Below are positions 1 to 64,000 of a DNA stretch of 64,000 bases, one piece after another. Under the pieces are notes generated by a model. It ran no database searches, was not told where the DNA came from, and saw only the letters and a program-made list of their open reading frames with translations. The DNA is from an uncultured Muribaculaceae bacterium (lineage in GTDB: Bacteria > Bacillota_I > Bacilli_A > RF39 > UBA660). Numbering within the stretch: position 1 is the first letter of the stretch; each line of letters begins with the position of its first letter. Location of the stretch: the NCBI GenBank assembly GCA_964371025.1, contig CAYJKH010000002.1, forward strand, positions 58,929 through 122,928, in the 5' to 3' direction. A program made the position numbers and the translations under genes.

Positions 1-1
1 T

Positions 2-1369
2 ATTTTACTTATTAACTTTAAAAAAATTCAAAATAGAAAATATATTCCATTTATCGTATTACTATTTTTAATGATTATAGCAATGATTATTAGAGCAATT
101 GATCCAACTATATTAGTAATACCAGGTATTATAGTTTATATAAATATGATTATGTATTTTACAATTGAAAATCCTGATATAAAAATGCTAGAAAAAATAA
201 ACCTAGCAAAAGATCAAGCTGAAAAAGCAAATATGGCTAAGAGTGACTTTCTATCTAGTATGTCTCATGAGATTAGAACTCCTCTTAATGCAATTGTCGG
301 ATTAAGTGAAGATATGAAATCTCGTGGAACTTGTCCGGTAGATATGAAAGAAGATTTAAATGATGTTGTTAATGCTTCAAATACATTACTAGAAATAGTA
401 GGGAATATAATGGATATTAGTAAAATTGAAAGTAATAAACTGGAAATTATAAATGTTAAATATAATCTTTTAGAGGAAATTGATAAAATAGTAAGACTAC
501 AAAAAGTTAGAATTGGTTCTAAATTAATTAATTTTAGTGTAAATATTGCTCAAGATATTCCTCATGAATTAATCGGAGATAAAATTCAAATAAAAGGAAT
601 TCTTAATAATTTATTAAGTAATGCTATTAAATATACTGAAAAAGGATTTATTGAATTAAATGTTAGATGTATAAATAAAAAAGATGATTGCATGCTAATT
701 ATTACTGTAAGAGATTCAGGTCGTGGAATAAAAAGTGAAGATATATATCGTTTATTTAATAAATTTGATCGCTTAGATGTGGAAAAAAATACTACTAATG
801 AAGGAACGGGACTTGGGCTGGCTATTACAAAAAGAGTTACAGAAATGATGGGTGGAATAATAAATGTAAACAGTCAATTTGGAAATGGTTCTATATTTGT
901 GGTTCAATTACCTCAAAAAATTAGTATTATGACTAAAGAAGGATATTATCCACCACAAGATGATATTGAAATTTTACTAACAACCCAAGCATATTCAGAT
1001 AAGAAAATTTTATTAGTAGATGATAATAAGTTGAATATAAAAGTAGCTCAAAGAGCATTAAGTAAATTGAAATTTTTAAGAGTAGATGAGGTTTATAACG
1101 GAGAAGAATGTTTAGAAAAAATTATTTCAGGAGAGAAATATGATTTAATATTAATGGATATAATGATGCCTGTTATGAGTGGGGAAACTGCTTTGAAAAA
1201 ATTACATGAAATTAATGACTTTAATACACCTGTTATTGCTTTGACAGCAGATGCCATAATCGGAGCAGAAGAAAAATATAGGGAAATGGGATTTGTAGAT
1301 TATGTTGCTAAACCATTTACAAAAGACATTATAAAAGCAAAAATAGATAAGATATTTGATAATAAATAA
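2..1369 (+). CDS. hybrid sensor histidine kinase (HisKA + HATPase_c + C-terminal receiver domain). The 5' end probably lies upstream of the window.
   Basis: H-box SHEIRTPLNAI, ATP-lid GTGLGLAI, receiver KILLVDDNKLN...DLILMDIMMP...KPF. Frame is open from nt 2 with no in-frame stop before the first ATG at 71. Hydrophobic N-terminal stretch. Confidence 0.8.
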   Translation: MLLINFKKIQNRKYIPFIVLLFLMIIAMIIRAIDPTILVIPGIIVYINMIMYFTIENPDIKMLEKINLAKDQAEKANMAKSDFLSSMSHEIRTPLNAIVGLSEDMKSRGTCPVDMKEDLNDVVNASNTLLEIVGNIMDISKIESNKLEIINVKYNLLEEIDKIVRLQKVRIGSKLINFSVNIAQDIPHELIGDKIQIKGILNNLLSNAIKYTEKGFIELNVRCINKKDDCMLIITVRDSGRGIKSEDIYRLFNKFDRLDVEKNTTNEGTGLGLAITKRVTEMMGGIINVNSQFGNGSIFVVQLPQKISIMTKEGYYPPQDDIEILLTTQAYSDKKILLVDDNKLNIKVAQRALSKLKFLRVDEVYNGEECLEKIISGEKYDLILMDIMMPVMSGETALKKLHEINDFNTPVIALTADAIIGAEEKYREMGFVDYVAKPFTKDIIKAKIDKIFDNK

Positions 1370-1449
1370 TACTTGATATATATAAATATATTTAGTATAA
1401 TAAGCATATCTTAATTATTAATTAGTAGTAGTAATTATAATTATTTATT

Positions 1450-1610
1450 AAAGAGAGTTTACGGTGGTGAGAGTAAATATAAATAATATAATGAACTTGA
1501 CTAAAAAAATAATAATTGGTGAAGACCATTATAACTTTTAAGAGCATATTTATATGAAGTAAGGTGGTACCACGGAATCATTTCGTCCTTATATAAAGTG
1601 CTTTTTTTTT
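1450..1610 (+). promoter_or_regulatory. T-box riboswitch leader preceding the small ORF/leuS operon
   Basis: AGAGAG near the 5' end. Conserved T-box core AAGGTGGTACCACGG at 1561-1575, followed by a hairpin and T9 run ending at the RBS GGAGGAG. The same core is present upstream of tyrS. Confidence 0.7.
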
Positions 1611-2010
1611 GGAGGAGAATATGAATGCAGTTACAACATACCTTACTTGCTTTTTAGTATTATTTTTAATTTATGAGTTAATTATATTTAGAAGTAAAAA
1701 TAAAGTTAGAAAAAGAAAAAAAGAAAAGGTAGAAAAAAAAGAAAAAGTAGAAAAAAAAGAACCATCAGAAATAATATTATTTAGAAATGTCTTTAAATTA
1801 GATATTGAAAAAATTGGATATAATAAAATAAAACATGTTATATCATTTTCAACAGCTATGGGATTAGCTTTAATAGCAACACTAGTGGCATTTATAGAAA
1901 GTTTTATTATATCTGTATTAATAGTTATGATATTAACAATACCAGTTATGTTATTAATTTATTATTTAGTAAGTCTATATTATAAAAAGAAAGGAATGAT
2001 TACAAAATGA
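1609..2010 (+). CDS. small membrane protein with KEKVEKKEKVEKKE lysine/glutamate repeat (hypothetical)
   Basis: Strong RBS GGAGGAG 6 nt upstream. Two hydrophobic segments. Stop overlaps the leuS start (ATGA). Confidence 0.5.
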   Translation: MEENMNAVTTYLTCFLVLFLIYELIIFRSKNKVRKRKKEKVEKKEKVEKKEPSEIILFRNVFKLDIEKIGYNKIKHVISFSTAMGLALIATLVAFIESFIISVLIVMILTIPVMLLIYYLVSLYYKKKGMITK

Positions 2011-4409
2011 GTGAATACAGTAAAATAGAGAAGAAATGGCAAAAATATTGGGAAGATAATAAGAGATTTATTACAAGTAATGATAGTGATAAAGAAAAAT
2101 ATTATTATTTAGTAGAGTTCCCTTATCCATCTGGAGATGGACTTCATGTAGGACATGTAAGAAGTTATACAGCACTTGATGCACTAGCACGTAAAAAAAG
2201 AATGAATAACTTTAATGTATTATTTCCAATTGGATGGGATGCCTTTGGAGCACCAGCAGAAGAGCACGCCATAAAAACTAAACAACATCCGAAAGTAGCA
2301 ATCAAAAAGAATATAGATACATATAGAAGTCAAATGAAAAACTTAGGGATTTCATTTGATTGGTCTAGAGAATTTTCAACAACAGATGAGAATATTTATA
2401 AGTGGACACAGTGGCAATTTTTGAAATTTTTTGAAAATGACTTAGCATACAAAGCAAAGAAAAATATAAATTGGTGTGAAAAGTGTAAAACTGGATTATC
2501 TAATGAAGATTCATCTGGAGGAGTTTGTGAAAGATGTGGAAGTCCAGTTATTCAAAAAGAAAAAGAACAATGGATATTAAAAATGAGTGATTATGCGGAA
2601 GACTTATTAACGGGATTAGATGATACTAATTATCAAAGTAAAATTAAAACTGCTCAAATTAATTGGATAGGTAAATCAGTAGGGGCTAATGTTAATTTCA
2701 AATTAAAAGAACAAGATGAAATATTGGAAGTATATACAACAAGACCAGATACTTTATTTGGAGCAACTTTTATGGTAATTGCTCCAGAACATCCTATATT
2801 AGAAAAATATAAAGATTCAATTAAAAATATTTCTGAGATAAAAGATTACCAAAAAGAAACTATTAAGAAAAGTAGTTTTGAAAGAAGTGAATTAATAAAA
2901 GAAAAAACTGGAGTTAAAATTGATGGTATATCAGCTATAAACCCTCTAAGTAATAAAGTGATTCCAGTATATATTGCAGATTATGTAATGATGGGATATG
3001 GTACGGGAGCAATAATGGCAGTACCTGCTCATGATCAAAGAGATTATGATTTTGCAAAGAAATTTAATATTGAAATTATCCCGGTTATTGAAGGTGGAAA
3101 CATTGAGAAAGAAGCATATGCTAATGATGGAGTAATGATTAATTCAGAATTTTTAAATGGGATTACTACTAAAGAAGAAGCAATTGCGAAAGTTATTAAA
3201 TACTTAAATGAAGAAAAACTTGGAGAAGCTAAAACTAATTATAAATTACAAGATTGGATTTTTTCTAGACAAAGATTTTGGGGAGAACCAATTCCTATAA
3301 TTAATTGTGATTGCTGTGGATATGTTCCAGTACCAGAAAAAGATCTACCTGTTGTTCTGCCAGATGTTGCAAAATATGAACCGACTGAAAATGGTGAGTC
3401 CCCACTAGCAGGAATAGAAGAGTGGGTAAATACAACTTGTCCTAAATGTGGCAAAAAAGCAAAAAGAGAAACTGATACAATGCCGAACTGGGCAGGTTCT
3501 AGTTGGTATTGGTTAAGATATATGGATCCTAAAAATGATCAAGAGTTTGTATCTAAAGAAGCTTTAAAACAGTGGGGTAAAGTAGAATTTTATAATGGTG
3601 GAATGGAACATGCTACTAGACACTTATTATATGCAAGATTCTGGAATCAAGCACTTTATAACTTAGGGCTTGTACCTAATAAAGAACCATTTGATACAAG
3701 AGTAGCTCATGGATTAATCTTAGCAAGTGATGGTGAAAAAATGTCTAAATCACGTGGTAATGTAGTTAATCCAGATCACATGGTAGCAGAATATGGAGCA
3801 GATACTTTAAGATGCTATCAAATGTTTATGGGAGATTATGAAAAAGAAGTAACATGGAATGAGTTAGGACTTAAAGGAGTTAAAAGATTCTTAGACAGAG
3901 TAATTAAATTAAGTGAAAAATTAAATGAAAAGAATAATTATTCGGAAGAATTAGAAAAATCTATTCATAAGACAATAAAAAAAGTAACAGAAGATTATGA
4001 TAATATGAAATTTAATACTGTGGTATCATCATTAATGATATTATTAAATGAATATGATAAACAAAAATCAATTACTAAAGAAGACTATAGAACACTATTA
4101 TTATTATTAAATCCAATTGCTCCTCATATTAGTGAAGAATTAAATGAATTTAATAACTTAGGAGCAGAATTATTTATTAGTAAATGGCCTGTATATGATG
4201 AGATAAAAACTATAGATGAAGAAAAAACTATAGCAGTACAAGTTAATGGTAAAATGCGTGCTACTATTACGATAAACTTAAATGACACAGAAGATATGAT
4301 AAAAGAAAAAGCCTTAAAAGAAGAAAATATTAAAGTTCATACTGAAGGTAAAGAAATTATAAAATTTATTGTAATTAAAGGAAAAATTGCCAATATAGTA
4401 GTTAAATAA
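2007..4409 (+). CDS. leuS: leucyl-tRNA synthetase
   Basis: N-terminus EKKWQKYWEDNKRF, HIGH motif HVGHVRSY, KMSKS motif, 800 aa. Confidence 0.97.
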   Translation: MSEYSKIEKKWQKYWEDNKRFITSNDSDKEKYYYLVEFPYPSGDGLHVGHVRSYTALDALARKKRMNNFNVLFPIGWDAFGAPAEEHAIKTKQHPKVAIKKNIDTYRSQMKNLGISFDWSREFSTTDENIYKWTQWQFLKFFENDLAYKAKKNINWCEKCKTGLSNEDSSGGVCERCGSPVIQKEKEQWILKMSDYAEDLLTGLDDTNYQSKIKTAQINWIGKSVGANVNFKLKEQDEILEVYTTRPDTLFGATFMVIAPEHPILEKYKDSIKNISEIKDYQKETIKKSSFERSELIKEKTGVKIDGISAINPLSNKVIPVYIADYVMMGYGTGAIMAVPAHDQRDYDFAKKFNIEIIPVIEGGNIEKEAYANDGVMINSEFLNGITTKEEAIAKVIKYLNEEKLGEAKTNYKLQDWIFSRQRFWGEPIPIINCDCCGYVPVPEKDLPVVLPDVAKYEPTENGESPLAGIEEWVNTTCPKCGKKAKRETDTMPNWAGSSWYWLRYMDPKNDQEFVSKEALKQWGKVEFYNGGMEHATRHLLYARFWNQALYNLGLVPNKEPFDTRVAHGLILASDGEKMSKSRGNVVNPDHMVAEYGADTLRCYQMFMGDYEKEVTWNELGLKGVKRFLDRVIKLSEKLNEKNNYSEELEKSIHKTIKKVTEDYDNMKFNTVVSSLMILLNEYDKQKSITKEDYRTLLLLLNPIAPHISEELNEFNNLGAELFISKWPVYDEIKTIDEEKTIAVQVNGKMRATITINLNDTEDMIKEKALKEENIKVHTEGKEIIKFIVIKGKIANIVVK

Positions 4410-4412
4410 AAT

Positions 4413-4446
4413 AAACTGGAATTAAAAGTATTCCAGTTTTTTGTTT
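4413..4446 (+). terminator. rho-independent terminator after leuS
   Basis: Hairpin ACTGGAAT-taaaagt-ATTCCAGT followed by a T run. Confidence 0.75.
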
Positions 4447-4508
4447 TAATATTTTTTTACTTGACTAAATATAGATGATTATCTATAATTGTATTAATAG
4501 GAGATATT

Positions 4509-4787
4509 ATGTTAGAAGATAAGTATGAAATATTTAAAGTATTAGCAGATAAAAGTAGACTTGAAATTATAAAAATAATAATTAATTCAAAAGAAATATG
4601 TGCTTGTGAATTACTAGATAAACTAAATATAACTCAAGCAACTCTTTCATATCACATGAAATTATTAAAGGAAGTAGGATTAGTTAGCTGTTATAAAAGA
4701 GGAACATGGTGTATATATAGCATAGAGAAAGAAACTTTTAATAATTTATCAAAATTATTTAAGGAAATAGGAGAAAACAATGGATAA
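4509..4787 (+). CDS. ArsR/SmtB family transcriptional regulator
   Basis: 92 aa wHTH with metal-site-like CACELLDKLNITQATLSYHMKLLKEVGLV. Confidence 0.75.
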   Translation: MLEDKYEIFKVLADKSRLEIIKIIINSKEICACELLDKLNITQATLSYHMKLLKEVGLVSCYKRGTWCIYSIEKETFNNLSKLFKEIGENNG

Positions 4788-5229
4788 GAAAAAAATAACA
4801 ACAATAGTAGTATTATTGTTAATTATTGTAATTATATTGGGAATGACAATACTAAAAGATAATAGTGTTAAAGAAGTTAGTACAACAGGAACTTTTGATT
4901 TACAAGTAGATGAAAATTTCAATAAAGAAGAAGTTTTAAGTAAAGGGTATCCAACGATGTTAGATATTGGAGGAGCAGATTGCATACCTTGTAAAGAAAT
5001 GGCACCAACGCTAGAAAAATTAAATAAAGATTTAAAAGGTGAAGCAATTATAAAATTTGTGGATTATTGGAAATATCCTGATTTAGCTAAACAATTTGAA
5101 TTTGAGGTTATACCAACTCAATTTTTCTACGATGAAAATGGAGAATTATATACTACTCATGAAGGGGGAATAACAGAAGATAAAATATTAGAAATATTTG
5201 AAGAAATGGGGTATACATTTAGTGAATGA
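4780..5229 (+). CDS. membrane-anchored thioredoxin-like protein (TlpA/ResA-like)
   Basis: N-terminal TM, CxxC motif GADCIPCKEMAP, thioredoxin fold length. Overlaps arsR-like stop. Confidence 0.7.
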   Translation: MDKKKITTIVVLLLIIVIILGMTILKDNSVKEVSTTGTFDLQVDENFNKEEVLSKGYPTMLDIGGADCIPCKEMAPTLEKLNKDLKGEAIIKFVDYWKYPDLAKQFEFEVIPTQFFYDENGELYTTHEGGITEDKILEIFEEMGYTFSE

Positions 5230-5911
5230 TCTATTAATTCAATTTGGAGAAATAATAAATAATAATTATTGGATAGCCCCTTTAATTGCTTTAATAGCAG
5301 GAGTATTAACATCATTTACACCATGTAGTTTAGCAAGTGTTCCATTAGTAATTGGATATGTTGGACAAAAAAAAGAAAGTAATACTAAAAATGCTTTAAA
5401 ACTATCTTTAGTATTTGCTTTAGGAACTGCACTTACTTATACTGCACTAGGAGTAATAGCGACATTAGCAGGTCAAATGTTGATATTTGTAGGTAATTGG
5501 TGGTATTTAGCAATAGGAATAATTTTATTGTTAATGGCATTACAATTTTTAGGAGTAATTGATATCTTACCAAAAAATAATTTATTAAATAAAAATAAAA
5601 AAACAGGTTATTTAGGAGCTTTAATAGCTGGTTTATTAGCTGGATTATTTTCTTCTCCTTGTTCAACCCCAGTCTTAATTGTACTATTAGCAATTGTTGG
5701 ACAACAAGGAAATTTAATTTTTGGTATTTTATTACTTTTACTATATTCAATTGGGCATAGCATATTAATAGTTATATCAGGAACATCTACTAACTTTGTT
5801 CAAAAAATAACTTCGTCAAACCCATATGCAAAACTAAATAAAATTATCAAAATAATAGTAGCATCGGCAATGATTATATTAGCATTCTATTTAATTTATA
5901 TAGGGATTTAA
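5198..5911 (+). CDS. ccdA: cytochrome c-type biogenesis / disulfide-reductant transfer membrane protein CcdA (DsbD family)
   Basis: Multi-TM with paired Cys motifs TPCSLASVP and SPCSTPVL. Start uncertain (TTG 5198 or GTG 5222). Confidence 0.75.
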   Translation: MKKWGIHLVNDLLIQFGEIINNNYWIAPLIALIAGVLTSFTPCSLASVPLVIGYVGQKKESNTKNALKLSLVFALGTALTYTALGVIATLAGQMLIFVGNWWYLAIGIILLLMALQFLGVIDILPKNNLLNKNKKTGYLGALIAGLLAGLFSSPCSTPVLIVLLAIVGQQGNLIFGILLLLLYSIGHSILIVISGTSTNFVQKITSSNPYAKLNKIIKIIVASAMIILAFYLIYIGI

Positions 5912-5966
5912 ATTTATATTAATATTTATAGGATAGTATAATAAAAAGTGATATAATAAATAATAG

Positions 5967-6578
5967 GTGATTAGAATGATTGAATACTTTTTATTATTTT
6001 TTATATATTGCATAATTGGATATATATTTGAATTAGTAATAATGTTAACTGAAAAAAAAGGTTTAACATTTCATAGGGGATTTTTATTTGGACCATATTT
6101 ACCAGTTTATGGAAGTGGGTGTTTAGCTATAACTTTATTACTAGGAAATATATCAAATATATTTCTAATATTTATAGCGAGTTTTATTTTAACAGGTGTT
6201 ATTGAATACTTAACTGGGTATTTAATAGAAAAAATATTTGGACTTAGATGGTGGGATTATTCTAAAGATAAATTTAATATTAAAGGAATAGTTAGATTAA
6301 AAACATTAGTTATTTTTGGGATTGGAGGAATAATTATAGTAAAATATGCCTCTCCGGCATTACTATCTTTAATAAATATAATTCCTAACTCAATTAGTCC
6401 GATTTTAGTTATTACAATAGGAACTATATTAATAATTGATATTATACTAAGTATGTATTTAACATTTGTTATTAAAAATAAAATTAATGTAAATCAAATA
6501 AAAGATTATACTTCAGAAATAAAAAATGAAATATATAAATATATTAAAAATATGTTGAAAAAAAAGAGCACTAATTAG
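5967..6578 (+). CDS. polytopic membrane protein, putative ABC-transporter type IV (CmpB-like) family
   Basis: Motif HRGFLFGPYLPVYGSGC and multiple TM segments. Confidence 0.5.
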   Translation: MIRMIEYFLLFFIYCIIGYIFELVIMLTEKKGLTFHRGFLFGPYLPVYGSGCLAITLLLGNISNIFLIFIASFILTGVIEYLTGYLIEKIFGLRWWDYSKDKFNIKGIVRLKTLVIFGIGGIIIVKYASPALLSLINIIPNSISPILVITIGTILIIDIILSMYLTFVIKNKINVNQIKDYTSEIKNEIYKYIKNMLKKKSTN

Positions 6579-6587
6579 TGTTCTTTT

Positions 6588-7286
6588 TTAGTTTAATTCA
6601 TAGTTTATACATGACAATAAATATAAGGGAACTGTTTCGGTTCTTAAAATAGTATTACCAAAAGTAATAGGGTTATAATTATTTTCTTTTAATAATTCTT
6701 CTTCCTCTTTAGTAAGTCCACCTTCAGGACCAAAAATAAATATTAATGGATCATTATTTGAAGTGGTTAATACGTTCTTTAAGGAATTATTTTTTTCAAC
6801 AGTACTACAAATAAATTTATTTCCTTCAAGTAAACATACTTCTTTAATAGTTTTAATAGAAGAAATTATAGGAATATCTAATCTTTTAGATTGTTCACTA
6901 GCTTCTTTAACTATTTTTTCCCATCTAGCAATCTTTTTATCTTCTTTTCCGTCTACTTTAATTAAAGATCTAGTCATAATTGTTGGAATAATTTTATTAA
7001 CATTTAATTCAGTAGCTTTTTGTAAAACTAAATTCATTTTAGCCTCTTTTAAAATAGGAACAATTAAAATAACTTCTTTTTTATTAGATATTTGATTTTC
7101 TTCATAATCAATTTTAAAATAGTTCGAAATAGGAGACCCTACACTACAAATATATAATTTTTTTTGATAAACTATTTCTATTTTACTTTTGTCATCCATC
7201 CGCATAACTGTTTTTATATGATGAATATCATCATTTGATAAATATAGAGAATTATCTTTTAATTCATTTGAAAAGTATCTTTGCAT
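6588..7286 (-). CDS. rsmE: 16S rRNA (uracil1498-N3)-methyltransferase
   Basis: C-terminal FGPEGGLTKEEEELL motif typical of RsmE, about 230 aa. Confidence 0.85.
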   Translation of the reverse strand: MQRYFSNELKDNSLYLSNDDIHHIKTVMRMDDKSKIEIVYQKKLYICSVGSPISNYFKIDYEENQISNKKEVILIVPILKEAKMNLVLQKATELNVNKIIPTIMTRSLIKVDGKEDKKIARWEKIVKEASEQSKRLDIPIISSIKTIKEVCLLEGNKFICSTVEKNNSLKNVLTTSNNDPLIFIFGPEGGLTKEEEELLKENNYNPITFGNTILRTETVPLYLLSCINYELN

Positions 7287-7295
7287 ATTATCTCC

Positions 7296-8570
7296 TTATT
7301 TTTTTATTTTTCTATATAACCTGTAACTAACATTATAAAAATTATACCAAAAAGGGGATATGACTAAATCAAATTCTCCGATTAACTCTTCAACTTGACC
7401 CCCAAAACTTTTTTTAAATAAATATAGTCCTAAAAGAGGATTGTTTTTACTAAAGTCTCCAGTTATACCATAAAAGTTATATTTTTTATAATGGTTATTT
7501 ACAGCTAATTTAATTCCTTCAAAGTGAAGAGTATAGGCAGATTGGAATTGCATTAATTCCTTTAGACTACCTCCGAATAAAGATAGTACTTCATTTCCTT
7601 GAATTAAAAACATGATAGCCCCAAGGGGTTTAATTTCTCCAAACTCTTCTTTTAATTCTTTTTGTTTTTTGATTTGATTATTTAATCTAGTAATTGTATC
7701 TTCATCGCTTTTATTACTTTGTAAATATTTCTTTTCATTCATCTTTAATAAATTATTTTCATACTTATTAATTCGATCATTTAAATTATCTTTTATAATA
7801 GATAATTCTTCTTCTAAATTATTGATATATTTAGAAAAATTTATTTCTGCTACATATATTTTCATCATATCTCCAAGGTTATCCCACATATTTTCATAAT
7901 ATGATAAAGGTCGATCAATAAAGTTTCTGCGATCACCGGTATGCTGCATGATATTTTTAAATAAGTTTAATTCATCTTTAGCTATTTCTCTTGATATAAT
8001 AGCACTTTTTTCATTCTTACGAATAATCTGTCTTGTTTTTGATTCCATCTTTTCAAATATTTCTTCTAATGTTTTATTATTAGTATCTAATGTATGAATC
8101 CATCTTGGTTGTAATTCTTCTTGTAACATATTAAATCCAAAATGTTTATATTTTAATTTTATTAAATTATTATAACTATTAAAGTTATTAAAACCATCCT
8201 TAACAATGTTTCCTTCATTGTCTCTTTCCTGATATGAAAGATAAGGATCTATTTTAATAAAAATAGCACCTTTATTTTTAGCAAATTTTTTTAGTTCTTT
8301 TGTGAAATACTCTAATTCTTCATAAGTATTATAATCTATTAAAAAACCTCTAGGAGCATAAAACATTTTTTTATTAATTAAAGGAAGTTTCTTAGCTAAA
8401 ATTAAACTAGCTGCTATAACTTCATTATTTTTTTTAATTCCTACAAAAAATGATTCCCAACCATTAGTCTTTTTTAAATCTCCCCATTCTTTAGTTTGGT
8501 GAAAAGAAGTTAATGGGTGACTTTTTGAAAAATTTTCAAATTCTTTAATCGTTAACTCAATAAATTTCAT
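7296..8570 (-). CDS. FemAB-family peptidoglycan interpeptide-bridge aminoacyltransferase (paralog 2)
   Basis: HQTKEWGDLK motif (FemAB Q..W..K), about 420 aa, central coiled-coil insertion, GNAT-like halves. Confidence 0.85.
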   Translation of the reverse strand: MKFIELTIKEFENFSKSHPLTSFHQTKEWGDLKKTNGWESFFVGIKKNNEVIAASLILAKKLPLINKKMFYAPRGFLIDYNTYEELEYFTKELKKFAKNKGAIFIKIDPYLSYQERDNEGNIVKDGFNNFNSYNNLIKLKYKHFGFNMLQEELQPRWIHTLDTNNKTLEEIFEKMESKTRQIIRKNEKSAIISREIAKDELNLFKNIMQHTGDRRNFIDRPLSYYENMWDNLGDMMKIYVAEINFSKYINNLEEELSIIKDNLNDRINKYENNLLKMNEKKYLQSNKSDEDTITRLNNQIKKQKELKEEFGEIKPLGAIMFLIQGNEVLSLFGGSLKELMQFQSAYTLHFEGIKLAVNNHYKKYNFYGITGDFSKNNPLLGLYLFKKSFGGQVEELIGEFDLVISPFWYNFYNVSYRLYRKIKK

Positions 8571-9835
8571 AAATCCTCCTTAGCTATCTTCTTTTTTACA
8601 TTAATACGTTTAAAAAATCTATAAATGGGAATAAGTATTTTATAACATGAATAAATAGGTTTATTAGTAATATAGATAAAGTCACCGATAAATTCTACAT
8701 GATTTCCTCCAAAACGTTTTTTAAACTCATATAATCCATAGGCTTTATTACTCTTATCGTCACCCTTAACACATCCAAAGTGATCATATAAAGTAATATT
8801 TTTTGTTTTCATATATTTCATATGTTTATAATAAGAATAATATGGAGTAAATAATGAATTAGCAAGAGAATGATTAGCTGCATATACTGTCCATGTACTA
8901 TCATTAGTTCTAAGTAAATAATTAGCACTTAAAATAAGTTCGTTTCCATATTCTTGTTTTAAGTTAATAAATTTATTAATTTCTTTATTAATTTTCTCTT
9001 TCATAGGAGTTAAGTGCTTATTTTTATTATTACTAGGTTTTTCTAATTCTTTTAAGTCATTTTTTAACTTAGTAATAGTTTTATCAAAGTTAATTGAACA
9101 TAAAAATAAAAGAGCAGAAGAAGTAGAAGAGTTATTAAAAGTTTTATATAATTTTTTATAATAGTCTAAATCATACGAGATAAAACCTTTTCTTAATTCT
9201 GTTTCAACCATTAATTTATAAAAAGTATCAATATCATTTTCATCACCTTTATAAAAATTGATTTCTAAATTACTAGCATAAGCAATATTTTTTTTAGCAG
9301 ATTTTGAAAAATCATTTTCAATATCTTGGAAATCTTTAGAAAAATCAATTTGAAAAGTATATCTAACTTGATTTGAATCACTTAGTTCTTCAGAAAAACC
9401 TTTATGTTTAAAGTTAGAATTTATCAAATTATTAAAAACTTTATTATAATCATGACTTATTTTATCTCCTTTAGAGGTAGTTTCTTTAATAATTATCTCA
9501 GGATCTATTTCAAAGTATATACCAGATTTAGATTTTATAAAATCTACTATTTTATTTGTAAAAGTATTTAATAAATCAAAGTTATCATAATCAATAATAA
9601 ACCCTCTTGGAGCATAAAAATATGTATACTTTGAAATTAATTTAGTTTCTAGTAATAGAGTTGCCGCTTGTAAATTATTATCTTTATCAACCAGTCCTAA
9701 AAAGTAAGGGTTATTTTTATTAACACTTTTTCTAAACTCACCCCAACTGGAAGTTTGTAAAAAATGAACATAGTTTAAATGTTCTTTAGCAAAGCTATCA
9801 AATTCATCAGAATTAATATTTATAAGTTTATACAT
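8567..9835 (-). CDS. FemAB-family peptidoglycan interpeptide-bridge aminoacyltransferase (paralog 1)
   Basis: LQTSSWGEFRK motif, 422 aa. Overlaps the downstream paralog by 4 nt. Confidence 0.85.
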   Translation of the reverse strand: MYKLININSDEFDSFAKEHLNYVHFLQTSSWGEFRKSVNKNNPYFLGLVDKDNNLQAATLLLETKLISKYTYFYAPRGFIIDYDNFDLLNTFTNKIVDFIKSKSGIYFEIDPEIIIKETTSKGDKISHDYNKVFNNLINSNFKHKGFSEELSDSNQVRYTFQIDFSKDFQDIENDFSKSAKKNIAYASNLEINFYKGDENDIDTFYKLMVETELRKGFISYDLDYYKKLYKTFNNSSTSSALLFLCSINFDKTITKLKNDLKELEKPSNNKNKHLTPMKEKINKEINKFINLKQEYGNELILSANYLLRTNDSTWTVYAANHSLANSLFTPYYSYYKHMKYMKTKNITLYDHFGCVKGDDKSNKAYGLYEFKKRFGGNHVEFIGDFIYITNKPIYSCYKILIPIYRFFKRINVKKKIAKEDL

Positions 9836-9935
9836 CTTATCACTCCTTATTTAAATAGTATACCATTTTATAAGGTAAAATAGAATAAATAATGCAAATA
9901 TTATTATAATATGGTAAAATATAAAAGGTGATAAA

Positions 9936-10571
9936 ATGAGATTAAGAAATGTAAAAAACAAAGAAGAAATATTAGCGAAATCTAAATTTCTGTTAGAAAA
10001 TCCAGCAGAATATAAGGGAAAGTTTAAAGAGTTATTTAAAAATGATAATCCTATATATATAGAAATTGGAATGGGTAAAGGTAAGTTTATAATAGAGCAT
10101 GCAAAAAAATATCCAAATATAAATTTTATTGGTATTGAAAAATATGATAGTATATTAGCAAGAAGTTTACCGAAAATTGATAGTGATTTAAATAATTTAT
10201 ATATCATTAGAATGGATGCTAATAATATAGAAGAAGTATTTGAACAAGAAATTGATTTAATATTTTTAAATCACTCTGATCCATGGCCTAAAGATAGACA
10301 TGAAAAAAGAAGACTTACAAGTTCGAATTTTTTAAGTAAGTATGATAGTATTTTTAAAGCTGATAAAATTATAAAAATGAGAACAGACAATAAAGAATTA
10401 TTTAGATATTCATTAGTTAGCTTTAGTAATTATGGATATATACTGGAATCTATAAACTTAGATTTACACAATGAAGATAAAAAAACAATATCAACGGAAT
10501 ATGAGGATAAATTTTCAGCACTAGGGATGCCTATATATAATGTGGTAGTTAAAAAAACTAGTGTTAAATAA
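9936..10571 (+). CDS. trmB: tRNA (guanine-N7)-methyltransferase
   Basis: IEIGMGKGKF SAM motif and FLNHSDPWPKDRHEKRRL. Confidence 0.9.
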   Translation: MRLRNVKNKEEILAKSKFLLENPAEYKGKFKELFKNDNPIYIEIGMGKGKFIIEHAKKYPNINFIGIEKYDSILARSLPKIDSDLNNLYIIRMDANNIEEVFEQEIDLIFLNHSDPWPKDRHEKRRLTSSNFLSKYDSIFKADKIIKMRTDNKELFRYSLVSFSNYGYILESINLDLHNEDKKTISTEYEDKFSALGMPIYNVVVKKTSVK

Positions 10572-10639
10572 CGTAAAACATTATAAAATTATTTTAAAAC
10601 TTAAAATAATTTGTTATAATGTAGAAGAGTAGGTGAATT

Positions 10640-11311
10640 ATGAAGAAAACGTATGTTTTACTTATACTGGGATGTCTATTAATAACAGGATGTTCAATTA
10701 CTCCTTTTAGTAATGATGATATTAGTAAAAATATTAGTATTATTATGGATAATAATCAAAGTTTATCTAATGTTCATTTTGAAGGTTATGATTATTATGT
10801 TCCAAGTGGAGTTAAAATTTTAAATAAAGAGGAATATAATGCTGAATTTATGGATATGAGTAATAATAAATATTATTTATATGTTGATATAATTGGGTAT
10901 TATCATGATGCTGAGTTTATTAAATTAGAAAAAACTAATTCATATTTTTATGAAGAATTTGATACAAAAGAAAATAAAGGTTATATAAATATAACAAAAC
11001 AAAATAATAATTATTATATAGATTTTGTTTTAAATCATGCTAAAATAGAAGCAATAGTAAAAGAAGAATCACTAGTAAATGCAGTTAATAATATTACTTA
11101 TATATTAAAAACAATTACATATAATGATAAAGTTTTAGATAGTTTAATTGGAGAAAATGCTCTTAATTATACAGGAGAAACATTTAATTTATTTGAAACT
11201 AAAGCTAATAAAGAAGACTTTTTAGAATATATCGAAGAATATGATAAGTATGAAGACACGGAAGGGATTTTACCTGATGAAGACAATGTTGAATTAGGTG
11301 AGAGTGAGTAA
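10640..11311 (+). CDS. lipoprotein (hypothetical)
   Basis: Signal peptide with lipobox LITGCS. Confidence 0.6.
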   Translation: MKKTYVLLILGCLLITGCSITPFSNDDISKNISIIMDNNQSLSNVHFEGYDYYVPSGVKILNKEEYNAEFMDMSNNKYYLYVDIIGYYHDAEFIKLEKTNSYFYEEFDTKENKGYINITKQNNNYYIDFVLNHAKIEAIVKEESLVNAVNNITYILKTITYNDKVLDSLIGENALNYTGETFNLFETKANKEDFLEYIEEYDKYEDTEGILPDEDNVELGESE

Positions 11312-11321
11312 AGGTGAATAA

Positions 11322-12299
11322 ATGAAACTTTTAGATAAAATTAAAAATACACTATTTGAAGAAGAAGAAACTTTTGAAATCGACGAACCAATTAGAAAGC
11401 CAGTTCGTAAAGAAAAAAAGCAGGTGGAAAAAGAAAGTCCCATTGCAAAAAAAGTTAAGGTTAAAGAAACTGAAGAACCATTCAATTTAGATGAAGAATT
11501 AGAACAAGATTTTGATGAAAGTTATATTGATATTCAGGATTCTTTTGAAAAAGTAAAAGAAGTAGAACCTCAGACACAACAGCCATTATACATAAAAGAT
11601 GATACTTTTGATATTCCAGTAGTTAATTCAAGAAAAAACCGTGTTGATAAATATGAAGATAATAGTTTTGAAGAACCAAAATTAATAAAACTAGAAGAAA
11701 GTTATAAAAAGCCTGAACCAAAAAGCAATATATATCAAGAGGAAAAGCAACCTTATGGGATGAAAGAAGAAGTTGTTATAAAAGGAGCATATGAGAAAAA
11801 AGAAGAAAAGAAATCTTTTAAACCATCTCCTGTGATTTCTCCAATCCATGGAATACTAGATAAAGATTATAAAAGAGAAGATATTATACCAAAAAGAGAA
11901 GTTAGAATAACATCTCGTTTTGAAAAAGAAAAACTATCACTAGAAGATGTTAGACAAAAAGCTTTTGGTAAAGAAGAAATTAGTACTACATATAGTGATA
12001 ATAGTTTGGTAGAAGATACTCCTTTTAAAATTGAAAGAGAAGAAAGTGTTGTTGATTTAAATAGTCAGGATGCTGTAGAAGTTAAAGAAGTAACTGTTGG
12101 AGATGCAATGGAATACTTTGAAGATTTAGGATTAGAATATAATGTAGACTACAAAGATGCTACAAAAACAAAGTCTCGTGTTAAAGAAGATGTTGAATAC
12201 AAAAAAGTAGAAGAAGTAAAACCGGATGAAACAAAAGAAGAAAAAAGTAATTTGTTTGATTTACTTGAGTCAGTAGATTCAATGTATGATAAAGAATAA
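11322..12299 (+). CDS. acidic K/E-rich low-complexity protein (hypothetical)
   Basis: Good RBS. Long open frame with charged repeats. Confidence 0.5.
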   Translation: MKLLDKIKNTLFEEEETFEIDEPIRKPVRKEKKQVEKESPIAKKVKVKETEEPFNLDEELEQDFDESYIDIQDSFEKVKEVEPQTQQPLYIKDDTFDIPVVNSRKNRVDKYEDNSFEEPKLIKLEESYKKPEPKSNIYQEEKQPYGMKEEVVIKGAYEKKEEKKSFKPSPVISPIHGILDKDYKREDIIPKREVRITSRFEKEKLSLEDVRQKAFGKEEISTTYSDNSLVEDTPFKIEREESVVDLNSQDAVEVKEVTVGDAMEYFEDLGLEYNVDYKDATKTKSRVKEDVEYKKVEEVKPDETKEEKSNLFDLLESVDSMYDKE

Positions 12300-12313
12300 T
12301 AAGGAGATATAAT

Positions 12314-12586
12314 ATGGAAGAAGTTACACAAGTATTATCAATATTAACTTATGCCTTTGGGATAATATTATTAATTGCTTTAATAATATTAGTTATTAGA
12401 TCTATTCAAACTCTTAACAAAGTTGATAAAATAATTGATGATGTTGATAATAAAATTAAATCGCTTGATGGATTTTTTGTTACGCTAGATAAAGCTAATA
12501 ATATAATTTATCGTATAAGTGATCAAATAATTAGTGCTATAACTAACTTTATAGTAAATATATTTGAGAAGAAAAAGGAGAAATAG
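12314..12586 (+). CDS. DUF948-like small membrane protein (YtxG-like)
   Basis: N-terminal TM followed by a coiled helix. Precedes a YtxH-like gene as in Bacillus ytxGHJ. Confidence 0.5.
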   Translation: MEEVTQVLSILTYAFGIILLIALIILVIRSIQTLNKVDKIIDDVDNKIKSLDGFFVTLDKANNIIYRISDQIISAITNFIVNIFEKKKEK

Positions 12587-12587
12587 G

Positions 12588-12995
12588 ATGGAAAAAAAAT
12601 CATTAGGAAAATTTTTAGCAGGAGCATTAGTTGGGGTTGGAATCGGAATGTTATTTGCCCCTAAAAAAGGTAGTGAATTAAGACAAGATTTAAAAGTGAA
12701 AATGACAGATTTAATAGAACAAGTAAAAGAAATTGATTACAAGGAAGTGCGCGATAATATAACACAAAAGATCAATGAGTTAAAAAAAGAAATTGAAGAG
12801 TTAGATAAAGAAAAAACTTTAGAGTTAGCAAAAGGTGCTGGTGAAAAAATCAAAGTGAAAGCCAATGAATTAGTAGAATATACTAAAGAAAAAGGAACAC
12901 CAGTATTAGAAAAAACAGCAGAAGAAATTCGTAAAAGAGCACTAGCAGTATCTAAAGAAGCTGTTGCAAAATTAGAAGCAGCCGAAAAAAAATAA
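12588..12995 (+). CDS. YtxH-like general stress protein
   Basis: MEKKSLGKFLAGALVGVGIGMLFAPKKGSELRQDL N-terminus. RBS AAGGAGAAATAGG. The track ORF starts earlier at 12564, but ATG 12588 has the RBS. Confidence 0.6.
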   Translation: MEKKSLGKFLAGALVGVGIGMLFAPKKGSELRQDLKVKMTDLIEQVKEIDYKEVRDNITQKINELKKEIEELDKEKTLELAKGAGEKIKVKANELVEYTKEKGTPVLEKTAEEIRKRALAVSKEAVAKLEAAEKK

Positions 12996-13073
12996 TTGTA
13001 TTATAAATATTAATATGATATTATAATTTTATTATTTTCAATGATTAATAAATTAGTAGTAGTAAATAATTAT

Positions 13074-13240
13074 TTCAGAGACTTAGTGGTTGGTGAAAAC
13101 TAAGTAATTATTTACATATGAATTACATTATTAAGAGAAAATCGTTAACTGCGTTAAAGTTTTAAGATAAGTAAATTACTTATGAATTAAGGTGGTACCA
13201 CGAATTATTCGTCCTTATAGGATGGGTAATTTTTTTATTA
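13074..13240 (+). promoter_or_regulatory. T-box riboswitch leader (tyrosine specifier UAC candidate) upstream of tyrS
   Basis: T-box core AAGGTGGTACCACGAAT at 13188-13204, followed by a terminator hairpin and T run. UUUACAU present in the candidate specifier region. Confidence 0.75.
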
Positions 13241-13252
13241 GGAGGAGATTAT

Positions 13253-14488
13253 ATGAAATTTTTTGATGAATTAAAATGGAGAGGGTTAGTAAAAGATTGT
13301 GCAGGAAGTGATCTTGAAAGTAAAATAAATGATGAGAAAATAACTTTTTATTGGGGAACAGACCCAACAGCAGATAGCTTACATTTAGGACATTACTCAT
13401 CACTTTTAACTGCTATGAGACTAGCGAAGCATGGACATAATCCAATTTTATTATGTGGAGGAGCTACAGGTTTAATTGGAGATCCAAGACCAACTGAAGA
13501 AAGAGAAATCTTAACAAAAGAAGAATTAAATCATAATTTAGAATCAATAAAAAAACAAGTTACTAATATATTTAAAGGATTAGATGTAGAAGTTGTTAAT
13601 AATTACGATTGGTTTAAAGGATATGAATTTACAGAAGTATTAAGAGATGTTGGTAAATATATAAATGTTAATTATATGTTAGATAAAGATATTATAAAAA
13701 GAAGATTATCTACAGGTATTACTTTTGCAGAATTTGCTTATACATTAATTCAAGGGTATGATTTTTTACATTTATATGAAAAGAAAAACTGTATTATGCA
13801 AGTGGAAGGTTCTGATCAATGGGGAAACATTACAACTGGATTGGAATTAATTAGAAAAAAACTTAATAAAGAAGCATATGCATTTACAATGCCACTTGTT
13901 TTAGATAATAACGGAGTTAAATTTGGAAAATCATTAGGTAATGCTTTATGGTTAGATATAAATAAAACATCAACTTATGAAATGTATCAATATTTAATTA
14001 ATTCAGATGATTCTAAAGTTATTGATTATGTGAAAATATTTACATTCTTATCTGTTGATGAAATATTAGAATTAGAAAAAGAACATTTAGAAAAACCTGA
14101 ATTAAGAAAAGCGCAAAAAGTTTTAGCAGAAAGTATAATTGTTGGACTACATGGTCAAGAAAAATATAATGAAGCAGTAAAAATAAGTGAAACTTTATTT
14201 AATGGAAATTTTAAAGAACTAACTGATGAAGAATTAGAAATAGCAATTAAGGGTATGAATATTCATGAATTAAAAGATGCTAAAAGTATTGTAGATGTTT
14301 TAACTGAATTTAATATATGTAGTAGCAAAAGAGAAGCTCGAGAATTTATTAATAATTCATCTATTACTATTAATGGTGATAAAGTTACCTCACTTGATTT
14401 AGAAATTAACAAAGAATTAACTTTAAATAATAAGTATGTTATTATTAGACGTGGTAAAAAAAGATATTATATAATTACTTTTAATTAA
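13253..14488 (+). CDS. tyrS: tyrosyl-tRNA synthetase
   Basis: HIGH motif SLHLGHY, KFGKS (KMSKS) motif, C-terminal S4 domain. Confidence 0.95.
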   Translation: MKFFDELKWRGLVKDCAGSDLESKINDEKITFYWGTDPTADSLHLGHYSSLLTAMRLAKHGHNPILLCGGATGLIGDPRPTEEREILTKEELNHNLESIKKQVTNIFKGLDVEVVNNYDWFKGYEFTEVLRDVGKYINVNYMLDKDIIKRRLSTGITFAEFAYTLIQGYDFLHLYEKKNCIMQVEGSDQWGNITTGLELIRKKLNKEAYAFTMPLVLDNNGVKFGKSLGNALWLDINKTSTYEMYQYLINSDDSKVIDYVKIFTFLSVDEILELEKEHLEKPELRKAQKVLAESIIVGLHGQEKYNEAVKISETLFNGNFKELTDEELEIAIKGMNIHELKDAKSIVDVLTEFNICSSKREAREFINNSSITINGDKVTSLDLEINKELTLNNKYVIIRRGKKRYYIITFN

Positions 14489-14546
14489 TATTTTACATTT
14501 AAAAAATATAGTGTATAATTATTATTATAAGATAGGGTGATTAAAT

Positions 14547-15194
14547 GTGAAAAAGTTTATTAACTTAAAATTTATTATTGTTATGACTTTAACATTATTA
14601 ATATGTTTAATTGGAGGAACATATGCTTTTGCCAGTATAGATATATTTGCTCCTAATAAGAATGTGATAGTTTCTGGAAATGTTAATATAGAGGTAGTTG
14701 AATCAGGAGACTTTCTTAAAGAAGATTTATTACCAGGAGAAGAAACTACTAGTTCAATTTATAATGTAGATATAAAAAACACTGGGAGTGTTGATATAAA
14801 GTTAGATTTAAAACTATTACAAAAAAATGCTGAGTTATATATTCCAAAGGAACAAGTTATATATAAGTTAGAGTATATAACATATCCTACAGCTAATAAT
14901 CCTTTTGATAACCCAGACTATAATCCCGTATTTCAAGTTACATCAGGTAACTTAGGAACGGTTTATAACAGTAACTATGTTAGTCCAGAAGGAAAAACAT
15001 CATTATTACAAGATAGTGATGGGACTAATTTTAATGCATATTATAGTGTTTTAGATAATACTATTTTGAAAAAAAATGAAACAATGAGAGTTCAACTAAA
15101 TTTTACATATGATTTATCAACTACAGTAGAGGATGTTCAAAATGTTACTGATGAATTTGCTGTGAAAATGTTGGTGGATGCAAGTAATATATAG
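14547..15194 (+). CDS. TasA/camelysin-family secreted protein with SipW-cognate type signal peptide
   Basis: GTG start. Signal ...LIGGTYAFASIDIF then beta-rich body, resembling the TasA/CalY N-terminal GGTFAFF signature. Confidence 0.6.
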   Translation: MKKFINLKFIIVMTLTLLICLIGGTYAFASIDIFAPNKNVIVSGNVNIEVVESGDFLKEDLLPGEETTSSIYNVDIKNTGSVDIKLDLKLLQKNAELYIPKEQVIYKLEYITYPTANNPFDNPDYNPVFQVTSGNLGTVYNSNYVSPEGKTSLLQDSDGTNFNAYYSVLDNTILKKNETMRVQLNFTYDLSTTVEDVQNVTDEFAVKMLVDASNI

Positions 15195-15269
15195 TGTATA
15201 AGAGAAAGATTTTCTTTCTTTTTTTTACGAAGTAAATAATTTATGATAAAATATATATAGGAGAGTGAT

Positions 15270-16496
15270 TTGGTGACAGATAAACAAAAAAAAGTAGTAA
15301 AATTTATAATAATAGGATTATCTATTATTTTAGTAATAAATATAGGAATATTAATATATTTATATTTCTTTAAAAATAATAATGAAAATATAATTGATGG
15401 AATTAACTCCATTGTATATGAAGACAATAAATATATATCAGCGGGAAGTAGTAATTTAAATGATGAAGGTTATGAAAAAGCTAAAATTTCTATGTATGAT
15501 AAAGATAGGGAAAAAGAATGGGAAAAGGTATTTACAACAGGAATAAATAGTACTTTTTATGATGTCATTGTTGATGATACTGGTATTATAGCAGTAGGTA
15601 GTTATGAAGAAAGTGAAGAAGACTTAGAAGATAATTTAAGAAGTGGTTTACTAGTTAAGTATGATAGTGATGGCAATTTATTATTTAATAAAACTTTTCA
15701 AATTTTAGGTAATTCTAAATTAACAAAAATTATAAGTATAAATGATGGTTATTTAGTTACTGGTCAAAGTATTTATGAAAATTCAACTTTAGGACTATCA
15801 ACAGATGGAGGAGCATTTTTATTAAAATATAGTAAAGATGGAGATTTATTATGGCAAACTAATTACGGTGGTAGTAAGTCAGGAGTATTTAATGACTTAG
15901 TTGTTTATAAAAATCATATATATGTAGTAGGAAAAGATTATTCAAGAGTTGGAATAATTGCTAAGTATACAATGGAAGGAAAACAAGTAAAAGTTGAAGA
16001 ATATAATTTTACAGATACAATTGGATTTACTGCTATTAAAGAATTAGATGGTGACTTAGTAGTAGCAGGAGCTAAAAAAGTAGTAGAAGATGAAAATGAT
16101 TATGATACTGATGGGTTATTATTAAAATATGATACTAACTTAAAAAAGCTTGAAGAGAAAGTTTATCGAGGAAAAGGGATTGAAAGATTCAACCAATTAG
16201 AAATAGATCAAGATAATAATATTGTGGTTATTGGAACAACGGGTATTTATAATAAAAAAGAATCAAATGATTCATATAATGTATTTAATTATAATGGAAT
16301 AATAGCTAAATATGAAGATGATTTTGATGATATAAAAGTAGAAGAATATAGTCATGAAAAAAACAATCACTTTACTGATATAGTGATTGTTAAAGATAAT
16401 TATATAGTAACAGGATATTCAGAGATTAATGATGAAGAGTACTTATCAAAAATAATCGAATATTCTTCTGCTTTAAAAATATTAGAGTCAAAATAA
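15270..16496 (+). CDS. membrane-anchored SBBP beta-propeller repeat protein
   Basis: N-terminal TM. Five to six repeats of about 50 aa, e.g. LLVKYDSDGNLLFNKTF / FLLKYSKDGDLLWQTNYGG / IIAKYTMEGK. Confidence 0.6.
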   Translation: MVTDKQKKVVKFIIIGLSIILVINIGILIYLYFFKNNNENIIDGINSIVYEDNKYISAGSSNLNDEGYEKAKISMYDKDREKEWEKVFTTGINSTFYDVIVDDTGIIAVGSYEESEEDLEDNLRSGLLVKYDSDGNLLFNKTFQILGNSKLTKIISINDGYLVTGQSIYENSTLGLSTDGGAFLLKYSKDGDLLWQTNYGGSKSGVFNDLVVYKNHIYVVGKDYSRVGIIAKYTMEGKQVKVEEYNFTDTIGFTAIKELDGDLVVAGAKKVVEDENDYDTDGLLLKYDTNLKKLEEKVYRGKGIERFNQLEIDQDNNIVVIGTTGIYNKKESNDSYNVFNYNGIIAKYEDDFDDIKVEEYSHEKNNHFTDIVIVKDNYIVTGYSEINDEEYLSKIIEYSSALKILESK

Positions 16497-16526
16497 AAGT
16501 ATACATAAAAATGTATACTTTTTTAA
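16497..16526. terminator. bidirectional terminator between convergent genes
   Basis: AAGTATACAT-aaaa-ATGTATACTT palindrome with flanking T/A runs. Confidence 0.7.
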
Positions 16527-16540
16527 TAATAGTTTATTTA

Positions 16541-17143
16541 CTATTTGTTATAGTACTCAACGATTAATGATTCATTAATATCAGCATTAAGTTCGCTTCT
16601 TTCTGGAAGTCTAACAAAAGTACCTTCTTTATTACTTTCATTATAAGTAATAAATTCAACTCTTTTTAGAACTTTAGATAAAGCTTCGTTAACAACTTTT
16701 AAATCCATATCTTTTTCTTTTAAAGAAATTACATCGTTAGGACTAACTCTGTATGATGGAATATCAACTTTTTTACCATTAACTGTAACATGTCCATGGT
16801 TAACTAATTGTCTAGCTCCACGACGAGTTGATGCAAATCCAATTCTGTAAACTACATTATCTAATCTACGTTCAAGAAGTTTTAAAAAGTTTTCCCCGTG
16901 GATACCTTTAATTTTTCCTGCTTCATCAAATGTTTTTTTGAATTGTCTTTCTGTAACTCCATACATAAAACGTACTTTTTGTTTTTCTTTAAGTTGTACA
17001 CCGTAAGCTGACAATCTTCTCTTACGTGCATTACCGTGTTGACCTGGACCATAAGGACGACGAGCTAATTCTTTACCAGTTTCAGTAGTAGAAAATCCAA
17101 CACGACGAGCTCTTTTGTATTCAGAACCTGTATATCTAGCCAT
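16541..17143 (-). CDS. rpsD: 30S ribosomal protein S4
   Basis: MARYTGSEYKRARR N-terminus, 200 aa. Confidence 0.97.
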   Translation of the reverse strand: MARYTGSEYKRARRVGFSTTETGKELARRPYGPGQHGNARKRRLSAYGVQLKEKQKVRFMYGVTERQFKKTFDEAGKIKGIHGENFLKLLERRLDNVVYRIGFASTRRGARQLVNHGHVTVNGKKVDIPSYRVSPNDVISLKEKDMDLKVVNEALSKVLKRVEFITYNESNKEGTFVRLPERSELNADINESLIVEYYNK

Positions 17144-17410
17144 ATATTATTCTCCTCTCATAGCTATATTTGACATATAACTTAGTGATTTAGCCATACC
17201 TTAGGGAGTTCCTCTTTCACATTAACAGCAATAGTTACTATTTATATGAGAAACACTTTAAAATATTCTAAATCAGCTGTTTCAAGAAATATGCAGTATT
17301 ATTATATAAAATATATAGGTAAATGTCAATAAATACTAAGGATTATACTATTAAAACTAGATATTATAGTATTAATATGTTAAAATATTCGTGCAAAGGA
17401 GATTATATAT

Positions 17411-18598
17411 ATGGATCAAGTTATATTAATTAAATACGGAGAATTAACAACAAAAAAAGGGAATCGTAAATTTTTTATAAATACCTTACATAATAATATT
17501 AAAAATAAATTATCTAATTATGAAATTAAAATTAATAAAGAACATTCTAGAATGTATATATTTTTTAAAGGAGAAGATTTAGATAATATCATTAATGATA
17601 TAGGAGACATTTTTGGGATACATATGTATCATGTAGCTACAGTTGTTCCAAGTGAAGAAGAAAAAATAAATGAAAAAGTATTAGAAATAGCAAAAGATAC
17701 TAAATTTAATACTTTTAAAATTGAAACTAAAAGAAGTGATAAAAAGTTTCCAATTGCTAGCATGGATTTTAGTCGTAACTTAGGGGGAGTATTATTAAAA
17801 AATATTAATAATATAAAAGTAGAAGTAATTAATCCGGAAGTTTTAATTAAAGTAGAAATTAGAGAAGAAAATACATATATATATACTGAAAATTATAAGG
17901 GGATTGGTGGATATCCAGTTGGAACTCAACCGAAAGGATTATTAATGTTAAGTGGTGGAATTGATTCACCAGTAGCAGGGTATTTAACTTTAAAAAGAGG
18001 AGTAACAGTAGAAGCTGTTTATTTTGAAGCATTACCTCATACTAGTTTAAATGCTCGAAATAAAGTAATTAAGTTAAGTGAAAAATTAAAAAAATATGCT
18101 CCTAAATTTAAACTTCATGTAGTTAATTTCACACCTATTCAAGAAGAAATATATCAAAAATGCAATGAAACATATTGTATTACTATTATGAGAAGAATGA
18201 TGTATCGAATAATGGAAGAAATAGCGAAACGTGAAAAAGGATTTGTAATTATAAATGGAGAGTCTATTGGACAAGTAGCATCTCAAACTTTAAGTAGTAT
18301 GTCGGTTATAAATGAAGTTACTAGTATGCCAATAATTAGACCGGTATCGTGTTTAGATAAAGTAGAAATTATTGATATAGCTAAAAAAATAGATACATAT
18401 GAAACAAGTATTTTACCATTTGAAGATTGTTGTACAGTATTTGTACCAAAACATCCGGTTATTAATCCAAAATTAGATATAGCTATAAAAGAAGAAGAAA
18501 AAATAGAATATAAAGAGTTAATTGATAAAGCTGTTAATTCAATAAAAGTAATTGATATAAAAACAGAACTAGATAGTGAAATAAAAGATTTACTATAA
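17411..18598 (+). CDS. thiI: tRNA 4-thiouridine synthase
   Basis: THUMP N-terminal region and PP-loop SGGIDSPVAGY. Confidence 0.93.
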   Translation: MDQVILIKYGELTTKKGNRKFFINTLHNNIKNKLSNYEIKINKEHSRMYIFFKGEDLDNIINDIGDIFGIHMYHVATVVPSEEEKINEKVLEIAKDTKFNTFKIETKRSDKKFPIASMDFSRNLGGVLLKNINNIKVEVINPEVLIKVEIREENTYIYTENYKGIGGYPVGTQPKGLLMLSGGIDSPVAGYLTLKRGVTVEAVYFEALPHTSLNARNKVIKLSEKLKKYAPKFKLHVVNFTPIQEEIYQKCNETYCITIMRRMMYRIMEEIAKREKGFVIINGESIGQVASQTLSSMSVINEVTSMPIIRPVSCLDKVEIIDIAKKIDTYETSILPFEDCCTVFVPKHPVINPKLDIAIKEEEKIEYKELIDKAVNSIKVIDIKTELDSEIKDLL

Positions 18599-18654
18599 TA
18601 CTATTAATAATAGTAGGAATATAGTATAATTAATATAAGAAAAGAGGTATGATT

Positions 18655-19830
18655 ATGAAAATAATGGCAATAAATGCAGGAAGTAGTTCTTTAAAATTTG
18701 GACTTTTCAATATGGAAAATGAATCTTGTATAGCAAGTGGAGTAGCAGAGAGAATCGGATTAGAGGGAGCTAAATTTACACTTAAGTATAGTGATGAAAA
18801 AGTAATTCAAGAAGTAGAATTAAATAATCATACAGATGCTGTTAATATCTTATTAGATAGATTAGTGTCTTTAAATATTATCGAAACACTTTATGATATT
18901 AAAGGGGTAGGACATAGAGCAGTTCATGGGAAAGATAAATATAGTGAGTCAGTTATTATTACTGATGAAGTTATAAAAGATTTAGAAGAATTTAGTGAAT
19001 ACGCACCACTTCATAATCCAGCTAATATTTTAGGAATTAAAGCTTTTAAAGAAGTGTTACCTGATACACCGATGGTTGCCATTTTTGATACAGCTTTTCA
19101 TCAGACAATGGTAAAAGAAACATTCTTATATCCCGTACCGCTAGAATGGTATGAAAACTTCGGGGTTAGAAAATATGGTTTTCATGGAACGAGTCATAGA
19201 TACATTGCTTTAAGAGTAAAAGAACAACTAGGAGAAGAATATAAATTAATATGTTGTCATATAGGAAATGGTGGTTCACTAGCAGCTATTAAAAATTCAA
19301 AGTGTATTGATACAACAATGGGATTTACACCACTAGCAGGAATTATGATGGGAACAAGAAGTGGGGATATAGACCCTTCTATGATTACATATATTATGGA
19401 AAAAGAAGGAATGAGTGCCGGGGAAGTTATTGATCAACTTAATAAAAATAGTGGGCTACTTGGTATGAGTGAAACAAGTAGTGATATGAGAGATATTTTA
19501 ACTGCGTGTGATGAAGAAAATGAAAAAGCAATTATAGCAAGAGATAAATATATTCAAAGAATAGTAGATTATATAGCTCAGTATTATGTATTATTAGGAG
19601 GTGTAGATACAATTGTATTTACAGCAGGAGTTGGAGAAAATAGTACTCCAATTAGAAGGATGATATGTGAAAAATTAGCATGTTTAGGAATTGAAATAGA
19701 CTTAGATAAAAATAACATTAGATCAGAAGAAGTAGTTATAAGTACTAATAATTCAAAAATAAAAGTACAAGTAATTCCAACTGATGAAGAACTAATGATC
19801 GCAAGAGATACATTAAATTTAATTAATTAG
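18655..19830 (+). CDS. ackA: acetate kinase
   Basis: MKIMAINAGSSSLKF N-terminus. RBS AAAGAGG 9 nt upstream of ATG 18655. Confidence 0.93.
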   Translation: MKIMAINAGSSSLKFGLFNMENESCIASGVAERIGLEGAKFTLKYSDEKVIQEVELNNHTDAVNILLDRLVSLNIIETLYDIKGVGHRAVHGKDKYSESVIITDEVIKDLEEFSEYAPLHNPANILGIKAFKEVLPDTPMVAIFDTAFHQTMVKETFLYPVPLEWYENFGVRKYGFHGTSHRYIALRVKEQLGEEYKLICCHIGNGGSLAAIKNSKCIDTTMGFTPLAGIMMGTRSGDIDPSMITYIMEKEGMSAGEVIDQLNKNSGLLGMSETSSDMRDILTACDEENEKAIIARDKYIQRIVDYIAQYYVLLGGVDTIVFTAGVGENSTPIRRMICEKLACLGIEIDLDKNNIRSEEVVISTNNSKIKVQVIPTDEELMIARDTLNLIN

Positions 19831-19844
19831 ATAGGAAAAAGAAA

Positions 19845-20795
19845 ATGTTTAAAAAAATATATAAAGAAATAAAAAGGTATGACAAAATAGTTATAGCAAG
19901 ACATATTGGAGTAGATCCAGATGCTTTAAGTAGTCAATTAGGATTAAGAGATTCTATAAAGAAAACTTTTCCTGAAAAAGAAGTTTATGCAGTAGGGTCT
20001 GGGAGTAATAAATTTTCGTATATAGGTAAATTAGATAAAAGTAGTGATTTAGGTGATCTAAGTGAAACTCTTTTAATAGTAACTGATACTCCTGATAAAA
20101 AAAGAGTAGATATTGAAAATATAGATGAATATGACTTTGTTATAAAAATAGATCATCATGTTTTTATAGAAGAATTTGGAGATTTAGAATATATAGATGA
20201 TAAAGCTTCATCGGCATGTGAAATTATATTAAGTTTAATTGAAGAAACAAAACTAGAATGTGATTCTTTGATAGCTCAAACTTTATATACTGGACTAGTT
20301 GCAGACTCTAATAGATTCTTATTTAATACATGTACACCAGCTACATTTGCACTAGTTTCAAGATTTTTAGAGAAGTATCCTTTTAATTTACAAGAAGTAT
20401 ATTCTAAAATGTATTTAAGACCAGTTAATGAAGTTAAGTTTGAAGGCTTTTTAGCTCAAAGTATGTTTATTACAGAAAACAAATTAGGATACGTAAAAAT
20501 AACAGAGAAAAATTTAGAAGAGTTTAAAGTAGATACAGCAGCTGCGGGTAATATGATAAATAATTTTAATTTTATAGATGAAATTTTAGTATGGGCAACT
20601 ATTACTGAGGATACTAAAAATGAACAAATTAGAGTATCAGTTCGTTCGCGTGGTCCAGAAATTAATAAAGTATTAGAAAAATTCAAGGGTGGTGGGCATA
20701 AGATGGCAGCTGGTGCCAAAGTGAAAGATTTTGATACAGCTATGGAAATAATGAATAAATTAGACCGTGAACTAGTAAATTATAATAAAGGATAG
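19845..20795 (+). CDS. nrnA: DHH-family phosphoesterase (NrnA-like nanoRNase/pAp phosphatase)
   Basis: DHH motif IKIDHHVF, DHHA1-like C-terminal GGGH. Confidence 0.75.
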   Translation: MFKKIYKEIKRYDKIVIARHIGVDPDALSSQLGLRDSIKKTFPEKEVYAVGSGSNKFSYIGKLDKSSDLGDLSETLLIVTDTPDKKRVDIENIDEYDFVIKIDHHVFIEEFGDLEYIDDKASSACEIILSLIEETKLECDSLIAQTLYTGLVADSNRFLFNTCTPATFALVSRFLEKYPFNLQEVYSKMYLRPVNEVKFEGFLAQSMFITENKLGYVKITEKNLEEFKVDTAAAGNMINNFNFIDEILVWATITEDTKNEQIRVSVRSRGPEINKVLEKFKGGGHKMAAGAKVKDFDTAMEIMNKLDRELVNYNKG

Positions 20796-20805
20796 GGAGG
20801 TAACT

Positions 20806-21393
20806 ATGATAATAAAAGATGTAAATTTAGAAGTTATGGCAACAAGACGTAGCCAGTACCCAGAAGTGGTAAAACCAGAATTTTTACTTGTTGGAAGAAG
20901 TAATGTAGGAAAAAGTAGTTTTATAAATGCTATTTTATCAAGAAAAAATATCGCGTATATTTCCTCGAAACCAGGAAAAACACAAACACTTAACTTTTAT
21001 AAAGTAAATGATGAATTTTATTTAATTGATGTACCAGGATACGGATATGCGGCAGTAGATAAAAAGACACAAAGTAAATTCGGTTTAATGATTGAAGATT
21101 ATTTAGAAAAAAGAGAAGAATTAAAAAGAGTATTTATGTTAGTAGATTTTAGACATAAACCAAGTGAAGATGATGTTTTAATGTATAATTTCTTAAAATA
21201 CTATAATCTGCCAGTTACAATAATTGCAACTAAGTCAGATAAAGTTGGAGGAAGTAAAAAACAAAAAAGTCTTAAACTAATTTTAGATACATTAGATTTA
21301 GTAGTAGGAGATGATTTAGTAGTATTTTCATCAACTACTAAACTTGGAGTAAAAGAAGTACATAAAAAAATAGAATCTTTATTAGAGGTATAA
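20806..21393 (+). CDS. engB: ribosome biogenesis GTP-binding protein YsxC/EngB
   Basis: P-loop GRSNVGKSSFINAI and G4 TKSDK. Confidence 0.9.
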   Translation: MIIKDVNLEVMATRRSQYPEVVKPEFLLVGRSNVGKSSFINAILSRKNIAYISSKPGKTQTLNFYKVNDEFYLIDVPGYGYAAVDKKTQSKFGLMIEDYLEKREELKRVFMLVDFRHKPSEDDVLMYNFLKYYNLPVTIIATKSDKVGGSKKQKSLKLILDTLDLVVGDDLVVFSSTTKLGVKEVHKKIESLLEV

Positions 21394-21406
21394 TATACAT
21401 AATAAA

Positions 21407-22273
21407 TTGATCAGGAGGGTTTTTATGCAAAGTTATTTATCAACACTAGTCCATAAAGAAAGACTAAATAATTTGGATTATTTAGAGTTTATGACAGGTA
21501 AAAAAAGAAAATTTTTAAGAGAAAATATAGATATAGAAAAAGTAGAGTTACTCGATGACATAAGTGAATATTATATGATATGCTATGATGAATTTTTAAT
21601 GTTGGAAAAATTAAAAGAAAATAAAGTTCAGGAAGTATTATTTGAAATAGAAATGAAAAAACTTGAATCTGAAGAGAAAATATATGAAATTCAAGAAGAG
21701 TTAGAATACTTAAAGGAAGAACTTTTAGAGGGAGATATTGATAATTTAAAATATCTTATTAATAATGCTCATTATGAATTATTAATGTGGAATAATAAAA
21801 ATGTAAATGCCAATGTTAAATATGTATTATTACTAGATGATTTAGATAGGTCATATGGTGAACAAAAGTTTTCAAAAACAAAAACAGAAAATAAGGCCAA
21901 TAAAGCAGCACTTCTTAGAAATTGTGGTATCTTAGAATATAATGAAGAAGAGAGTGATTTTTGTTTTGAAAAAAATAAATTAAGAGAAGAATATATGGAA
22001 AAATTTGGAGAAGATGAAAAGTTTGATGAGTTTTTAGATATATTAGATGCTGAACAAAATGCTTATAAGAATATTTTAGCAGCATCATATATTTTATTGA
22101 ATAAAACAAAAACACCTGAAGAAATTCAAAGTTCAAATGAAGCAACATTATTTAGTATTAATAGAGTTCCCCACTTAGCGCTAAATACTATTTTTGATTT
22201 AGAAAAAGATTTTGAAATAAAAAAAGATATTAAGGAATATTCAAAATATCTAAGTAAAACAAAAAAAGATTAA
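21407..22273 (+). CDS. hypothetical coiled-coil protein
   Basis: Long ORF on the coding strand. Start may be ATG 21425. Confidence 0.45.
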   Translation: MIRRVFMQSYLSTLVHKERLNNLDYLEFMTGKKRKFLRENIDIEKVELLDDISEYYMICYDEFLMLEKLKENKVQEVLFEIEMKKLESEEKIYEIQEELEYLKEELLEGDIDNLKYLINNAHYELLMWNNKNVNANVKYVLLLDDLDRSYGEQKFSKTKTENKANKAALLRNCGILEYNEEESDFCFEKNKLREEYMEKFGEDEKFDEFLDILDAEQNAYKNILAASYILLNKTKTPEEIQSSNEATLFSINRVPHLALNTIFDLEKDFEIKKDIKEYSKYLSKTKKD

Positions 22274-22276
22274 CTT

Positions 22277-22465
22277 TTATAAGTTATCTCTTTTTTTTAT
22301 GATTTTTTCTAATTTAGCGCGTTCTTTACCAATTTTAGTACATTTTTTACTAAATTCATCAATAGAAATAGATTTATGTTTATATCTTTCTTCTAGCATA
22401 TGTAAAGATTTATCTAACATTTCTAAAGAACGCTCTGGATTAATAACTTTCTTTTTAAAAAACAT
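22277..22465 (-). CDS. small basic protein (SHOCT-like C-terminal motif), translationally coupled to der
   Basis: GGAG RBS lies inside the der 3' end. der TAA-tt-ATG spacing. 62 aa. Confidence 0.45.
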   Translation of the reverse strand: MFFKKKVINPERSLEMLDKSLHMLEERYKHKSISIDEFSKKCTKIGKERAKLEKIIKKRDNL

Positions 22466-22467
22466 AA

Positions 22468-23775
22468 TTATTCATCTCCGCTTCTATTTTTAAATTTTAA
22501 TACAATAGGAGTCCCTTCAAAGTCAAAGTTTTCTCTTATTTTATTTTCTAAATATCTTTCATATGAGAAATGAACTAATCCTTTATTATTAACTCTAAAA
22601 GTAAATTTAGGAGGAGTAGTTCCTGTTTGTGATACAAATAATATTTTTAATCTATTACCTTTATATGAAGGCGGTAGATGTAACTGATATGCATCTGCTA
22701 TAACATTATTTAAAATACTAGTTTTAATTTCTTTATGAATAACTTCTCCAACTTTGATAACCTCTGGCATTAAAGTATGAATTCTTTTTTTAGTAAGTGC
22801 TGATAAAAATACAATAGGGGCATAAGTCGCAAATTGAAATTCTGCTCTCATCAATTTTTTAAAGTCATTAATAGTAGTGTCTTTTACTAAGTCCCATTTG
22901 TTAACAACGAAAATTAAACCTTTACCACGCTCAATTGCATATCCTGCAATATGTTTATCATGTTCTGTAATACCTTCTTCAGCATTAATAACTACTAAAC
23001 AAATATCACTATTATCGATTGATTTCATCGATCTTAATAAACTATATTTTTCAATTGATTCAAATACTCTTCCTTTTTTTCTCATTCCTGCCGTATCAAT
23101 TAAGACATATTCTTTATTATGATATTTTAATACTGAGTCAATTGAATCTCTTGTTGTTCCAGAAATATCTGATACTACAACTCTTTCTTCGTTAAGTAAA
23201 GCGTTCATTAAAGAACTTTTACCAACATTAGGTCTACCAATAATTGAAAATTTTAATCGATCATCTTCATCTTCTTCACTATCATGAAATTTATCAGTAA
23301 CTTTATCTAATAGTTCAATAAATCCATAATTATGCATACCACTTACTGGAAAATAATGATCAAATCCTAATTCATAAAAATCATAAATATTATCTTTTAC
23401 TGCTTTAACATCACTTTTATTGATAGCAACGATTACTTCTTTATTACTTTTTCTTAAAATATCTCTAACTAATAAATCATTAGCAGTTAATCCTTCTTTA
23501 CCATCTACTACAAAAATTACAATATCTGCTTCTTTAATTGCAATTTCTGCTTGCATTTTAATTTCCGTATTAAACTGTAATTTAGAAGAATCTATTCCAC
23601 CAGTATCAATTAAATAAAATTTCTTATTATTATAATTTGCTTCTTGATATATTCTATCTCTCGTAACACCTGGAGTGTCCTCGATAATAGAAGTTCTACT
23701 TCTTGTTAATTTATTAAATAATGTTGATTTACCAACATTAGGTCTACCAACAATCGCTACTGTAGGTATTGCCAT
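22468..23775 (-). CDS. der: ribosome-associated GTPase Der/EngA
   Basis: Two GTPase domains (GRPNVGKSTLFN and GRPNVGKSSLMN) plus C-terminal KH-like domain. Confidence 0.95.
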   Translation of the reverse strand: MAIPTVAIVGRPNVGKSTLFNKLTRSRTSIIEDTPGVTRDRIYQEANYNNKKFYLIDTGGIDSSKLQFNTEIKMQAEIAIKEADIVIFVVDGKEGLTANDLLVRDILRKSNKEVIVAINKSDVKAVKDNIYDFYELGFDHYFPVSGMHNYGFIELLDKVTDKFHDSEEDEDDRLKFSIIGRPNVGKSSLMNALLNEERVVVSDISGTTRDSIDSVLKYHNKEYVLIDTAGMRKKGRVFESIEKYSLLRSMKSIDNSDICLVVINAEEGITEHDKHIAGYAIERGKGLIFVVNKWDLVKDTTINDFKKLMRAEFQFATYAPIVFLSALTKKRIHTLMPEVIKVGEVIHKEIKTSILNNVIADAYQLHLPPSYKGNRLKILFVSQTGTTPPKFTFRVNNKGLVHFSYERYLENKIRENFDFEGTPIVLKFKNRSGDE

Positions 23776-23878
23776 ATTACCACTCCCAATTCAAAGGTAT
23801 TATAACACATAATTAAAATAATATAAAGAATTATTGAAAAAGTGTGCTATAATTAATTCATAATATAAGGAGGTAAAT

Positions 23879-24496
23879 GTGAAAAAGGAAAAAAATATAA
23901 AATATTATAGTAATCCAAATATAATTGTTAACTCTATTATAATAGTATTAATTATTGGAATGATATTTTCTCAAACATTTTTAATAGATAATACTATTGA
24001 TTCAATGTTTGAATCAATAGTAAGTGTAATTAATCATAATAGTATTAATATATTAATATTAGCTTATTTCATAGCATTAAAGTTTAAAGTAGGAAAGGTT
24101 AATTTTAATTATTTTAATATATTTTTAACAATATTATATTTAATAATTAGTATTACATCAGTTTTAGCTTTAATTCAAAATATAACATTAATATCTATAT
24201 TAACTTTAATTATTCATATAATTATTTTGTTATATATAATTAATTCACTATTTATAGAAACTAAAATATGGGAAGTATATAAACTAGATAAATCATTTTT
24301 AAATACAATAACAAATACTAATTATTTTAATTCAGTTATTATAATTTCAATAATACTAGTATCGGTAAGTTTAATTACAATAGAAAGAGTAGAGTTATTA
24401 GTATTAACTGTTATTGATAGCTTGATATTTGTTCTAATAGCAAGATATTTATTCTTATATGGAAGACATGTTAGTAAAAAAGGAGGTAGCAAATAA
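23879..24496 (+). CDS. polytopic membrane protein (hypothetical)
   Basis: GTG start after GGAGG RBS. Several hydrophobic helices. Confidence 0.45.
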   Translation: MKKEKNIKYYSNPNIIVNSIIIVLIIGMIFSQTFLIDNTIDSMFESIVSVINHNSINILILAYFIALKFKVGKVNFNYFNIFLTILYLIISITSVLALIQNITLISILTLIIHIIILLYIINSLFIETKIWEVYKLDKSFLNTITNTNYFNSVIIISIILVSVSLITIERVELLVLTVIDSLIFVLIARYLFLYGRHVSKKGGSK

Positions 24497-24837
24497 TGAA
24501 TTTATTTACAGAAATAGATAAAGTGAAAAAAGAACTACCCGTAGCTATTAATATAAAAAAAAGAATAGATGATACAAAATTTAATGTATATCAAAAATTT
24601 GCAGTAATATTATTTATAGTATGTTTTATATTATCAATTGTATTTGCAAACTTATTTCCAATTTGTTCTGCTAGTGGAGGAGTTTTAAATAATGTTTGTG
24701 TATCAACGGAATTTAACTTTTCTTTAATGTTATTATTATGGTTTTGTAGTGTATTATTAGCAGTCTTTTACTATGCTATCGGACACATAATATTATTATT
24801 AACTACTATTAATGATAAAATGGGTAAAAAAAAGTAA
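24496..24837 (+). CDS. small membrane protein (hypothetical)
   Basis: Overlapping start/stop with the upstream gene. Two TM segments. Confidence 0.45.
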   Translation: MNLFTEIDKVKKELPVAINIKKRIDDTKFNVYQKFAVILFIVCFILSIVFANLFPICSASGGVLNNVCVSTEFNFSLMLLLWFCSVLLAVFYYAIGHIILLLTTINDKMGKKK

Positions 24838-24931
24838 AAAATCCTTGTAATTGCTTGTTTTTATAAAAAAAATGTGTTAAATTTTATATGTAAGCATAAG
24901 GCTTATATATATTTTAGGAGGATTATAGAAT

Positions 24932-25204
24932 ATGAAAAAAATAGAATTAGTAGAAGCAGTAGCAACTTCAACAGAATTAACAAAAGTACAAGCAACTAAA
25001 GCAATTGATGCAGTTTTCGCTACAATTGAAAAAGCATTAGTTAATGGTGAAAAAGTACCAGTAGCCGGATTTGGAACATTTGCAATTTCTGAAAGAGCTG
25101 CACGTGAAGGGCGTAACCCAAGAACTGGTGAAACAGTTAAAATTGCTGCAAGAAAAGCAGTTACATTTAAAGCTGGAACAGCTCTTAAAGACGCAGTTAA
25201 CTAG
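24932..25204 (+). CDS. hup: DNA-binding protein HU
   Basis: 90 aa, with GFGTFAISERAAREGRNPRTGE arm. Confidence 0.95.
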   Translation: MKKIELVEAVATSTELTKVQATKAIDAVFATIEKALVNGEKVPVAGFGTFAISERAAREGRNPRTGETVKIAARKAVTFKAGTALKDAVN

Positions 25205-25212
25205 TTTACATT

Positions 25213-25239
25213 AAACATGAAAAATTTCATGTTTTTTTT
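25213..25239 (+). terminator. rho-independent terminator after hup
   Basis: CATGAAA-aat-TTCATG hairpin followed by T8. Confidence 0.75.
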
Positions 25240-25281
25240 GTGCTTTATAAAATAACTTGATATAATTAAAGGGGTGAATAT

Positions 25282-26382
25282 ATGAAAAAAATAGCAATTA
25301 GTTTTATTGAAAAAATTATAGATGAAGGATATGAAGCTTATATAGTAGGAGGATATGTTCGAAATTATTTATTAGGAATTGATTCTAAAGATATTGATGT
25401 GAATACTAGTGCAACTCCAAAACAAATAAGAGAGATATTTAAAGAAGCGTGTTCTGCCACTGATAATTATGGATCAGTTGACGTTTTATATAAAGGTATA
25501 TATTTTGATGTTACTACTTTCAGAAAAGAGAGTAGTTATACAAATAATCGACAACCAGATAAAGTTACATATATTAAAGATTTAAAGGAAGATTTACAAA
25601 GAAGAGATTTTACAATTAATACAATTTGTTTAAATAAGGATAGTGAAATAATAGACCATTTAAACGGTAGAGAAGACATTAAATTAAAACTTATTAAAAG
25701 TGTTGGAATAGCAGATGATAAATTTAGAGAAGATGCCTTAAGAATTCTTAGAGCAGTTAGATTTGCAGCTACTTTAAATTTTGAATTAACACCAGATGTA
25801 GTAGAAGCTATTAAAAATAATAAACATTTATTAAAAAATGTATCAAAAGTTAGAAAAAAAGAAGAGTTAGATAAAATATTTACTAGTATTGATTTAGAAA
25901 GAGCAATTGATTTATTAATAGACTTAGAACTTGATAAAGAATTAGGGTTAAAAGATTTAAAATTAGTTCATAATGGTAATACTTTAATTGGAATTTGGAG
26001 TATATTAAATGTTGTGGATATATATCCGTTTACAAATAATGAAAAAGAGTTAATAGAGGATGTTAATGAAGTTTTAGGACTAGATATATTTGATCCTTAT
26101 ACTATGTATAAGTATGGGTTATACGTGTGTAGTGTAGCAGGAGAAATATTAAATTTAGATAAAAAAGAAATAACAAAAAAATATGATAGCTTAGATATTA
26201 AAAGTAGAAAAGATATAGTATTAAAAGGGGAAGATATAATAAAACTTTTAGATACTAAACCAGGAGAACATTTAAAAGAAATTATAAATGATCTAGAATT
26301 AGCAATTTTAAATAAAAAAATAACTAATGAATATAATAATTTATCTAGTTATTTATTAGAAAAATATAAAATATATGAATAA
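25282..26382 (+). CDS. cca: CCA-adding tRNA nucleotidyltransferase
   Basis: Pol-beta head motif GGYVRNYLLG..DIDV. Confidence 0.8.
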   Translation: MKKIAISFIEKIIDEGYEAYIVGGYVRNYLLGIDSKDIDVNTSATPKQIREIFKEACSATDNYGSVDVLYKGIYFDVTTFRKESSYTNNRQPDKVTYIKDLKEDLQRRDFTINTICLNKDSEIIDHLNGREDIKLKLIKSVGIADDKFREDALRILRAVRFAATLNFELTPDVVEAIKNNKHLLKNVSKVRKKEELDKIFTSIDLERAIDLLIDLELDKELGLKDLKLVHNGNTLIGIWSILNVVDIYPFTNNEKELIEDVNEVLGLDIFDPYTMYKYGLYVCSVAGEILNLDKKEITKKYDSLDIKSRKDIVLKGEDIIKLLDTKPGEHLKEIINDLELAILNKKITNEYNNLSSYLLEKYKIYE

Positions 26383-26442
26383 GGTACGTAAAGTATCTTT
26401 TTTTTTCTATTTATGGTATATTAATGGAAATGGAGGGAACCT

Positions 26443-27120
26443 ATGAAAAATGAAAAATTAGCAGAGTTATTTACTTTAGGTAACGTAGTTATTCCTATTT
26501 ATTTTTTACAAAAGTATAAAGAGTTAAAAATAGAAATGGATGAATTTATCTTTTTAATGTATTTATATAATCAAGGGAATAAATTTATATTTGATCCTGC
26601 TAAATTTTCTAGTAGTTTAAATATTACATTAGAAGAGGTAATGACGTATATATTTAATTTAGGAGAGAAAAAGATAATTAGAGTAGAAGTGATGGAAAAT
26701 AGTCATGGAGTAAAAGAAGATGTAGTAGTATTAGATGACTTTTATAATAAGATGTCATTATTAACAATTGAAAATGTCAATCAATCTTCTAAATCAATAG
26801 AATCAGATATTTTTTCAATTATAGAAAGTGAATTTGGAAGAACGTTATCCCCTATAGAATACGAAATTATAAAAGCTTGGTTAGAAAGTGATGTAAATGA
26901 AGAATTAATTAAAGCAGCCGTAAAAGAAACAGTTTTAAATGGAGTTTCCAACTTGAGATATATGGATAAGATAATATATGAATGGGGAAAACTGGGAATA
27001 AAAACAGTAGAAGACTTGGAAAAAAGAAATAAAAAGAAAAAACAACAACAAGAAAATGATGAAGATTTAGGAGATCTTGATATTGATGTTGTTGATTGGG
27101 AATGGTATAACGAGGAGTAA
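26443..27120 (+). CDS. DnaD-domain replication initiation/membrane attachment protein
   Basis: C-terminal DnaD-like motif YEWGKLGIKTVEDL. Confidence 0.6.
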   Translation: MKNEKLAELFTLGNVVIPIYFLQKYKELKIEMDEFIFLMYLYNQGNKFIFDPAKFSSSLNITLEEVMTYIFNLGEKKIIRVEVMENSHGVKEDVVVLDDFYNKMSLLTIENVNQSSKSIESDIFSIIESEFGRTLSPIEYEIIKAWLESDVNEELIKAAVKETVLNGVSNLRYMDKIIYEWGKLGIKTVEDLEKRNKKKKQQQENDEDLGDLDIDVVDWEWYNEE

Positions 27121-27126
27121 TAAGAT

Positions 27127-27927
27127 ATGAATTTAATAACTATGTTTCAAGAAATGATAAAACCAATTAAATTAAAAGGAATAGGCATTGTAAATCCACT
27201 TGCTACTTCCATATATGATAATAATTTAAAAATTATAAGACAATTAGATGTTAATTTTTTCATATATACTAAAAATAATACTAGTATTGCAATAGATGCT
27301 GGGTATCAAGAAAACAGCAACTTAGACAAACAATTAAAAGATATAAATGCTAATAATAAAAAAATAAAAGCAGTTTTTATAACTCATGCTGATATAGATC
27401 ATGCTGGAGGTTTAATATCAGAAAACAAATTTGCTCCTAAGGCTGATATATATTTACATGAAAAAGAGGAAAAAATGATTTTAGGAGAAGAAAGAAGATT
27501 TACAGTAGGTCCATTAAAATTAAAGAACCCAGTTAAATATAAAGGCATATATAAACTATTTAAAGATAGAGAAATAATATATGTAGATGATATAAAAATA
27601 GAAATATATCATACTCCAGGGCATACTAATGGTCATACGGTTTTCTTAGTAGATGATAAATATCTTTTCACAGGAGATAGTATAGCAACTAATGAAAATG
27701 GAGGATATAGTTTCTTTGACTTTTATAATATGAATACACAAAAAAATATAAAATCATTAGTAAAACTAAAAGAATTATTAAACAATAAAAATAATTTAAT
27801 AGTATGTACTTCCCATAATGGAATATATCCTTATAAAGAAGCTTTTTCTCATATTACAGAAATTGCTAAAGGTACAAAAAAAGAACCATTCGATAAAATG
27901 GCTCCCTATGATATATTTAATAAATAA
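27127..27927 (+). CDS. MBL-fold metallo-hydrolase
   Basis: HADIDHAGG metal-binding motif. Confidence 0.7.
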   Translation: MNLITMFQEMIKPIKLKGIGIVNPLATSIYDNNLKIIRQLDVNFFIYTKNNTSIAIDAGYQENSNLDKQLKDINANNKKIKAVFITHADIDHAGGLISENKFAPKADIYLHEKEEKMILGEERRFTVGPLKLKNPVKYKGIYKLFKDREIIYVDDIKIEIYHTPGHTNGHTVFLVDDKYLFTGDSIATNENGGYSFFDFYNMNTQKNIKSLVKLKELLNNKNNLIVCTSHNGIYPYKEAFSHITEIAKGTKKEPFDKMAPYDIFNK

Positions 27928-27957
27928 AAAATACTAGTTAATTCTAGTATTTTTATT
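27928..27957. terminator. bidirectional terminator between MBL hydrolase and PBP1A genes
   Basis: AAAATACTAG-ttaat-TCTAGTATTTT palindrome. Confidence 0.65.
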
Positions 27958-30579
27958 TTATGGTGTAGTTTCTGAATCTGGATCTTCTGGATCTGGAATT
28001 TCTGGATTTTCTGGATCTGGAATTTCAGGTTCTTCTGGTTCAACAATTACTTCTTCTTCTAAGTTATAAGTAACTGCACCACTTTGAACGCTATTATAGT
28101 CTTTATATGTTGCAACTATTTTATATACTCCGTAAGGAGAACTTGTATTAAATACATATCTAGTATCTTTAGTAAATGCTATTAATACACCATCCTTAAA
28201 TATATTGTATCCTAATTCACCATAAGCTTCATCTTCTTCAAGTCGAGCAACAGCGTTCCAACTCATTGTAACAGCAGTACTACCATCATAAGAAACATTG
28301 AAGTTTCCAGGATTAGCTAGTTTAGTAGCTGTGTTTGTATCATCTACTTCTCCAGTAGGTTCATGTCCTTTTTTAAATAATTCCATTGTTGTATTACCGC
28401 CTTCTGAACCAATAGCTGGAGGATTAGATCCTTTAACTATTGGAAGGGAAACAACACTATCTGGCATTTCAAATTTAGATCTATTTGATTCGATAGCTCC
28501 TGCATTTAAAAGAGCTTTCCATATTTTATCTTTTTCAATACTTGCTTGTAAATTTCTTAATACATAATCACTATCGATGAAATCATATCCATACCATAGA
28601 CCCATAACTGTATCAGGAGAGTAACCAATTAACCAAGAATCTGGAATAGCATCTCCTGGTAGACCATGTTTATTAATAGTTGCTACATCATAATTTGTTG
28701 TTCCTGTTTTTGCAGCAATATTAGTAGGAGTACCACCAGTTAATTGAATATCTTCTAAAACATCTGTAATCATATAAGCAGTAGCATCTGACATTGCTTG
28801 AACTGATTCAGTTTTAGTTTCAACTGTTTCATTTGTTTCACGATTTACATATTTTTTTATACTACTAGGTTCATTATAATAACCGCCATTAGCAAATGCA
28901 GCATAAGCAGCACTCATTTCTAAAGAATTAGTACCATTAAATCCACCAATAGAGTGGGCTTCATGTATCATTCCATTAGAAATTTCAGGAGTTATTCCTA
29001 AATTAGTAACCATTTCAATTATTTTATCATTATCAACTTCTTGGAAGGCTTTTAGTGCCGGTATATTTCTTGAAGTTGCTAAGGCTGTTCTTAAAGTAAT
29101 GTTCCCAAAGTAACCATTATCCCAGTTTTTAATTGATTGTCCACCAGAATAAGTATGGGGAGCATCGTTAAATATTTTAGCTGTAGACCAGTTATTGTAT
29201 TCTATACCAGGGGCATAATCAAATAAAGGCTTAGCAGTTGATCCTGGTTGGCGATTATTTTGAGTTGCATAATTCCACTGATTAGCACCTTCACGATTAC
29301 GTCCAGCTCCAATTGCTAAAATTTGACCAGTATCTGCATCTAATACAGATACTCCAGCTTGAACTTTATCATCTTTCCATGAGTAATCTTCACCGCTCAT
29401 AATACTATTAACTGCATCTTGTTTATCAGGATCCATGTTTGTATAGATAAGTAGAGGAGTTACATAGGGATTTAAATTATGTTTTTCATCCATTTCTTCA
29501 ACAACTGTATCAATATAATCTTGATATTCACTACTTTCATTAATACTAGAATCCACAATTAAAGATTCTACAGGAACTTCATTAGCGATTTTTGCCTCTT
29601 CAGCAGTAATATATCCATGTGTTTCCATCAAATGAAGAACTGTTTCACGTCTATTTTCAGCATTTTCAGGATTAATATCAGGTCTATAAATATTAGGAGA
29701 TTGGAAAAGTCCTGCTATAACAGCTGCTTCCGATAAATTTAATTGACTAACATCTTTTCCGAAGTAAGCCATTGAAGCTTCTTGAACTCCATAAACATTT
29801 CCTCCTAAGAAATGGTTATTTACATAAAATTCTATAATTTCTTGTTTTGAATAATCTTGCTCTAAATGGAATACAGATAAGTATACATCTGTAAACTTTC
29901 TAATAATCCCTTCAATACCAGATGCTTCAGTAGAAGTCATGGTATTTTTAATAACTTGCATTGATAAAGTAGAAGCACCACCGGCATTACTGTTACCCAT
30001 TAATTGCCCTAAAGATGCTTTAGCAAAACGAGGAGCATCCAGTCCGTTATGTTGGAAAAATCTCGAATCTTCAGTAGCGATAATTGCATCAACTAAAACT
30101 TCAGGCAATTGATCATAAGTAATTTTTTCTCTCATTTCACTACCGAGTTTAATTATTTCATCACCATTTTTATCATACATAATACTAACTTCTTTAGTAT
30201 TTAATTTTTTAGTTTCATATAATCCTTGAGCATCTATCATAATATATGCGAAAAATGCTACAAAGATAGTAATACCTATAATACATAAACTAAGTAAAAC
30301 AATAATTAAACGATTAACTCTTCTTCTTTTCTTTTTGTCATTTTTAGATTTTTTTAATATAATTGCTAATCCAATAATTAATAATAATCCTAAAGCAGTT
30401 ATTGCTGTGAAAATTAATCCCGTAACAAAATAGAAGACTACTAGTATTAAAGCAAGTAATACTAAAGTTATTTTAAAGTTCTTTTTTTCTAATCTTGTAA
30501 ATTTAACTTTAGGAGTTTTATTATTTGCTTCAAATTCTTTTGAAATAGATTTTTTATTTTTATTTTTTTTATTAGTCAT
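27958..30579 (-). CDS. ponA: bifunctional class A penicillin-binding protein 1A (glycosyltransferase + transpeptidase) with C-terminal Fn3-like region and PE-rich tail
   Basis: GT51 motifs EDSRFFQHNGLD and RKF. Transpeptidase SxxK STAKP, SxN SRN, KTGT. 873 aa. Confidence 0.92.
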   Translation of the reverse strand: MTNKKNKNKKSISKEFEANNKTPKVKFTRLEKKNFKITLVLLALILVVFYFVTGLIFTAITALGLLLIIGLAIILKKSKNDKKKRRRVNRLIIVLLSLCIIGITIFVAFFAYIMIDAQGLYETKKLNTKEVSIMYDKNGDEIIKLGSEMREKITYDQLPEVLVDAIIATEDSRFFQHNGLDAPRFAKASLGQLMGNSNAGGASTLSMQVIKNTMTSTEASGIEGIIRKFTDVYLSVFHLEQDYSKQEIIEFYVNNHFLGGNVYGVQEASMAYFGKDVSQLNLSEAAVIAGLFQSPNIYRPDINPENAENRRETVLHLMETHGYITAEEAKIANEVPVESLIVDSSINESSEYQDYIDTVVEEMDEKHNLNPYVTPLLIYTNMDPDKQDAVNSIMSGEDYSWKDDKVQAGVSVLDADTGQILAIGAGRNREGANQWNYATQNNRQPGSTAKPLFDYAPGIEYNNWSTAKIFNDAPHTYSGGQSIKNWDNGYFGNITLRTALATSRNIPALKAFQEVDNDKIIEMVTNLGITPEISNGMIHEAHSIGGFNGTNSLEMSAAYAAFANGGYYNEPSSIKKYVNRETNETVETKTESVQAMSDATAYMITDVLEDIQLTGGTPTNIAAKTGTTNYDVATINKHGLPGDAIPDSWLIGYSPDTVMGLWYGYDFIDSDYVLRNLQASIEKDKIWKALLNAGAIESNRSKFEMPDSVVSLPIVKGSNPPAIGSEGGNTTMELFKKGHEPTGEVDDTNTATKLANPGNFNVSYDGSTAVTMSWNAVARLEEDEAYGELGYNIFKDGVLIAFTKDTRYVFNTSSPYGVYKIVATYKDYNSVQSGAVTYNLEEEVIVEPEEPEIPDPENPEIPDPEDPDSETTP
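27975..28045. repeat. short tandem DNA repeat encoding the PEIPDPE tail of PBP1A
   Basis: Reiterated tctggatctggaatttctgga units. Confidence 0.45.
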
Positions 30580-31144
30580 TATTTATACCTCCAATATATT
30601 TATCTATTATTTTCAAATAATCAATTCTAGGGTTAAAACTATCTTTTATAAGTTCTCCATTATTTTTGAAGTATTCTAATGGAATAGATGTTTTATTATT
30701 ATTTTCTAAGAACTTTAAAAGGTCATTAATAAATAATAAATATGTTTCATTAATAGTTGTAAATCTTACTATTAAAAAAGCGATTCCCTTATGATTGAAT
30801 ATATTTTTCATATGTTTAATTTGATGAGCATGAATATTTGATAGGGGAAAACTAGTTTTATTTTTAGTTTCTTTAGCCTCAAAATCTATATAATGACCTT
30901 TATAAAGCCCATTATAATCGGTAGTGGATGGTGTTTCAAAAAAACCAGTTATTCTACCTTTTTGTAATCTATCTACTTCAATAATCTTAATTGGAGTAGG
31001 TTTCTTATAGATATGAGCAATATCGCATTCTAAATAATATAAATTAGAACAATTAATATCTTTTTCTAAAGACATTCCTCTATTACCATAATTAATAATT
31101 TTATTTGAATTTTTATTTTTTTTAATTCCATTTGGATAATTCAT
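30572..31144 (-). CDS. recU: Holliday junction resolvase RecU
   Basis: About 190 aa, immediately upstream of and overlapping ponA as in Bacillus recU-ponA. Conserved acidic core ...YLECDIAHIY...EVD. Confidence 0.8.
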   Translation of the reverse strand: MNYPNGIKKNKNSNKIINYGNRGMSLEKDINCSNLYYLECDIAHIYKKPTPIKIIEVDRLQKGRITGFFETPSTTDYNGLYKGHYIDFEAKETKNKTSFPLSNIHAHQIKHMKNIFNHKGIAFLIVRFTTINETYLLFINDLLKFLENNNKTSIPLEYFKNNGELIKDSFNPRIDYLKIIDKYIGGINND

Positions 31145-31274
31145 TCGATCACCTACCGATATTATACTATAAAAGGATATAATTTACTATTTATTATTAT
31201 TTCTATTAGATTTTACTTTACATAAATAAGAAGAAACTGTAAATACTTTACACCTTTTAAAAAATGATAAATAA

Positions 31275-31303
31275 TTGACAAATTACTAATAAAATGTGAT
31301 AAT
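31275..31303 (+). promoter_or_regulatory. sigma-A type promoter for gpsB
   Basis: TTGACA, 17-nt spacer, TGtGATAAT extended -10. Confidence 0.5.
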
Positions 31304-31329
31304 ATTGATTGTAAGAGGTTGGTGATTTA

Positions 31330-31659
31330 ATGTATCAAAATAAAATAAATTTAATGCCACAAGATATTTTAGAAAAAGAATTTAAAATTGATACTCGTGG
31401 ATACAGATTAAAAGAAGTTGATCTATTTTTGGATACTGTTATTTCTGATTATGAACAGTTTTTGAATATGATAAATAATCTTGAAAAAGAAAAGGCTGAT
31501 TTACTTGGTGAGATTATGAAATTAAAACAAGAATTAAGAAATAATAGAATTAATGTAGAAGCAGCAAGAAGTAATGAAATGAATGAGGTTTCTAACGTTG
31601 ATATTTTAAGAAGAATATCACAATTAGAAAAATTAGTATACGGTGATAGAAATAATTAA
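31330..31659 (+). CDS. gpsB: cell-cycle protein GpsB (DivIVA domain)
   Basis: N-terminus MPQDILEKEFKIDTRGYRLKEVDLFLD. Adjacent rnpB as in Bacillus. Confidence 0.8.
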   Translation: MYQNKINLMPQDILEKEFKIDTRGYRLKEVDLFLDTVISDYEQFLNMINNLEKEKADLLGEIMKLKQELRNNRINVEAARSNEMNEVSNVDILRRISQLEKLVYGDRNN

Positions 31660-31663
31660 TATA

Positions 31664-32008
31664 TAGATAAACGCTGGTATTTTAAAATGCTTGAGGAAAG
31701 TCCATGCTCTCACAAACTGAGATGTTTGTAGTGTTCATGTATAGGGAAAAAATAACCTATAGTAGAGAAATCTAACGGAGGTAGTTAAGTCTAAGTCTTT
31801 GATATGATTTAATCCATAAAAGTGCCGCAGTGACGATAACTTTGGAAACGAAGGTGTGAAACGAGGTAAACCCCATGAGAGAGAAACCCAAATTTGGTAG
31901 GGGAATTCTAACGAAGGAATTAAACGGAGTTAGGAACTGTTTGTATATATACAAATGGTAGATAAATGTTTATCGCCTAGAAATAGGAACAGAACATGGC
32001 TTATTTAT
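31664..32008 (+). ncRNA. rnpB: RNase P RNA, bacterial type B
   Basis: GAGGAAAGTCCATGCTC, AGTGCCGCAGTGACG, GGTAAACCCCATGAGAGAGAAACCCAAATTTGGTAGGGGAA and ACAGAACATGGCTTA conserved blocks. Ends approximate. Confidence 0.85.
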
Positions 32009-32043
32009 ATTTTTTATTTAATTACTAAAAGGAAGGTGCCAAA

Positions 32044-32529
32044 TTGAAAAATTTAGGAGAATATTTAAAACGGACTAGATTAGAAAAAGGTGTTACTTTA
32101 GAAGAGGCATCAGATGATTTAGGAATGCCGATGGAGCAAGTTTTAAATATAGAAACAGGAAATACTAAAGCATTTAAAGATATTTATAAACTAAAAGAAT
32201 ATGTAATATCATATGCTAAATATTTAGGACTTGATTTAAATGAAGTAACTGATGAATTTAATAATTTTATATTTGATCACACTTCTAAAATATCAATAGG
32301 TGATGTGCTAACAGCGAGAAGAAAAGAAGATATCAAAGAAGGTAAAAAGGCAAAATCACCATATACAAAAGAATATGTGAAAAAAATAAATATTTTTCCA
32401 TATATTATAGGAATAATAGTATTTGTACTTTTAACGACAGGAGTATTTTTTTTAATAAAAGGAATCTCTAAGTCGCCAGAAAGAACAAGTGAATTATTAG
32501 GGGAGGGTATTTATGAATTTACCTACTAA
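32044..32529 (+). CDS. RodZ-like membrane protein with N-terminal XRE-type HTH
   Basis: TTG start after AAGGAAGG RBS. HTH LGEYLKRTRLEKGVTLEEASDDLGM. Single TM. Precedes pgsA as Bacillus ymfM/rodZ does. Confidence 0.55.
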   Translation: MKNLGEYLKRTRLEKGVTLEEASDDLGMPMEQVLNIETGNTKAFKDIYKLKEYVISYAKYLGLDLNEVTDEFNNFIFDHTSKISIGDVLTARRKEDIKEGKKAKSPYTKEYVKKINIFPYIIGIIVFVLLTTGVFFLIKGISKSPERTSELLGEGIYEFTY

Positions 32530-33109
32530 ATTAACAATTTTAAGATTAATACTTAGTGTATTTATTATTATATTATTAACATTTCCTTTTTATTTATTAG
32601 GAATTCAGTTTAAAACATATGAAGTAATGGGTGTTATGGTATATAGTCACTATATAGTAGCAGCTTTTATATTTGTGGTAGCGTCTATTACAGATTTTTT
32701 AGATGGTTATATTGCTAGAAAGTATAATTTAGTGACAAATACGGGTAAAATGTTAGATGCAATAGCAGATAAAGTTTTGGTTAACTCGGTATTAATTATA
32801 TTAACTGCTCAAGGACATATTCATGAAAGTATTGTTATTATAATTGTTCTAAGGGATATAATAGTTAATGCTATTAAAATGGAAGTAGCATCACGAGGAA
32901 AAGTAATAGCAGCAATATCATCTGGAAAAATAAAAACGGCAGCTTTAATGATTGGTATTACATTAGTGTTAATAAGTAATTTACCATTTGAAGCATATAA
33001 CATTGCTTTAGGAGATTTTTTATTATACTTTGCAGCGATAATGTCATTAATATCAATGTTCCAATATTACTTTGCGAATAAAGAAGCGTTAAGTAGTAAA
33101 AATACATAA
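32513..33109 (+). CDS. pgsA: CDP-diacylglycerol--glycerol-3-phosphate 3-phosphatidyltransferase
   Basis: CDP-alcohol phosphatidyltransferase motif DFLDGYIARK...G...D.IADK. Confidence 0.9.
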   Translation: MNLPTKLTILRLILSVFIIILLTFPFYLLGIQFKTYEVMGVMVYSHYIVAAFIFVVASITDFLDGYIARKYNLVTNTGKMLDAIADKVLVNSVLIILTAQGHIHESIVIIIVLRDIIVNAIKMEVASRGKVIAAISSGKIKTAALMIGITLVLISNLPFEAYNIALGDFLLYFAAIMSLISMFQYYFANKEALSSKNT

Positions 33110-33198
33110 TTTATAATGAATATTTAAATAAAAAAACTTTTCTAACTAAGAGTTTTTTTATTTTTCTATAATAAAAGTAAAGAAAAAAAAGATTTCAC

Positions 33199-33212
33199 TG
33201 AACATTTGTTCG
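33199..33212 (+). promoter_or_regulatory. LexA (SOS/Cheo) box upstream of recA
   Basis: tGAACATTTGTTCg matches the Gram-positive GAAC-N4-GTTC consensus, about 70 nt upstream of the recA start. Confidence 0.6.
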
Positions 33213-33278
33213 AAAAACGGTTGCAATTTATAATAAAGTATTATAAAATGAAATTGTATTAATATTTAGGAGGAAAAC

Positions 33279-34292
33279 ATGGCGAAAAAAGAAACAGTAA
33301 AAATAGATCAAAAAGATGCACAATTAGCACAAGTATTAAATGACATTGAGAAACAATTTGGTAAAGGTGCAATAATGAAACTAGGAGAAAATAAACATGT
33401 AAAAGTAGATGTTTGTTCTAGTGGATGTTTATCTTTAGATATAGCGCTTGGAATAGGTGGATATCCAAGGGGAAGAATTATTGAAATTTATGGACCGGAA
33501 TCAAGTGGTAAAACAACTTTTGCTCTACAAGCGATAGCTGAAATTCAAAAAACAGGGGGTAGAGCAGCTTTTATAGATGCAGAGCATGCCTTAGATCCAG
33601 TTTATGCTGAAAAATTAGGAGTAAATATAGAAGATTTATTATTAGCGCAACCAGATACAGGAGAACAAGCTCTTGAAATATGTGAGGCTTTAGTTAGAAG
33701 TGAAGCTGTAAATGTAGTTGTTATTGATTCAGTTGCTGCATTAGTTCCACAAGCTGAAATAGATGGTGAAATGGGTGATACACATGTTGGTTTACAAGCT
33801 CGTTTAATGTCACAAGCTTTAAGAAAATTATCAGGAACAATTAATAAAACCCAAACAACAGCAATATTTATTAATCAGTTAAGAGAAAAAGTTGGAGTAA
33901 TGTTTGGAAGTCCAGAAACAACACCTGGAGGAAGAGCTTTAAAATTTTATTCATCTATTAGATTAGATATAAGAAGAAATGAACAATTAAAAATGGGTGA
34001 TGGAGTAGTTGGGAACAAAACGACGGTTAAAGTTGTGAAAAACAAATTAGCTCCCCCATTTAAAACAGCAGTTGTTGACATTATGTATGGAGAAGGAGTT
34101 TCACGAGAAGGCGAATTAATTGACTTAGGAGTTGAAGCTGGAGTAATTTCTAAAACTGGAGCTTGGTATTCTTATAAAGGAGAAAAGCTAGGACAGGGAA
34201 AAGAAAATGTAAAATTACTATTAAAAGAAAATAAAGAAATAAAAGAAGAAATCGAAAAACTAGTAAGAGATTTTTATAGTATCACTTTATAA
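33279..34292 (+). CDS. recA: recombinase RecA
   Basis: Walker [10 protein letters not shown]. Conserved L1/L2 regions. Confidence 0.98.
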
Positions 34293-34380
34293 AAAGTGTA
34301 AAGTTATTCAATAAATTTATGAATAAATGTCATTTATGTTATAATACTTATAATATTTAAAGAAAGAGAGAAATATATAT

Positions 34381-35787
34381 ATGAAACTATTAAAAGACTT
34401 GGTTGATTGCAATTTGGAAATTGAAATAAGAGGAGTTACAAGCAGATCTGAAAAAGTAGAAGAAGGATTTTTATTTGTAGCAACGGAGGGATTCAATCAT
34501 AATAGAATTGAATTTTTAGAAGATGCAATTAATAGAGGAGCGGTAGCGGTTGTTACAAGTACAAAAGTAGAATCAAATATACCTCTTATTTTAGTGGATA
34601 ATGTAAATGAAAAATTATATGAAATTTGTGAAAAATTTTATGATAAAGTAAATATGGATGAGTTAAATATTACAGGAGTAACAGGAACTGATGGTAAAAC
34701 ATCAACTACTACATTTTTGTATCAATTATTAAATTTTGAAGAAAAAACAGCGTATATTGGTTCAAATGGATTAATAATGGGAGAAGAAGTAATTAGTACT
34801 GGGATAAATACTCCAGAAGTAGATTCATTATATAAAATATTTGATTTAATCGTTAGTAAAGGATATAAAAATATTGTATTAGAAACTTCTAGTGAAGGGT
34901 TAATGCATAAAAGAGTTTCATTTGTGAAATATAGTCAAGTAGGTTTTACTAATATTAGCGAAGATCATTTAAATGTTCATAAAACTAGAGAAAATTATAT
35001 AGCGGCAAAACTATCATTGATTGACTTAGTTAAACCAACTGGAGCAATTGGAGTCAATGTAGATGATATAGAAATCTCAAAAATAAGTGATAGTCGTAAA
35101 AAGACTTATGGTTATAATAATAAAGCAGACTATCAAATTAGTAATATAAATGAAAATAAGGAAAATACTAAGTTTACTATAACAGTTGATAATAATGAAT
35201 ATAATATAGAAAGTCCTTTTGTTGGAATGTTTAATGTTTACAATTTAACTCTTGCCTTCTTATTATTAAGAGAAAGAGGCTTTGATGCAAAAAAAGCAGT
35301 TGAGAATATTAAATTACTTAAACCAGCACCAGGAAGAAGAGAATTATTTAAATTTAGTAAGGATTATGATATTATTATTGACTATGCTCATACTGTAAAT
35401 GGAGTTAGTGAAATGCTAAAGAGTGTTTCTTCAAAAGGATATAATAACATTATAACAGTATCTGGAGTTGCTGGAGGAAGACAAAAGGAAAAAAGACCAC
35501 ATATGGGGAAACTTTTTTTAGATAATTCTTCGTTAGTAGTATTTACAATGGAAGATCCAAGATTTGAAAGTGTTGATGATATTATTGACGACATGATTGG
35601 AGATTCTATTAAGACAAATTATGTAAGAATAAATGACCGAAAAGAAGCTATTGAATATGCTTTAGGAAAAGCTTCAAAAAATGATGTTGTTTTAGTCCTA
35701 GGAAAAGGAAGAGAAAAATATCAACTGGTTAAAGACCAAAAGCTTTTACATTCAGATTATGAAACAATCAAAAATTATTTTAAATAA
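34381..35787 (+). CDS. murE: UDP-N-acetylmuramoyl-L-alanyl-D-glutamate--diamino acid ligase (MurE)
   Basis: Mur ligase P-loop GVTGTDGKTSTT, DYAHT motif, MurE-type N-terminal domain. Confidence 0.85.
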   Translation: MKLLKDLVDCNLEIEIRGVTSRSEKVEEGFLFVATEGFNHNRIEFLEDAINRGAVAVVTSTKVESNIPLILVDNVNEKLYEICEKFYDKVNMDELNITGVTGTDGKTSTTTFLYQLLNFEEKTAYIGSNGLIMGEEVISTGINTPEVDSLYKIFDLIVSKGYKNIVLETSSEGLMHKRVSFVKYSQVGFTNISEDHLNVHKTRENYIAAKLSLIDLVKPTGAIGVNVDDIEISKISDSRKKTYGYNNKADYQISNINENKENTKFTITVDNNEYNIESPFVGMFNVYNLTLAFLLLRERGFDAKKAVENIKLLKPAPGRRELFKFSKDYDIIIDYAHTVNGVSEMLKSVSSKGYNNIITVSGVAGGRQKEKRPHMGKLFLDNSSLVVFTMEDPRFESVDDIIDDMIGDSIKTNYVRINDRKEAIEYALGKASKNDVVLVLGKGREKYQLVKDQKLLHSDYETIKNYFK

Positions 35788-35942
35788 AAACCATTATAAG
35801 AAGTTATATGCTAAAAGTATACACAAAAAGAATGTGTTTACTTTTTTTGTTTGATAAAATATAAGGTGATTAAACTTGACATAAGTAAAAATAAAACATA
35901 AAATAAGGGTAGGTTAGTAAATAATCTAGAGGAGGAAATATT

Positions 35943-37496
35943 ATGAATAATATAATATTTTCCGGTTTACTTTTATTGATTGGAACATTAGTGGGTTTTG
36001 TTATAACATTTGTAATAAATAGCTTAAAAACTACAAATGCTACTAAAAAAGTGGAAAAACTAATGAGTCAAACTAAAATTGAAATAGATAAAATGAAAAG
36101 AGATGCAACTTTTGAACAAAAAGAAAATGCACATAAATTAAAAATAGAGTTGGATAATGAGATTCGTGAAAAGAAAAACGAATATAAAGAGAGTGAAAAT
36201 AGACTTTTACAACGTGAATCAAGCTTAGATAAAAGAGATGAGTTATGTCAAAAGCGTGAAAGTAATTTAGATGATCGTGAATTAAAATTATCTAATCGTT
36301 TATCAGAAATTCAAGATGAAAAAAGTAAAGTGGAAGAAATAAAAGCGGAACAAATAAAAGTATTAGAAAAAATTTCAAATTATAGTAAAGAAAAAGCACG
36401 TGATGAAATAATGTTACATGTTAAAGATAGTATGAATTTGGAAATAGCGGAGTATATCAAAGATAGAGAAGATACAGCTAAATTAGAGGCGGATAAATCA
36501 GCTCGAGAAGTAATTATTACAGCTATGCAAAAATATGCAGCTGATATTGCTAGTGATCAGACTGTTACAGTAGTTGAATTACCTACAGATGAAATGAAAG
36601 GTAGAATTATTGGTAGAGAGGGTAGAAATATCCGTACTATTGAGGCTATAACAGGGGTTGATTTAATAATTGATGATACTCCAGAAGCAGTAGTTTTATC
36701 ATCTTTTGATCCTATGCGAAGAGAAATTGCTAGAATTACTTTAGAAACACTTGTTAAAGATGGAAGAATTCATCCAACAAGAATTGAAGAAATATATGAT
36801 AAAGTATGTAAAGATATTAAACAAAAAACAAAAGAGTTAGGTCAAGAAGCAATATTTGAACTTGGTTTAACTAAAATAGATTCTGATTTAGTAGAGGTAA
36901 TTGGAAAACTTAACTATAGAACTAGTTATGGTCAAAATGCTCTACAACATTCTATGGAAGTAGCTCATTTATCCGGATTACTTGCAGCAGAACTTGGTGA
37001 AAATATTAATTTAGCAAAAAGAGCTGGATTGTTACATGATATTGGTAAAGCAATTGATCATGAAGTTGAAGGTAGTCATGTAGAAATTGGGATTGATATT
37101 GCTAAAAAATATAAAGAAAATGAAGTAGTAATCAATTCGATTGCATCTCATCATGGAGACACAAGTGCAACAAGTATTATTTCAACTATAGTTGCAATAG
37201 CGGATGCTTTATCTGCATCAAGACCAGGAGCTCGAAATGACTCTTTGGAAAATTATATTAAAAGATTAACTAATTTAGAAGAAATTGGTAATAATATAAA
37301 AGGTGTTGAAAAAACATTTGCAATGCAAGCAGGTAGAGAATTAAGAGTGATTGTTAAACCAGATGCAATAGATGATTTAGAAATGCATAAAGTAGCTAGA
37401 GATATTAAAGAACAAATTGAAGCAGATATGAAATATCCTGGTAATATTAAGATTATGGTTATTAGAGAAACTAGAGCTATGGAAGAAGCAAAATAA
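35943..37496 (+). CDS. rny: ribonuclease Y
   Basis: N-terminal TM, coiled coil, KH domain [14 protein letters not shown] domain HDIGK. Confidence 0.95.
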
Positions 37497-37528
37497 AAAA
37501 AACTCATTTAATGAGTTTTTTTATTTTT
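37497..37528. terminator. bidirectional terminator between rny and rnj
   Basis: AACTCAT-tta-ATGAGTT hairpin flanked by A8 and T7. Confidence 0.7.
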
Positions 37529-39188
37529 GTATATCAGTTATTACCGGTAAAATAATAGGTTTTCTACCTGTTAAATTATTTATATAAGGGTAAAGTCCTG
37601 AAATAAGTTCAGTTTTAATTGTTGAAAAATTAACATCTTTTTCTAATGCTGCTTTTATAATAGATGTTGCTTTATATTCAATTTTTCTTATTAATTCTTC
37701 GTTTTCATTTACTAAGATAAATCCTCTTGTTGTAATATTAGGTTTAATTAATAGTTTTTTATTTTTCATATCAACATTTGTAATTATAACTAATATTCCA
37801 TCATTTGCCATAATTTGTCTATCTCTAATAACTGCACTTCCTATTTCTCCGATTCTGATACCATCAACATAAGTATCATCACCCTTCATACTAGGACCTC
37901 TAGTTATTTCGTGATTTTTCATTATTAGAGTATCACCATTTTTTAAGACAAAAGTATTATCTTTTGGAATCCCACAACTAATACCAATATCAGCTTGTTT
38001 CTTTAACATTCTATAGTCACCATGAAAAGGCATTAAATATTTAGGATTAAATAATCTAAGCATAAGCTTAATTTCTTCTTCATTAGCATGACCTGATGTA
38101 TGTAAGTCTACTATATTATGATTAGTATAAACTTTAACTCCACGTAAATATAATTTGTTAATAGTTTTTGAAATGCTTAAAGCATTTCCAGGAATAGCAC
38201 TTGAGGAAAATATTACTACATCATCAGGTCTTAATTTAATTTGACGGTGGGTTCCATTAGCAATTCTTGATAAAGCTGCTAGAGGTTCACCTTGAGAACC
38301 TGTACATAGTATAGTAACTTCATTTGGTTTTAAATTGTTAGCTTCTTCAGGAGTTACAAGTAAATCTTTATGATCAATATAACCTCCTTGAGTAGATACA
38401 TTTATTCCATTTTCCATACTTCTTCCAAATATACATATTTTACGATTATGTTTATAACATGTTTCAAAAATATGTTTTATTCTATATACATTAGAAGCAA
38501 AAGTTGCGATTAATACACGGCTGTTTTTACACTTTGAAAATAGTTCATCTAAAGTTTCATCAACTACAGATTCACTAGTAGAAAAACCTTCGTTTAAAGC
38601 ATTAGTGGAATCTCCAATTAATAAATCTACTCCTTTATTTCCAATAGTAGCCATTTTATATAAATCTGACATATATCCAATTGGAGTTAAATCAAATTTA
38701 TAATCTCCAGTTGATACAATTGTACCATCTGGGGTAGTTACACTTATTCCATAAGAATCTGGAATAGAGTGAGTTGTTCTAAAAAATTCAAGTTCGATTT
38801 TATTAAATTTAAGTTTAGTATCTCCATCAAAAGTAATAATATTATCATATCTAATATTACGATCCGCTAATTTTATATTAATTAATTCTTTAGCATAATT
38901 AGGTGTATATATAGCAGGAATATTTACTGTTTGTAATAAAAAAGGTATTCCCCCTATATGATCCTCATGACCATGTGTAATAACTAAAGCTTTTATTTTA
39001 TCTTCATTTTCTTTTAAAAAAGTAAAATCTGGTAAAACATAATCTATTCCTAAAAGTTCACTTTCAGGAAAACTAATTCCGGCATCAATAATAATAATAG
39101 AGTCATTATGCATTACACAATGCATATTCTTTCCAACTTCACCTAAACCTCCTAAAACAACTATTTGTGTTTCATTTTTGGTGTTCAT
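37521..39188 (-). CDS. rnj: ribonuclease J
   Basis: MBL motif HGHEDHIGG, beta-CASP, 555 aa. Confidence 0.95.
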   Translation of the reverse strand: MNTKNETQIVVLGGLGEVGKNMHCVMHNDSIIIIDAGISFPESELLGIDYVLPDFTFLKENEDKIKALVITHGHEDHIGGIPFLLQTVNIPAIYTPNYAKELINIKLADRNIRYDNIITFDGDTKLKFNKIELEFFRTTHSIPDSYGISVTTPDGTIVSTGDYKFDLTPIGYMSDLYKMATIGNKGVDLLIGDSTNALNEGFSTSESVVDETLDELFSKCKNSRVLIATFASNVYRIKHIFETCYKHNRKICIFGRSMENGINVSTQGGYIDHKDLLVTPEEANNLKPNEVTILCTGSQGEPLAALSRIANGTHRQIKLRPDDVVIFSSSAIPGNALSISKTINKLYLRGVKVYTNHNIVDLHTSGHANEEEIKLMLRLFNPKYLMPFHGDYRMLKKQADIGISCGIPKDNTFVLKNGDTLIMKNHEITRGPSMKGDDTYVDGIRIGEIGSAVIRDRQIMANDGILVIITNVDMKNKKLLIKPNITTRGFILVNENEELIRKIEYKATSIIKAALEKDVNFSTIKTELISGLYPYINNLTGRKPIILPVITDIQK

Positions 39189-39340
39189 ATTTATTTTCTC
39201 CTTTCTTTAAAGAAATAACTATCACATTATACTACGAAATTAAGATTTTGTCTACTTATCAATAATTATATTATTAATAAATATGTAAATAATATTATGA
39301 AAAAATAAATATATTTGATATACTTTATATAGGTGATAGA

Positions 39341-40309
39341 ATGTTTAAAAAAATAAAAAGTTTATTTAAAAATAAACAACAAGAAGAAAATATAAAAGTA
39401 TATGAAGAAGGATTAACTAAATCAAGAGAAAATTTTGTTTCTAAGTTAACTAATTTAACTAATAAATACAAAAAAATTAATGATGAGTATTTTGAAGAAT
39501 TAGAAGAAATTTTAATTATGGCTGATATTGGAGTTAATACAGTTATCAATTATATAGATAAATTGAAAAAAAGAGCAAGTGATGAGAAGATTGAAAATAC
39601 TTCAGATTTAAAAGAATTAATAGTAGATGAATTATTTATTATATATGTAAATGATGAAGTACTATCAGATAAAATTAATTTTACAAAAGATGAATGCTCA
39701 GTTTTATTATTTGTAGGAGTTAATGGAGTTGGAAAAACTACCACGATTGGTAAAATAGCTTATAACTTGAAAAAAGAAGGGAAGAAAGTATTATTAGTAG
39801 GAGCAGATACTTTTAGAGCAGGAGCTGTCGAACAACTAAGACTTTGGTCAAAAAGAATTGATGTTGACTTTTATTCCAAAGAACAAGGGAGTGATCCTAG
39901 TAGTGTTGTATATGATGGAGTAGTAAGAGGAATGGACGGATATGATGTAGTACTAATTGATACTGCAGGCCGTTTACAAAATAAAACTAATTTAATGAAT
40001 GAATTAGAAAAAATATCCAAAGTAATTAAAAATTTATTAGGTAGAGAAGTTAATGAAACTCTTTTAGTAGTAGATGCTACAACTGGTCAAAACGGAATAT
40101 CTCAAGCTAAAGCTTTTAAAGAAATAACAGATATAACAGGAATTGTTTTAACAAAGTTAGATGGTACTGCAAAAGGAGGAATAGTTTTAGCAATTAAAGA
40201 AGAGGTAGGATTACCAGTTAAATATATTGGACTAGGTGAGAAAAAGGAAGATATAGAAAAATTTGATATAGAAAAATATATTTATGGATTATTTAAAGAT
40301 TTTATATAG
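39341..40309 (+). CDS. ftsY: signal recognition particle receptor FtsY
   Basis: NG domain GVNGVGKTTT, DTAGR, TKLDG. Confidence 0.92.
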   Translation: MFKKIKSLFKNKQQEENIKVYEEGLTKSRENFVSKLTNLTNKYKKINDEYFEELEEILIMADIGVNTVINYIDKLKKRASDEKIENTSDLKELIVDELFIIYVNDEVLSDKINFTKDECSVLLFVGVNGVGKTTTIGKIAYNLKKEGKKVLLVGADTFRAGAVEQLRLWSKRIDVDFYSKEQGSDPSSVVYDGVVRGMDGYDVVLIDTAGRLQNKTNLMNELEKISKVIKNLLGREVNETLLVVDATTGQNGISQAKAFKEITDITGIVLTKLDGTAKGGIVLAIKEEVGLPVKYIGLGEKKEDIEKFDIEKYIYGLFKDFI

Positions 40310-40318
40310 GAGATAATT

Positions 40319-40627
40319 ATGGAAGAAATAGGATATTTAACTCAAATTTATGATTTGTATAAAGAGTTATTAACGCCAAAGCAAAAAGAATACTTTGAAG
40401 AATATTATTTTGATAATTTATCATTAGCAGAAATAAGTGAAAATTATAATGTTAGTAGAAATGCAATTTATAATCATATTAAAGCAACAACGGATAAACT
40501 AAATTATTATGAAAGTAAATTAAAGTTATTAGAAAAACTTAATAACTTAGAAGAAATATTAAAAGATATAGAAGATTTAAAAGTAAAAGAGAAAATTGAA
40601 AAAATATATATGATGGGAGCAGAATAA
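40319..40627 (+). CDS. ylxM: YlxM-like putative helix-turn-helix protein (UPF0122)
   Basis: 102 aa immediately after ftsY. LSLAEISENYNVSRNAIYNHI sigma-70 region-4-like HTH. Confidence 0.7.
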   Translation: MEEIGYLTQIYDLYKELLTPKQKEYFEEYYFDNLSLAEISENYNVSRNAIYNHIKATTDKLNYYESKLKLLEKLNNLEEILKDIEDLKVKEKIEKIYMMGAE

Positions 40628-40628
40628 T

Positions 40629-41933
40629 ATGAAATACCATTTTGTTGGAATAAAAGGTGCAGGGATGAGTTCACTTGCTCAAATAGTAAATGACTTAGGA
40701 GAACAAGTTCAAGGTAGTGATAAAGATATGTACTTCTTTACACAAGTTAAATTAGAAGAAAAAAATATTCCTTTTTATCCTTATGATAAAAACAATATTA
40801 GTAATGATATGGTTATTGTACAAGGGAACTCTATTGGTGATGATCATGAAGAAATAAAAAGAGCAAAAGAATTAAATTTAAAAATATTAACATACCAAGA
40901 TATGTTAAAAGAATTAACAAAAAAATATAAATCAATTACTATTACAGGGTGTCATGGAAAAACAACTACAACCTCTATGTTAGCTCATGTACTTGATAAT
41001 ATATGTGGTACAAATTACTTAATTGGAGATGCTACAGGCCATGCTAATAAAGAAAATGAATATTTTGTTTTAGAAGCGTGTGAATATAAAAGGCATTTTC
41101 TAAATTATATTCCAAGCTATACAATTATAACTAATATTGATTTAGATCATCCCGATTACTTTAAAGATATTGAAGATGTTATAGCTGCATATCAAGAACA
41201 TGTTATGTTAGCAGAAAAGATGGTTATTGCTTGTGGAGATGATCCTTATACAAGAAAATTAAAACCAAATGTTGATATTGTATTTTATGGAGTAAATGAA
41301 AATAATGATATTGTAGCTAAAAATATAAAAAAAACAAGCGAAGCTACTAATTTTTCAGTATATATAAAAGGAAATCATTATGGTGATTTTAGTCTACCTT
41401 TATTCGGAGACCATATGTTACTTAATGCTTTATCGGTAATTGCAGTATGCTATTATGAAAATATTAAAGTAGAAGAAGTAGAAAAGTATTTAAAAACCTT
41501 TAAAGGGGCTACTAGAAGATACTCTGAAACAAAAGTTTTAAATAATATAGTAGTAGATGATTATGCGCACCATCCAACAGAAGTAGAAGCTACTATTAAA
41601 ACTACTAAACAAAAGTATCCAAATAAAAAAATAGTAGGAATTTTTCAACCTCACACATTTTCAAGAACAAAAACTTTTGCTAAAGAATTTATTGATATAT
41701 TTAAAACCTTAGACTATGTATATATATTTAATATTCATCCAGCACGAGAAGTACAAGAAGATTTTAAGAATATTACTAGTGATATTATTATAAATAATTT
41801 AGATAATGCTGAATCTATTAGTATAGATGAATATAATAAACTTATGAAATGGGATAACACAGTATTATTATTTATGAGTCCAAATGATATATCAAAGATA
41901 GAAAAAGAATATATAAGTGCAAAGAATAATTAG
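40629..41933 (+). CDS. murC: UDP-N-acetylmuramate--L-alanine ligase
   Basis: N-terminus YHFVGIKGAGMSSLAQIV...VQGSD almost identical to Bacillus MurC. P-loop GCHGKTTTTSM. Confidence 0.9.
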   Translation: MKYHFVGIKGAGMSSLAQIVNDLGEQVQGSDKDMYFFTQVKLEEKNIPFYPYDKNNISNDMVIVQGNSIGDDHEEIKRAKELNLKILTYQDMLKELTKKYKSITITGCHGKTTTTSMLAHVLDNICGTNYLIGDATGHANKENEYFVLEACEYKRHFLNYIPSYTIITNIDLDHPDYFKDIEDVIAAYQEHVMLAEKMVIACGDDPYTRKLKPNVDIVFYGVNENNDIVAKNIKKTSEATNFSVYIKGNHYGDFSLPLFGDHMLLNALSVIAVCYYENIKVEEVEKYLKTFKGATRRYSETKVLNNIVVDDYAHHPTEVEATIKTTKQKYPNKKIVGIFQPHTFSRTKTFAKEFIDIFKTLDYVYIFNIHPAREVQEDFKNITSDIIINNLDNAESISIDEYNKLMKWDNTVLLFMSPNDISKIEKEYISAKNN

Positions 41934-42016
41934 TTTATTCTTTTTTTTTTATTACTTGTAAAAAAAAAGAAAAAAATATATAATATAATAAGAGTAGAAT
42001 AAAAGGAGTAAGGGTT

Positions 42017-44107
42017 ATGTTTAATAAAATAGTATATATAAGTGATAAAAGTGCTCATGTTAGTTTAAATACTGAAAAAGAAGTAACTATGAATTTAATG
42101 AATTTACACATAGTTTTTGATGATGGGATTAAACAAATTTTAGGAGAAATAGATGATTTAGATAAAAATATCGCTAAAATTAGATTTTTAGGAGAAATTG
42201 CTAATGATAGGCTATATTCAGGAGTTATTAGAAAACCAGCTATGGATGCAACTGTTAGAATTATTTCAAAAGAAGAAGTTCATTTAATAACAGGAGAAAA
42301 TAAAGCTGGGCAACTAAATTTAGGAGTTAGTCCTTTTTATAATGATTATCCAGTATACTTAGATGTAAATAGCTTCTTTTCAAATCACTTTTCGATTATT
42401 GGTAATAGTGGTTCTGGTAAAAGTTGTGGAGTATCTAGACTTATTCAAAATTTATTTTCAAATAAAAACTTATTCCCTTATAAATCGAATCTTTTATTTT
42501 TTGATTCATCTGGAGAATACTATAATGCATTTAAAGATATAAATAAAATAGATCCTAGTTATCATTTTAAATATATATCTACTAATGAAACGGATCCTAT
42601 GGTAGAAAAGTTAAGAATACCAATTTGGTTATTAAATGCAACAGATGTAGCATTATTATTACAAATAACAAATCATTCCCAAATACCAATTGTGGAAAGA
42701 ATGTTAAAACTAGCTAATATTTTTGCGCAAACTGGGGATGAAGCTAATAATTATAAAAACTACTTAATTGCAAAAGCAATAATGACTATTTTATATACTA
42801 ATGAAACAGCACCGAATAAAAGAAATGAAATTTTTTCAATTATAGCAAACTGTAGTACAGATCAATTTCATCTTGAGGCCGATCTTCAAGGAATTGGGTA
42901 TACAAGAAAATTTAGAGAATGCTTTTTAATTGATAACAGTGGTCAATTTACTGAAAGTGTTTTATTAACTGAATATATTTCTTCGTTTATAAAACCAGAA
43001 TATGAAACTTATGAGATTAATGAGAAAAATGCTTATAATTTAGAAACTTTAGAGAATGCTTTAAGTTTTACTTTAATAAGTGAAGGATGGTTAAGGAATG
43101 AACAAACTTATGGAGATGCTGTAACTATAAAAGTAAGATTACATTCTTTAATAACAGGAGAGTTAGCAAAATATTTTGATTATCAAGCAAATGCAACACT
43201 AGATAGTTTCTTATCTTCATTATTAATAGATAGTAATAGAAAATATCAAATTGTTAATATTAATTTTTCAGATGTTGATGATGACTTTGCAAAAGTAATT
43301 ACAAAAATATTTTCAAGAATGTTCTTTGATTTTGCAAAAGGATTAACTGATAGAGCAACAATTCCTTTTCATTTAATTATTGAAGAAGCTCATAGATATA
43401 TTCAAAATGATAGAGATAGATTCTTGTTTGGATATAATATATTTGAAAGAATAGCAAAAGAAGGAAGAAAGTATGGAGTTATTTTAGGATTAATTACCCA
43501 AAGACCTGTTGAACTTTCTGATACAGTAATTTCACAATGTTCTAACTTTTTAATATTCAAAATGAACCATCCTGTAGATGTGGAATATATTAGAAAGATG
43601 CTACCTAATATTAGTGATGAAATTGTTGAAAAACAAAAAACATTACAAGCAGGGACATGTTTAGGATTTGGATTTGCTTTTAAAATTCCAATCATTGTAA
43701 AATTAGAAATGCCAAACCCTTCACCATTAAGTGGAAGTGTTAACATTTACGGAGCGTGGAATGGTAATAAACCACAAAGCAACGTTGTAATACAAGAAGA
43801 TATTCCAGATCCAATGCCAATAGTAAATAAAGTAGTGGAAGCGGTTAAAGAACCAGTTGCAGAACCAGTATTACAAATACAAGCAGAAGCACCAACGATT
43901 CCAGTAGTGCAATCAGAGGTACAAGCAGCAGAACCAGTATTACAAATTCAAACAGAAGTACAACCAGAAATTCAACAGTCAGTTGTAGCAATCCCAGAAG
44001 TACAACATCAAGTTGCACCACAAGTGGAGATTCCTTTGCCGCAGCCTGCAGTTCAAGCATCAGTACAATCTGTTGATATAAACCAATTAACATCACTAGG
44101 AGAATAA
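42017..44107 (+). CDS. HerA/FtsK-superfamily (DUF87-like) ATPase with N-terminal HAS-barrel-like domain and C-terminal P/Q/V/E-rich repeat tail
   Basis: Walker A GNSGSGKS. Walker B region HLIIEEAHRYI. C-terminal GLITQRPVELSDTVISQCSNFLIFKMNHP block typical of HerA-like ATPases. Tail PVAEPVLQIQ... repeats. Confidence 0.65.
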   Translation: MFNKIVYISDKSAHVSLNTEKEVTMNLMNLHIVFDDGIKQILGEIDDLDKNIAKIRFLGEIANDRLYSGVIRKPAMDATVRIISKEEVHLITGENKAGQLNLGVSPFYNDYPVYLDVNSFFSNHFSIIGNSGSGKSCGVSRLIQNLFSNKNLFPYKSNLLFFDSSGEYYNAFKDINKIDPSYHFKYISTNETDPMVEKLRIPIWLLNATDVALLLQITNHSQIPIVERMLKLANIFAQTGDEANNYKNYLIAKAIMTILYTNETAPNKRNEIFSIIANCSTDQFHLEADLQGIGYTRKFRECFLIDNSGQFTESVLLTEYISSFIKPEYETYEINEKNAYNLETLENALSFTLISEGWLRNEQTYGDAVTIKVRLHSLITGELAKYFDYQANATLDSFLSSLLIDSNRKYQIVNINFSDVDDDFAKVITKIFSRMFFDFAKGLTDRATIPFHLIIEEAHRYIQNDRDRFLFGYNIFERIAKEGRKYGVILGLITQRPVELSDTVISQCSNFLIFKMNHPVDVEYIRKMLPNISDEIVEKQKTLQAGTCLGFGFAFKIPIIVKLEMPNPSPLSGSVNIYGAWNGNKPQSNVVIQEDIPDPMPIVNKVVEAVKEPVAEPVLQIQAEAPTIPVVQSEVQAAEPVLQIQTEVQPEIQQSVVAIPEVQHQVAPQVEIPLPQPAVQASVQSVDINQLTSLGE

Positions 44108-44109
44108 AA

Positions 44110-44138
44110 GAAACAAGAGAATTACTCTTGTTTTTGTT
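44110..44138 (+). terminator. rho-independent terminator after the HerA-like gene
   Basis: AACAAGAG-aatt-ACTCTTGTT followed by a T-rich tract. Confidence 0.7.
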
Positions 44139-44184
44139 ATTTGTTTCTATACAATTTATAAATTAGATGATATAATTTATATAT

Positions 44185-44271
44185 GCCTGTGTGGTGGAAT
44201 TGGTAGACACGTTGGACTCAAAATCCAATGGTAGAAATATCATGTCGGTTCAAGTCCGACCACAGGTACCA
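44185..44271 (+). tRNA. tRNA-Leu (anticodon CAA), CCA encoded
   Basis: 87 nt. Acceptor GCCTGTG/CACAGGT. Anticodon loop CUCAAAA. Long variable arm. T-loop GGTTCAAGTCC. Confidence 0.9.
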
Positions 44272-44366
44272 ATAAAAAAATAAATAGATAGAAATATCTA
44301 TTTTTTAAATAATTTTAACTAGATAAAAATATAAAAAAATGATATCTTAAGTATAGAGGTGAGTAG

Positions 44367-45164
44367 ATGAAAAGGGTTAAACTAATATGTGGTTTATTTA
44401 CTATTATGATACTAACAGGATGTAATGGAACAGTAACTAAGGAGTTAAGACATAATGGATTTAGTGTATCTGATGAAGAATTTATTTGTGATTATTTAAT
44501 TAAGGATGATTTAGTAGTGGGAGAAGTAAAATATTTAACAAATGATTTTGCTATATTAAATAATAATAAAATTTACGCTCTTTCGATTGGACAAAAATTT
44601 AGTAATGAAAAAAATTGTAAAGAATTAAAAAGTATAAAAGTATTATCAATAATAGATAACAAAATATTCTTAGGAGAAGATAATAAATTATATTATACTC
44701 CTACTAGTAAAAGTGAAGTAATAGAGTGTACTACAAAAGAAGATGATTATTATTTATATAAAGCATTATTAAATGATGGAAATGTAAAAATTATTTCAAT
44801 TGATCAAACCAATGGCATTTATTATATTTTGTCAGATGATGGAAATGTATATGAAGTAACTATTAATACAGAAACGTTTACAGAGTTAAATCGAAAATTA
44901 ATATATGATCATAAGAATTATGATGGGAAGATTGTAGACTTTAATTTTTCTTATAATAATCTTAATAGTCAATTTATAAAAACAAACACAAGTTATTATA
45001 GAAATCAAACAACTAATTTAGAAGAGTGTAGTATGTATGCTGATGTTCTTTGTCAATATAAATTTAGTAAAGATACTGTTATGACTGAATATGAAGATAA
45101 TATTCTACATTATAATGGAGATTTATTAATAACAACTTATGGGAAAATATTTAATATAAGCTAG
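44367..45164 (+). CDS. lipoprotein (hypothetical)
   Basis: Signal peptide with lipobox ILTGCNG. Confidence 0.55.
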   Translation: MKRVKLICGLFTIMILTGCNGTVTKELRHNGFSVSDEEFICDYLIKDDLVVGEVKYLTNDFAILNNNKIYALSIGQKFSNEKNCKELKSIKVLSIIDNKIFLGEDNKLYYTPTSKSEVIECTTKEDDYYLYKALLNDGNVKIISIDQTNGIYYILSDDGNVYEVTINTETFTELNRKLIYDHKNYDGKIVDFNFSYNNLNSQFIKTNTSYYRNQTTNLEECSMYADVLCQYKFSKDTVMTEYEDNILHYNGDLLITTYGKIFNIS

Positions 45165-45187
45165 TATATTAGATTAAGAGGTGGAAT

Positions 45188-46060
45188 ATGAAAGTAGCAG
45201 AATTATGGAAAGATTATGAAATTATAGATGCATCAGCAGGAGAAAAATTAGAAAAATGGAAAGATATTATTTTACTCAGACCTGATCCAAGTATTATTTG
45301 GGATGATAGAAAATTATTAGAGGAATATAAAGATTCTATTAATGCAGTATATCATAGAAGTAATAAAGGTGGTGGACAGTGGGATAATTTAAAATATACA
45401 CCAGATAAATGGGAAGTGTCATATAAAAATCTAAAGTTTAATATTAAGCAAATGGGTTTTAAACATACGGGACTATTCCCAGAACAAGCTGTTAATTGGG
45501 ATTTCATGATTGAAAAAATTAAGACTCGAAAAGAAGAAGTAAAAGTTTTAAATTTATTTGCATATACAGGAGGGGCAACAGTTGCTTGTTTAAGTGCTGG
45601 AGCATCAGTAGTTCATGTTGATTCTTCTCGCGGTATGATAGAATGGTGTAAGGAAAATGTTAAATCTAATAATTTGGAAGATAAAAATATTAGATACTTA
45701 CATGATGATGTAGTTAAATTTGTTAAAAGAGAAATTAGAAGAGGAAATAAATATGATGCTATAGTAATGGATCCACCAAGTTATGGAAAAGGGGCTAATG
45801 GAGAAGTTTGGGATATTGAAAAAGATTTAACTAATTTAGTTAATTTAACAGTAGACTTATTAAGTGATAATGCTTTATTTTTCTTGATTAATTCTTATAC
45901 AACATCACTATCTTCAATATGTTTGAAAAATATGCTTGAATTAACTATAAATAAAAAAATACCAGGAAAAATTACAGCAGGAGAGATTGGATTACCAATA
46001 ACTAAAACAAATTTAATTTTACCTTGTGGTATATATGGGAAATGGGAAGATAATAAATAA
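45188..46060 (+). CDS. class I SAM-dependent methyltransferase (RlmI/RlmK-like rRNA methyltransferase core without PUA)
   Basis: LNLFAYTGGATVACL (motif I) and DAIVMDPPSYGK (motif IV DPP). Confidence 0.7.
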   Translation: MKVAELWKDYEIIDASAGEKLEKWKDIILLRPDPSIIWDDRKLLEEYKDSINAVYHRSNKGGGQWDNLKYTPDKWEVSYKNLKFNIKQMGFKHTGLFPEQAVNWDFMIEKIKTRKEEVKVLNLFAYTGGATVACLSAGASVVHVDSSRGMIEWCKENVKSNNLEDKNIRYLHDDVVKFVKREIRRGNKYDAIVMDPPSYGKGANGEVWDIEKDLTNLVNLTVDLLSDNALFFLINSYTTSLSSICLKNMLELTINKKIPGKITAGEIGLPITKTNLILPCGIYGKWEDNK

Positions 46061-46204
46061 TTTCATAAAAGTATAATAATGTTGGTATTAAAAAAGAGTA
46101 CTAATATTATTTTTTTTATTATGTAAATATACTAAAATATGTTTGCAATTGAATTATAAATTTGATATTATATTTATAAGATAGATAAAAGGGAGAAGAT
46201 TATT

Positions 46205-47221
46205 ATGGATAAATTTGATTTAAACTGGTTTACCTCAATACCAGGATTATTAATAACAGGGGGAGTTTTATTATTACTAATAGCAATTATTATGTTAATA
46301 GTAACAGGTAAAAAGTCTAAAAAGAAAACGGATGTTCAAACTCAGTCTACTCAAGAAGCACAACAATTAGCAGTAAATACTGCTGTGCCAATGGAGACAC
46401 AAGTTATGGATCCTATTCAACCAGGGCCAGTTGAACCAATTTCACAACCGATGATGAATGAAACTCCAGCAATTCCGGTAACACCTGAGCCGGCAGTGCA
46501 ACCAATGATGAATGAAATTCTAGCAATTCCAGTAACACCTGAGCCAGCAGTACAACCAATAATGAATGAAGTTCCTGCAGTTCCAATGGAGCCAGTGGCA
46601 CCGATGATGAATGAAATACCTATAGCAGCAATGCCTGCAGTAGAGCCAGTGGTTGCTATGCCAGAAGTAGTAATGCCTGTAGCAGAACCAGTAGTTGCTA
46701 TGCCAGAAGTAGCGATGCCTGTAGCAGAACCAGTAGTTGCTATGCCAGAAGTAGCAATGCCTGTAGCAGAACCAGTAGTTGCTATGCCAGAAGTAGCAAT
46801 GCCTGCAGTAGAACCAGTAGTTGCTATGCCAGAAGTAGCGATGCCTGCAGTAGAACCGGTAGTTGCTATGCCTGCAGTAGAACCAGCTCCAGTATCAATT
46901 TATGGTGGAGAATCTCCTATTATACCTAATATTAATATGAATACAGCACCTGCTAACCCAATATATGGGGGAGCAGATCCTTTAGAAAATACACAAACAG
47001 CATTAACTGCAATTGCACCAGCAATTGAACCAACACCAGTAGTTGAAACTACTCCAGTTATTGAACCAACTATAGCTCCAATGCCTCAAACAGTAATGCC
47101 AGCAGTTGCTCCAGTAGTTCAACCAATGCCAGTTATGCCTGGAGTTCAACAACCAATTCCACAGCCTGTACAACAACCAGTACAACCACAAGTTAGTGCA
47201 CAAAATATTGAAACAATGTAA
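46205..47221 (+). CDS. single-pass membrane protein with long Pro/Val/Ala/Met/Glu-rich tandem repeats
   Basis: N-terminal TM LLITGGVLLLLIAIIMLIV. Three 19-aa repeats QPMMNE.PAIPVTPEPAV, then five to six 14-aa repeats VAEPVVAMPEVAMP. Two PIYGG motifs. Confidence 0.55.
   Translation: MDKFDLNWFTSIPGLLITGGVLLLLIAIIMLIVTGKKSKKKTDVQTQSTQEAQQLAVNTAVPMETQVMDPIQPGPVEPISQPMMNETPAIPVTPEPAVQPMMNEILAIPVTPEPAVQPIMNEVPAVPMEPVAPMMNEIPIAAMPAVEPVVAMPEVVMPVAEPVVAMPEVAMPVAEPVVAMPEVAMPVAEPVVAMPEVAMPAVEPVVAMPEVAMPAVEPVVAMPAVEPAPVSIYGGESPIIPNINMNTAPANPIYGGADPLENTQTALTAIAPAIEPTPVVETTPVIEPTIAPMPQTVMPAVAPVVQPMPVMPGVQQPIPQPVQQPVQPQVSAQNIETM
46443..46613 (+). repeat. about three copies of a 57-bp tandem repeat inside the CDS
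   Basis: caaccRatgatgaatgaaaYtcYagcaattccRgtaacacctgagccRgcagtR reiterated. Confidence 0.6.
46633..46890 (+). repeat. five to six copies of a 42-bp tandem repeat inside the CDS
   Basis: gcctgYagYagaRccagtRgttgctatgccagaagtagYRat near-identical units. Confidence 0.7.
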
Positions 47222-47242
47222 TATAGAAGGTGGAGGAATAAA

Positions 47243-48043
47243 ATGAAGGGTTTACTAAGATTTATAATAAATACATGTTTGGCATTAATTATCGTATCAG
47301 CTATATTTTCTACTTTCTTATTCTTTAATACAGATGAAGATGGAGTTATTAGTATAAATGATACAAGTTTAATTCCAATAACAAATAGTGATTTAAGTCC
47401 TACCGTAGAAGAGATGGATTTAATATTTGTTAAAGCAATTACTAATTATGATGATATTGCAAAAAATGATGTTATTTCATATAAGAAAATAACAAATGAA
47501 AAAATGACAATTGAAACTAAAAGAGTATATTTAATTAATAAGACAGATGATGGATATACTTTTATTACAAAAACAGATACTGGTAATGTAGCTAATCAAG
47601 ATACAGTTAAAGCAAGTGATATTATTGGTAAATGGAATAACCAAAAAGTACTATTTGTAGGAGCTTATTTTGAATTTATTACTTCTATTATTGGATTTAT
47701 AGCAGTTGTTATAATACCTTTAACAGTATTAGTGATATTATTAATTGCTACTATTATTCAAAAACAAAAAAAGGTAGTAAAAGAAGCTGAAGAAGATAAT
47801 ATATCAGTAGAAACTAATCACTATGAGCATACTCAAGTATTAGGTAAAATTACAGAAGATAATATTATGGATTATGATAAAAAGAAATTAGAAGTAGAAA
47901 ATTCTGAAGTTGCTAAGGGAGTAAAAGAAGAAAAACCAACAATTCAAGAAGAAGTAGATAATGTAGAGCAAATCTTAAACAAAGAAGCTACTGCAGAAGA
48001 AACTAAAGAAGTAAAAAAAGAAGAGGATATTGAAGTTTTATAA
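47243..48043 (+). CDS. SipW/ER-type (S26B) signal-peptidase-like membrane protein with divergent catalytic motif and acidic C-terminal tail
   Basis: N-terminal TM, region LIPITNSDLSPTVEEMDLIFVK resembling the SGSMEPT..GD..V box, second TM near residue 150. Catalytic Ser/His assignment uncertain. Confidence 0.4.
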   Translation: MKGLLRFIINTCLALIIVSAIFSTFLFFNTDEDGVISINDTSLIPITNSDLSPTVEEMDLIFVKAITNYDDIAKNDVISYKKITNEKMTIETKRVYLINKTDDGYTFITKTDTGNVANQDTVKASDIIGKWNNQKVLFVGAYFEFITSIIGFIAVVIIPLTVLVILLIATIIQKQKKVVKEAEEDNISVETNHYEHTQVLGKITEDNIMDYDKKKLEVENSEVAKGVKEEKPTIQEEVDNVEQILNKEATAEETKEVKKEEDIEVL

Positions 48044-48140
48044 AAATGATAAGAAGATTAGTCTTCTTTTTTTTATTAATATCGACAATATTATAAAAAA
48101 ATGATAAAATTAAATATATTCTAATTACTAGGAGGCAAAC

Positions 48141-51100
48141 ATGAATAATGATAATATATATAAAATTATGGATGGAAATGAAGCAGCAGCTTATGCATCA
48201 TATAACTTTACGGAAGTAGCGGCTATATACCCAATTACTCCTGCTAGTCCAATGGCTGAGTTAACAGACAAGTGGAGTGGGGAAAGTAAATTGAATTATT
48301 TTGATTTACCAGTAAAAGTGGTAGAGATGCAAAGTGAAGGAGGAGCAGCAGGAATGATGCACGGTTCTCTTTTGAGTGGTAGTTTAACTACTACTTATAC
48401 AGCATCCCAAGGATTATTATTAATGCTTCCAAATATGTATAAAATGGCTGGAGAATTATTACCAGGAGTTATAAATGTTTCAGCACGATCACTGGCAACA
48501 CATGCTTTATCTATATTTGGAGACCACCAAGATATATATTCAGCTAGATCAACTGGTTTTGCAATGCTTGCAACATCATCTCCACAAGAAGCAATGGACT
48601 TAACTTCTGTTGCTCATCTTGCAGCAATAAAGGGAAGAGTACCTTTTATGAATTTTTTTGATGGATTTAGAACTTCACATGAATTACAAAAAATAAAAGT
48701 AATTGATACTGATAAAGTAAAAAAATTAATTGATGAAAAAGCTTTAAATGAATTTAGGAATAGAGCTCTAAATAATGAAAATCCAGTTGTAAAAGGGACT
48801 GCTCAAAATGAAGATATATATTTTCAAGCAACTGAAATTAGAAATGAATATTATGATAAGTTACCAGATATTGTAAATGGATATATGAATGAAATAAATA
48901 AAATAACTAATCAAAATTATGCCCCATTTAACTATTATGGTTCTAAAAATGCTACTAAAGTAATTGTAGCTATGGGATCAGTTTGTGAAACTATTAAAGA
49001 AACTATAACTTATCTAAATAATTATAAAAATCAAAACTTAGGATTAATTGAAGTCCATTTATATAGACCGTTTTCAACTAAATATTTTTTAAGAGTATTA
49101 CCAAAAACAGTTAAAAAAATAGCAGTTTTAGATAGAACTAAAGAGCCAGGAGCTACTGGAGAACCATTATATTTAGATATTGTTAAAATTATTAAAGAAA
49201 CAGAACCAAAAGTAAATGTATATGGGGGTCGTTATGGACTTTCTAGTAAAAACACAACTCCTGCTATGATAAAAGGGGTATATGAATTTTTGGATTCTAA
49301 AGAAGTTCATAGTAATTTTACAGTTGGAATAGAAGATGATATTACTAATTTATCAATTAAATATGATGAGAAATTTAGTATACCAAGTGAAAATATTGAA
49401 TTTTTAATATATGGATATGGCAGTGATGGGATGGTTAGTGCTTCTAAAGATTTACTACAAATTACAGGAACTTATACAAAAGCATATGTTCAAGGATATT
49501 TTCAGTATGATTCGAAAAAATCTGGGGGAATTACTATTTCTAATTTAAGATTTGGTAAAGAACCAATTACTTCAACATATTATGTAGAAAAAGCAAGTTT
49601 AATAGTATGTACAAAAGATTCATATTTGACTAAAATTAAAATGTTAGAAAAAATAAAAAAGAATGGTATATTCTTACTTAATACATCAAAAACTCCAGAT
49701 GAAGTAGTAAGTGCTCTTACTAATCATGATAAGAAGATTATTAAAGAAAAAAATATTAAAGTATTTGTAATTGATGCTAATAAAATAGCAAAAGAAAATG
49801 GAATACCAGGAAAAATTTCTTCAATTATGGAAATCTTAATTTTTAAATTAGGAAAAATTATTGATTTTGATTTTGCAAGTGATAAAATTAAAGAAAATTT
49901 AAAAAATAGATTTAAAAATAAATCTGGGGATTTAGCAGATAAAAATGAAAAAGCGATTAATAGTTCAATTAAAGATATGGCTGTTGTAAAAATTCCTAAT
50001 ATTGAATATGATTTATCGAAAGAAAAAGAGAAGACTATCTTTGAAACAATTGTTAGTATGGAAGGGGATAAATTGCCAGTAAGTTCATTTGTTAATAATC
50101 CGGATGGTACTTTTGAAAGTGCTACAACAAAACTTGAAAAACCTAATACTCATGAGAGTGCACCTTCATTTGATTGTAGTAAGTGTATAGCATGTAATAT
50201 GTGTTCATTTGTATGTCCTCATGCTGTTATTAGACCATTTTTATTGGATGAGAATGAACAGTTAGATTGTCCTGAATCAGTTAAGAGAAATTTAATTGAT
50301 GCTAAAGTAAAAGATGAAAATTTAAAGTTTACAATTGGAGTTAGTTTGTATGATTGTACTAGTTGTGGTTTATGTGTTAAATCATGTCCAAGAGAAGCTT
50401 TAGAAATGAAATCTAAAAAGGAATTATTAGAAGATAAAAAACATGAGGAATATGAATTTTTATTTAATGAAGTTAGTGAAAAATGTCCATTACCATTAAC
50501 AACTGTTAAGGGTAGTCAATTTGCTACTCCGAAATTTGAATTCCCAGGAGCATGTGCTGGATGTGGAGAAACACCTTATTTAAAATTATTAACACAATTA
50601 TTTGGAGAAAATTTAGTGATTGCTAATGCAACAGGATGTTCTTCAATTTATGGAGGTTCTACGCCACTTATGCCTTATAGTGTGCCTTGGGCAAACTCAT
50701 TATTTGAAGATAATGCTGAATTTGGATTGGGAATGAAAATATCTGATTTAGTAATGAAAGAAAAAGTAACAACAGTTATTAATAATAATCTTAAAAATAT
50801 AAAAAAATCAGAAGAAAAAATTTATACTGAATATGTAGAAAATATTAATAATGAAACAGCTAATAAGTTATTAGAAATAGTAGATAATACTAAAATAAAA
50901 GAATTACTACCGTTGAAAAAATTTATTAAACCAAAATCAGTTTGGATAGTAGGTGGAGATGGTTGGGCATATGATATTGGGTATAGTGGAATAGACCATG
51001 TAATAGCTAATAATATAGATGTAAATATATTAGTGTTAGATACCGAAGTTTATTCTAATACGGGAGGTCAAGCTTCTAAATCAACTAGACTAGGAGCAGT

Positions 51101-51578
51101 TGCTAAGTTTGCAGCTAACGGAAAAGAAACTGCCAAAAAAGATTTAGCAAAAATTGCTTTAACATATCCCCACGTATATGTTGGAACTATATCACTTGGA
51201 GCAAATCCAGCTAACACTATTAAAGTATTAACAGAAGCAGAAGCATATAAAGGACCATCAATTATCCTAGCTTATGCACCATGTATTGCTCAAGGATTAA
51301 TAAGTGGTATGTCTAATAGTATAGAAGAAGCTAAAAATGCTACAAACTGTGGATATTTCCCAATTTTTAACTATAATCCTGACACAGAAAAATTTAAATT
51401 AAATTCAAAAGCAGATTTTTCTAATTATATAAACTTTTTAGGAGGAGAAGATAGATATCGATCTTTAAAAAACGTAAATAATAATTATAAAGAGATTCTA
51501 GAACAAAATAAAAAAAGTGCTGAAGAAAGATATAAATCATACCAAGATTTAGTAGATAGAGATAATTATCAAAAATAA
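48141..51578 (+). CDS. nifJ: pyruvate:ferredoxin (flavodoxin) oxidoreductase
   Basis: 1145 aa. Two 4Fe-4S ferredoxin motifs CIACNMCSFVCP and CTSCGLCVKSCP. TPP-binding GGDGWAYDIG. Confidence 0.95.
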   Translation: MNNDNIYKIMDGNEAAAYASYNFTEVAAIYPITPASPMAELTDKWSGESKLNYFDLPVKVVEMQSEGGAAGMMHGSLLSGSLTTTYTASQGLLLMLPNMYKMAGELLPGVINVSARSLATHALSIFGDHQDIYSARSTGFAMLATSSPQEAMDLTSVAHLAAIKGRVPFMNFFDGFRTSHELQKIKVIDTDKVKKLIDEKALNEFRNRALNNENPVVKGTAQNEDIYFQATEIRNEYYDKLPDIVNGYMNEINKITNQNYAPFNYYGSKNATKVIVAMGSVCETIKETITYLNNYKNQNLGLIEVHLYRPFSTKYFLRVLPKTVKKIAVLDRTKEPGATGEPLYLDIVKIIKETEPKVNVYGGRYGLSSKNTTPAMIKGVYEFLDSKEVHSNFTVGIEDDITNLSIKYDEKFSIPSENIEFLIYGYGSDGMVSASKDLLQITGTYTKAYVQGYFQYDSKKSGGITISNLRFGKEPITSTYYVEKASLIVCTKDSYLTKIKMLEKIKKNGIFLLNTSKTPDEVVSALTNHDKKIIKEKNIKVFVIDANKIAKENGIPGKISSIMEILIFKLGKIIDFDFASDKIKENLKNRFKNKSGDLADKNEKAINSSIKDMAVVKIPNIEYDLSKEKEKTIFETIVSMEGDKLPVSSFVNNPDGTFESATTKLEKPNTHESAPSFDCSKCIACNMCSFVCPHAVIRPFLLDENEQLDCPESVKRNLIDAKVKDENLKFTIGVSLYDCTSCGLCVKSCPREALEMKSKKELLEDKKHEEYEFLFNEVSEKCPLPLTTVKGSQFATPKFEFPGACAGCGETPYLKLLTQLFGENLVIANATGCSSIYGGSTPLMPYSVPWANSLFEDNAEFGLGMKISDLVMKEKVTTVINNNLKNIKKSEEKIYTEYVENINNETANKLLEIVDNTKIKELLPLKKFIKPKSVWIVGGDGWAYDIGYSGIDHVIANNIDVNILVLDTEVYSNTGGQASKSTRLGAVAKFAANGKETAKKDLAKIALTYPHVYVGTISLGANPANTIKVLTEAEAYKGPSIILAYAPCIAQGLISGMSNSIEEAKNATNCGYFPIFNYNPDTEKFKLNSKADFSNYINFLGGEDRYRSLKNVNNNYKEILEQNKKSAEERYKSYQDLVDRDNYQK

Positions 51579-51603
51579 ACTAGTGTAAACTAGTTTTTTT
51601 CTA
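51579..51603 (+). terminator. rho-independent terminator after PFOR
   Basis: AACTAGT-gtaa-ACTAGTT followed by T7. Confidence 0.7.
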
Positions 51604-51629
51604 TGTTATAATAAAAAAAGGAGATAAGT

Positions 51630-53195
51630 ATGAGTAAGATTTTTGAAAATGTTAATTTAGATAATAAATATATAAAAAAAAGTAAGAAAACTATTCTAGA
51701 TATATTATTTGGAAGAGTAATATTTATTTTGTTAGCTCTTTTATTACAACTTAGTTTTTTTGTTGTTATAGTTACTTTAATTTGGGAAATATTTCCTTAT
51801 ATATTATTTATTATTTTGGGGATTCCATTTATTGTAGCAATATTTATAATATATAGTAATAAAAATCCCAATGAAAAAATTCTTTGGTTAGATTTACTAA
51901 TAGGATTACCAATCTTTGGAGTATTAATATATTTCTATATTAACAGCACATTAGGACATAATAAAACCCAAAAACAATTAATTAAAATAAAAGAAAAGAC
52001 AAAGAAGTATATAATACCTAATGCTTCTTTAGATAATATAAATAAAGAAATTAAAAACTTATCTAATTATATAAATAACTATGGTGGTTATGCAGTTTGT
52101 AATAATACAGATGTATTATATTTAGATTCAGGAGAAGAAAAATTTAAACATATTTTAAAAGAGCTAGAGAAAGCCCAAAAATTTATTTTTTTAGAGTACT
52201 TTATAATAAAAAAAGGATATATGTGGGATGAGATTTTAGAAGTCTTAAAAAGAAAAGCTAAAGAGGGAGTAGAAGTAAGAGTTTTGTATGATGGAACTTG
52301 TACTTTATATAATCTGCCTACTAGTTATGCTAAAGAGTTAGAAAGTTATTCCATTAAATGTCGAGTTTTTGAACCGATTAAATTATTTATATCATCAAAA
52401 GCTAATTTTAGAGATCATCGAAAAATATTAATAGTAGATGGTAAAGTAGCTTTTAATGGTGGAATAAATATTGCAGATGAATATATTAATATTAATAGTC
52501 CTTTTGGTCATTGGAAAGATAGTGCTGTTTTAATAAAAGGTGATGCTGTTAACTGTTTTACAAAGATGTTTTTAGAGATGTGGGATGTTAATCATAAATT
52601 ATCTAATTACTATAAGTATATTAATACAAATAATGATATAAAAAAAGAAGGATTAGTTATTCCTTTTGGAGATAGTCCTCATGACAAAGAACATGTTGGT
52701 AAAAAAGTATATTTAGATATAATTAATACTGCTAAAGAATATGTATATATAATGACACCTTATCTGATAATCGATGATGAAATCGAAAATGCTTTAATTT
52801 ACGCTAGTAAAAGAGGAGTTGATATTAAAATAATAATTCCAAGCATACCAGATAAGAAACTACCATATTTACTTGCTCAAAGTCATTTTAAAAGATTAGT
52901 TTTAAATAATGTTGAAATATATAAATATATTCCGGGATTTATTCATTCGAAAATTTTCTTATCAGATAATAATGAGGCAGTAGTGGGAACAATTAATTTA
53001 GATTATAGAAGTCTTCACCATCATTTTGAATGTGCTACTTATATGTATAAAGTAAATGCTATAAAAGATATTAAACAAGATTTTATAAAGACAATAAATG
53101 TATCTAGAAAAGTAACACCAAAAGATATTAATTCTATAAAAGTAAGTGACAAGATAAAAATGGCTATATTAAAAGTATATGCTCCATTAATGTAA
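51630..53195 (+). CDS. cls: cardiolipin synthase
   Basis: Two N-terminal TMs. Two PLD HKD motifs HRKILIVDG and HSKIFLSD. Confidence 0.92.
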   Translation: MSKIFENVNLDNKYIKKSKKTILDILFGRVIFILLALLLQLSFFVVIVTLIWEIFPYILFIILGIPFIVAIFIIYSNKNPNEKILWLDLLIGLPIFGVLIYFYINSTLGHNKTQKQLIKIKEKTKKYIIPNASLDNINKEIKNLSNYINNYGGYAVCNNTDVLYLDSGEEKFKHILKELEKAQKFIFLEYFIIKKGYMWDEILEVLKRKAKEGVEVRVLYDGTCTLYNLPTSYAKELESYSIKCRVFEPIKLFISSKANFRDHRKILIVDGKVAFNGGINIADEYININSPFGHWKDSAVLIKGDAVNCFTKMFLEMWDVNHKLSNYYKYINTNNDIKKEGLVIPFGDSPHDKEHVGKKVYLDIINTAKEYVYIMTPYLIIDDEIENALIYASKRGVDIKIIIPSIPDKKLPYLLAQSHFKRLVLNNVEIYKYIPGFIHSKIFLSDNNEAVVGTINLDYRSLHHHFECATYMYKVNAIKDIKQDFIKTINVSRKVTPKDINSIKVSDKIKMAILKVYAPLM

Positions 53196-53196
53196 A

Positions 53197-53222
53197 TAAA
53201 AAAGACTTTATAAGTCTTTTTT
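53197..53222. terminator. bidirectional terminator shared by cls and the convergent minus-strand gene
   Basis: AAGACTT-tat-AAGTCTT flanked by A5 and T7. Confidence 0.65.
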
Positions 53223-53726
53223 TAATGATCTAATTAGTGGTGAATCAGATATATATCCGTTATATACATATTCACAAGAATTATTGGAAAAGTAATCAGA
53301 TAATATCTCCATACAATGCCAATTATATTTTTTGAAAAGTGGTGATAAAGAATTTAATCTTTCATCACTGACACTGATAATAGGAGTGTTTGTATCTAAT
53401 ACCGTAAGAGACTCATCCATTAATGAAGTAGAAATTTCCTTGTAAATTTTATCTACTTTAAATATAGATATTCTTTTTTCATCACAGTTATTTTTTAAAC
53501 AAGAAACACCTACTATGTTTTTATTATCTTTTACAAATAATATATCTCTTTCATTTGTAATTATATTTTTAACTACAGTATTATAAAACCATTCTTTAGA
53601 GTTAGGATAATTATCATCTTTTATAAACATAAATATATTAGAACATAACTCTATAAATTCATCATCCTTAGTATTAATATAGTCTTTTAAACTTTCTATT
53701 TTACAATTTAATTCTTCCATCAACAT
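53208..53726 (-). CDS. hypothetical protein (possibly degenerate GNAT-like)
   Basis: RBS AGAGGG. 172 aa. No clear motif. Confidence 0.4.
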   Translation of the reverse strand: MLMEELNCKIESLKDYINTKDDEFIELCSNIFMFIKDDNYPNSKEWFYNTVVKNIITNERDILFVKDNKNIVGVSCLKNNCDEKRISIFKVDKIYKEISTSLMDESLTVLDTNTPIISVSDERLNSLSPLFKKYNWHCMEILSDYFSNNSCEYVYNGYISDSPLIRSLKKDL

Positions 53727-54008
53727 AACCCTCTTAAATATATAATAACATAAAATAAAAAAAAGAAGTAAAACTTCTTTTAAATAATTTCAAAAATAGA
53801 GGTTGCACCCCCTGAGGGCAACCTCAAAAGAATAAAAAGGGGTTGGCTAGTGTGATACTAGCTCACCAATTCGCCTTATATGTCGAACTGGTAATTAATA
53901 TACTAATCGATAGGATATATTTTGTCAAGGAAAAAGATGAAAAAATCTTTTAAATTAAAAAAAACTATTATATAATGGTATTAAGAATAAAATAAGGAGG
54001 GTGTATTT

Positions 54009-56339
54009 ATGCCAACATTAAAGAAAGAGGAACTAGTTTTAATAGATCGTTATTTTAGAGCAGTTAATTATTTATCAGTAGGACAATTATATTTATATGA
54101 TAATCCTTTGTTAAAAAGAGAGTTAACAATTAATGATATTAAACCTAATTTAGTGGGACACTGGGGGACTGCTCCTGGTCAAAATTTTATATATACTCAC
54201 CTTAATCGTATTATCAAAAAACACAATTTAAATATTTTATATATTTCTGGTCCTGGTCATGGGGGACAAGCGATGATTGCTAATAATTATTTAGATGGAA
54301 CTTATACGAAGTTTTATCCAAAAATTACCCAAGATGAAAAAGGAATGAAAAAATTATTTAAACAGTTTTCATATCCTGGCGGAGTGTCTTCCCATGTTGC
54401 GGCAGAAACTCCAGGTTCTATTCATGAAGGAGGAGAACTTGGGTATTCTCTAGCTCATGCGGCAGGGACTGTTTTAGACAATAAAGATTTAATTACAGCT
54501 TGTGTTATTGGAGATGGAGAAGCAGAAACTGGTCCTCTTGCAACTAGTTGGCATTTAAATAAATTTTTAAATCCCAAAACAGATGGAATAGTGTTACCAA
54601 TTCTACATAGAAATGGGTATAAAATTTCTAATCCGACTGTTTTTGGTAGAATGAGTAAGCAAGAGATGGAAGATTTCTTTTATGGAGTGGGTTGGAAACC
54701 TTACTTTGTAGCAGGAGATGATCCTTTAAAGATGCATGAATTAATGGCTACTACCTTAGAGAAAGTTTTAAGGGATATTAAAAATATTAAAACTAGTAAT
54801 AAAAGAATAAAGTATCCAATGATTGTATTAACTACTCCGAAGGGATGGACTGGTCCTCATATGGTTGATTCTAAAAAAATTGAGGGGACTTTTAGAGCTC
54901 ATCAAGTACCAGTAGTTATTACAAAAGATAAGTATGATCAATTACCAATTTTAGATAAGTGGTTAAAAAGTTATCATCCGGAAGAGTTATTTGATATAGA
55001 TGGTAAATTATTAAGTGATATTAAAAGTATTATTCCAAAAAGTGAAAAATGTATGGGGATGAGTCCTTATGCTAACGGAGGGTTATTATTAAAAGAAATT
55101 AAAACTCCAATCTGGGAAAATTATGCTTTAGATATTAAGAGTCCTGGTTCTTTTGAAAAACAAGATATGATGGAACTGGGTAAATATATAAGAGATGTAT
55201 TTTTACTTAATAAAGATAATAAGAACTTTAGATTATTTGGACCAGATGAAGCTATGAGTAATAAAATGAGTCATATTTTTGAAGTTGAAAAAAGAATGTG
55301 GAATTATAAAACTTTAAAAAATGATGAATTTTTAAGTCCAACTGGTAGAGTAATGGATTCTTATTTATCAGAACATTTATGCGAGGGAATGCTTGAGGGT
55401 TATTTATTAACAGGAAGACATGGTTTTTTCCATACGTATGAAGCTTTTTCACGTATAATTGATTCCATGGTAGCACAACATGCTAAATGGTTAAAAGTAT
55501 GTAAGGAATTGTCTTTTAGAAAAGATATTTCATCTTTAAATATAGTATTAACATCACATGTATTCCAACAAGATCATAATGGATATACACATCAAGAACC
55601 GGGGTTCTTAAATCATTTATCTACGAAAAAAGATGATATAGTAAATATTTATTTACCACCGGATACAAACTGTTTATTAGCAACTTTTGATAAGTGTTTA
55701 AAAACAAAAAATAAAATAAATGCTATAGTTGCTTCAAAACATCTTAGACCACAGTATTTAAATAAAGCTCATGCTAAAGTTCATGTTGAAAATGGAATAG
55801 GGGTATTTAATTTTGCATCTAATGATTTAGGAAAACCAGATATTATATTAGCTTGTTGTGGAGAGACTCCAACTTTAGAAGTTTTAGCAGCAACTAATTT
55901 GTTAAGAACAACTGTTAAAGATATTAAGATTAGAGTTATTAATGTAGTAGAGTTAATGAGATTAAAAAAAGGACATCCAAGAGGATTATCAGATATTGAG
56001 TTTAATACTTTATTTACAAAAGATGTTCCAGTAATATTTAATTTTCATGGTTATCCTAGTTTAATAAATCAATTAATTTATAATAGAGATAATAAAAATA
56101 TATTAGTAAAAGGATACGAAGAAGAAGGAACTATTACTACAACATTTGATATAAGAGTTCAAAATAAAATAGATAGATTTAATATAATGAAAGAATCACT
56201 TATGTTAATCCCTAAGTATAAATCAGTATCAGCACCTCTTTTAAAATGGTGTGATGATATGCTTAGTTATCATAATAGTTATATTAAACAATTTGGAGAA
56301 GATATTCCTTTAGTAAAAGAATGGAAATGGAATTTATAA
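54009..56339 (+). CDS. xfp: xylulose-5-phosphate/fructose-6-phosphate phosphoketolase
   Basis: 776 aa. N-terminus LSVGQLYLYDNPLL. Motifs GHWGT, EGGELGY. Confidence 0.95.
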   Translation: MPTLKKEELVLIDRYFRAVNYLSVGQLYLYDNPLLKRELTINDIKPNLVGHWGTAPGQNFIYTHLNRIIKKHNLNILYISGPGHGGQAMIANNYLDGTYTKFYPKITQDEKGMKKLFKQFSYPGGVSSHVAAETPGSIHEGGELGYSLAHAAGTVLDNKDLITACVIGDGEAETGPLATSWHLNKFLNPKTDGIVLPILHRNGYKISNPTVFGRMSKQEMEDFFYGVGWKPYFVAGDDPLKMHELMATTLEKVLRDIKNIKTSNKRIKYPMIVLTTPKGWTGPHMVDSKKIEGTFRAHQVPVVITKDKYDQLPILDKWLKSYHPEELFDIDGKLLSDIKSIIPKSEKCMGMSPYANGGLLLKEIKTPIWENYALDIKSPGSFEKQDMMELGKYIRDVFLLNKDNKNFRLFGPDEAMSNKMSHIFEVEKRMWNYKTLKNDEFLSPTGRVMDSYLSEHLCEGMLEGYLLTGRHGFFHTYEAFSRIIDSMVAQHAKWLKVCKELSFRKDISSLNIVLTSHVFQQDHNGYTHQEPGFLNHLSTKKDDIVNIYLPPDTNCLLATFDKCLKTKNKINAIVASKHLRPQYLNKAHAKVHVENGIGVFNFASNDLGKPDIILACCGETPTLEVLAATNLLRTTVKDIKIRVINVVELMRLKKGHPRGLSDIEFNTLFTKDVPVIFNFHGYPSLINQLIYNRDNKNILVKGYEEEGTITTTFDIRVQNKIDRFNIMKESLMLIPKYKSVSAPLLKWCDDMLSYHNSYIKQFGEDIPLVKEWKWNL

Positions 56340-56365
56340 GAGATGCTTAAGCATTTCTTTTTTGA

Positions 56366-58426
56366 TTGATAAAAAGTTGTTTATTTATAAAAAAAATATG
56401 TTATAATATGCAAGAAGGAAGTGATAGTGTGTCAAAACTTGCAGATATTAAAGGATTAGGGCCTAAATCGTTACTTTTACTAGAAAAGTTATCGATAAAC
56501 AATATAAATGACTTAGTAATGCATTATCCTTTTAGATACGATATGTTAGTTAGAAATACTCTACAAGAAGTTAATGATGGAGAAAAGATAGTTATTGATG
56601 GGAAGATAGAGAGTATTCCAATATTAATGAGATTTAAAACAGGTTTAAATAAAATGAATTTTAGATTAGTAACACCCTCTGGAGTAGTGGGAGTTTCTAT
56701 ATTTAATAGAGCATTTATCAAAAAAGATTTATTAGTAGGGACAACTGTTACTGTTATTGGAAAACTAGATAAGAAGAAAAATATAATAACAGCAGCTGAT
56801 ATTAAATTAGAGGGTTTATCTAATAAAGTTAAAATAGAACCAATATATCATACTACTAGTGGATTAACTAATAAAAATCTAAGAACATATATAAATATGG
56901 GATTATTAATGTTTGGTAAAGAGATAGAGGATTATATACCTAAATCATTGATTGAAAAGTATAAATTTTTAAATAAAAAGACATCTTTAAATATTATTCA
57001 TAATCCTTCAACTGAAGAAAAATTAAAAGATGTTACCATTAGATTAAAGTATGAAGAATTATTTATATTTATGTTTAAAATTAATTACTTAAAATTAATG
57101 AATAAAAAGAAAAATATCGGAGTAGTAAGAGTTATTGATAAAGATAAAGTAAATAAGTTTATAAAAAGTATTCCATTTGAATTAACAAATGATCAATTAA
57201 TTACAGTAGAAGATATCTTAAATGATTTAGAAAAAGATTATAGAATGAATAGACTATTACAAGGTGATGTTGGAAGTGGTAAAACAATAGTATCTTTTAT
57301 TGCAATGTATGCTAATTACTTATCGGGATTTCAATCAGCATTAATGGCTCCAACGGAAATATTAGCAATTCAACATTTTAATAATATTAAAAAAATTATT
57401 AAAGATAAAAATATTAATATAGAACTTTTAACAGGATCAACTCCTAAAAAAGAAAAGAGTGCTATTTATGAAAAATTAAAAAATGGGGAAGTTCATATTA
57501 TTATTGGAACTCATGCTTTAATTCAAGATGATGTAGAGTATCAAAATCTAGGGTTAGTAATAACAGATGAACAACATCGTTTTGGGGTTCATCAAAGAGC
57601 AAATCTTCATAATAAAGGTAAAAAACCAGATATATTATATATGAGTGCTACACCAATTCCTAGAACTTATGCCTTAACTATTTTTGGAGATATGGATGTT
57701 TCTACAATTAAGGAAAGACCTAAAGGAAGACAACCAATTGAGACAATGATAAAACAAAATGATGAAATAAAAGATGTTTTAGAAATAATTTATGATGAGT
57801 TAAAAGAAAAGCATCAAATTTATGTAATAGCCCCTTTAATTGAAGAAAGTGAAGTTAGTGACTTAACTAATGTAGCAGAATTAAAAGAAAAAATGTCATT
57901 AGCGTTTGGTAAAAAATATAATATTGAAATAATTCATGGAAAAATGACTAGTGTTGCAAAGGAATTAGTAATGCAATCATTTAAAGAAGGGAAAATAGAT
58001 ATATTAATTTCTACAACCGTAGTAGAAGTTGGAGTAGATGTTGAAAATGCATCCACTATAGTTATCTTTGATGCCGAAAGATTTGGACTTTCAACCCTTC
58101 ACCAATTAAGAGGAAGAGTTGGAAGAGGATCAATTAAATCAAAATGTATTTTAATAAGTGATAATAAGTCTGAAAGACTTAAAATAATGACTAATACCGA
58201 AGATGGATTTAAAATAAGTGAAGAAGACTTTAAACTAAGAGGTTCGGGAGATATATTTGGAAGTAAACAAAGTGGAGATATGTCATTTAAAATAGTTAAT
58301 ATAAAAAATGATTATAAAATATTGCTTCAAGCTAAAAAAGATTCAAAAGAATATCTCCTTGATAAAAACACAGATAATGAAGAACTAAAACAAAAACTAA
58401 TAAATTCAATGATAAAAGATTCATAA
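56366..58426 (+). CDS. recG: ATP-dependent DNA helicase RecG
   Basis: Wedge/OB N-terminal region. Helicase motifs GDVGSGKT, DEQHRFG, QLRGRVGRG. The start may be ATG 56409. Confidence 0.92.
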   Translation: MIKSCLFIKKICYNMQEGSDSVSKLADIKGLGPKSLLLLEKLSINNINDLVMHYPFRYDMLVRNTLQEVNDGEKIVIDGKIESIPILMRFKTGLNKMNFRLVTPSGVVGVSIFNRAFIKKDLLVGTTVTVIGKLDKKKNIITAADIKLEGLSNKVKIEPIYHTTSGLTNKNLRTYINMGLLMFGKEIEDYIPKSLIEKYKFLNKKTSLNIIHNPSTEEKLKDVTIRLKYEELFIFMFKINYLKLMNKKKNIGVVRVIDKDKVNKFIKSIPFELTNDQLITVEDILNDLEKDYRMNRLLQGDVGSGKTIVSFIAMYANYLSGFQSALMAPTEILAIQHFNNIKKIIKDKNINIELLTGSTPKKEKSAIYEKLKNGEVHIIIGTHALIQDDVEYQNLGLVITDEQHRFGVHQRANLHNKGKKPDILYMSATPIPRTYALTIFGDMDVSTIKERPKGRQPIETMIKQNDEIKDVLEIIYDELKEKHQIYVIAPLIEESEVSDLTNVAELKEKMSLAFGKKYNIEIIHGKMTSVAKELVMQSFKEGKIDILISTTVVEVGVDVENASTIVIFDAERFGLSTLHQLRGRVGRGSIKSKCILISDNKSERLKIMTNTEDGFKISEEDFKLRGSGDIFGSKQSGDMSFKIVNIKNDYKILLQAKKDSKEYLLDKNTDNEELKQKLINSMIKDS

Positions 58427-58495
58427 TATGTAAAATTAAAAGTAATTATTCTCAATCATATTGACAATAATTACAATTTATTCTATTATTAAGAT

Positions 58496-58592
58496 GCATG
58501 ATATATATCATGCTGATTATCTCTCACGGATTTGTGTGAGAGTATATTCAACCGAACCCCCTGAAGAGAAGACATTGTCTTCTCGTTTTTTT
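58496..58592 (+). ncRNA. candidate small RNA or cis-regulatory leader (unclassified)
   Basis: Consensus promoter TTGACA-17-TATTAT (58461-58489). Two internal hairpins. Intrinsic terminator GAGAAGACA-ttg-TGTCTTCTC + T7. No RBS-led ORF. Confidence 0.35.
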
Positions 58593-58809
58593 ATAAAGTA
58601 TAACATTTCGATTTTAATAATTAGCTCATGTACGTAAGTAAAATCGTTCACTTATTAATTTAACTATAATGAAACAGTAATTAAATTAATGAGTATAAAT
58701 AAGAGTAAATTTTTAGAATTTGTTATTTGAAAGGAAATTGAATTATGTTAAAAAAAAAATTATATTAAAATATGATATAATTTTTTTATTATAGAAAAAG
58801 AGGTTATTT

Positions 58810-59427
58810 ATGAATCAGGAAATTTTTAGTAATAGTAATAATTATTATTGTGCACATGGAACAGGGCGCTTAAATGATAGTCCTGAGATAATTAATTCAA
58901 TTTTTAAGATTGGATTAAGATGTAGTCATGGCTCTTTGGAAAATACAGTAGTTCAATATGGATCAGGCCGTGATGATCTTTTTAATGAAAAGAAAAATAG
59001 TTTTGATAACTGGGAACATATTAATTCAAAAAAAATAGTTATAATTAGTGTTCCCAAAGAATTATATATTCATTATTCTTTTAAAAAAGATTGCTCATAT
59101 AAAGCATTTGAATATATTAATGATGAAAATCAAAATGTATATTTAAGACCTGAATATGTAAGAGGGTATTATAATGCAGAAACAGAAGAATTTATAGAAA
59201 ATCCTAATTATTATGATAAGTTAGATGATAATTATCAAAGAAAATTATACGAAGAAGTAAAAACAAATTTTGCTAAAACAATTAATGAATTAGGTAGTTC
59301 CCTTGAGGAGTATAATTCTATTTATGAAAATTTCATTGAATCTCCAATTCCTTTTAGTGAAGCAGAAATAAAGTTGTATGATCAAATGTACCAAAAAAAT
59401 TCAAATGAAAAAGATTTTAGTAGATAA
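58810..59427 (+). CDS. hypothetical cytoplasmic protein
   Basis: RBS AAGAGG. Own extended -10 TGATATAAT. 205 aa. No recognisable domain. Confidence 0.45.
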   Translation: MNQEIFSNSNNYYCAHGTGRLNDSPEIINSIFKIGLRCSHGSLENTVVQYGSGRDDLFNEKKNSFDNWEHINSKKIVIISVPKELYIHYSFKKDCSYKAFEYINDENQNVYLRPEYVRGYYNAETEEFIENPNYYDKLDDNYQRKLYEEVKTNFAKTINELGSSLEEYNSIYENFIESPIPFSEAEIKLYDQMYQKNSNEKDFSR

Positions 59428-59545
59428 AAGAAGATGTTAATCTTCTTTTTTTACACTTAGATATCTTAATAAAATCTTAATAAAAAGATTATTTTATATT
59501 AATAATTATTTGCTATAATAAAAAAGACAAAGGAAGTGGAGTTTT

Positions 59546-60247
59546 ATGAATAAAATACTAGTAGTAGATGATGATAAAGAAATAGTTAAATCAATTGAAA
59601 TTTATTTAAGGCAAGAAAACTATGAAATATTTAAAGCATATGATGGAATAGAAGCATTAGAAGTAATTGATAAGAATGAAATTAATTTAGTCATATTAGA
59701 TATAATGATGCCTAATTTAGATGGAATTAGTACTGTTAATAAGATAAGAGAAAAATTAAATATACCAGTTATTTTATTATCTGCTAAAAGTGAAGATTAT
59801 GATAAAATTGAAGGTTTAAATAAAGGAGCAGATGATTATATAACAAAACCTTTTAATCCATTAGAATTAATTGCAAGAGTTAATTCTCAACTTAGAAGAT
59901 ATAATAATTTTTATAAAAAAACTAATAATGAAGAAATATATAGAAGTGGGGATTTAATTATCAATAATTTAACAAAAGAAATTAGTGTGTTAGATAAAAA
60001 AATTAAATTAACTCCAACTGAATATAATATTTTATTATTTTTATTAAAAAATAAAGGAAAAGTATATTCAATGGACCAAATATATAGTGAAATATCATCA
60101 AGTGATAGTTATGATATATCTAATATAATAGCAGTTCATATTAGACATATTAGAGAAAAAATAGAAGTTAATCCAAAAAACCCAATCTATTTAAAAATAA
60201 TTTGGGGAGTAGGATATAAAATAGAAGATATAAAGGAGAAATTATGA
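59546..60247 (+). CDS. OmpR-family response regulator
   Basis: Receiver ILVVDDD...DIMMP...KPF plus winged-helix C-terminal domain. Confidence 0.9.
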   Translation: MNKILVVDDDKEIVKSIEIYLRQENYEIFKAYDGIEALEVIDKNEINLVILDIMMPNLDGISTVNKIREKLNIPVILLSAKSEDYDKIEGLNKGADDYITKPFNPLELIARVNSQLRRYNNFYKKTNNEEIYRSGDLIINNLTKEISVLDKKIKLTPTEYNILLFLLKNKGKVYSMDQIYSEISSSDSYDISNIIAVHIRHIREKIEVNPKNPIYLKIIWGVGYKIEDIKEKL

Positions 60248-62193
60248 AAAATAAAAATACAAAATGGATCTTATTTAGGTGGTTAGGATATATATTAATA
60301 CCTGTTTTAATATTTATAATAACTCTTAATGGAGCAGTAATATATACTGTTTCTAATAACTCATTAGATGATTTTGATGATAATAATTATTATGAATCAG
60401 ATTTCTTTTTAGATCAGTTAGAAAGTGATTTGAAAAATATGGTGATTGAGGCAAATAATACAGTAATTACAGATGATTATTCTCATTATTCTTCACATGG
60501 AGTTATTGATATTAATGGAGAAAAATATGAAATAATAAATAGTTATTTGAACGAATATCAAGATTTTGATTTTATTTATGTTGATAATGTTGCTAAAGAA
60601 ATAAATATTAATAAATTAGATGTAAATATTAAAGAGATAATTGAAGATGAATCATTAGGAGATTATTATTATACTGATATTGATAATGTTATTACATCTA
60701 CAATTGGAGATTATGATGTAAAAGATATCGTAATAAACTATGGAATTTTAAATCAATATAATTTTGAAAATCTAGAAAATGCCGATTTTTATTATTCATA
60801 TGATAATATAGAATATACATCAACTACAAGTTTAGAGAGCATCTGGTATAATATTGTAAAAGGAAGCTATAAATATGCAGTTTTAAATATTTGTATAGCA
60901 GCTTTATTATTACTTACACTGACTATACTAATGTTTATAGGAATTGGAAAAAATAGAGAAAATGATGATATTAAGTTAAATAAATTTGATAATATTCCGT
61001 TCGAATTAATCGTATTTGCGGGAATGATGCCACTGTTTATTGGGATAAACTCTATGGATGATCATATTGTAATAACTACTGTTATGTTAAGTATTCTATA
61101 TATTATATGGTTAAATATTCTAATTACATTTATAAAAAGGATTAAAGCTAGTAGTTTATTAAAAAGTACTTTAATATATAAATCAATTATTCTTATGAAA
61201 AGTATATTTACAAAAGTACGTGAAAATGTAAAAATAACTGCTATAATAGTGGGATTTGTATTTATAAATTTCTTCTTAATAGTAACCGAGTATCATCCGT
61301 TTATAATGTTAATTTATATAGCAGTATTAATAGGAATTGGTATTTATGTATATAAAAGATACTTTATGTTAAAAAATATAAAACAATTGATTAATGATAT
61401 ATATGAAAATAAAACATATACTATAAAAAAAGAAGATTATACAGAAGATTTTTATGAGGTAGTAGAAAAACTAGATAAAATATCAAATGGATTTAATGAA
61501 GCACTAGAATCAAAACTAGTAAGTGAAAGAATGAAGAGTGAACTTATTACTAATGTATCACATGATATTAAAACTCCACTAACTTCCATTATTAATTACA
61601 TAGATTTATTGCAAAAAGAAAAAATAGAAGATAAGAAAATAAATGAATATATAAATATTTTAAGTATTAAAGCAGATAGGTTAAAAAAATTAACTGAAGA
61701 TTTAGTAGAATTATCAAAAGCAAGTTCAGGAAACTTAAAAATAGGGTTTAGTAAAATAAATATAAATGAATTATTAAACCAATTAAATGGGGAATATGAT
61801 GAAAAAATAAAAACATCTAAATTAGAGATAGATTATGAGAATAATAAAAATATATTTATTAAAGCAGATACTAAATATATATACCGTGTATTTGACAATA
61901 TATATAGTAATATAGTTAAATATTCTATGAAAAATACAAGAGTTTATCTAGATATTAAAGAAGCTGATAATGAAGTTATTATTTCAATAAAAAATATTTC
62001 TAAAGAAAAATTAAATATATCAAAAGAAGAGTTAATCCAAAGATTTGTAAGAGGAGACTCTTCAAGAAGTGAACAAGGGAGTGGATTAGGGTTATCTATA
62101 GTTGATAACTTAGTAAAACTCCAAGAAGGTAATTTTGATATTACGATCGATGGTGATTTATTTAAAGTGATAATTACATTTAAGAAGTGGTAA
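60244..62193 (+). CDS. sensor histidine kinase with large extracytoplasmic N-terminal domain
   Basis: Two TMs flank a domain of about 190 aa. H-box SHDIKTPLTSI. G-box GSGLGLSIV. Overlaps RR stop. Confidence 0.88.
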   Translation: MKNKNTKWILFRWLGYILIPVLIFIITLNGAVIYTVSNNSLDDFDDNNYYESDFFLDQLESDLKNMVIEANNTVITDDYSHYSSHGVIDINGEKYEIINSYLNEYQDFDFIYVDNVAKEININKLDVNIKEIIEDESLGDYYYTDIDNVITSTIGDYDVKDIVINYGILNQYNFENLENADFYYSYDNIEYTSTTSLESIWYNIVKGSYKYAVLNICIAALLLLTLTILMFIGIGKNRENDDIKLNKFDNIPFELIVFAGMMPLFIGINSMDDHIVITTVMLSILYIIWLNILITFIKRIKASSLLKSTLIYKSIILMKSIFTKVRENVKITAIIVGFVFINFFLIVTEYHPFIMLIYIAVLIGIGIYVYKRYFMLKNIKQLINDIYENKTYTIKKEDYTEDFYEVVEKLDKISNGFNEALESKLVSERMKSELITNVSHDIKTPLTSIINYIDLLQKEKIEDKKINEYINILSIKADRLKKLTEDLVELSKASSGNLKIGFSKININELLNQLNGEYDEKIKTSKLEIDYENNKNIFIKADTKYIYRVFDNIYSNIVKYSMKNTRVYLDIKEADNEVIISIKNISKEKLNISKEELIQRFVRGDSSRSEQGSGLGLSIVDNLVKLQEGNFDITIDGDLFKVIITFKKW

Positions 62194-62370
62194 AATAAAA
62201 AGTTTATCGCTTTTTTATTTTAAATAACAAAGTAAAAAAAGTGTAATTACAAATAAAATAAATAAAAAAGACTTTATATATGAAAAAATAGTTAAAGTAG
62301 ACTAAGAGTGTAAAAACTCTTTTTTATATGCTATAATTAATTTATAAATATAGTTATTTCAGAGGGGAAA

Positions 62371-63123
62371 ATGGATATAGTTAAACTTAATATAATAATA
62401 AATAATTATCTGGATAAAATGGGAAATGAAAATAATATATTAACAGGAAGTTTATTGTCTGAAGAAGTAAAGTCATTTTTACAAAAGGACGCAAATCCGT
62501 TTTTAATAGGATTAATAGCAGATCAATCAGTTAAAGCAGAAATAGCATGGAGTTTACCTTATAAATTAAAGAATCGAATGAATACTTTTGGTTTTATAGA
62601 TATATTAAATAATTTTTCAATACACGAAATCGAAGATTTTATTAAAATAAAACCAGCTTTGCATAGATTTCCTAGTAAAATGGCTCAGTACATATATTTA
62701 GCTATAAAAGATGTAGTAGAAAAATATGAAGGAGATGCTAGTAATATATGGGTAAATAAAACCGCAAAAGAAATAGTAACTAAATTAGAACAGTTTAAAG
62801 GTATTAGCCATAAAAAAGCCTCACTTGGAACGCTTTTATTAGTAAGAGATATGAATTTAAAAATTGTTGACATGGAAAATATTGATATAGCATATGATGT
62901 TCATATAAAAAGAATATTTAAAAGAGTAGGATTAGTAGAAGAAGAAAACGAAGAAAATGTATTGCTAGCTGCAAGAAAACTTAATCCAATATTCCCGGGT
63001 AAATTAACAACATTTTTTTGGGCAATAGGCAGAGACTATTGTTATGCTACTGAACCCAAATGTAAAAGTTGTCCACTAGGTTATGAATGTAAGGAAAATA
63101 TAACTGTTAAAGAGAGGTGCTAA
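62371..63123 (+). CDS. HhH-GPD/endonuclease III-like protein with [4Fe-4S] cluster loop
   Basis: C-terminal C-X6-C-X2-C-X5-C (CYATEPKCKSCPLGYEC). Weak HhH FKGISHKKASLGT. Confidence 0.5.
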   Translation: MDIVKLNIIINNYLDKMGNENNILTGSLLSEEVKSFLQKDANPFLIGLIADQSVKAEIAWSLPYKLKNRMNTFGFIDILNNFSIHEIEDFIKIKPALHRFPSKMAQYIYLAIKDVVEKYEGDASNIWVNKTAKEIVTKLEQFKGISHKKASLGTLLLVRDMNLKIVDMENIDIAYDVHIKRIFKRVGLVEEENEENVLLAARKLNPIFPGKLTTFFWAIGRDYCYATEPKCKSCPLGYECKENITVKERC

Positions 63124-63124
63124 T

Positions 63125-63283
63125 ATGATAGAATTAATAAAAAAAGAAAATATTTCCTCAATAAAATTACATGAACAGCTAGGTTTTGTTTATGAGGGTA
63201 AAAGTTTGGATGAATATGCTAATGGATACCCTATTAATCATTTAGGATATATTTATAAATCAAAAACTAATAAAAAAAATTAG
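63125..63283 (+). pseudogene. possible GNAT acetyltransferase C-terminal fragment (52 codons)
   Basis: SIKLHEQLGFVYEG resembles the GNAT motif-B/C-terminal strand region. No N-terminal half. Starts 2 nt after the preceding stop. Confidence 0.3.
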
Positions 63284-63373
63284 TATTATGATATAATACA
63301 TCAGGTAAACAGAAATTGTTCTATAATAAAAATTAATAACAATGCAAATTTGTTTATAAGAAAAGAGGGAATT

Positions 63374-64000
63374 AATGGTTGTAGAAATTTTAAAAAAATA
63401 TGGATATCAAGAAAAAGAAATAGCGAAAATTTTAAAAAATGAAAAGATAAATGCTTATCAATCATCAAAATTAGAAGAAAAGATTAATGAAGTATTTGAA
63501 TATTTTATAAATAAAAATTATACTGAAAAAGAAATAATAAAAATGACTAAATCATTACCTAGTCTATTCACTTATAGTATTGAAATGATGGAATATAAAG
63601 AAAAGGAAATGGTAGAATTTGGTTATCCAAAGGAACAATTTATAAAAATGAGTAAAATAGTACCGGCGGTTTTTAGTTATAGCGTTGATAATATTAAAAC
63701 TAAACAAAAAGATATGGAAGATTTAGGATATAATAAAAAAGAATTTATAAAAATGACTAAAACTTTACCAACTATTTTTGGACTTAATATTAAAAATATA
63801 AGAGATAAAATTGCTTTTTTGGAAGATATAGGTTATAAAAGAGAAGAAATTCTTAAAATGAGTAAAACATTTCCAACTTTATTTTCACTAAATACTGAAA
63901 AAATAGAGGAAAGACAAAAAGAACTTCTGGAGTTTGGCTATACCCAAGAAGAAGTCTTGAAGATTACAAAAACATCTCCAGGAATATTTGGAATTAGTAT
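63374..64000 (+). CDS. mTERF-like helical repeat protein, 3' end outside window
   Basis: RBS AAAGAGGG. Five or more tandem repeats of about 36 aa, GYxKEEIxKMxKxxPxxF, with invariant Pro (PSLF/PAVF/PTIF/PTLF/PGIF). Confidence 0.5.

Follow-up and report, generated by a model that had tools for sequence, protein, structure and literature searches.

Within the 64,000-nucleotide stretch of DNA analysed here (the window), gene A, an open reading frame of unassigned family at first sight of standard models, lies between tyrS and gene B and is solitary between these housekeeping-type neighbours, while a second locus some 32 kb away comprises a SipW-like gene and a gene for a proline-rich membrane protein (Table 1). 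That gene A is a spurious reading frame can be ruled out by its native codon usage, by its length (3e-5 frames as long being expected by chance), by its expression signals and by homology. The promoter-like site preceding it agrees with the consensus at 11 of 12 positions and, by consensus match only, is among the best of the region, and Rfam gave no RNA elements near the locus. In a set of 5.8 billion proteins, cluster look-up gave gene A as a singleton, and it is unique to this genome.

Table 1. Positions of the genes and sequence features at the gene A/gene B locus and at the SipW-like locus of the window
Feature	Position	Strand	Description
Promoter-like site, gene A	14492..14519	+	TTTACA, 16 nt spacer, TATAAT
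Ribosome-binding site, gene A	14534..14540	+	AGGGTGA, 3' end 6-7 nt before GTG; read from sequence
Gene A	14547..15194	+	ORF, GTG start, 215 aa; predicted secreted beta-sandwich, distant TasA/camelysin-superfamily member
Signal peptide, gene A	14547-14627 or 14547-14633	+	Predicted; residues 1-27 or 1-29
Terminator-like hairpin between genes A and B	15200..15226	+	10-bp A/U-rich stem, 3-nt loop, then U run
Promoter-like site, gene B	15224..15252	+	TTTACG, 17 nt spacer, TAAAAT, TG extension
Gene B	15270..16496	+	ORF, 408 aa; membrane-anchored, seven-repeat beta-propeller ectodomain
Proline-rich repeat membrane protein	46205..47221	+	ORF; conserved upstream neighbour of the SipW-like gene where relatives have one
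SipW-like homologue (ER/archaeal-type signal peptidase I)	47243..48043	+	Without catalytic Ser and His

The interval between genes A and B carries a terminator-like hairpin with an RNA fold of -10.1 kcal/mol (z = -2.93 versus shuffles), which a consensus terminator scan overlooked because it has few G-C pairs, as well as a promoter-like site for gene B that agrees with the consensus at 9 of 12 positions (consensus match only). For gene B itself an alternative GTG start at 15273 may apply, resulting in the 407-aa NCBI product. In the encoded protein, beta-propeller repeats come after a transmembrane segment at the N-terminus, so that the first-pass annotation was right in describing a membrane-anchored propeller. 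However, its assignment to the SBBP type did not hold, as neither gene B nor 21 of its homologues match Pfam SBBP (PF06739) at E <= 1, and instead of the five to six repeats given there we count seven, namely five strong and two weaker copies of (L/I)(L/I)xKY(D/S/T/E) at a spacing of 46-61 residues. Gene B has 260 homologues with 43-54% identity, and its family profile matches the propeller of CylK in three stretches (E 2.4e-8), with which it shares the repeat pattern …D-A/G-x-L/I-x-K-Y/F-D-x-x-G… (7RON, 7FH6); CylK's C-terminal domain forms a propeller of seven blades (PMC8916777). Gene B is thus homologous to a solved propeller and has about seven tandem repeats of about 50 residues, in line with a beta-propeller fold. 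Unlike CylK, it lacks the Ca-binding N-terminal domain, has a transmembrane anchor instead, and gives no sign of an enzymatic function.

In related genomes the gene order is tyrS, gene B homologue, His_Phos_1 gene. All six syntenic loci examined have the gene B homologue directly after tyrS and no gene A, the gaps measured in five of them being 68-95 bp. As judged from gene order, gene B is a conserved gene that does not depend on gene A, and the two lie side by side by accident, an orphan gene A having landed in a conserved tyrS-propeller block. The reverse scenario, in which gene A would be an ancient member of this block lost in the relatives, is less parsimonious than a gain, because gene A is missing from all six loci and the five measured gaps are too small to hold a remnant. 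In addition, gene A has its own promoter-like site and is followed by the terminator hairpin, and genes A and B therefore do not form a module; gene A appears to be a lineage-specific gene that is transcribed independently.

In Bacillus, the TasA gene shares an operon with sipW and tapA. Such an arrangement with sipW (and tapA) in one operon is not found at the gene A locus, and the evidence for the TasA/camelysin-like nature proposed for gene A is indirect. The HMM check that had been set beforehand as a refutation test goes against the proposal: gene A matched neither Peptidase_M73 nor TIGR04088, nor the TasA equivalog, even at E <= 10, with PF12389 (Peptidase_M73, gathering score 22.5 bits) giving nothing at E <= 1 and the NCBIfam equivalog NF046066 nothing at E <= 10. 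For gene B, too, Pfam and NCBIfam yielded nothing relevant. The proposal could nevertheless be upheld in part by transitive homology, by a weak match of profile to profile and by the fold that is predicted. A phmmer search of 1.8 billion proteins with gene A reached P0122 (E 8.5e-5), and an HMM built from 17 family members, with gene A left out, scores gene A at 49.9 bits over its full length (HMM positions 13-202). Of its relatives, P0129, P0134, P0135 and P0136 obtain 23.3-27.6 bits on PF12389, i.e. above the gathering score, P0136 covers positions 10-149 of the profile, and 10 of the 18 aligned sequences match it at E <= 1. Gene A is hence tied to the superfamily by homology to proteins passing PF12389 and not by direct HMM membership.

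When the gene A family was compared with PDB-verified TasA, hhalign aligned 70 columns (E 3.9e-4, probability 36%), in which the signal region, the initial strands and TasA's F-x-F-E-N-x-G motif are paired with the gene A family (LIGGTYA/VGGGTWA; NVIVSGNVNIEV/ATFASGTLDLSA; IYNVDIKNTGS/DFQFENNGS), while hmmsearch of PDB sequences with the family profile did not reach TasA. The C-terminal motif …AKIKVVATQ of the relatives furthermore resembles …FSFEATQ of TasA. An AlphaFold2 model of gene A, resting on 18 sequences, has a pLDDT of 71.8 (a single-sequence model, at 40.5, was unusable), and both fold searches with it placed the TasA fibre 8aur near the top; four separate TasA-superfamily fibre structures (8aur, 7ueg, 7uii/9hdi and 9h8b) are all among the top fold matches. 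These include the archaeal AbpA bundling pili (7UEG) and the cannulae CanA/CanX (7UII, 9H8B), the jelly-roll subunits of which also have cleavable signals. Taken together, this points to gene A belonging to the TasA/camelysin superfamily as a strongly diverged member.

Gene A has in common with TasA and CalY a Sec signal whose end reads G-G-T-aromatic-Ala, with the motif N-x-x-(I/F)-x-S/A-G-x-(L/V)-x-(L/I) behind it and then P-G…(Y/F)-x-(F/V)-x-(I/F)-x-N-x-G, as well as a length in the range of about 200-260 aa and a predicted beta-sandwich that may be a jelly-roll as in the TasA structures 5OF1 and 8AUR, and it has relatives that reach the PF12389 threshold. It differs from TasA in the absence of a direct HMM match, in being solitary with neither sipW nor tapA as a neighbour, in lacking the terminal Thr-Gln of the C-terminal motif, and in containing neither His nor Trp. 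Since the protein has no histidine, a role as a metalloprotease ('camelysin') is ruled out. Its closest sequence family, P0122 (about 208 aa, from uncultured gut Bacilli, about 23-33% identity), lacks an insertion of 50 residues present in gene A (about residues 115-165). The loci of this family, located by a genome scan with a 9-sequence sub-alignment, are likewise solitary in a housekeeping neighbourhood, and no SipW-like ORF was found in the 4-10 kb flanking them on each side. In contrast to gene A, which occurs once, downstream of tyrS, and is far more divergent, the P0122 family is fixed upstream of thrS and its members are 55-90% identical.

The annotation of a SipW-cognate-type signal in gene A stands as far as the motif is concerned: LIGGTYAFASIDIF occupies residues 21-34, preceded by an n-region of basic character and by a hydrophobic core 16 residues long, and a motif of the type GGT[YWF]A occurs only once across the six frames of the whole window. 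However, TIGR04088 (SipW-dependent-type signal, 34 positions, cut-off 19 bits) matches neither gene A nor its first 52 residues at E <= 10; the positive control TasA obtains 38 bits and the closest relatives of gene A only 8-13 bits. Two candidate sites of the ordinary signal-peptidase I type are present, TYA|F and AFA|S, the latter being a textbook Ala-X-Ala site with small residues at -3 and -1. The TYA site is conserved in the family and is followed by bulky residues (Phe in gene A, Trp-Leu in relatives); it aligns with the site preceding Ala28, the mature N-terminus of TasA in PDB entry 8aur. As first annotated, no signal peptidase adjoins gene A, neither a peptidase motif nor a homologue being found at less than 32 kb in the window. 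TasA homologues without a neighbouring dedicated peptidase have, though, already been described in archaea, where no such enzyme is encoded near AbpA and a generic one is presumed to act (PMC9245690).

We thus arrive at a model in which a Sec-type signal peptide, with MKKFINLK as its n-region and a hydrophobic core up to Gly24, would direct the export of gene A. The precursor would probably be cut by an active signal peptidase of type I whose gene lies beyond the window, either after Thr-Tyr-Ala27, which aligns with the point of cleavage in TasA, or after Ala-Phe-Ala29. The window covers about 64 kb of a contig of at least 171 kb, and a canonical peptidase may be encoded elsewhere. The mature protein of about 186-188 residues is predicted from sequence and model to fold as a jelly-roll beta-sandwich. 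By analogy, it might serve as an extracellular or cell-/spore-surface structural protein and possibly self-associate through its N-terminal strand, as TasA does.

In agreement with the first-pass annotation, none of the window's reading frames holds a SipW-like ORF other than the one at 47243, and no P-type SipS-like ORF was found within the window. With a SipW sequence, phmmer detects the 47243 protein at E 9e-14, and on NCBIfam TIGR02228 it scores 57.5 bits (cut-off 51.85) over profile positions 6-157 of 158. It resembles SipW and SEC11A (PDB 7P2P) in the length of the peptidase domain, in its N- and C-terminal transmembrane segments and in box spacing, with 19 residues from the His87 to the Asp106 position. 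Catalytic sites were placed by alignment with SEC11A, SipW and a canonical relative, the SEC11A reference having been verified against 7p2p and its catalytic Ser being marked by the inactive mutant 9rjb. Asp50, Lys93 and Asp112 align with Ser47, His87 and Asp106 of SipW, all three of which are essential according to Tjalsma 2000 as cited in PMC8767453. Only the Asp is retained, confirming the catalytic divergence noted earlier: the protein has neither the Ser of the SGSMEP box nor the His of the THR box, there is no histidine at all in residues 1-177, and TDTG replaces GDNN. It further differs from SipW and SEC11A by an extra charged cytoplasmic tail of 90 residues and by a gene position beside no TasA-like gene.

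Syntenic orthologues, located through a neighbouring methyltransferase gene, likewise lack the catalytic Ser and His, and in most syntenic loci homologues of the proline-rich protein sit downstream of the methyltransferase. In one relative, these orthologues (L019, L090) coexist with a canonical SipW that adjoins its own substrate-like gene, whereas a protein with a TasA-like signal is encoded beside a SipW-like gene without Ser and His at L024 and L027. Searches with the 47243 protein gave no match in plasmids (tblastn) or in a metagenome scan. From its sequence, the 47243 protein is probably a pseudo-peptidase, and it is unlinked to gene A.

The first-pass annotation had suggested that genes A and B together may make up a fibre or biofilm-matrix module with unconventional processing. 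In such a scheme gene A would be the fibre subunit, the membrane-anchored propeller of gene B would hold it in place or assist in assembly, and the 47243 protein would perhaps process the precursor. Lysine is the general base in P-type signal peptidases, and a Lys at the His87 position of the window's only SipW-like protein would fit such a role, as would the adjacency of genes A and B on the same strand, the TasA-type N-terminus of gene A and the gene pairs at L024 and L027. However, the nucleophile position of the 47243 protein holds Asp and not Ser, its gene lies 32 kb off beside a different conserved partner, and its orthologues at L019 and L090 occur together with a canonical SipW that has its own substrate-like gene as a neighbour. 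Moreover, gene B homologues are known from more than 250 sequences and stand beside tyrS without gene A in every locus examined, gene A is confined to this genome, and the two genes are set apart by a terminator-like hairpin and by a promoter-like site of gene B's own. The module is therefore largely refuted by synteny already, and we regard it as very improbable. Unconventional processing as such is without positive support, given the ordinary cleavage sites, the archaeal precedent and the coexistence of the Ser/His-lacking group with canonical SipW.

Two further readings concern gene A alone. Its hydrophobic segment might remain uncleaved as a signal anchor, tethering the beta-sandwich to the outer membrane face as a surface or binding protein rather than releasing a matrix subunit. 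An active signal peptidase was not found within the window, the sole SipW-like protein there lacks catalytic residues, and bulky residues follow the TYA site, an aromatic residue near the cleavage site of TasA being a hindrance to the general peptidase LepB according to PMC10269814. Set against the textbook AFA|S site, an n-, h- and c-region layout typical of cleaved signals and the fact that the aligned site is cut in TasA, this alternative seems unlikely to us, if the least so of those considered. Gene A could also be a generic secreted jelly-roll or carbohydrate-binding-like beta-sandwich without a specific tie to TasA in evolution or function, the N-terminal likeness reflecting convergence of signal peptides. 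As the hhalign match does not stop at the signal but takes in the first core strands as well as the N-x-G motif, as the relatives carry the TasA-like C-terminal motif, as P0136 fits Peptidase_M73 at positions 10-149 and as four TasA-superfamily fibre structures appear together among the top fold matches, we consider this distinctly unlikely. We hold it to be somewhat probable, on balance, that gene A is specific to its lineage, is transcribed on its own and codes for a secreted TasA-superfamily protein, and that it forms a module neither with gene B nor with the 47243 protein.

Because it forms no module with its propeller neighbour or with the distant SipW-like gene, gene A amounts to a minor oddity rather than to a new system, and its position next to gene B is a reminder for annotation that adjacency may be accidental. 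If it is a functional TasA-superfamily subunit, it would be a highly divergent case from uncultured gut Bacilli that stands outside any operon, and it would broaden the range of sequences in which to look for matrix-fibre proteins. Standard HMMs miss members of this kind.

More intriguing, as a by-product, are the SipW-like proteins that have neither the catalytic Ser nor the catalytic His. SipW of B. subtilis has a second, non-proteolytic role. As a speculation to which we give little credence, the gut Bacilli of this clade might rely on TasA-superfamily subunits encoded alone, namely gene A and the thrS-linked P0122 family, whose assembly dispenses with the tapA-sipW-tasA operon logic of Bacillus, and their SipW paralogues might have turned non-catalytic, acting as signal-binding, chaperone or signalling partners of TasA-type precursors or of the proline-rich membrane protein; if true, this would be a pseudo-signal-peptidase function extending the non-proteolytic role of SipW. 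In practical terms, the 47243 protein exceeds a curated 'signal peptidase I' threshold although both catalytic residues, Ser and His, are missing, and it would wrongly be annotated as an active enzyme. Among such non-catalytic SipW paralogues, the Ser is replaced by Asp, Ile or Lys and the His by Lys, Asn or Thr.

With respect to the two open reading frames under study, both are present exactly as the first-pass annotation described them, gene A coding for a TasA/camelysin-like secreted protein of 215 aa and gene B for a membrane-anchored beta-propeller protein of 408 aa directly 3′ of it. Gene A is a real gene, since its codon usage resembles that of its neighbours (in-frame score 0.39 versus 0.42-0.50; out of frame -1.4 and -1.7) and an open reading frame of this length is improbable by chance (expected number of 215-codon ORFs at the composition of the window, about 3e-5). 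Its GTG start is preceded by the ribosome-binding site AGGGTGA, with a TTTACA-16-TATAAT promoter-like site 5′ of the gene, and its product begins with MKKFINLKFIIVMTLTLLICLIGGTYAFASIDIF. With all six frames of the window translated, a GGT[YWF]A-type motif is seen at no other place.

The label TasA/camelysin-like is supported only indirectly, by homology via relatives and by profile alignment, and not by direct HMM searches. The check proposed in the first-pass annotation failed, as Peptidase_M73, the TasA equivalog and TIGR04088 do not match gene A even at E <= 10 or with the isolated N-terminus; TasA as positive control reached 513.8 bits on the TasA equivalog and 38 bits on TIGR04088, and both models were therefore present in the library searched. 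In a set of 5.8 billion clustered proteins gene A forms a singleton, and when 1.8 billion representatives were searched exhaustively with phmmer, one relative emerged, P0122 (E 8.5e-5), from gut Bacilli. A profile search seeded with this pair led to a family of 200-220-aa proteins, and an HMM built from 17 of them, with gene A left out, matches gene A over essentially its full length (49.9 bits). Peptidase_M73 is matched at E <= 1 by 10 of the 18 aligned family sequences, its gathering score is exceeded by the relatives P0129, P0134, P0135 and P0136, and some P0122-like members just pass its threshold. In hhalign the family aligns with B. subtilis TasA (residues 28-261 of the reference verified as identical to PDB 8aur) along 70 columns (E 3.9e-4, probability 36%), which run from the last part of the signal peptide through the first strands and take in the F-x-F-E-N-x-G motif of TasA. 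The AlphaFold2 model based on the 18-sequence alignment is all-beta (pLDDT 71.8, pTM 0.66); the scores are modest, and those of many other jelly-roll domains are similar. Gene A is probably a new, orphan and very divergent member of a known superfamily, that of TasA and camelysin. The historical camelysin label of metalloprotease is ruled out, because gene A contains no histidine.

The product of gene A has a signal-peptide architecture at its N-terminus, and would be exported by Sec and cleaved either after TYA27, which aligns with the cleavage site of TasA (mature TasA in 8aur begins with Ala28), or after the textbook AFA29 site, presumably by an active type I peptidase of the same genome. 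Its role would be extracellular and structural, and N-terminal strands might be exchanged as they are in TasA fibres (PMC9674648). The absence of an adjoining peptidase is not unusual, since the closest family, the P0122-like one, is likewise solitary (in five genomes it has dnaI/RNase R on one side and thrS on the other) and since archaeal AbpA, which also has no neighbouring dedicated peptidase, is thought to be cut by a generic enzyme (PMC9245690). In uncultured gut Bacilli the order is fixed (dnaI-like gene, with or without RNase R, P0122-like gene, thrS, TPR gene, mraZ, rsmH), and no SipW-like ORF lies in the 4-10 kb flank on either side.

The 47243 protein, encoded about 32 kb from gene A, is indeed the sole SipW-like ORF in all frames of the window, which contains no P-type peptidase in any frame. 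With 57.5 bits against NCBIfam TIGR02228 (cut-off 51.85) it would be annotated as a signal peptidase I, that is, as an active enzyme. It was aligned with human SEC11A (reference verified as identical to 7p2p; catalytic serine marked by the inactive S-to-A mutant 9rjb), a canonical relative and a SipW sequence in which Ser, His and Asp are 40 and 19 residues apart, in agreement with the published Ser47, His87 and Asp106. In SipW these residues are described as essential (Tjalsma et al. 2000, as cited in PMC8767453). In the 47243 protein Asp50 takes the place of the nucleophile and Lys93 that of the histidine, and Asp112 aligns with Asp106; residues 1-177 are free of histidine, and a charged tail of 90 residues forms the C-terminus. 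Its suspected catalytic divergence is thus borne out, and by canonical criteria it is predicted to be inactive.

Of the side results, the SipW-like proteins without catalytic Ser and His are the most interesting. Among 80 syntenic loci reached via the methyltransferase adjoining the 47243 gene, four carry a 172-aa orthologue at the same place, after a proline-rich membrane protein, and these also lack Ser and His, having Ile and Asn instead. Two of the four (L019 and L090) additionally encode a canonical SipW (186 aa, 83.7 bits, TGSMQP and THRIV motifs, GLTN replacing GDNN), directly 5′ of the gene for a protein of 403 aa; this protein bears a VTLAWFAFSN signal and matched no Pfam or NCBIfam model. 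The pair adjoins McrBC-like genes in L019, which suggests a variable island; at the equivalent place the window has a tRNA-Leu gene and a 696-aa ORF. That a relative has both a canonical SipW and a paralogue lacking Ser and His argues against the 47243 protein as the processing enzyme for TasA-type precursors, and the unconventional processing proposed for gene A finds no support.

A second SipW-like type without Ser and His (195 aa; L024 and L027) lies 5′ of lipoprotein and methyltransferase genes. A gene convergent to it encodes a protein of about 190 aa that combines a TasA-like signal with beta-sandwich motifs (…SLAKYRKQTEG…IAPGTTGYFTLEIDA…); a 942-aa adhesin-like protein also adjoins in L024. 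In the window, the membrane protein at 46205-47221 has long proline-rich tandem repeats (…PVAEPVVAMPEVAM…) and a G + C content of 0.33 versus 0.25; its N-terminal 70 residues have homologues in 25 of those 40 syntenic loci whose sequence extends at least 3 kb downstream.

Coordinates of features in the window and in loci from relatives
Feature	Locus	Coordinates	Strand	Remark
tyrS	window	13253-14488
Gene A	window	14547-15194	+	215 aa
rpsD	window		-	between gene B and thiI
RNase P RNA class B	window	31658-32008		251.5 bits
tRNA-Leu	window	44185-44271
47243 protein	window	47243-48043	+
Orthologue of 47243 protein	L018	4312-4830
Orthologue of 47243 protein	L019	10877-11395
Orthologue of 47243 protein	L028	4023-4541
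Orthologue of 47243 protein	L090	10787-11305
Canonical SipW and 403-aa gene	L019	57-3944
Canonical SipW and 403-aa gene	L090	2160-3945
195-aa SipW-like	L024	2980-3567
Adjoining convergent gene	L024	3595-4173	-
195-aa SipW-like	L027	710-1297
Adjoining convergent gene	L027	1330-1899	-
P0122-like gene (TasA/camelysin-like, ~208 aa)	L005	8001-8627
P0122-like gene	L008	7117-7755
P0122-like gene	L009	7102-7725
P0122-like gene	L010	4049-4684
P0122-like gene	L011	9971-10609

Gene B has an N-terminal transmembrane segment followed by seven repeats of about 50 residues, not five to six as first counted, centred on (L/I)(L/I)xKY(D/S/T/E). Its description as an SBBP beta-propeller is right as to the fold, the family profile matching the propeller domain of CylK (E 2.4e-8), which is seven-bladed (PMC8916777), but not as to the type, since neither gene B nor 21 homologues match the Pfam SBBP model. 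The family, with more than 250 homologues of this architecture, has no Pfam entry.

The proposal that genes A and B form one module is not supported by the relatives. Gene B has 260 homologues (about 406 aa, 43-54% identity); in all six contexts fetched (L001-L004, L013, L014) gene A is absent 5′ of the homologue, which follows tyrS after 68-95 bp in the five that include tyrS and is usually overlapped by a downstream histidine-phosphatase (His_Phos_1) gene. In the window no His_Phos_1 gene follows gene B (15270-16496 and 16497-16540), which abuts rpsD. Compared with these loci, the window has thus gained gene A and is without the phosphatase gene. Genes A and B are separated by a terminator-like hairpin with a stem of 10 bp and a U run after it (-10.1 kcal/mol, z -2.9), and gene B has its own promoter-like site and ribosome-binding site, which points to separate transcripts.

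The local order is lipoprotein gene, 325-aa ORF, 90-aa ORF, ytxH, tyrS, gene A, gene B, rpsD, thiI, ackA. Just 5′ of the tyrS start, a terminator-like hairpin (13202-13232) is as expected of a T-box-type leader, and no Rfam family reaches its gathering score there. The window (G + C about 25%) contains one tRNA-Leu and RNase P RNA class B besides housekeeping genes. Its proteins have homologues in assemblies of uncultured "Bacilli bacterium" from gut samples, and the class of the RNase P RNA is consistent with a Bacillota/Mycoplasmatota-type host.

Follow-up and report, generated by a model that had tools for sequence, protein, structure and literature searches.

The bacterial HerA ATPases considered here are the scaffolds of the anti-phage systems SIR2-HerA and DUF4297-HerA, the partners of NurA, and TdtA. 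The defence HerAs are the closest relatives of known function of the protein described in this work. These depend on an effector and show almost no activity by themselves (PMC11291478). A HerA that truly lacked a partner would therefore be out of the ordinary, and the gene for a partner may lie elsewhere in the genome. DUF4297-HerA (PDB entries 9c1m, 8ziq and 8xau; PMC11291478; bioRxiv 10.1101/2024.10.24.620088) is the best match found. SIR2-HerA (Nezha; PDB entries 8j4u and 8sub), known from Listeria and Enterococcus plasmids and from E. coli, has the HerA fold as well. The HerA-NurA complexes of Sulfolobus (4d2i), Thermococcus (9x1m) and Deinococcus (PMC9960219, PMC3326311) have this fold as hexameric dsDNA translocases, with a TR insertion, and play a housekeeping role in DNA maintenance. 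TdtA of Thermus thermophilus is, in those parts of its description drawn upon here (PMC5365140), a HerA/FtsK-like ATPase for DNA donation in the DNA-transfer (transjugation) machinery, presented there without a NurA, Sir2 or DUF4297 partner.

The 64-kb stretch of DNA that was analysed, referred to as the window, contains a HerA-like gene that differs from all of these systems (Table 1). Unlike DUF4297-HerA, this core-like and slowly evolving gene lies on the chromosome in conserved synteny, without an adjacent DUF4297 gene, and its product ends in a long disordered tail that bears a terminal motif. The SIR2 overlap, plasmid location and adjoining recombinases of SIR2-HerA are all missing from its clade. 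In contrast to the HerA-NurA systems, no nurA, mre11 or rad50 gene lies next to it, and its family has a disordered tail and a pair of paralogues. From TdtA, as far as the cited account describes that protein, the family is set apart by its chromosomal, syntenic and lineage-wide occurrence. With FtsK, SpoIIIE and SftA it shares the superfamily, a putative constitutive cellular role and, for one paralogue, a location beside division genes, but the window protein belongs to the HerA clade, with a HAS-barrel and without a membrane anchor or gamma domain.

Table 1. Features of the HerA-like gene, its product and its surroundings in the window
Feature	Position	Strand	Evidence and remarks
ftsY	39341..40309	+	TIGR00064, 343 bits (cutoff 261); opens the syntenic block; precedes the HerA-like gene in every group-A locus
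ylxM (UPF0122 DNA-binding protein)	40319..40627	+	NF045758, 93.6 bits (cutoff 80)
murC	40629..41933	+	TIGR01082, 392 bits (cutoff 335); between ylxM and the HerA-like gene
Promoter-like hexamers TTGTAA-17-TATAAT	41956..41984	+	10/12 positions match; chance-level
Ribosome-binding site AAGGAG	42003..42008	+	Direct sequence reading; 8 nt before ATG
HerA-clade ATPase gene	42017..44107	+	ORF, 696 aa; profile and structure matches
HAS-barrel, residues 1-95	42017..42301	+	All-beta, pLDDT 64-91, both models
Walker A GNSGSGKS, residues 129-136	42401..42424	+	G129, G132, G134 and K135 invariant across the family
Helical-bundle insert, residues 215-402	42659..43222	+	Model helices span 208-403
Walker B HLIIEEAH, residues 452-459	43370..43393	+	E456, E457, A458 and H459 invariant in clades A and D
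KEGRKYG box, residues 481-487	43457..43477	+	Contains probable arginine finger R484; conserved in solved HerAs
TQRP (494-497) and SQCSN (506-510)	43496..43546	+	Motif alignments including solved HerAs
TR-motif-like insertion, residues 517-546	43565..43654	+	Two short helices between beta5 and beta5b; putative assignment
V/Q/P/E-rich disordered tail, residues 586-696	43772..44104	+	Composition; pLDDT 20-33 (first model)
Tail-end short motif SVDINQLTSLGE	44069..44104	+	Weak variant of the clade's terminal motif
Intrinsic terminator hairpin, 11 pairs, then T-rich run	44109..44135	+	Terminator scan
tRNA-Leu(CAA)	44185..44271	+	Occupies the place of ffh in relatives

Family assignment and predicted structure

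The gene product is a genuine HerA-clade ATPase of the FtsK-HerA superfamily. It matches Pfam DUF87 (PF01935) with 78 bits against a gathering cutoff of 23.2 and the PADLOC HerA model PDLC04102 with E=9e-107, and a family profile retrieves HerA chains from the PDB at up to E=2e-67, the value reached with DUF4297-HerA. The score against Pfam FtsK_SpoIIIE, 23.9 bits, is marginally under the cutoff of 24, and the FtsK motor motifs G[AS]TGSGKS and ATQRPS correspond to GNSGSGKS and ITQRPV in the window protein. The scores against the more specific NCBIfam models all lie far below the equivalog cutoffs: the top match, HerA_antiphage_2, gives 166 bits (cutoff 850), HerA_antiphage 142 bits (cutoff 800), and the equivalogs for HerA in double-strand-break repair 110.8 bits (cutoff 800) and 89.4 bits (cutoff 970). 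All motifs on which the sequence-only reading had based its assignment to the HerA/FtsK superfamily are present, including the HLIIEEAHRYI box (residues 452-462). Within the KEGRKYG box, no variation is seen at G483 and K485, and R484 is invariant in one alignment and at least 90% conserved in another. The protein has no transmembrane segment and lacks an N-terminal membrane domain.

A first AlphaFold model, computed from a shallow alignment of sequences with 64-69% identity, has a pLDDT of 42.9 and is usable for the HAS-barrel alone. Addition of the paralogue clade to the alignment gave a second model with a pLDDT of 87 and a pTM of 0.84. In both models the N-terminal beta strands span residues 2-82, in agreement with the beta-barrel-like region that had been read from the sequence. 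The full-length model superposes on solved HerA chains, and the top Foldseek matches are all HerA chains (probability 1.0, TM 0.56-0.76). With DUF4297-HerA (Foldseek E=2e-30) the protein shares the HAS-barrel, the RecA core and the helical bundle, as well as the motifs EEAHxY, KEGRKYG, SQRP and SQCxNF. The two are nevertheless only about 20-30% identical, and the insert of the window protein (about residues 220-412) is unaligned at the sequence level.

Following the definition of the TR motif in PMC9960219, a TR-like region is found in the model as two helices (519-528 and 534-541) between strands 510-514 and 547-552. Arg526 of this insertion is Arg or Lys in four of the five solved HerAs that were aligned. 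As modelled, the insertion would be of the type seen in dsDNA translocases. In Sulfolobus HerA a lysine in the pore, K363, is essential.

The C-terminal tail

The protein ends in a tail of 111 residues (V 19%, Q 16%, P 14%, E 11%), which is almost devoid of secondary structure and holds two copies of AEPVLQIQ. The earlier description of a repeat tail of roughly 100 residues that is untypical of HerA is correct in so far as solved HerAs are concerned, but within its own clade such a tail is the rule: although some clade members are tail-less, nearly all close orthologues carry tails of 78-419 residues that are mutually unrelated in sequence. Although hypervariable, the tails terminate in clade-specific short peptides. 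Tail ends comparable to SVDINQLTSLGE of the window protein are SVDLTLDDTDDD, VSLNIDDDD and PLIDLTLDDD, and the commoner form is GxPLVxLTxE. The terminal peptides of clade A are thus of the types GxPLVxLTxE and SVDLxL-acidic, and those of clade D of the type N[RK][FY]I[QP]. In a set of 29 non-redundant tails the final 14 residues are more alike than interior windows (score 15.3 versus 10.2). The tail is most likely a flexible tether with a terminal docking peptide. In FtsK, a low-complexity P/Q-rich segment serves as a tether, but there it forms an internal linker, whereas the low-complexity tail of the window protein is C-terminal.

Genomic position and conservation

The genes flanking the HerA-like gene in the window include no defence-type partner. 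The absence of an adjacent partner and the neighbours named by the sequence-only reading, murC upstream and a tRNA downstream, are borne out (Table 1), and so is the terminator: the region has five terminator-like sites where 1.0 is expected, and the hairpin behind the gene is judged real. The claim of an own promoter fared less well. The hexamers exist, but such matches occur at chance frequency in this DNA of 25% GC (49 found versus 49.4 expected), so that a separate promoter is not demonstrated. Genes for RNase Y and RNase J lie near the HerA-like gene. A second HerA copy, sepF, divIVA, yqeH, ffh and ftsK were searched for in the 64-kb window and not found.

In the loci of relatives (L001-L019) a conserved block ftsY-ylxM-[HerA]-ffh is observed, and in 17 loci of relatives ylxM lies directly upstream of the HerA-like gene. 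In tail-less members ylxM and the HerA-like gene are 8-21 nt apart, and the intergenic distances to ylxM and ffh go down to 5-26 nt. The ancestral position of the gene is inside this SRP block. The presence of murC at the ylxM/HerA junction is peculiar to this genome, as it is missing there in all relatives examined, and tRNA-Leu in the ffh position marks a local rearrangement. The same synteny holds in all eight close relatives that were selected via FtsY (70-77% FtsY identity) and not via HerA. The HerA core is 67-75% identical between relatives, compared with 65-74% for FtsY, 76-79% for RNase J and 72-75% for RNase Y.

Close homologues number in the thousands, and at least 590 species-level genomes contain a relative. 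The carriers are uncultured, low-GC gut Bacilli (labelled 'Bacilli', 'Tenericutes' or 'Mycoplasmatota' in databases) with reduced genomes of 1.4-1.8 Mb, and occur in large numbers in the guts of humans and animals. No member of the window's HerA clade was found on the plasmids, phages and viral contigs searched. The nearest relatives on mobile elements, with 29-31% identity over residues 52-581, belong to SIR2-HerA pairs on plasmids, in which the SIR2 gene overlaps the start of HerA by 8 nt and recombinase genes adjoin. In the window and in more than 90 related loci no effector gene is adjacent to the HerA-like gene. The flanking proteins match no defence model except for a generic methyltransferase.

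The gene is vertically inherited, slowly evolving and, as judged from the close relatives sampled, core-like in a large clade of uncultured gut Bacilli. This lends no support to the proposal of the sequence-only reading that it is a defence-like, accessory orphan. Inspection of orthologous loci, which that reading had suggested together with the profile search and structure prediction described above, places no nuclease or effector beside the gene. As evidence against itself the proposal had named a universal single-copy core gene with a housekeeping homologue; the fixed synteny and slow evolution agree with this description, while the existence of two ancient paralogue clades and the lack of a characterised housekeeping homologue do not.

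Paralogue clades

A second, ancient paralogue clade adjoins sepF-divIVA or yqeG-yqeH. Four genomic contexts are observed in total (the SRP block, yqeG-yqeH, sepF-divIVA and ThiF-gpsA-rarA-xer), and the groups defined by synteny coincide with sequence clades. Clades A and D, and clades A and C, occur together in single genomes (two assemblies, hence at least two genomes). The helical insert is the most paralogue-specific domain: its identity is 0.87 and 0.79 within clades and 0.35 between them, and it holds 48 of the 91 clade-specific fixed differences. As both the insert and the tail peptide differ between the paralogues, it is suggested that the two motors share one engine but serve different clients.

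Several neighbouring genes relate to DNA or division: sepF-divIVA in group D, genes for a Xer-type recombinase and RarA in group B, and recA and recX near group A; recG is also present in the neighbourhoods. These neighbourhoods point only weakly to a process, since genomes of 1.4-1.8 Mb provide nearly any gene with housekeeping neighbours and the four contexts have no single theme.

Functional interpretation

The reading that we favour, and consider somewhat more probable than not, is that the protein, the product of a core-like gene with no role in defence, is a constitutive HerA-clade ring motor for chromosome maintenance, acting probably on dsDNA and tethered by its tail. By analogy with the family, six subunits would assemble into a ring, in which ATP hydrolysis at the subunit interfaces would thread a polymer, most probably double-stranded DNA, through the central pore. 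Its task would be a constitutive one, either recombinational repair or DNA handling coupled to division, rather than protection against phages. The peptide at the tail end may bring the motor to a partner whose gene lies elsewhere, or may regulate its activity. Relative to the ancestral block, this genome has gained murC on the upstream side, and tRNA-Leu has taken the place of ffh on the downstream side. The data suggest that a motor known in bacteria mainly from defence and DNA-end resection also has a housekeeping use that has not been described before. Searches of the literature on HerA with SepF or DivIVA, on HerA and FtsK in Tenericutes and on HerA as a housekeeping DUF87 protein in Firmicutes retrieved no description of this family.

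A more far-reaching version, which we regard as possible but doubtful, is that there are two unrecognised housekeeping HerA motors, one of the SRP block and one beside sepF-divIVA or yqeG-yqeH, each tethered by its disordered tail and clade-specific terminal peptide to a different client, such as components of the divisome or the replisome, and together forming an essential, lineage-specific machine for the chromosome or for division. If so, a major uncultured gut lineage would use HerA for something other than defence or resection coupled to NurA.

The family might alternatively provide the helicase of a HerA-NurA-type machine for resection of double-strand-break ends, the main one of the lineage, with the nuclease encoded elsewhere. 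This is unlikely, even though NurA docks onto the HAS-barrel in archaea and Deinococcus, recA, recX, recG and RarA/Xer genes are found among the neighbours, and housekeeping-like conservation suits a repair enzyme. Known herA-nurA genes are operonic, but a NurA-like gene is adjacent in none of the loci. The scores against the double-strand-break repair equivalogs are low, and paralogues with differing tail peptides and helical inserts are unexpected for a single resection complex.

Slightly less probable again is a motor on a non-DNA substrate, which would cooperate with SRP components in protein targeting or secretion, or act on RNA. The FtsK-HerA superfamily includes protein-translocating ATPases, e.g. 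EssC/EccC of the T7SS. The ancestral site in the ylxM-ffh operon after ftsY, with its short gaps in tail-less members, and the nearby RNase Y and RNase J genes are consistent with such a role. However, the other paralogue and the sister clades have no SRP link, both the fold and the TR-like insertion belong to the dsDNA-translocating HerA/FtsK type, membrane segments are absent from the protein, and secretion-system genes are not found nearby.

An anti-phage HerA, acting alone or with an unlinked effector (Sir2, DUF4297 or another nuclease), is improbable. The best profile and structure matches of the window protein are indeed defence HerAs (the PADLOC HerA model, the NCBIfam model HerA_antiphage_2 and the structures 9c1m, 8ziq, 8xau and 8j4u). 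Against this stand the score far below the HerA_antiphage_2 cutoff, the lack of an adjacent effector in the window and in its relatives, the fixed, operon-like position in eight of eight relatives, a conservation like that of FtsY and RNase J, and the absence of the clade from mobile elements, where true SIR2-HerA relatives reside beside recombinases.

Least probable is a chromosome-segregation pump that substitutes for a lost FtsK/SpoIIIE, since, although the superfamily is the same, the P/Q-rich region recalls the FtsK linker and one paralogue adjoins sepF-divIVA, the FtsK_SpoIIIE score is just below the cutoff, an N-terminal membrane domain is lacking, and five related loci (L039, L048, L066, L067 and L075) encode a canonical FtsK/SpoIIIE (HLLVAG[AS]TGSGKS...ATQRPS) no more than 10 kb from the HerA-like gene, so that in these relatives the protein is not an FtsK replacement.

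If the favoured reading of a constitutive chromosome-maintenance motor is correct, a lineage-wide, slowly evolving, operon-embedded and partner-less HerA subfamily would represent a new housekeeping role for this motor, a case that is strengthened by the two ancient paralogues and the docking peptides at the tail ends. Moreover, 'defence' calls made from profile matches alone, such as the strong PADLOC HerA match, would be able to mislead when the gene context is ignored. As the carriers are gut-abundant, genome-reduced and uncultured, a lineage-specific core machine would inform on their basic cell biology. The analysis yields two short tail peptides and one paralogue-specific helical domain as testable objects.

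A link to the MADS defence system was considered and rejected. In PADLOC the neighbouring methyltransferase matches mad2 (2e-19) and the HerA-like protein matches mad8 (1e-15), and both are judged to be generic domain similarities. FtsY also matches mad8, and the methyltransferase, which lies beside HerA in no relative, belongs to the RlmK/RlmI-type group of rRNA enzymes according to NCBIfam.

Family membership and fold of the HerA-like protein

The HerA-like gene is preceded by an AAGGAG ribosome-binding site 8 nt before its ATG, and every HerA/FtsK motif quoted in the sequence-only reading was located in its product. The neighbours named there were also recovered, with murC upstream (TIGR01082, 392 bits; cutoff 335) and tRNA-Leu(CAA) downstream. 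The proposal that the gene has its own terminator is credible, as a hairpin with a T-rich run is present and 5 terminator-like sites were found against 1.0 expected. The promoter assigned to the gene, TTGTAA-17-TATAAT, is likewise present, but in this 25% GC DNA such sites are no commoner than chance predicts (49 found, 49.4 expected), and the match thus carries little weight. Two antisense ORFs lying fully within the gene are probably spurious.

The protein is securely a member of the HerA clade, and both profile searches and structure prediction uphold the earlier assignment. It scores 78 bits against Pfam DUF87 (cutoff 23.2) and E=9e-107 against the PADLOC HerA model PDLC04102; the NCBIfam HerA equivalogs all fall far short (bits/cutoff 166/850, 142/800, 111/800 and 89/970). 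Significant matches in a PDB sequence search are exclusively HerA-family ATPases, the top one being 9c1m, which is HerA of the HerA-DUF4297 anti-phage system (E=3e-47 when the sequence alone was the query, 2e-67 for a family profile). With a shallow alignment the AlphaFold model reached a pLDDT of 42.9, with a confident β-barrel at residues 1-95 and a structureless tail; an alignment across two paralogue clades gave a pLDDT of 87.0 and a pTM of 0.84. In the model, a HAS-barrel and a RecA-like core are accompanied by a helical insert and by a pair of short helices between β5 and β5b. This last, TR-like feature appears to match the 'TR motif' reported in dsDNA-translocating HerA/FtsK (PMC9960219). 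The top 50 Foldseek matches in the PDB are HerA chains only (probability 1.0, TM 0.56-0.76), spanning DUF4297-HerA, SIR2-HerA and archaeal HerA.

Features of the HerA-like gene, its product and its surroundings
Feature	Position	Strand	Remarks
Promoter-like match	41956..41984		TTGTAA-17-TATAAT
HerA-like gene	42017..44107	+	ORF, 696 aa
HAS-barrel	residues 1-95		AlphaFold model
Walker A	residues 129-136		GNSGSGKS
Helical insert	residues ~208-403		AlphaFold model
HLIIEEAHRYI	residues 452-462		
TQRP	residues 494-497		
SQCSN	residues 506-510		
Antisense ORF	43402..43746	-	114 aa
Antisense ORF	43845..44096	-	83 aa; Leu/Val-rich mirror of HerA tail codons
Terminator hairpin	44109..44135		11 pairs + T-rich run
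tRNA-Leu(CAA)	44185..44271		
SAM-dependent methyltransferase	45188..46060	+	PADLOC MADS component mad2, 2e-19
Proline-rich membrane protein	46205..47221	+	338 aa; one N-terminal membrane segment, then tandem repeats
SipW-type signal peptidase I	47243..48043	+	TIGR02228, 57.5 bits; cutoff 51.85

Conservation of the gene and its position

A search of the core (residues 1-585) against 5.8 billion proteins gave 8000 scored matches, the best 120 of which are 663-790 aa long and 68-75% identical across the whole core (100% for the window's own). When one genome was scanned for each GTDB species, relatives were found in at least 590 genomes. The best 80 genomes listed are exclusively MAGs of uncultured gut bacteria, labelled as Bacilli, Tenericutes or Mycoplasmatota, among them Candidatus Onthousia, 'Coprobacillus sp. 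CAG:605' and 'Firmicutes bacterium CAG:321'.

ORFs were called in each related locus and the neighbour proteins clustered. Group A, made up of the loci with at least 52% identity to the protein of the window (L001-L019), has one shared order throughout: ftsY, often a small membrane protein, ylxM and the HerA-like gene, followed in most loci immediately by ffh. Upstream of these genes lie RNase J and RNase Y; rpoZ and recX are found downstream. The window retains the order recA-murE-RNase Y-RNase J-ftsY-ylxM. In tail-bearing group-A loci, identity to the window is 67-75% for the HerA core, on a level with FtsY (65-74%), RNase J (76-79%) and RNase Y (72-75%) and above YlxM (48-56%). Because these loci had been chosen by HerA similarity, an independent sample of eight relatives was drawn by searching with the window's FtsY (70-77% identical), on contigs outside the HerA match list. 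In each of the eight, a gene for 688-845 aa lies between ylxM and ffh, and its product aligns to residues 1-585 of the window protein at 69-73% identity and has an intact Walker A. The gene behaves like a vertically inherited core gene; its same position in these relatives and a core identity on par with FtsY argue against an accessory one.

The small predicted membrane protein (cluster c5, 81-129 aa) lies between ftsY and ylxM in 13 group-A loci within L001-L018, has no Pfam match and is absent in the window. In L003 (767..4386 of a 1.42-Mb contig) RNase Y and RNase J were called as several fragments; the same proteins are intact in L004 and L005, and the fragments are probably assembly frameshifts, not pseudogenes. 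A Dam-like (MethyltransfD12) methyltransferase shortly 3′ of ffh in two further loci (L139, 12234..13027; L142, 11406..13002), followed in L142 by a serine recombinase, is possibly a small mobile insertion adjoining the conserved block.

No member of the clade was found on viral contigs (best matches 24-38% identical, one 140-residue fragment 43%, mostly beginning near residue 50-118), on plasmids (best match ~31% identity) or in the phages searched. The nearest plasmid relatives, from Listeria and Enterococcus, are textbook SIR2-HerA pairs, with an 8-nt overlap between the SIR2 gene and herA and with recombinases alongside. Unlike these, the window gene and the related loci have no comparable flanking gene. 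The observation that HerA has no partner on either side stands, none of the flanking proteins being of defence type, and no effector or nuclease adjoins the gene at the related loci either. The defence-like character proposed in the sequence-only reading is not supported, in view of this lack of an effector neighbour, the core-like conservation and the absence of the clade from viral contigs, plasmids and phages.

Paralogue clades

In a neighbour-joining tree the whole gut-Bacilli family is separate from more distant HerA representatives, and the synteny groups correspond to clades. Group B (~48-53% identity) has gatA/gatB, a ThiF protein, gpsA, rarA/mgsA and a Xer-type recombinase as neighbours; group C (~45%) comes after yqeG-yqeH, and group D (40-44%) before sepF-divIVA. 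Assembly SIG199 contains both group A and group D (L007, L078), and CGS3Y1-bin4 both group A and group C (L017, L059); these are therefore ancient paralogues. Group D has thousands of close relatives, annotated solely as 'ATP-binding protein'. The RecA core is the domain most shared between clades (identity 0.48-0.58). Of the 91 clade-specific fixed differences, 48 fall in the helical insert, whose identity is 0.87 and 0.79 inside each clade and only 0.35 between clades.

Degenerate catalytic motifs occur in the family representatives P0123 (Walker A GNDGFGKS with Walker B IDNAH), P0133 (Walker B ILEKAD) and P0138 (IIESAE), an indication of paralogues with impaired catalysis that possibly take part in mixed rings. 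Five related loci (L039, L048, L066, L067 and L075) have a canonical FtsK/SpoIIIE gene no more than 10 kb from the HerA-like paralogue; the order in L048 is HerA-sepF-divIVA, one further gene, a DnaE/PolC-like polymerase and FtsK.

The C-terminal tail

The low-complexity tail noted earlier comprises the final 111 residues (V 19%, Q 16%, P 14%, E 11%) and contains two AEPVLQIQ copies. Close orthologues nearly always have tails, of 78-419 aa and freely variable in sequence and composition; the basal group-A members L014-L019 (583-606 aa) are tail-less. Most tails terminate in a recurring short peptide, commonly G-x-P-L-[VI]-x-[LI]-[TS]-x-[DE]. An alternative ending has [SV]-[DS]-L-[TN]-[LI]-D ahead of acidic residues, and the window's tail end, SVDINQLTSLGE, is a weak version of it. 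Over 29 non-redundant tails, the last 14 residues are more alike than interior windows (mean best 7-mer score 15.3 versus 10.2). Group-D tails are N/Q/S-rich, 0-109 aa long, and frequently carry another terminal peptide, N-[RK]-[FY]-[IF]-x. Flexible tethers that bear a docking motif typically look like this, with a hypervariable linker and a conserved peptide at the end, and the HerA tail may well be such a tether.

Possible function

The gene encodes a core-like HerA-family motor, and any statement on its function beyond family membership is inferred. By analogy with the family, six subunits would form a ring, with ATP hydrolysed at the subunit interfaces and a polymer threaded through the pore. 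This polymer would most probably be dsDNA, as suggested by the HerA/FtsK-type fold, by the TR-like insertion and by R526, a conserved basic residue. Both the conservation of the gene and its context favour a constitutive cellular role over immunity. The neighbours sepF-divIVA, Xer/RarA and recA/recX hint at chromosome maintenance, which is no more than moderately supported because small genomes give any gene housekeeping neighbours and because the four gene contexts share no single theme. Embedding between ylxM and ffh suggests, alternatively, an SRP- or secretion-related role for the motor, and a role in resection with an unlinked nuclease may also be envisaged. Replacement of FtsK is rejected for the relatives examined, five loci having canonical FtsK nearby.

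In the literature searched, no account was found of a HerA family that is both conserved and partner-less in these bacteria. The characterised bacterial relatives met there are defence systems (PMC11291478; bioRxiv 10.1101/2024.10.24.620088), NurA partners (PMC9960219) and TdtA, a DNA-donation ATPase (PMC5365140). What is new about this well-known motor is its evolutionary and genomic setting, together with an accessory architecture that combines a tail peptide with a pair of paralogues; the finding bears on HerA/FtsK motors and on uncultured gut Bacilli.

Local rearrangement in the window

Compared with all relatives examined, the window has murC inserted between ylxM and the HerA gene (40629..44271 region), and tRNA-Leu(CAA) occupies the place expected for ffh, which is absent within the 64 kb. 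The four genes after the tRNA (44367..48043) have no counterpart among the related loci, and the tRNA may mark a breakpoint or insertion site. Flanking the gene are a lipoprotein-like ORF, a protein resembling rRNA methyltransferases, a membrane protein rich in proline and a signal peptidase of the SipW type; among the clustered neighbours, none of the four is conserved beside HerA in relatives. The methyltransferase is probably not a defence gene, its nearest NCBIfam models being RlmK/RlmL/RlmI-type rRNA methyltransferases (scores below cutoffs); this placement and the lack of conservation next to HerA indicate that it is probably an RNA methyltransferase. The gene for the proline-rich protein lies immediately 5′ of that for the signal peptidase. 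Its P/V/A/E/M-rich repeats consist of a 42-nt unit in six copies (93% match) and a 54-nt unit in 2.6 copies, so that proline-rich low complexity in this genome is not confined to the HerA tail.

Follow-up and report, generated by a model that had tools for sequence, protein, structure and literature searches.

Two adjacent genes, here called A and B, were analyzed in a 64-kb stretch of DNA (the window). Gene A (46205..47221, + strand) encodes a membrane-anchored intrinsically disordered protein of 338 aa belonging to an unnamed family, and gene B (47243..48043, + strand) encodes a catalytically degenerate S26B (SipW/SEC11-type) signal-peptidase homolog of 266 aa. The two genes form a bicistronic unit with terminator-like hairpins at both ends. 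The two-gene arrangement described in the initial annotation was confirmed, with both ORFs on the + strand at the positions first assigned to them; the spacing between them is 21 nt rather than 22 bp. The upstream hairpin (46075..46118, + strand), which is followed by U8, closes the preceding methyltransferase unit; its folding energy was -14.2 kcal/mol (z = -3.68) and none of 200 shuffled sequences was equally stable. A sigma-A-type promoter for gene A was assigned by consensus match at 46142..46171 (+ strand), with TTTGCA or TTGCAA placed 17-18 nt from TG-n-TATTAT. The layout ATGTTTGCA(A/T)TTG ... TGnTATCAT ... AGAGGGAG recurs upstream of gene A at about 25 divergent loci and, in the window, a stop codon closes the frame across this stretch, indicating that it is non-coding. 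An in-frame upstream extension of A (MFAIAN...) was considered as coding sequence and rejected, since the stretch is the conserved promoter.

The spacer between the genes contains the ribosome-binding site of B (GGTGGAGG, 47226..47237, + strand) and no hairpin, its folding energy being 0 kcal/mol. Across the loci in which A is followed by B the distance between the two genes is 13-40 nt, with no terminator between them. On the 3' side of B lies a weak terminator-like hairpin with U8 (48051..48075, + strand; -6.7 kcal/mol, z = -1.86), and the gene downstream of B in the window encodes PFOR.

The relationship of B to known proteins was determined by profile, sequence and fold searches. B scored 57.5 bits (E = 1.4e-15) against NCBIfam TIGR02228, above the cutoff of 51.85, and 50.6 bits (E = 1.7e-13) against the SipW model NF046067, below its equivalog cutoff of 190; Pfam S24/S26 gave no match. 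A word-indexed protein search with B alone retrieved 2 relatives only, and an exhaustive search retrieved 1262 homologs at E<=1e-3. A sequence search of the PDB gave noise only, and the structural relationship was shown by a Foldseek search with the AlphaFold model, in which the top matches were SEC11C, SEC11A, SipA and SpsB, with E of 1e-4 to 3e-4 and a TM-score of 0.57 on the target for SEC11A/SEC11C (PDB 7p2p, 7p2q). The model has pLDDT >90 over residues 1-190. It agrees with the sequence in revealing a first transmembrane helix (TM1), a beta-rich core, a second transmembrane helix (TM2; 47687..47770, + strand) and a 90-residue acidic tail, the helices having positive-inside flanks; the predicted topology places the N-terminus inside, the S26 core outside and the tail in the cytoplasm. 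These results establish that B is a genuine ER/archaeal-type (S26B, SipW/SEC11) signal-peptidase homolog, in agreement with the SipW-type resemblance and the order of helix, peptidase-like core and helix initially read from the sequence.

Catalysis by SipW requires the triad Ser47/His87/Asp106 (PMC8767453). Unlike SipW, B has Asp, Lys and Asp in these columns. Asp50 (codon 47390..47392, + strand) stands in the catalytic Ser column, where SGSMEP reads NSDLSP and Ser is found in 136 of 150 homologs; Lys93 (47519..47521, + strand) stands in the His column, where THRI reads TKRV and His is found in 132 of 150. The third triad residue is retained as Asp112 (47576..47578, + strand; Asp in 138/150), KGDxN reading KTDTGN, so that the Gly before the conserved Asp of the GDxN box is Thr in B. 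The motif assignments of the initial annotation therefore hold, and B has no canonical Ser/His dyad. The loss extends beyond this one protein: in a neighbor-joining tree the clade of B comprised 13 representatives, among which His was lost in all and Ser in most, the triad columns reading TGD, TAD, SKD, DAD, SGD, SGE and more degenerate states with no consistent replacement. Likewise, the SipW-like ORFs directly downstream of A have all lost His (K, A, S or N) and almost all have lost Ser (D, E, I or V). The dN/dS of B was 0.16-0.38 in unsaturated pairs, indicating purifying selection. Because the whole clade is without His, the replacements are inconsistent and purifying selection persists, these comparisons strongly favour the view that B is a pseudo-peptidase, as the initial annotation had suggested, and B most likely binds rather than cuts.

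The same annotation had offered different chemistry as an alternative, and B could be an active peptidase that uses, for example, a P-type-like Ser/Lys dyad formed by Lys93 with Ser49 or Ser52; we consider this improbable. A His87Lys mutant of SipW reportedly retains activity, and one relative (P0039) retains Ser together with Lys in the base column. Lys93 lies exactly at the general-base column, where P-type signal peptidases have Lys (PMC8767453, PMC10269814), and Ser49 and Ser52 flank Asp50, so residual activity is formally possible. However, the residue aligned with the nucleophile is Asp, and a one-residue shift of the alignment would put the conserved Met and Pro columns out of register. 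The A-linked orthologs share no alternative catalytic pair in their nucleophile and base columns, and the close relative in locus L001, for which the upstream region is missing, retains Ser, with Gly at the His column. Moreover, Asp48 and the nearby Lys83 of the pilus-associated protein SipA take no part in activity (PMC4049620).

The closest precedents for B are SipA (LepA, Streptococcus pyogenes, PDB 4n31), which ranks third among the structural matches to its model, and the second function of SipW, which depends on the tail. In SipA the catalytic Ser is replaced by Asp48 and the Lys by Gly85; the protein keeps the peptide cleft, is inactive and is essential for pilus assembly, having a non-catalytic binding/chaperone role and binding its partners at the cell surface (PMC4049620). 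Like SipA, B keeps the signal-peptidase fold but not the catalytic pair, and has a Ser-to-Asp substitution with a Lys nearby. On the other hand, the origin of SipA lies in the P-type (S26A, Ser/Lys) branch; SipA spans the membrane once, lacks a cytoplasmic tail and has its gene in a sortase/pilin cluster. B, with its best profile and structure matches in S26B, is of the ER-type branch, carries two TMs and ends in a tail; neither sortase nor pilin genes were found within the 64-kb window. A search for a P-type signal peptidase with B. subtilis SipS as query gave no match in the window or the loci, a weak negative. SEC11A and SEC11C of the eukaryotic signal peptidase complex, the best structural matches, share the S26B branch with B. 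They are catalytically active and act with accessory subunits, whereas B has lost both Ser and His and possesses, besides TM1, a second TM followed by a tail.

SipW of Bacillus subtilis is homologous to B and has the same arrangement of N-in TM1, extracellular core, TM2 and cytoplasmic tail. It has a peptidase-independent function that requires its cytoplasmic C-terminal 20 residues (PMC8767453). Unlike SipW, B has no tapA or tasA neighbour, and its tail is about 90 residues long, acidic and ends in DIEVL. This tail (47771..48040, + strand), noted from the outset as a long acidic C-terminal extension, is disordered (pLDDT about 50) and contains 21 Glu in 90 residues. Comparison of C-termini revealed a clade-specific peptide, EEDIEVL, at its end (48020-48040, + strand): the terminus [DE]-I-E-[VI]-L was present in 10 of 150 homologs, all within the B clade, and many clade members end in the conserved cytoplasmic peptide (D/E)(D/E)xIE[VI]L. 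Several orthologs have short tails without IE[VI]L, indicating that the tail is not a universal output. P0012-like relatives, in turn, combine an intact triad with a DIEIL tail.

Gene A has a single hydrophobic helix (residues 12-34; pLDDT 81-91), confirming that it encodes a single-pass membrane protein. Outside the helix, P, V, A, E and M are abundant, and the protein is predicted to be disordered. The N-terminal anchor (46205..46327, + strand) consists of a putative ecto-stub, MxxFDxxWFxxxPG, the helix LLITGGVLLL... and a basic cluster, KKSKKK; F9, G14, I17, G20, L23 and A27 were invariant in 71 sequences. The Pro-rich region contains tandem repeats at the DNA level (46444..46880, + strand), comprising a 54-nt unit in 2.6 copies (46444-46585) and a 42-nt unit in 6.0 copies with 93% matches (46627-46880). 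The initial annotation was right about the composition and the repeats, and overstated their extent in describing A as almost entirely repetitive: they make up about 40% of the gene. Its claim of hypervariability was borne out when the locus was compared between strains, since strains 99% identical elsewhere differ solely in the copy number of a 15-aa unit in this region. The repeats are followed by a short linear motif, PVxIYGGxSPIxPxxN...IYGGAxPLENTQ (46889..46996, + strand; residues 229-264), which is predicted to be disordered (pLDDT about 55) and in which I253, Y254, G255, G256, A257, P259 and T263 were invariant in the 71 sequences. The candidate partner-binding peptides of the pair are IYGGANPLENTQ in addition to EEDIEVL.

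Profile searches with A gave no match to known families, and its exact sequence was absent from the protein collection. We therefore defined the family in the present analysis by three elements, all carried by the A of the window: the anchor MxxFDxxWFxxxPGxxI[TS]GG with its basic cluster, the Pro-rich spacer and the motif IYGGxxP...IYGGAxPLENTQ. So defined, the family comprises at least 287 clusters from gut and rumen Bacilli, none with a Pfam domain or functional name, and at least 125 metagenome loci; the sources in the family search included 'Bacilli bacterium' and Candidatus Faecimonas. Together with an RNase P of class B, these source names point to Bacilli as the lineage of the window.

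The initial annotation had seen in the pair an echo of tapA-sipW. TapA (253 aa) is secreted, its Sec signal peptide being cleaved off, and it has conserved cysteines (PMC4551309). A resemblance of gene A to TapA was rejected: A has no Cys and no positive n-region, its basic cluster follows the helix, the protein is disordered and it belongs to a large family of its own. B also scores below the SipW equivalog cutoff, and the proposed parallel is not supported. The absence of an adjacent tasA was confirmed and extends further, no TasA/camelysin gene being found within the 64-kb window. In another locus, L002, a canonical SipW adjoins an ORF judged TasA/camelysin-like by eye only.

The net charge flanking the helix of A is -1 on the N-side and +4 on the C-side. 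Because the basic cluster follows the helix, A is predicted to be N-out/C-in, a prediction drawn from charge distribution and the positive-inside rule. ZipA-type bitopic proteins have an N-out anchor, a charged basic juxtamembrane segment, a long P/Q-rich linker and a bulk that is cytoplasmic. Gene A resembles them in architecture only, with its N-terminal anchor, basic segment, Pro-rich linker and predicted cytoplasmic bulk; no sequence similarity to such proteins was detected, and A has a short invariant motif in place of a globular C-terminal domain.

In the opposite, N-in/C-out, orientation, which we regard as unlikely, the Pro-rich region would be an extracellular stalk spanning the wall. 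The conserved GGA(S/N)P motifs would then sit in the extracellular peptide cleft of B as pseudo-substrates that resist cleavage, and B would be a chaperone or anchor for a surface fibril in the manner of SipA. Surface proteins of Gram-positive bacteria typically vary in repeat copy number between strains, as A does. The sequences IYGG-A-S-P and IYGG-A-[ND]-P would place small residues at -3/-1 followed by Pro, and a signal peptidase I substrate with Pro at +1 is uncleavable. The S26 domain of B is predicted to lie outside the cell, and SipA binds its partners at the cell surface (PMC4049620). A PBP of the window has a short acidic Pro-rich tail on its extracellular C-terminus, an observation in the same direction that gives no verdict on the topology of A. 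However, basic residues number 0-1 on the N-side and 4-6 on the C-side of the helix throughout the family, which predicts N-out/C-in, and the motif is conserved to the same degree without an adjacent B. Moreover, a cytoplasmic HerA-like ATPase of the window bears a P/V/Q/E tail similar to the gene A region, indicating that this organism has such regions in the cytoplasm as well.

The linkage of A to B was determined in the metagenome loci with enough downstream DNA. B directly followed A in 10 of 64 such loci (about 16%). A related-loci search with a 2-sequence alignment gave 2 genome loci only, each of them truncated on the 5' side of the gene. The conserved elements of A were equally conserved with or without an adjacent B, suggesting that the main function of A does not need B beside it. 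In most relatives A is adjoined by an envelope glycosyltransferase cluster (GT4/Alg14/Alg13-like). The 54 loci without B, together with the independence of the features of A, would fit a view in which the two genes are functionally unlinked and B, as a SipW paralog that is neutral or in decay, is the chance neighbour of a highly expressed gene. This view has a low probability in our estimate: B is under purifying selection, its ORFs are intact and its predicted fold is confident, and its C-terminal peptide is conserved and clade-specific. Tight A-B adjacency is also found in three divergent lineages, the A-linked SipW-like ORFs without His spanning three divergent groups that include Candidatus Faecimonas.

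Taken together, the interpretation that we favour, with moderate confidence, is that A and B make up a chromosomal bicistronic operon of an uncultured, low-GC gut bacterium belonging to class Bacilli, and that B, a pseudo-peptidase derived from an S26B ancestor, binds without cutting and works with A in the membrane. B descends from an ER/archaeal-type signal peptidase, whose membrane topology and fold it keeps and whose Ser-His pair it has lost. Its membrane-proximal extracellular S26 domain may be a peptide- or helix-binding module, by analogy with SipA, which shares the Ser-to-Asp substitution, and its acidic cytoplasmic tail with the (D/E)(D/E)xIE[VI]L end could be an output or docking end, paralleling the function of the SipW tail. 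B would act in the membrane with the co-transcribed A through a presumed contact between the two proteins. A would be a disordered tether, anchored N-out/C-in and varying in length, with its invariant IYGG...IYGGAxPLENTQ motif recruiting a partner that may belong to the glycosyltransferase cluster found beside A in most relatives.

Pseudo-signal-peptidases have so far been known from the P-type branch, as SipA of streptococcal pilus loci. The present results indicate that the ER/archaeal-type branch has also yielded a conserved, selected and catalytically dead bacterial clade, with a C-terminal peptide motif of its own. Since B lies above the curated 'signal peptidase I' threshold, annotation pipelines probably call such proteins active enzymes. 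For the bifunctionality that has been reported for SipW, B also provides a naturally occurring case of separated functions. A further, speculative proposal, to which we give little weight, is that A and B constitute an undescribed transmembrane scaffold/signalling device of uncultured gut Bacilli, in which the retained extracellular cleft of a dead SipW would sense or dock, the conserved C-terminal DIEVL would be the cytoplasmic output, A would be a length-tunable tether and the motif would organise envelope glycopolymer synthesis by the GT4/Alg14/Alg13-like cluster. If so, IYGG...PLENTQ would represent a new short linear motif shared across the lineage, and the second function of SipW, which relies on the tail, would be old enough to outlast its peptidase function. 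In the newly defined gene A family, extremely variable repeats occur together with an invariant motif and a conserved promoter; found in poorly known gut and rumen Bacilli, the family provides a tractable entry to the envelope biology of these organisms.

Two ORFs on the same strand were found where the initial annotation had placed a two-gene module: gene A (46205-47221, +; 338 aa) and gene B (47243-48043, +; 266 aa). Their adjacency was as described, but the gap, given as 22 bp, is 21 nt. This spacer carries a GGTGGAGG ribosome-binding site and showed no secondary structure on folding, and terminator-like hairpins lie on both sides of the pair: a strong one with U8 on the upstream side (46075-46118, z = -3.7) and, on the downstream side, a weaker hairpin at 48051-48075. 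A and B thus form a bicistronic unit. The window is chromosomal DNA of low GC (about 25%). Its housekeeping genes are those of a Bacillota member with a cell wall and include a class A PBP, two FemAB genes, Mur ligases, RecA, RecU, DnaD, RNases Y and J, FtsY and YlxM; there is also a class B RNase P RNA (31658-32008, +; 251 bits) upstream of tRNA-Leu(CAA), which lies at 44185-44271 (+) between a HerA-like gene and a lipoprotein-like gene.

The B protein had been likened to SipW-type (S26B) signal peptidases. It passed the curated cutoff (51.85) of the NCBIfam model TIGR02228 for archaeal/ER-type signal peptidase I (57.5 bits, E 1.4e-15), its residues 1-190 retrieved 1262 homologs at E<=1e-3 in an exhaustive HMMER search, and the closest solved structures to its AlphaFold model were, in order, human SEC11C and SEC11A, Streptococcus pyogenes SipA and SpsB. 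B is a genuine S26B homolog. The SipW equivalog model gave 50.6 bits, far under its cutoff of 190, and no Pfam model matched B. The AlphaFold model, built with 83 homologs as input and confident over residues 1-190 (pLDDT above 90), contained the N-terminal TM, peptidase-like beta core and second TM anticipated from the sequence, followed by a disordered tail; the charges flanking the helices indicate the SipW topology, with N-terminus in, core out and tail in.

Catalysis by SipW requires Ser47, His87 and Asp106 (PMC8767453). Alignment to S26B placed Asp50, Lys93 and Asp112 of B at these columns, confirming the divergent active-site motif: the canonical Ser and His are absent from a protein with clear S26 homology. 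Among the best 150 homologs, Ser is kept in 136, His in 132 and Asp in 138. The exceptions group together in a neighbor-joining tree as a B clade of 13 representatives, all lacking the His, with the states TGD, TAD, SKD, DAD, SGD, SGE and more degenerate ones at the Ser, His and Asp columns; P0012, a homolog with an intact triad, is placed beside them. Wherever a SipW-like ORF stands immediately downstream of a gene A copy in the related loci, His is replaced by K, A, S or N, and Ser by D, E, I or V. The close relative of B from L001, a locus truncated on its upstream side, retains the Ser and has Gly for His. Because the lineages differ in their replacements, they share no alternative catalytic pair, and the B-clade genes are intact and under purifying selection (dN/dS 0.16-0.38 in unsaturated pairs). 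Between the pseudo-peptidase and the different chemistry initially proposed as options, these results decide for the former, the most economical reading of B; residual Ser/Lys-type activity in the window B is unlikely.

Further S26B-like paralogs were observed 4-5 kb upstream of gene A in two related loci: that of L005 (740-1448) is fully degenerate, lacking all of Ser, His and Asp, with ...EEFYDEEII at its end, and that of L016 (255-864) keeps Ser and His and lacks Asp. The lineage seems apt to duplicate and disable SipW-like genes.

Because Ser and His, two defining features of an active S26B peptidase, are missing, B should not be filed as 'signal peptidase I'. As its TIGR02228 score exceeds the cutoff despite the missing residues, it would probably be given that name by the NCBI annotation pipeline, in which these models are used, and so, probably, would the whole clade. 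Membership of B in the SipA family was rejected: the two share a lost catalytic pair, but B has its ancestry in another branch and no pilus locus. Also rejected was the suggested echo of tapA-sipW, as TapA is secreted, contains Cys and has a cleaved signal peptide (PMC4551309), features that differ from those of A; as had been noted, tasA is not adjacent, and none was found in the window.

The acidic C-terminal extension of B is present as a linker following TM2, of differing length among relatives. A conserved peptide after it had gone unnoticed: many B-clade members share the C-terminus (D/E)(D/E)-x-I-E-[VI]-L (EEDIEVL in the window). This terminus occurred in 10 of the 150 homologs, always in the B clade, and once in the triad-intact P0012; other B orthologs have short tails without the peptide.

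Relatives of B pointed to loci in which a clear ortholog of A lies upstream. A metagenome scan with A's conserved motifs gave at least 125 gene A loci, and at least 287 clusters of proteins were retrieved by a profile search, their sources being 'Bacilli bacterium' MAGs and Candidatus Faecimonas (NCBI: Bacilli incertae sedis); no Pfam domain was found in these clusters, all named 'hypothetical'. Gene A represents an undescribed protein family. At the N-terminus its members have a conserved stub and helix, MxxFDxxWFxxxPGxxI[TS]GGVLLL, after which 4-6 Lys/Arg are clustered; a spacer rich in Pro/Val/Ala/Glu/Gln and of non-conserved sequence then leads to the invariant motif PV-IYGG-x-SP...IYGGA-[ND]-PLENTQ and a P/V/Q-rich tail. 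The exact A protein is absent from a 15-billion-protein collection that holds its neighbours on the same 171.5-kb NCBI contig; A may be unannotated in the source record or have been given another start.

The repeats of the window A (a 54-nt unit in 2.6 copies and a 42-nt unit in 6.0 copies) had been described as hypervariable, and the A spacers of five strains, 99% identical elsewhere, indeed differed only in the copy number of a 15-aa unit, which ranged from about 2 to 9; the B genes of these strains are nearly identical (dS about 0.03). Only helix 12-34 of A is ordered in the AlphaFold model. Since basic residues follow this helix (at most one in the N-flank, many in the C-flank), the positive-inside rule predicts an N-out/C-in topology, which would put the disordered part on the cytoplasmic side. 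Under the main rival explanation the topology is reversed and A is a surface stalk, its GGA(S/N)P motifs lying in the B cleft as uncleavable pseudo-substrates; this is favoured by the repeat variability, but the charge distribution argues against it and we consider it rather improbable.

A HerA/FtsK-like P-loop ATPase (42017-44107, +; DUF87, E 1e-21, far under the HerA equivalog cutoffs) ends in about 100 Pro/Val/Gln/Glu-rich residues that resemble the A spacer in composition and include a short tandem repeat (43944-43976). It has no obvious membrane or secretion signal, so that such tails occur here on a presumed-cytoplasmic protein. The class A PBP (27958-30579, -) has a short acidic Pro-rich tail (…EPEEPEIPDPENPEIPDPEDPDSETTP) at its extracellular C-terminal end. 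The N-terminal region that precedes its transglycosylase domain is unusually long, at about 140 residues, and contains two hydrophobic stretches.

The promoter of gene A is kept across divergent loci (TTTGCA / TGnTATCAT / AGAGGGAG), and the 5' region including it (46120-46204) is strongly kept in about 25 related loci of divergent lineages, with the layout AAAATGTTTGCA(A/T)TTG ... TTTTTTTGnTATCAT ... AGAGGGAG. In several loci this region can be translated in frame as a spurious extension of the N-terminus, MFAIANFFCYHNIRIKSRGSRY, which could mislead topology predictors and gene callers.

Synteny is conserved in the related loci, the usual order being a lipoprotein-like gene, a SAM methyltransferase (about 70% identical in 54 loci), usually a pseudouridine synthase, and A; in Faecimonas loci a hybrid histidine kinase lies upstream of the methyltransferase. 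The lipoprotein-like protein of the window (44367-45164, +; 265 aa, with the lipoprotein-type signal …ILTGC) matched no Pfam or NCBIfam family and is conserved at 36-44% identity in 21 related loci, just 5' of the methyltransferase-A block. Sequence extended at least 650 nt beyond A in 64 metagenome loci, where the next gene was a GT4 glycosyltransferase, the first of a GT4/Alg14/Alg13-like cluster (28 loci), B (10), SpoVS (7), lactate/malate dehydrogenase (4), Alg14-like (2), and other or none (13). Where present, B lies between A and the GT4 gene, except in the window, where PFOR follows B. Comparison across strains recovered the A-B adjacency in three divergent groups, and such tight recurrence argues for a functional link, though not an obligatory one. 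The conserved elements of A are identical with or without an adjacent B, indicating that A is a core lineage-wide gene and B an accessory partner.

L003, L004, L089 and L090 share a conserved cluster that lies 3' of the A/B position and encodes GT4, Alg14-like and Alg13/GtrA-like proteins, an unknown 188-aa protein, NAGPA (phosphodiester glycosidase) and a weak T4SS_pilin-like protein, with a GT2 gene in L003 and L004. This is possibly an envelope glycopolymer locus tied to gene A. L001 (CAYJDP010000021.1) is labelled 'uncultured Muribaculaceae bacterium', yet it encodes the close B relative and also carries the GT4/Alg14/Alg13 cluster typical of low-GC Bacilli loci; this contig looks mis-binned.

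The descriptive findings above are shown, and a binding role for B, any contact between A and B, the topology of A and the cellular process in which they would act are inferred. B may be a non-catalytic, SipW-derived membrane adaptor, with its extracellular S26 domain as a binding module by analogy with SipA of S. pyogenes, an inactive protein that has the same Ser-to-Asp change, keeps the peptide cleft and is indispensable for pilus assembly (PMC4049620). The cytoplasmic tail of B would be a docking or output end, Bacillus subtilis SipW having a peptidase-independent function dependent on its cytoplasmic C-terminal 20 residues (PMC8767453), and A would serve as a disordered scaffold tethered to the membrane, its invariant motif recruiting a putative partner. 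Overall, B is best read as a pseudo-signal-peptidase, a kind of protein already known, paired with the undescribed family of A.

Follow-up and report, generated by a model that had tools for sequence, protein, structure and literature searches.

In Firmicutes, the small RNA (sRNA) RsaE/RoxS pairs through C-rich motifs with G-rich Shine-Dalgarno (SD) regions (PMC4409812, PMC6158497), and in B. subtilis the sponge RNA RosA acts on RoxS and FsrA (PMC8216469). Another group of small stable RNA genes is known from mobile-element biology: islands and phages with tyrosine integrases use tRNA and tmRNA genes as attachment sites (attB) (Islander, PMC4383910), and phiEf11 is found in ffs (PMC12540744).

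Here we describe sRNA-A, an RNA gene located in a window of 64,000 nt (the whole stretch of DNA that was analysed), together with a possible partner, sRNA-B. With RsaE/RoxS (RF01820, Bacillales), sRNA-A shares a length of ~100 nt, an origin in Firmicutes, its own sigma-A promoter and an intrinsic terminator (PMC4409812, PMC6158497), as well as the combination of stem-loops with an accessible C-rich motif, for which seed pairing is predicted in the case of sRNA-A. The RsaE model nevertheless gave no cmscan match at the sRNA-A locus even at E ≤ 10. Moreover, the only C5 run of sRNA-A lies in a single-stranded region, whereas the loops and linkers of RsaE contain several (U)CCCC motifs, and the hosts of sRNA-A are uncultured AT-rich gut Bacilli, a clade different from that of RsaE. 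Given the absence of a sequence or structure match, the single C5 run and the different host clade, sRNA-A is not a member of the RsaE family; by analogy, it may work like RsaE.

Results

The gene body of sRNA-A occupies ~58496-58592 (~96 nt) on the forward strand and comprises two hairpins (H1 and H2), a C-rich single strand and a terminator. It is preceded by a promoter of the sigma-A type (58461-58489), with the -35 element TTGACA at 58461-58466, a 17-nt spacer and the -10 element TATTAT at 58484-58489. This promoter matches the consensus at 11 of 12 positions, ranks first among 18 promoter-like sites between 57900 and 59700, and places the predicted transcription start at ~58496. In the minimum free energy (MFE) fold, H1, GCAUGAUAUAUAUCAUGC (GCAUGAU-AUAU-AUCAUGC; 58496-58513), lies at the extreme 5' end and is followed by H2 (58514-58550), which has a CUCUCAC/GUGAGAG core, an outer AU-rich extension and a loop that opens with a conserved ACG(A/G). 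The C-rich segment AACCGAACCCCCUGAAG (58550-58566), a putative seed, is unpaired over 15 nt (58551-58565) in both the MFE and centroid structures. The intrinsic terminator (58566-58592) consists of the 8-bp stem GAGAAGAC/GUCUUCUC with the loop AUU (58566-58584), followed by a G and U7 (58586-58592), and no other terminator-like site was detected across 57900-59700, a span of 1.8 kb (shuffles give 0.2). The 99-nt sRNA-A sequence folds at -33.8 kcal/mol, whereas dinucleotide-shuffled sequences give -16.3 ± 2.8 kcal/mol (z = -6.33) and none of 200 is as stable. The G+C content of the element is 37%, versus 26% for the window and 16% for the spacer to the next gene.

These results bear out a preliminary description of this DNA, which had recognized the promoter, two stable hairpins and a strong intrinsic terminator; the CTCTCAC/GTGAGAG core that it had reported lengthens to the helix at 58514-58550. 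Its placing of the next gene more than 200 nt away, behind an extended -10 promoter of its own, was likewise correct: the gap measures 217 nt, and the ATG at 58810 is preceded by TG at 58773-58774 and TATAAT at 58776-58781.

A pattern scan of metagenomes returned at least 120 loci, of which 116 were true homologues with 80 distinct bodies; the sources of these homologues, which number at least 116, are metagenomes and metagenome-assembled genomes (MAGs) from the gut and rumen. Contigs closely related to the one studied include ERZ28655611 scaffold_6 and GCA_017475375.1 JAFVFR010000187.1, with sRNA-A copies in L152-L154. Two routes did not depend on the pattern. Searches of recG loci with blastn and nhmmer yielded five homologues, and covariance model R1 detected sRNA-A after recG in all 13 loci fetched via RecG proteins. 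In the window, the R1 match spans 58489-58591 on the forward strand (74.8 bits, E = 2e-13), and neither blastn-short nor R1 (runner-up 16 bits, E = 0.59) revealed a further copy. The family is widespread, its carriers being uncultured, very AT-rich gut or rumen MAGs labelled Bacilli/Tenericutes, which may belong to the GTDB order RF39.

Across the 80 distinct bodies, 92.7% of cells are paired, compared with 32-44% when the partners are slid, and 24 of the 26 base pairs show double-sided (compensatory) changes. The covariation score was 0.675 versus 0.234 in shuffles, with none of 500 shuffles scoring as high. All three helices covary, covariation being a check that the preliminary description had proposed: all eight pairs of H1 show double-sided changes (94% of cells paired), as do 11 of the 12 pairs of H2, the exception being an invariant A-U pair at alignment columns 77/117, and five of the six pairs of the terminator helix, in which 100% of cells are paired and the closing G-C pair is invariant. 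The search had left the -10 element unconstrained, and TAnnnT was present at the exact 17-nt spacing in 101 of 116 homologues among the matches listed; the promoter block is also conserved in alignment A1. Conserved as it is, with covarying helices, in over 100 further sequences, the sRNA-A arrangement is far beyond chance.

The best-conserved part of sRNA-A is the unpaired sequence AACC(A/G)AA(A)CCCCCUGAAG. The search pattern itself accounts for part of the invariance of ATTGACAA, ACC and CCCCCTGAAG among the 116 sequences; the C-rich segment is also invariant in loci retrieved independently of the pattern, and its pattern-free positions are 78-100% conserved. The C-rich single strand is extremely conserved even though the host RecG proteins are only ~50% identical. 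The preliminary description had not remarked on this single strand as a key feature.

When the whole window was compared with Rfam 15 at gathering thresholds, the only matches were RNase P class B and one tRNA, with the RNase P RNA lying elsewhere than sRNA-A. A permissive scan of 58380-58860 gave top matches on the wrong strand that scored 14-21 bits against thresholds of 56-117, and no Rfam 15 family matched at E < 0.3, in keeping with the earlier failure to assign the element to a known riboswitch class. Of the outcomes that would have spoken against the preliminary reading, an Rfam match and unconserved hairpins were looked for, and neither occurred. ARAGORN found no tRNA or tmRNA gene in 53600-59000, and no such Rfam match was obtained at the locus. 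Since mobile elements target such genes, we also considered SRP, 6S and tmRNA identities, and no model for these RNAs or for RNase P matches sRNA-A. To our knowledge, the domain IV motif of SRP RNA is absent from sRNA-A. The core motif was not found in any relevant context in the literature, and neither motif was present in the first 200 of the 408 supplementary files of a catalogue of structured RNAs of the human microbiome (PMC8040213).

The locus contains an ATG at 58494 that begins a 48-codon frame, and the open reading frame (ORF) listing includes a 58-amino acid ORF with a TTG start (58461-58637), so that a small protein might be envisaged. The locus has no SD, however, and among 80 homologues an SD-like pentamer is missing from the first 60 nt in 78, the longest ORFs range from 6 to 36 amino acids in frames that differ through the conserved block, and the indels in the hairpin loops are not multiples of three. 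Neither a ribosome-binding site nor an ORF is thus conserved, as had been suspected, and the probability that the locus encodes a small protein is negligible.

An arrangement of promoter, structured RNA and terminator 5' of a gene on the same strand is usual for leaders in Firmicutes, and a cis-acting leader or riboswitch would regulate the gene at 58810 by termination or antitermination. The genes 3' of sRNA-A are not conserved, however, and include opposite-strand integrases, AbiE, Fic, DNA_alkylation and unknown ORFs, and even a convergent recG. The ORFs downstream of sRNA-A loci fall into 214 clusters, the commonest of which are the opposite-strand integrases. The terminator is exchanged between loci with identical bodies, and no conserved antiterminator is therefore possible. 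In addition, the 58810 gene is set apart by the AT-rich 217-nt gap and its separate extended -10 promoter, and no riboswitch or leader family in Rfam matches. A leader function is accordingly scarcely credible and effectively refuted. The same variation of downstream genes from locus to locus, often to mobile-element genes on the opposite strand, gives no support to the earlier alternative suggestion of a leader that resembles a riboswitch and is fixed in its terminated form. The ORF of 205 amino acids downstream of sRNA-A has no match in Pfam, PHROGs or PADLOC, and a downstream ORF of 250 amino acids has none in PADLOC or PHROGs. The 205-amino acid ORF and the two-component genes of the window would be candidate cargo if an element occupied this site.

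The features generally associated with trans-acting sRNAs, namely a promoter and terminator of its own, a conserved structure and a lack of coding potential, are all present in sRNA-A. The absence of an Rfam family and of a conserved ORF or ribosome-binding site, together with the variable downstream genes, mark it as independent rather than as a leader or riboswitch. Comparative sequence evidence (the conserved promoter, the three covarying helices, and the lack of an Rfam match and of a conserved ORF) thus supports ~58496-58592 as a predicted independently transcribed non-coding sRNA gene of a family absent from Rfam 15, which is the identity that the preliminary description had favoured.

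The upstream neighbour of sRNA-A is recG (56408-58426, forward strand; Pfam RecG_wedge/DEAD/Helicase_C/RecG_dom3_C). Its true start is the ATG at 56408, and a 672-amino acid database protein is 100% identical to the product read from this position. sRNA-A is usually situated directly 3' of recG, and in the window it starts 70 nt past the recG stop (58426). No terminator intervenes, and the sRNA-A terminator would therefore also end recG transcripts. Given that the element begins only 35 nt past the recG stop and that most loci have recG as the upstream neighbour (at least 61 of 105 homologous loci), sRNA-A might be a stabilizing or terminating module in the 3' untranslated region (UTR) of recG mRNA, its promoter being incidental. 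Such a role does not account for the conservation of the -35 and -10 elements at fixed spacing, and a plain terminator needs neither two covarying hairpins nor an invariant single strand. Furthermore, 44 of the 105 loci have no recG within 3 kb upstream (many of them with short flanks), a gene of 133 or 242 amino acids separates recG from sRNA-A in some lineages, and in one lineage recG and sRNA-A converge from opposite strands. We therefore regard a 3' UTR module as very unlikely. The linkage is not universal, as the intervening genes and the convergent orientation indicate, and this distinguishes sRNA-A from 3'-UTR-type sRNAs with promoters of their own, as does the position of its promoter in an intergenic spacer rather than in coding sequence; it resembles them in that its terminator is the first after recG. 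The synteny with recG had not been noted previously.

Identical sRNA-A bodies diverge exactly after CCCCCTGAAG (58557-58566), where they join different terminators and flanks. One body is common to eight contigs with at least five different terminators and flanks, one terminator with its flank is found on six different bodies, and a single RecG protein (P0116) occurs with three or four different junctions. PF00589 integrases (1e-28) are encoded 85-135 nt downstream on the opposite strand in L021, L035, L057, L068, L087, L104, L112 and L128, and also adjoin sRNA-A in L142 and L148. Displaced copies of CCCCCTGAAG with a terminator are present at +0.7 to +11 kb in L030, L071, L079, L082, L084, L089 (two), L104, L118 and L120; they mark the far ends of elements, with tandem arrays among them. 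Some elements at the site carry Mob_Pre relaxases and AAA_25 ATPases, and islands there have AbiE (AbiEi/AbiEii), Fic or restriction-modification cargo. Sequence hallmarks of an attB hotspot in an RNA gene (a fixed breakpoint, an adjacent tyrosine integrase and a displaced far-end repeat) are present in these loci. Metagenome assemblies may mis-join at repeats such as the CCCCCTGAAG site. In the window itself, CCCCCTGAAG has no second copy, and no second CCCCCTGA was found in the 5.4 kb from sRNA-A to the window end. Sequence comparison of the homologous loci indicates that CCCCCTGAAG, at the boundary of seed and terminator, is the attachment core for tyrosine-integrase elements, a 10-bp crossover core (attB) at the DNA level. 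This role was likewise absent from the preliminary description.

Every 3' end that an element supplies still folds into a terminator (100% pairing in helix 3). Insertion thus comes with a replacement terminator hairpin, which leaves the sRNA-A gene intact. As at the tRNA, tmRNA and ffs sites, the point of crossover falls within the 3' portion of a small stable RNA gene, the displaced 3' end is replaced by the element, a displaced fragment lies at the opposite end of the element, the integrase gene adjoins the regenerated gene, and tandem arrays occur. Unlike in those cases, the target is not a tRNA, tmRNA or SRP RNA; the att core can be only 10 bp, at the seed/terminator boundary; and the elements restore a terminator hairpin of unrelated sequence rather than a conserved RNA 3' end.

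Given that CCCCCTGAAG clearly serves as a recombination core, its conservation could stem in part from this role in DNA rather than from RNA pairing. If the conservation of sRNA-A as a whole were purely that of an att site, the RNA would be a functionless by-product. An att site explains neither the compensatory changes in 19 of the 20 pairs of H1 and H2 nor the conserved promoter, and it fails to explain why every inserted element carries a new terminator that preserves the gene. The conserved block also reaches 5' beyond the direct repeat, to AACCnAA(A). Conservation at the DNA level alone is thus disfavoured by the covariation observed in the alignment, and we judge it highly improbable.

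A second unannotated RNA gene, sRNA-B, is located 4.7 kb upstream of sRNA-A on the reverse strand (53792-53928 including the promoter), and is near-invariant, being even better conserved than sRNA-A. Its promoter (53928-53900) consists of TTGACA (53928-53923), a 17-nt spacer and TAGTAT (53905-53900), and the RNA (~53893-53792) contains two hairpins, an invariant CCAACCCCUUUUUAUUC and a 3' hairpin (53825-53799) whose loop, CCUCAGGGGGU (53817-53807), is complementary to the sRNA-A seed. Among the GGGG sites of the window, this loop forms the strongest predicted duplex with the seed (-19.0 kcal/mol); part of its G-run is predicted to be paired inside its own hairpin. The exact complement of the seed, CAGGGGG, occurs 189 times in 1.02 Mb of loci, compared with ~3.7 occurrences predicted from base composition: 130 are antisense to sRNA-A, 13 are antisense to attR copies, 40 lie in the 3' hairpin of sRNA-B and ~6 are elsewhere. 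The 40 hairpins belong to 53 sRNA-B copies; the other 13 copies lack the complementary loop though their genomes have sRNA-A, and pairing between the two RNAs therefore cannot be obligatory. Model R1 misses sRNA-B, so that the two RNAs are not demonstrably homologous. This complementary partner had also gone unmentioned in earlier work on this DNA.

Like RosA, sRNA-B would be a second sRNA with a G-rich stretch that complements the C-rich seed of its counterpart. It differs in that the stretch forms the loop of a 3' hairpin, in its own invariant C-rich strand, and in that the contact is only predicted, with the loop missing in 13 of 53 copies. No Rfam family matches sRNA-B, permissive scans of its locus and of L004 giving only sub-threshold, wrong-strand or spurious hits. 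Among these was a 20-bit partial match, on the forward strand in the terminator region of the L004 sRNA-B, to the DUF2815 motif (RF03084), whose hairpin has the loop CCCC...UGAAG and precedes UAAAAAGG. The score is half of the gathering threshold of 41.2, and the strand is opposite to the sRNA-B promoter and U-tract. No DUF2815 gene was found near the L004 match, and RF03084 does not match sRNA-A.

Discussion

The explanation of the whole that we consider probable, with some reserve, is that sRNA-A is a novel sRNA with an att core that acts in trans, by way of its C-rich seed, on G-rich sites. The accessible C-rich block would pair with G-rich sequences, presumably SD-type sites with AGGGGG or CAGGGGG, and such pairing would block translation or alter mRNA stability, by analogy with the C-rich motifs of RsaE/RoxS. 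The G-rich loop of the sRNA-B 3' hairpin is a likely partner; sRNA-B might sponge sRNA-A or be opened by it. H1, at the 5' end, probably shields sRNA-A from 5' exonucleases.

In silico, the seed forms duplexes with many G-rich SDs at -13 to -17 kcal/mol. No recurrent target gene family emerged when duplexes were scanned across the GGGG sites of the whole window and across 783 translation-initiation regions taken from all loci, and the scans did not discriminate between sites. Candidate targets, which are only suggestive, are the SD of 62371 (HhH-GPD-like, -16.4 kcal/mol), 21425 (unknown product, -17.2 kcal/mol), 25282 (CCA-adding enzyme) and 32513 (PgsA-like). That no specific mRNA target emerged is one of several observations that would fit a protein-binding or housekeeping RNA, one that serves a protein binding C-rich RNA as decoy or scaffold, or that forms part of conserved machinery, rather than a base-pairing regulator. 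A promoter that is close to consensus and seemingly constitutive would suit such an RNA, as would the extreme conservation of the single strand in genomes as distant as ~50% RecG identity and the preference of mobile elements for conserved stable RNA genes such as those for tRNA, tmRNA and ffs (PMC4383910, PMC12540744). No housekeeping RNA model (SRP, 6S, tmRNA or RNase P) matches, however, and the exact seed complement recurs in the sRNA-B loop far above expectation, the simplest reading of which is an RNA-RNA contact. We therefore consider a protein-binding role unlikely and prefer that of a regulator acting through its seed.

A broader proposal is more doubtful than probable, and we put it forward tentatively. 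In genome-reduced gut Bacilli, two conserved sRNAs would flank recG as a regulatory pair, with the C-rich seed of sRNA-A kissing the G-rich loop of sRNA-B, with the effect either of a sponge or of a switch exposing the invariant CCAACCCCUUUUU strand of sRNA-B itself; mobile elements would have evolved to recombine in the seed/terminator junction while donating a terminator. If so, the sRNA-A gene would be a tRNA-like safe harbour that organizes a defence-island hotspot.

Supported by strong covariation and numbering over 100 sequences, the sRNA-A family belongs to a large uncultured branch of gut and rumen Bacilli with essentially no riboregulators known; it comes with a testable seed and points to sRNA-B as the carrier of the complement of that seed. 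The principle that small stable RNA genes serve as attB would extend from tRNA, tmRNA and ffs to an sRNA of the regulatory type. The 10-bp site CCCCCTGAAG allows integrative mobilizable elements and defence islands in these MAGs to be delimited precisely, and it warns that contigs break or mis-join there; the natural set of attB and integrases could serve in engineering such organisms. Viral contigs yielded three matches to the search pattern, two of which (L137 and L139) were real, and L139 has the look of an AbiE-type defence island rather than of a clear phage.

Architecture of the sRNA-A gene

The small RNA gene designated sRNA-A (approximately 58496–58592, plus strand) lies just 3' of recG, the stop codon of which is at 58426, and a terminator scan found no terminator between this stop codon and sRNA-A. 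The preliminary description had proposed a TTGACA-17-TATTAT promoter, two hairpins, and a strong terminator, and direct reading, scans, and folding located all of these elements. The −35 (TTGACA, 58461–58466) and −10 (TATTAT, 58484–58489) hexamers, read in the sequence with a 17-nt spacer, match the consensus at 11 of 12 positions and formed the top-ranked promoter in the 1.8 kb scanned. Downstream on the same strand are H1, a perfect 7-bp hairpin (GCAUGAU-AUAU-AUCAUGC, 58496–58513); H2, a long hairpin with a CUCUCAC/GUGAGAG core extended outward (58514–58550); an unpaired stretch (58551–58565); and an 8-bp, G+C-containing terminator stem (helix 3, 58566–58584) followed by a G and seven T residues (tract at 58586–58592). 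This terminator was the only one in the 1.8 kb scanned (0.2 in shuffles). The 99-nt fold had an energy of −33.8 kcal/mol, compared with −16.3 ± 2.8 for dinucleotide shuffles (z = −6.3). The reverse strand folded nearly as well, as is usual for hairpins, and the promoter and U-tract were found on the plus strand only. The G+C content is 37% for the element, 26% for the window, and 16% for the 217-nt gap to the next gene, which starts at ATG 58810 and, as had been noted, has its own extended −10 promoter (TG at 58773–58774, TATAAT at 58776–58781).

The mechanical recG ORF opens at TTG 56366. Given that a 672-amino acid database protein is 100% identical to RecG from ATG 56408 and that purines resembling AAGAAGGAAG precede this codon, ATG 56408 is the likely start; a promoter-like TATAAT (GTTATAATATG) is present just 5' of it. 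The only RNAs of the 64-kb window that could be annotated with Rfam were a class B RNase P RNA (251 bits) and one tRNA (31658–32008 and 44185–44268, in the order listed), the former fitting a Firmicutes/Mollicutes-type host.

Conservation and covariation of sRNA-A

We fetched 16 loci of RecG relatives from one-genome-per-species contigs; the close relatives were all metagenome-assembled genomes labelled uncultured Bacilli or Tenericutes. Blastn and nhmmer searches with the intergenic region revealed the element in five loci (L003, L005, L010, L011, and L015), directly 3' of recG in four and approximately 0.9 kb further downstream in L011. In the alignment of these five, the promoter and terminator were retained, the hairpins differed in sequence yet remained paired, and ACC-AAAA/GAA-CCCCCUGAAG was invariant. 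A degenerate pattern derived from this alignment and scanned over metagenome contigs yielded at least 120 loci or, after removal of chance matches, at least 116 sequences with at least 80 distinct RNA bodies. In 101 of the 116 matches listed, the −10 hexamer, which was left free in the search, reads TAnnnT with the spacer kept at exactly 17 nt.

A covariance model, R1, built from 51 of the 116 sequences detected a single copy in the window (58489–58591, 74.8 bits, E = 2e-13). R1 also detected sRNA-A in all 13 loci with sufficient flank that were retrieved through three RecG proteins rather than with a DNA pattern, including copies with the −35 context ATTGACTT, which the degenerate pattern would not catch. 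Covariation in homologues, which the preliminary description had suggested checking, was clear in an alignment of 80 sequences: standard pairs occupied 92.7% of cells, compared with 32–44% when the 3' partners were slid by one to three columns, and both-sided changes were present in 24 of 26 pairs (H1, 8/8; H2, 11/12; terminator, 5/6). The covariation score was 0.675, compared with 0.234 ± 0.009 in shuffles, none of 500 of which scored as high. The locus is thus a conserved RNA and not a chance arrangement; its gene anatomy is widely conserved, and its three helices are under selection at the RNA level.

With regard to identity, neither Rfam 15 at gathering thresholds nor ARAGORN gave a match to sRNA-A, and the top matches of a permissive Rfam scan of the locus (14–21 bits) were on the wrong strand. 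A known RNA family was therefore ruled out, in agreement with the earlier failure to place the element in any riboswitch class. A protein-coding role was also rejected: the longest ORFs in the family encode 6–36 amino acids and cross the conserved block in differing frames, and in 78 of 80 sequences the first 60 nt contain no Shine-Dalgarno-like pentamer, as expected from the reported lack of a ribosome-binding site or convincing ORF.

One deletion variant, L140:6567–6660, has lost 19 nt (ACCCCCTGAAGACACTGTC) between two CGA repeats relative to L143, whose host has the same RecG. The deletion removes the unpaired block that separates H2 from the terminator, with R1 scoring 43 bits instead of 74–79, and could be a true loss or an assembly artefact.

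The putative C-rich seed and its predicted targets

This unpaired block, a putative pairing seed (hereafter the seed), is the best-conserved part of sRNA-A. Its invariance in the large set derives partly from the search pattern, in which ACC and CCCCCTGAAG were fixed; the free positions were nevertheless 78–100% conserved (A before ACC, 94%; then A/G, A, and AA). The block was identical in loci found by blast and in those fetched via RecG proteins, and the G at its end pairs with C to close the terminator in 80 of 80 sequences. On these three grounds, its conservation is real.

In an AT-rich Firmicute, an accessible run of five C residues is the hallmark of small RNAs targeting G-rich Shine-Dalgarno regions, RsaE/RoxS among them (PMC4409812, PMC6158497). 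Because sRNA-A possesses such a run, trans-acting base pairing is the favoured mode of action, and we judge the chances that the RNA acts in trans through its seed to be evenly balanced. The seed would pair with G-rich Shine-Dalgarno regions, and H1, at the 5' end, would protect the RNA. Predicted duplexes with many such regions ranged from −13 to −17 kcal/mol, and no gene family recurred among the predicted targets. Within the window, suggestive candidates were genes at 62371 (HhH-GPD–like), 21425 (unknown), 25282 (CCA-adding enzyme), and 32513 (PgsA-like). The Shine-Dalgarno region of the first (62355–62373; ATG 62371), 3.8 kb downstream of sRNA-A, is UUCAGAGGGGAAAAUG, which, allowing one bulge, complements the seed sequence CCCC(C)UGAA (−16.4 kcal/mol), suggesting this gene as a candidate target.

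An integration hotspot at the seed/terminator junction

Contigs that share the promoter and body of sRNA-A part ways abruptly just after CCCCCTGAAG. One body was common to eight contigs with at least five different terminators and flanks and, conversely, one terminator plus flank (AGAGCATTTAACCGTGCTCTC...TTTTATAAGG) was attached to six different bodies. The preliminary description had considered a riboswitch-like leader as an alternative to an independent RNA. A leader would require the terminator as its expression platform, whereas terminators are swapped between loci with identical bodies; moreover, the ORFs downstream form 214 clusters, with an opposite-strand integrase as the commonest neighbour, and in one lineage recG itself is convergent and downstream. 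The leader reading was therefore abandoned, and, as the preliminary description had mainly proposed, sRNA-A is an independent, novel small RNA outside Rfam, without coding potential and without a cis target.

In eight loci (L021, L035, L057, L068, L087, L104, L112, and L128), an ORF of approximately 370 amino acids lies on the opposite strand 85–135 nt downstream, and representatives from L021 and L087 matched the tyrosine-integrase family PF00589 (~1e-28). Genes for Mob_Pre relaxases, AAA_25 ATPases, small excisionase-like proteins, Fic, and AbiEi/AbiEii pairs were also found nearby, consistent with mobile elements. Displaced copies of CCCCCTGAAG plus terminator mark the far ends 0.7–11 kb further on (L030, +2.2 kb; L071, +1.5; L079, +1.0; L082, +1.2; L084, +1.0; L089, +1.4 and +7.0, a tandem array; L104, +11.1; L118, +0.7; L120, +0.9). 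The direct repeat opens precisely with the C that leads the run; the preceding bases differ, and certain far-end flanks are identical to the immediate flank of other loci. Among contigs encoding the identical RecG P0116, the junction takes three or four forms, an integrase accompanying one of them, and contigs of the P0025 group carry Mob_Pre with or without an integrase. The seed/terminator junction thus serves integrase-bearing elements as an attachment core.

Islands in tRNA and tmRNA genes likewise split the gene at a short core, regenerate it, and leave a displaced fragment at the far end (PMC4383910), and the same signature was recently reported for a phage in ffs (PMC12540744). At sRNA-A, what the element restores is a terminator hairpin whose sequence is unrelated. 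Given that all 80 aligned 3' ends form such a hairpin (helix 3, 100% paired), the intact gene appears to be under selection. sRNA-A is best classed with the C-rich Firmicute riboregulators and the RNA-gene attB sites and represents no new category; its value lies in its wide occurrence within an uncultured clade, the clear support for its structure, the hotspot, and a putative partner RNA.

Tandem arrays were present in L089 (669–7830, with CCCCCTGAAGGAGCCATTAGGCTCCATTTTTTGTT in three copies, at sRNA-A, +1.4 kb, and +7.0 kb), L118, and L104; in L118, where the insert is small, its far flank is the integrase-bearing L087 flank (95% over 208 nt). Cargo was often defence-related (L139:1416–5634; L070, L105, and L133; L152:9966–9995), with AbiEi/AbiEii pairs and Fic proteins and, listed alongside, a 751-amino acid ORF. 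In the closest long contigs, an MmeI-type restriction-modification gene lies a few kilobases downstream. Just past the donated terminator, otherwise different elements (many loci, including L142, L143, L147, and L137) share a loose motif, TTT(T)ATAAGGG(T/A)TTT, which could represent an arm-type site for the integrase or a site for an accessory factor. In the window, no second core was found in the 5.4 kb from sRNA-A to the end. The 205-amino acid ORF directly downstream (58810–59427) had no match in Pfam, PHROGs, or PADLOC, and the protein collection contained no exact copy of it; next come genes (59546–62193) for an OmpR-type response regulator and for a histidine kinase. This block may be cargo of an integrated element.

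A second RNA with a complementary loop

The core search also returned, upstream of recG in many loci, a hairpin with the loop CCCCCTGA(A)G. Read on the opposite strand, it is the 3' hairpin of a promoter-to-terminator unit, sRNA-B, an unannotated small RNA gene consisting of TTGACA-17-TA(A/G)TAT, two hairpins, a near-invariant GCUAGUAUCACACUAGCCAACCCCUUUUUAUUC, and the 3' hairpin, with a covarying stem and a loop that retains C(U)UCAGGGGG. The window copy (53792–53928, minus strand; promoter TTGACA-17-TAGTAT) has its −35 at 53928–53923, its −10 at 53905–53900, its RNA at approximately 53893–53792, and a loop, CCUCAGGGGGU (53817–53807), that complements the sRNA-A seed. At least 53 copies were found across loci, mostly divergent from recG and more conserved than sRNA-A; sRNA-B had no Rfam match and was not detected by R1.

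In 1.02 Mb of loci, CAGGGGG occurred 189 times, compared with ~3.7 expected from base composition. Of these occurrences, 130 were antisense to sRNA-A and 13 to displaced attR copies, whereas 40 lay in the sRNA-B 3' hairpin (40 of 53 copies) and ~6 elsewhere. Among 76 non-self GGGG sites in the window, the sRNA-B loop formed the top seed duplex (−19.0 kcal/mol). The complementary loop is absent from 13 of the 53 sRNA-B copies, yet those genomes carry sRNA-A, and the lack of variation in the seed precludes a covariation test of the contact. CAGGGGG in this loop may instead be a secondary recombinase site acting at the DNA level. An RNA-RNA contact of 8–11 bp is the simplest interpretation; we propose only tentatively that sRNA-A pairs with sRNA-B, a predicted contact that we liken to the action of the sponge RNA RosA on RoxS (PMC8216469).
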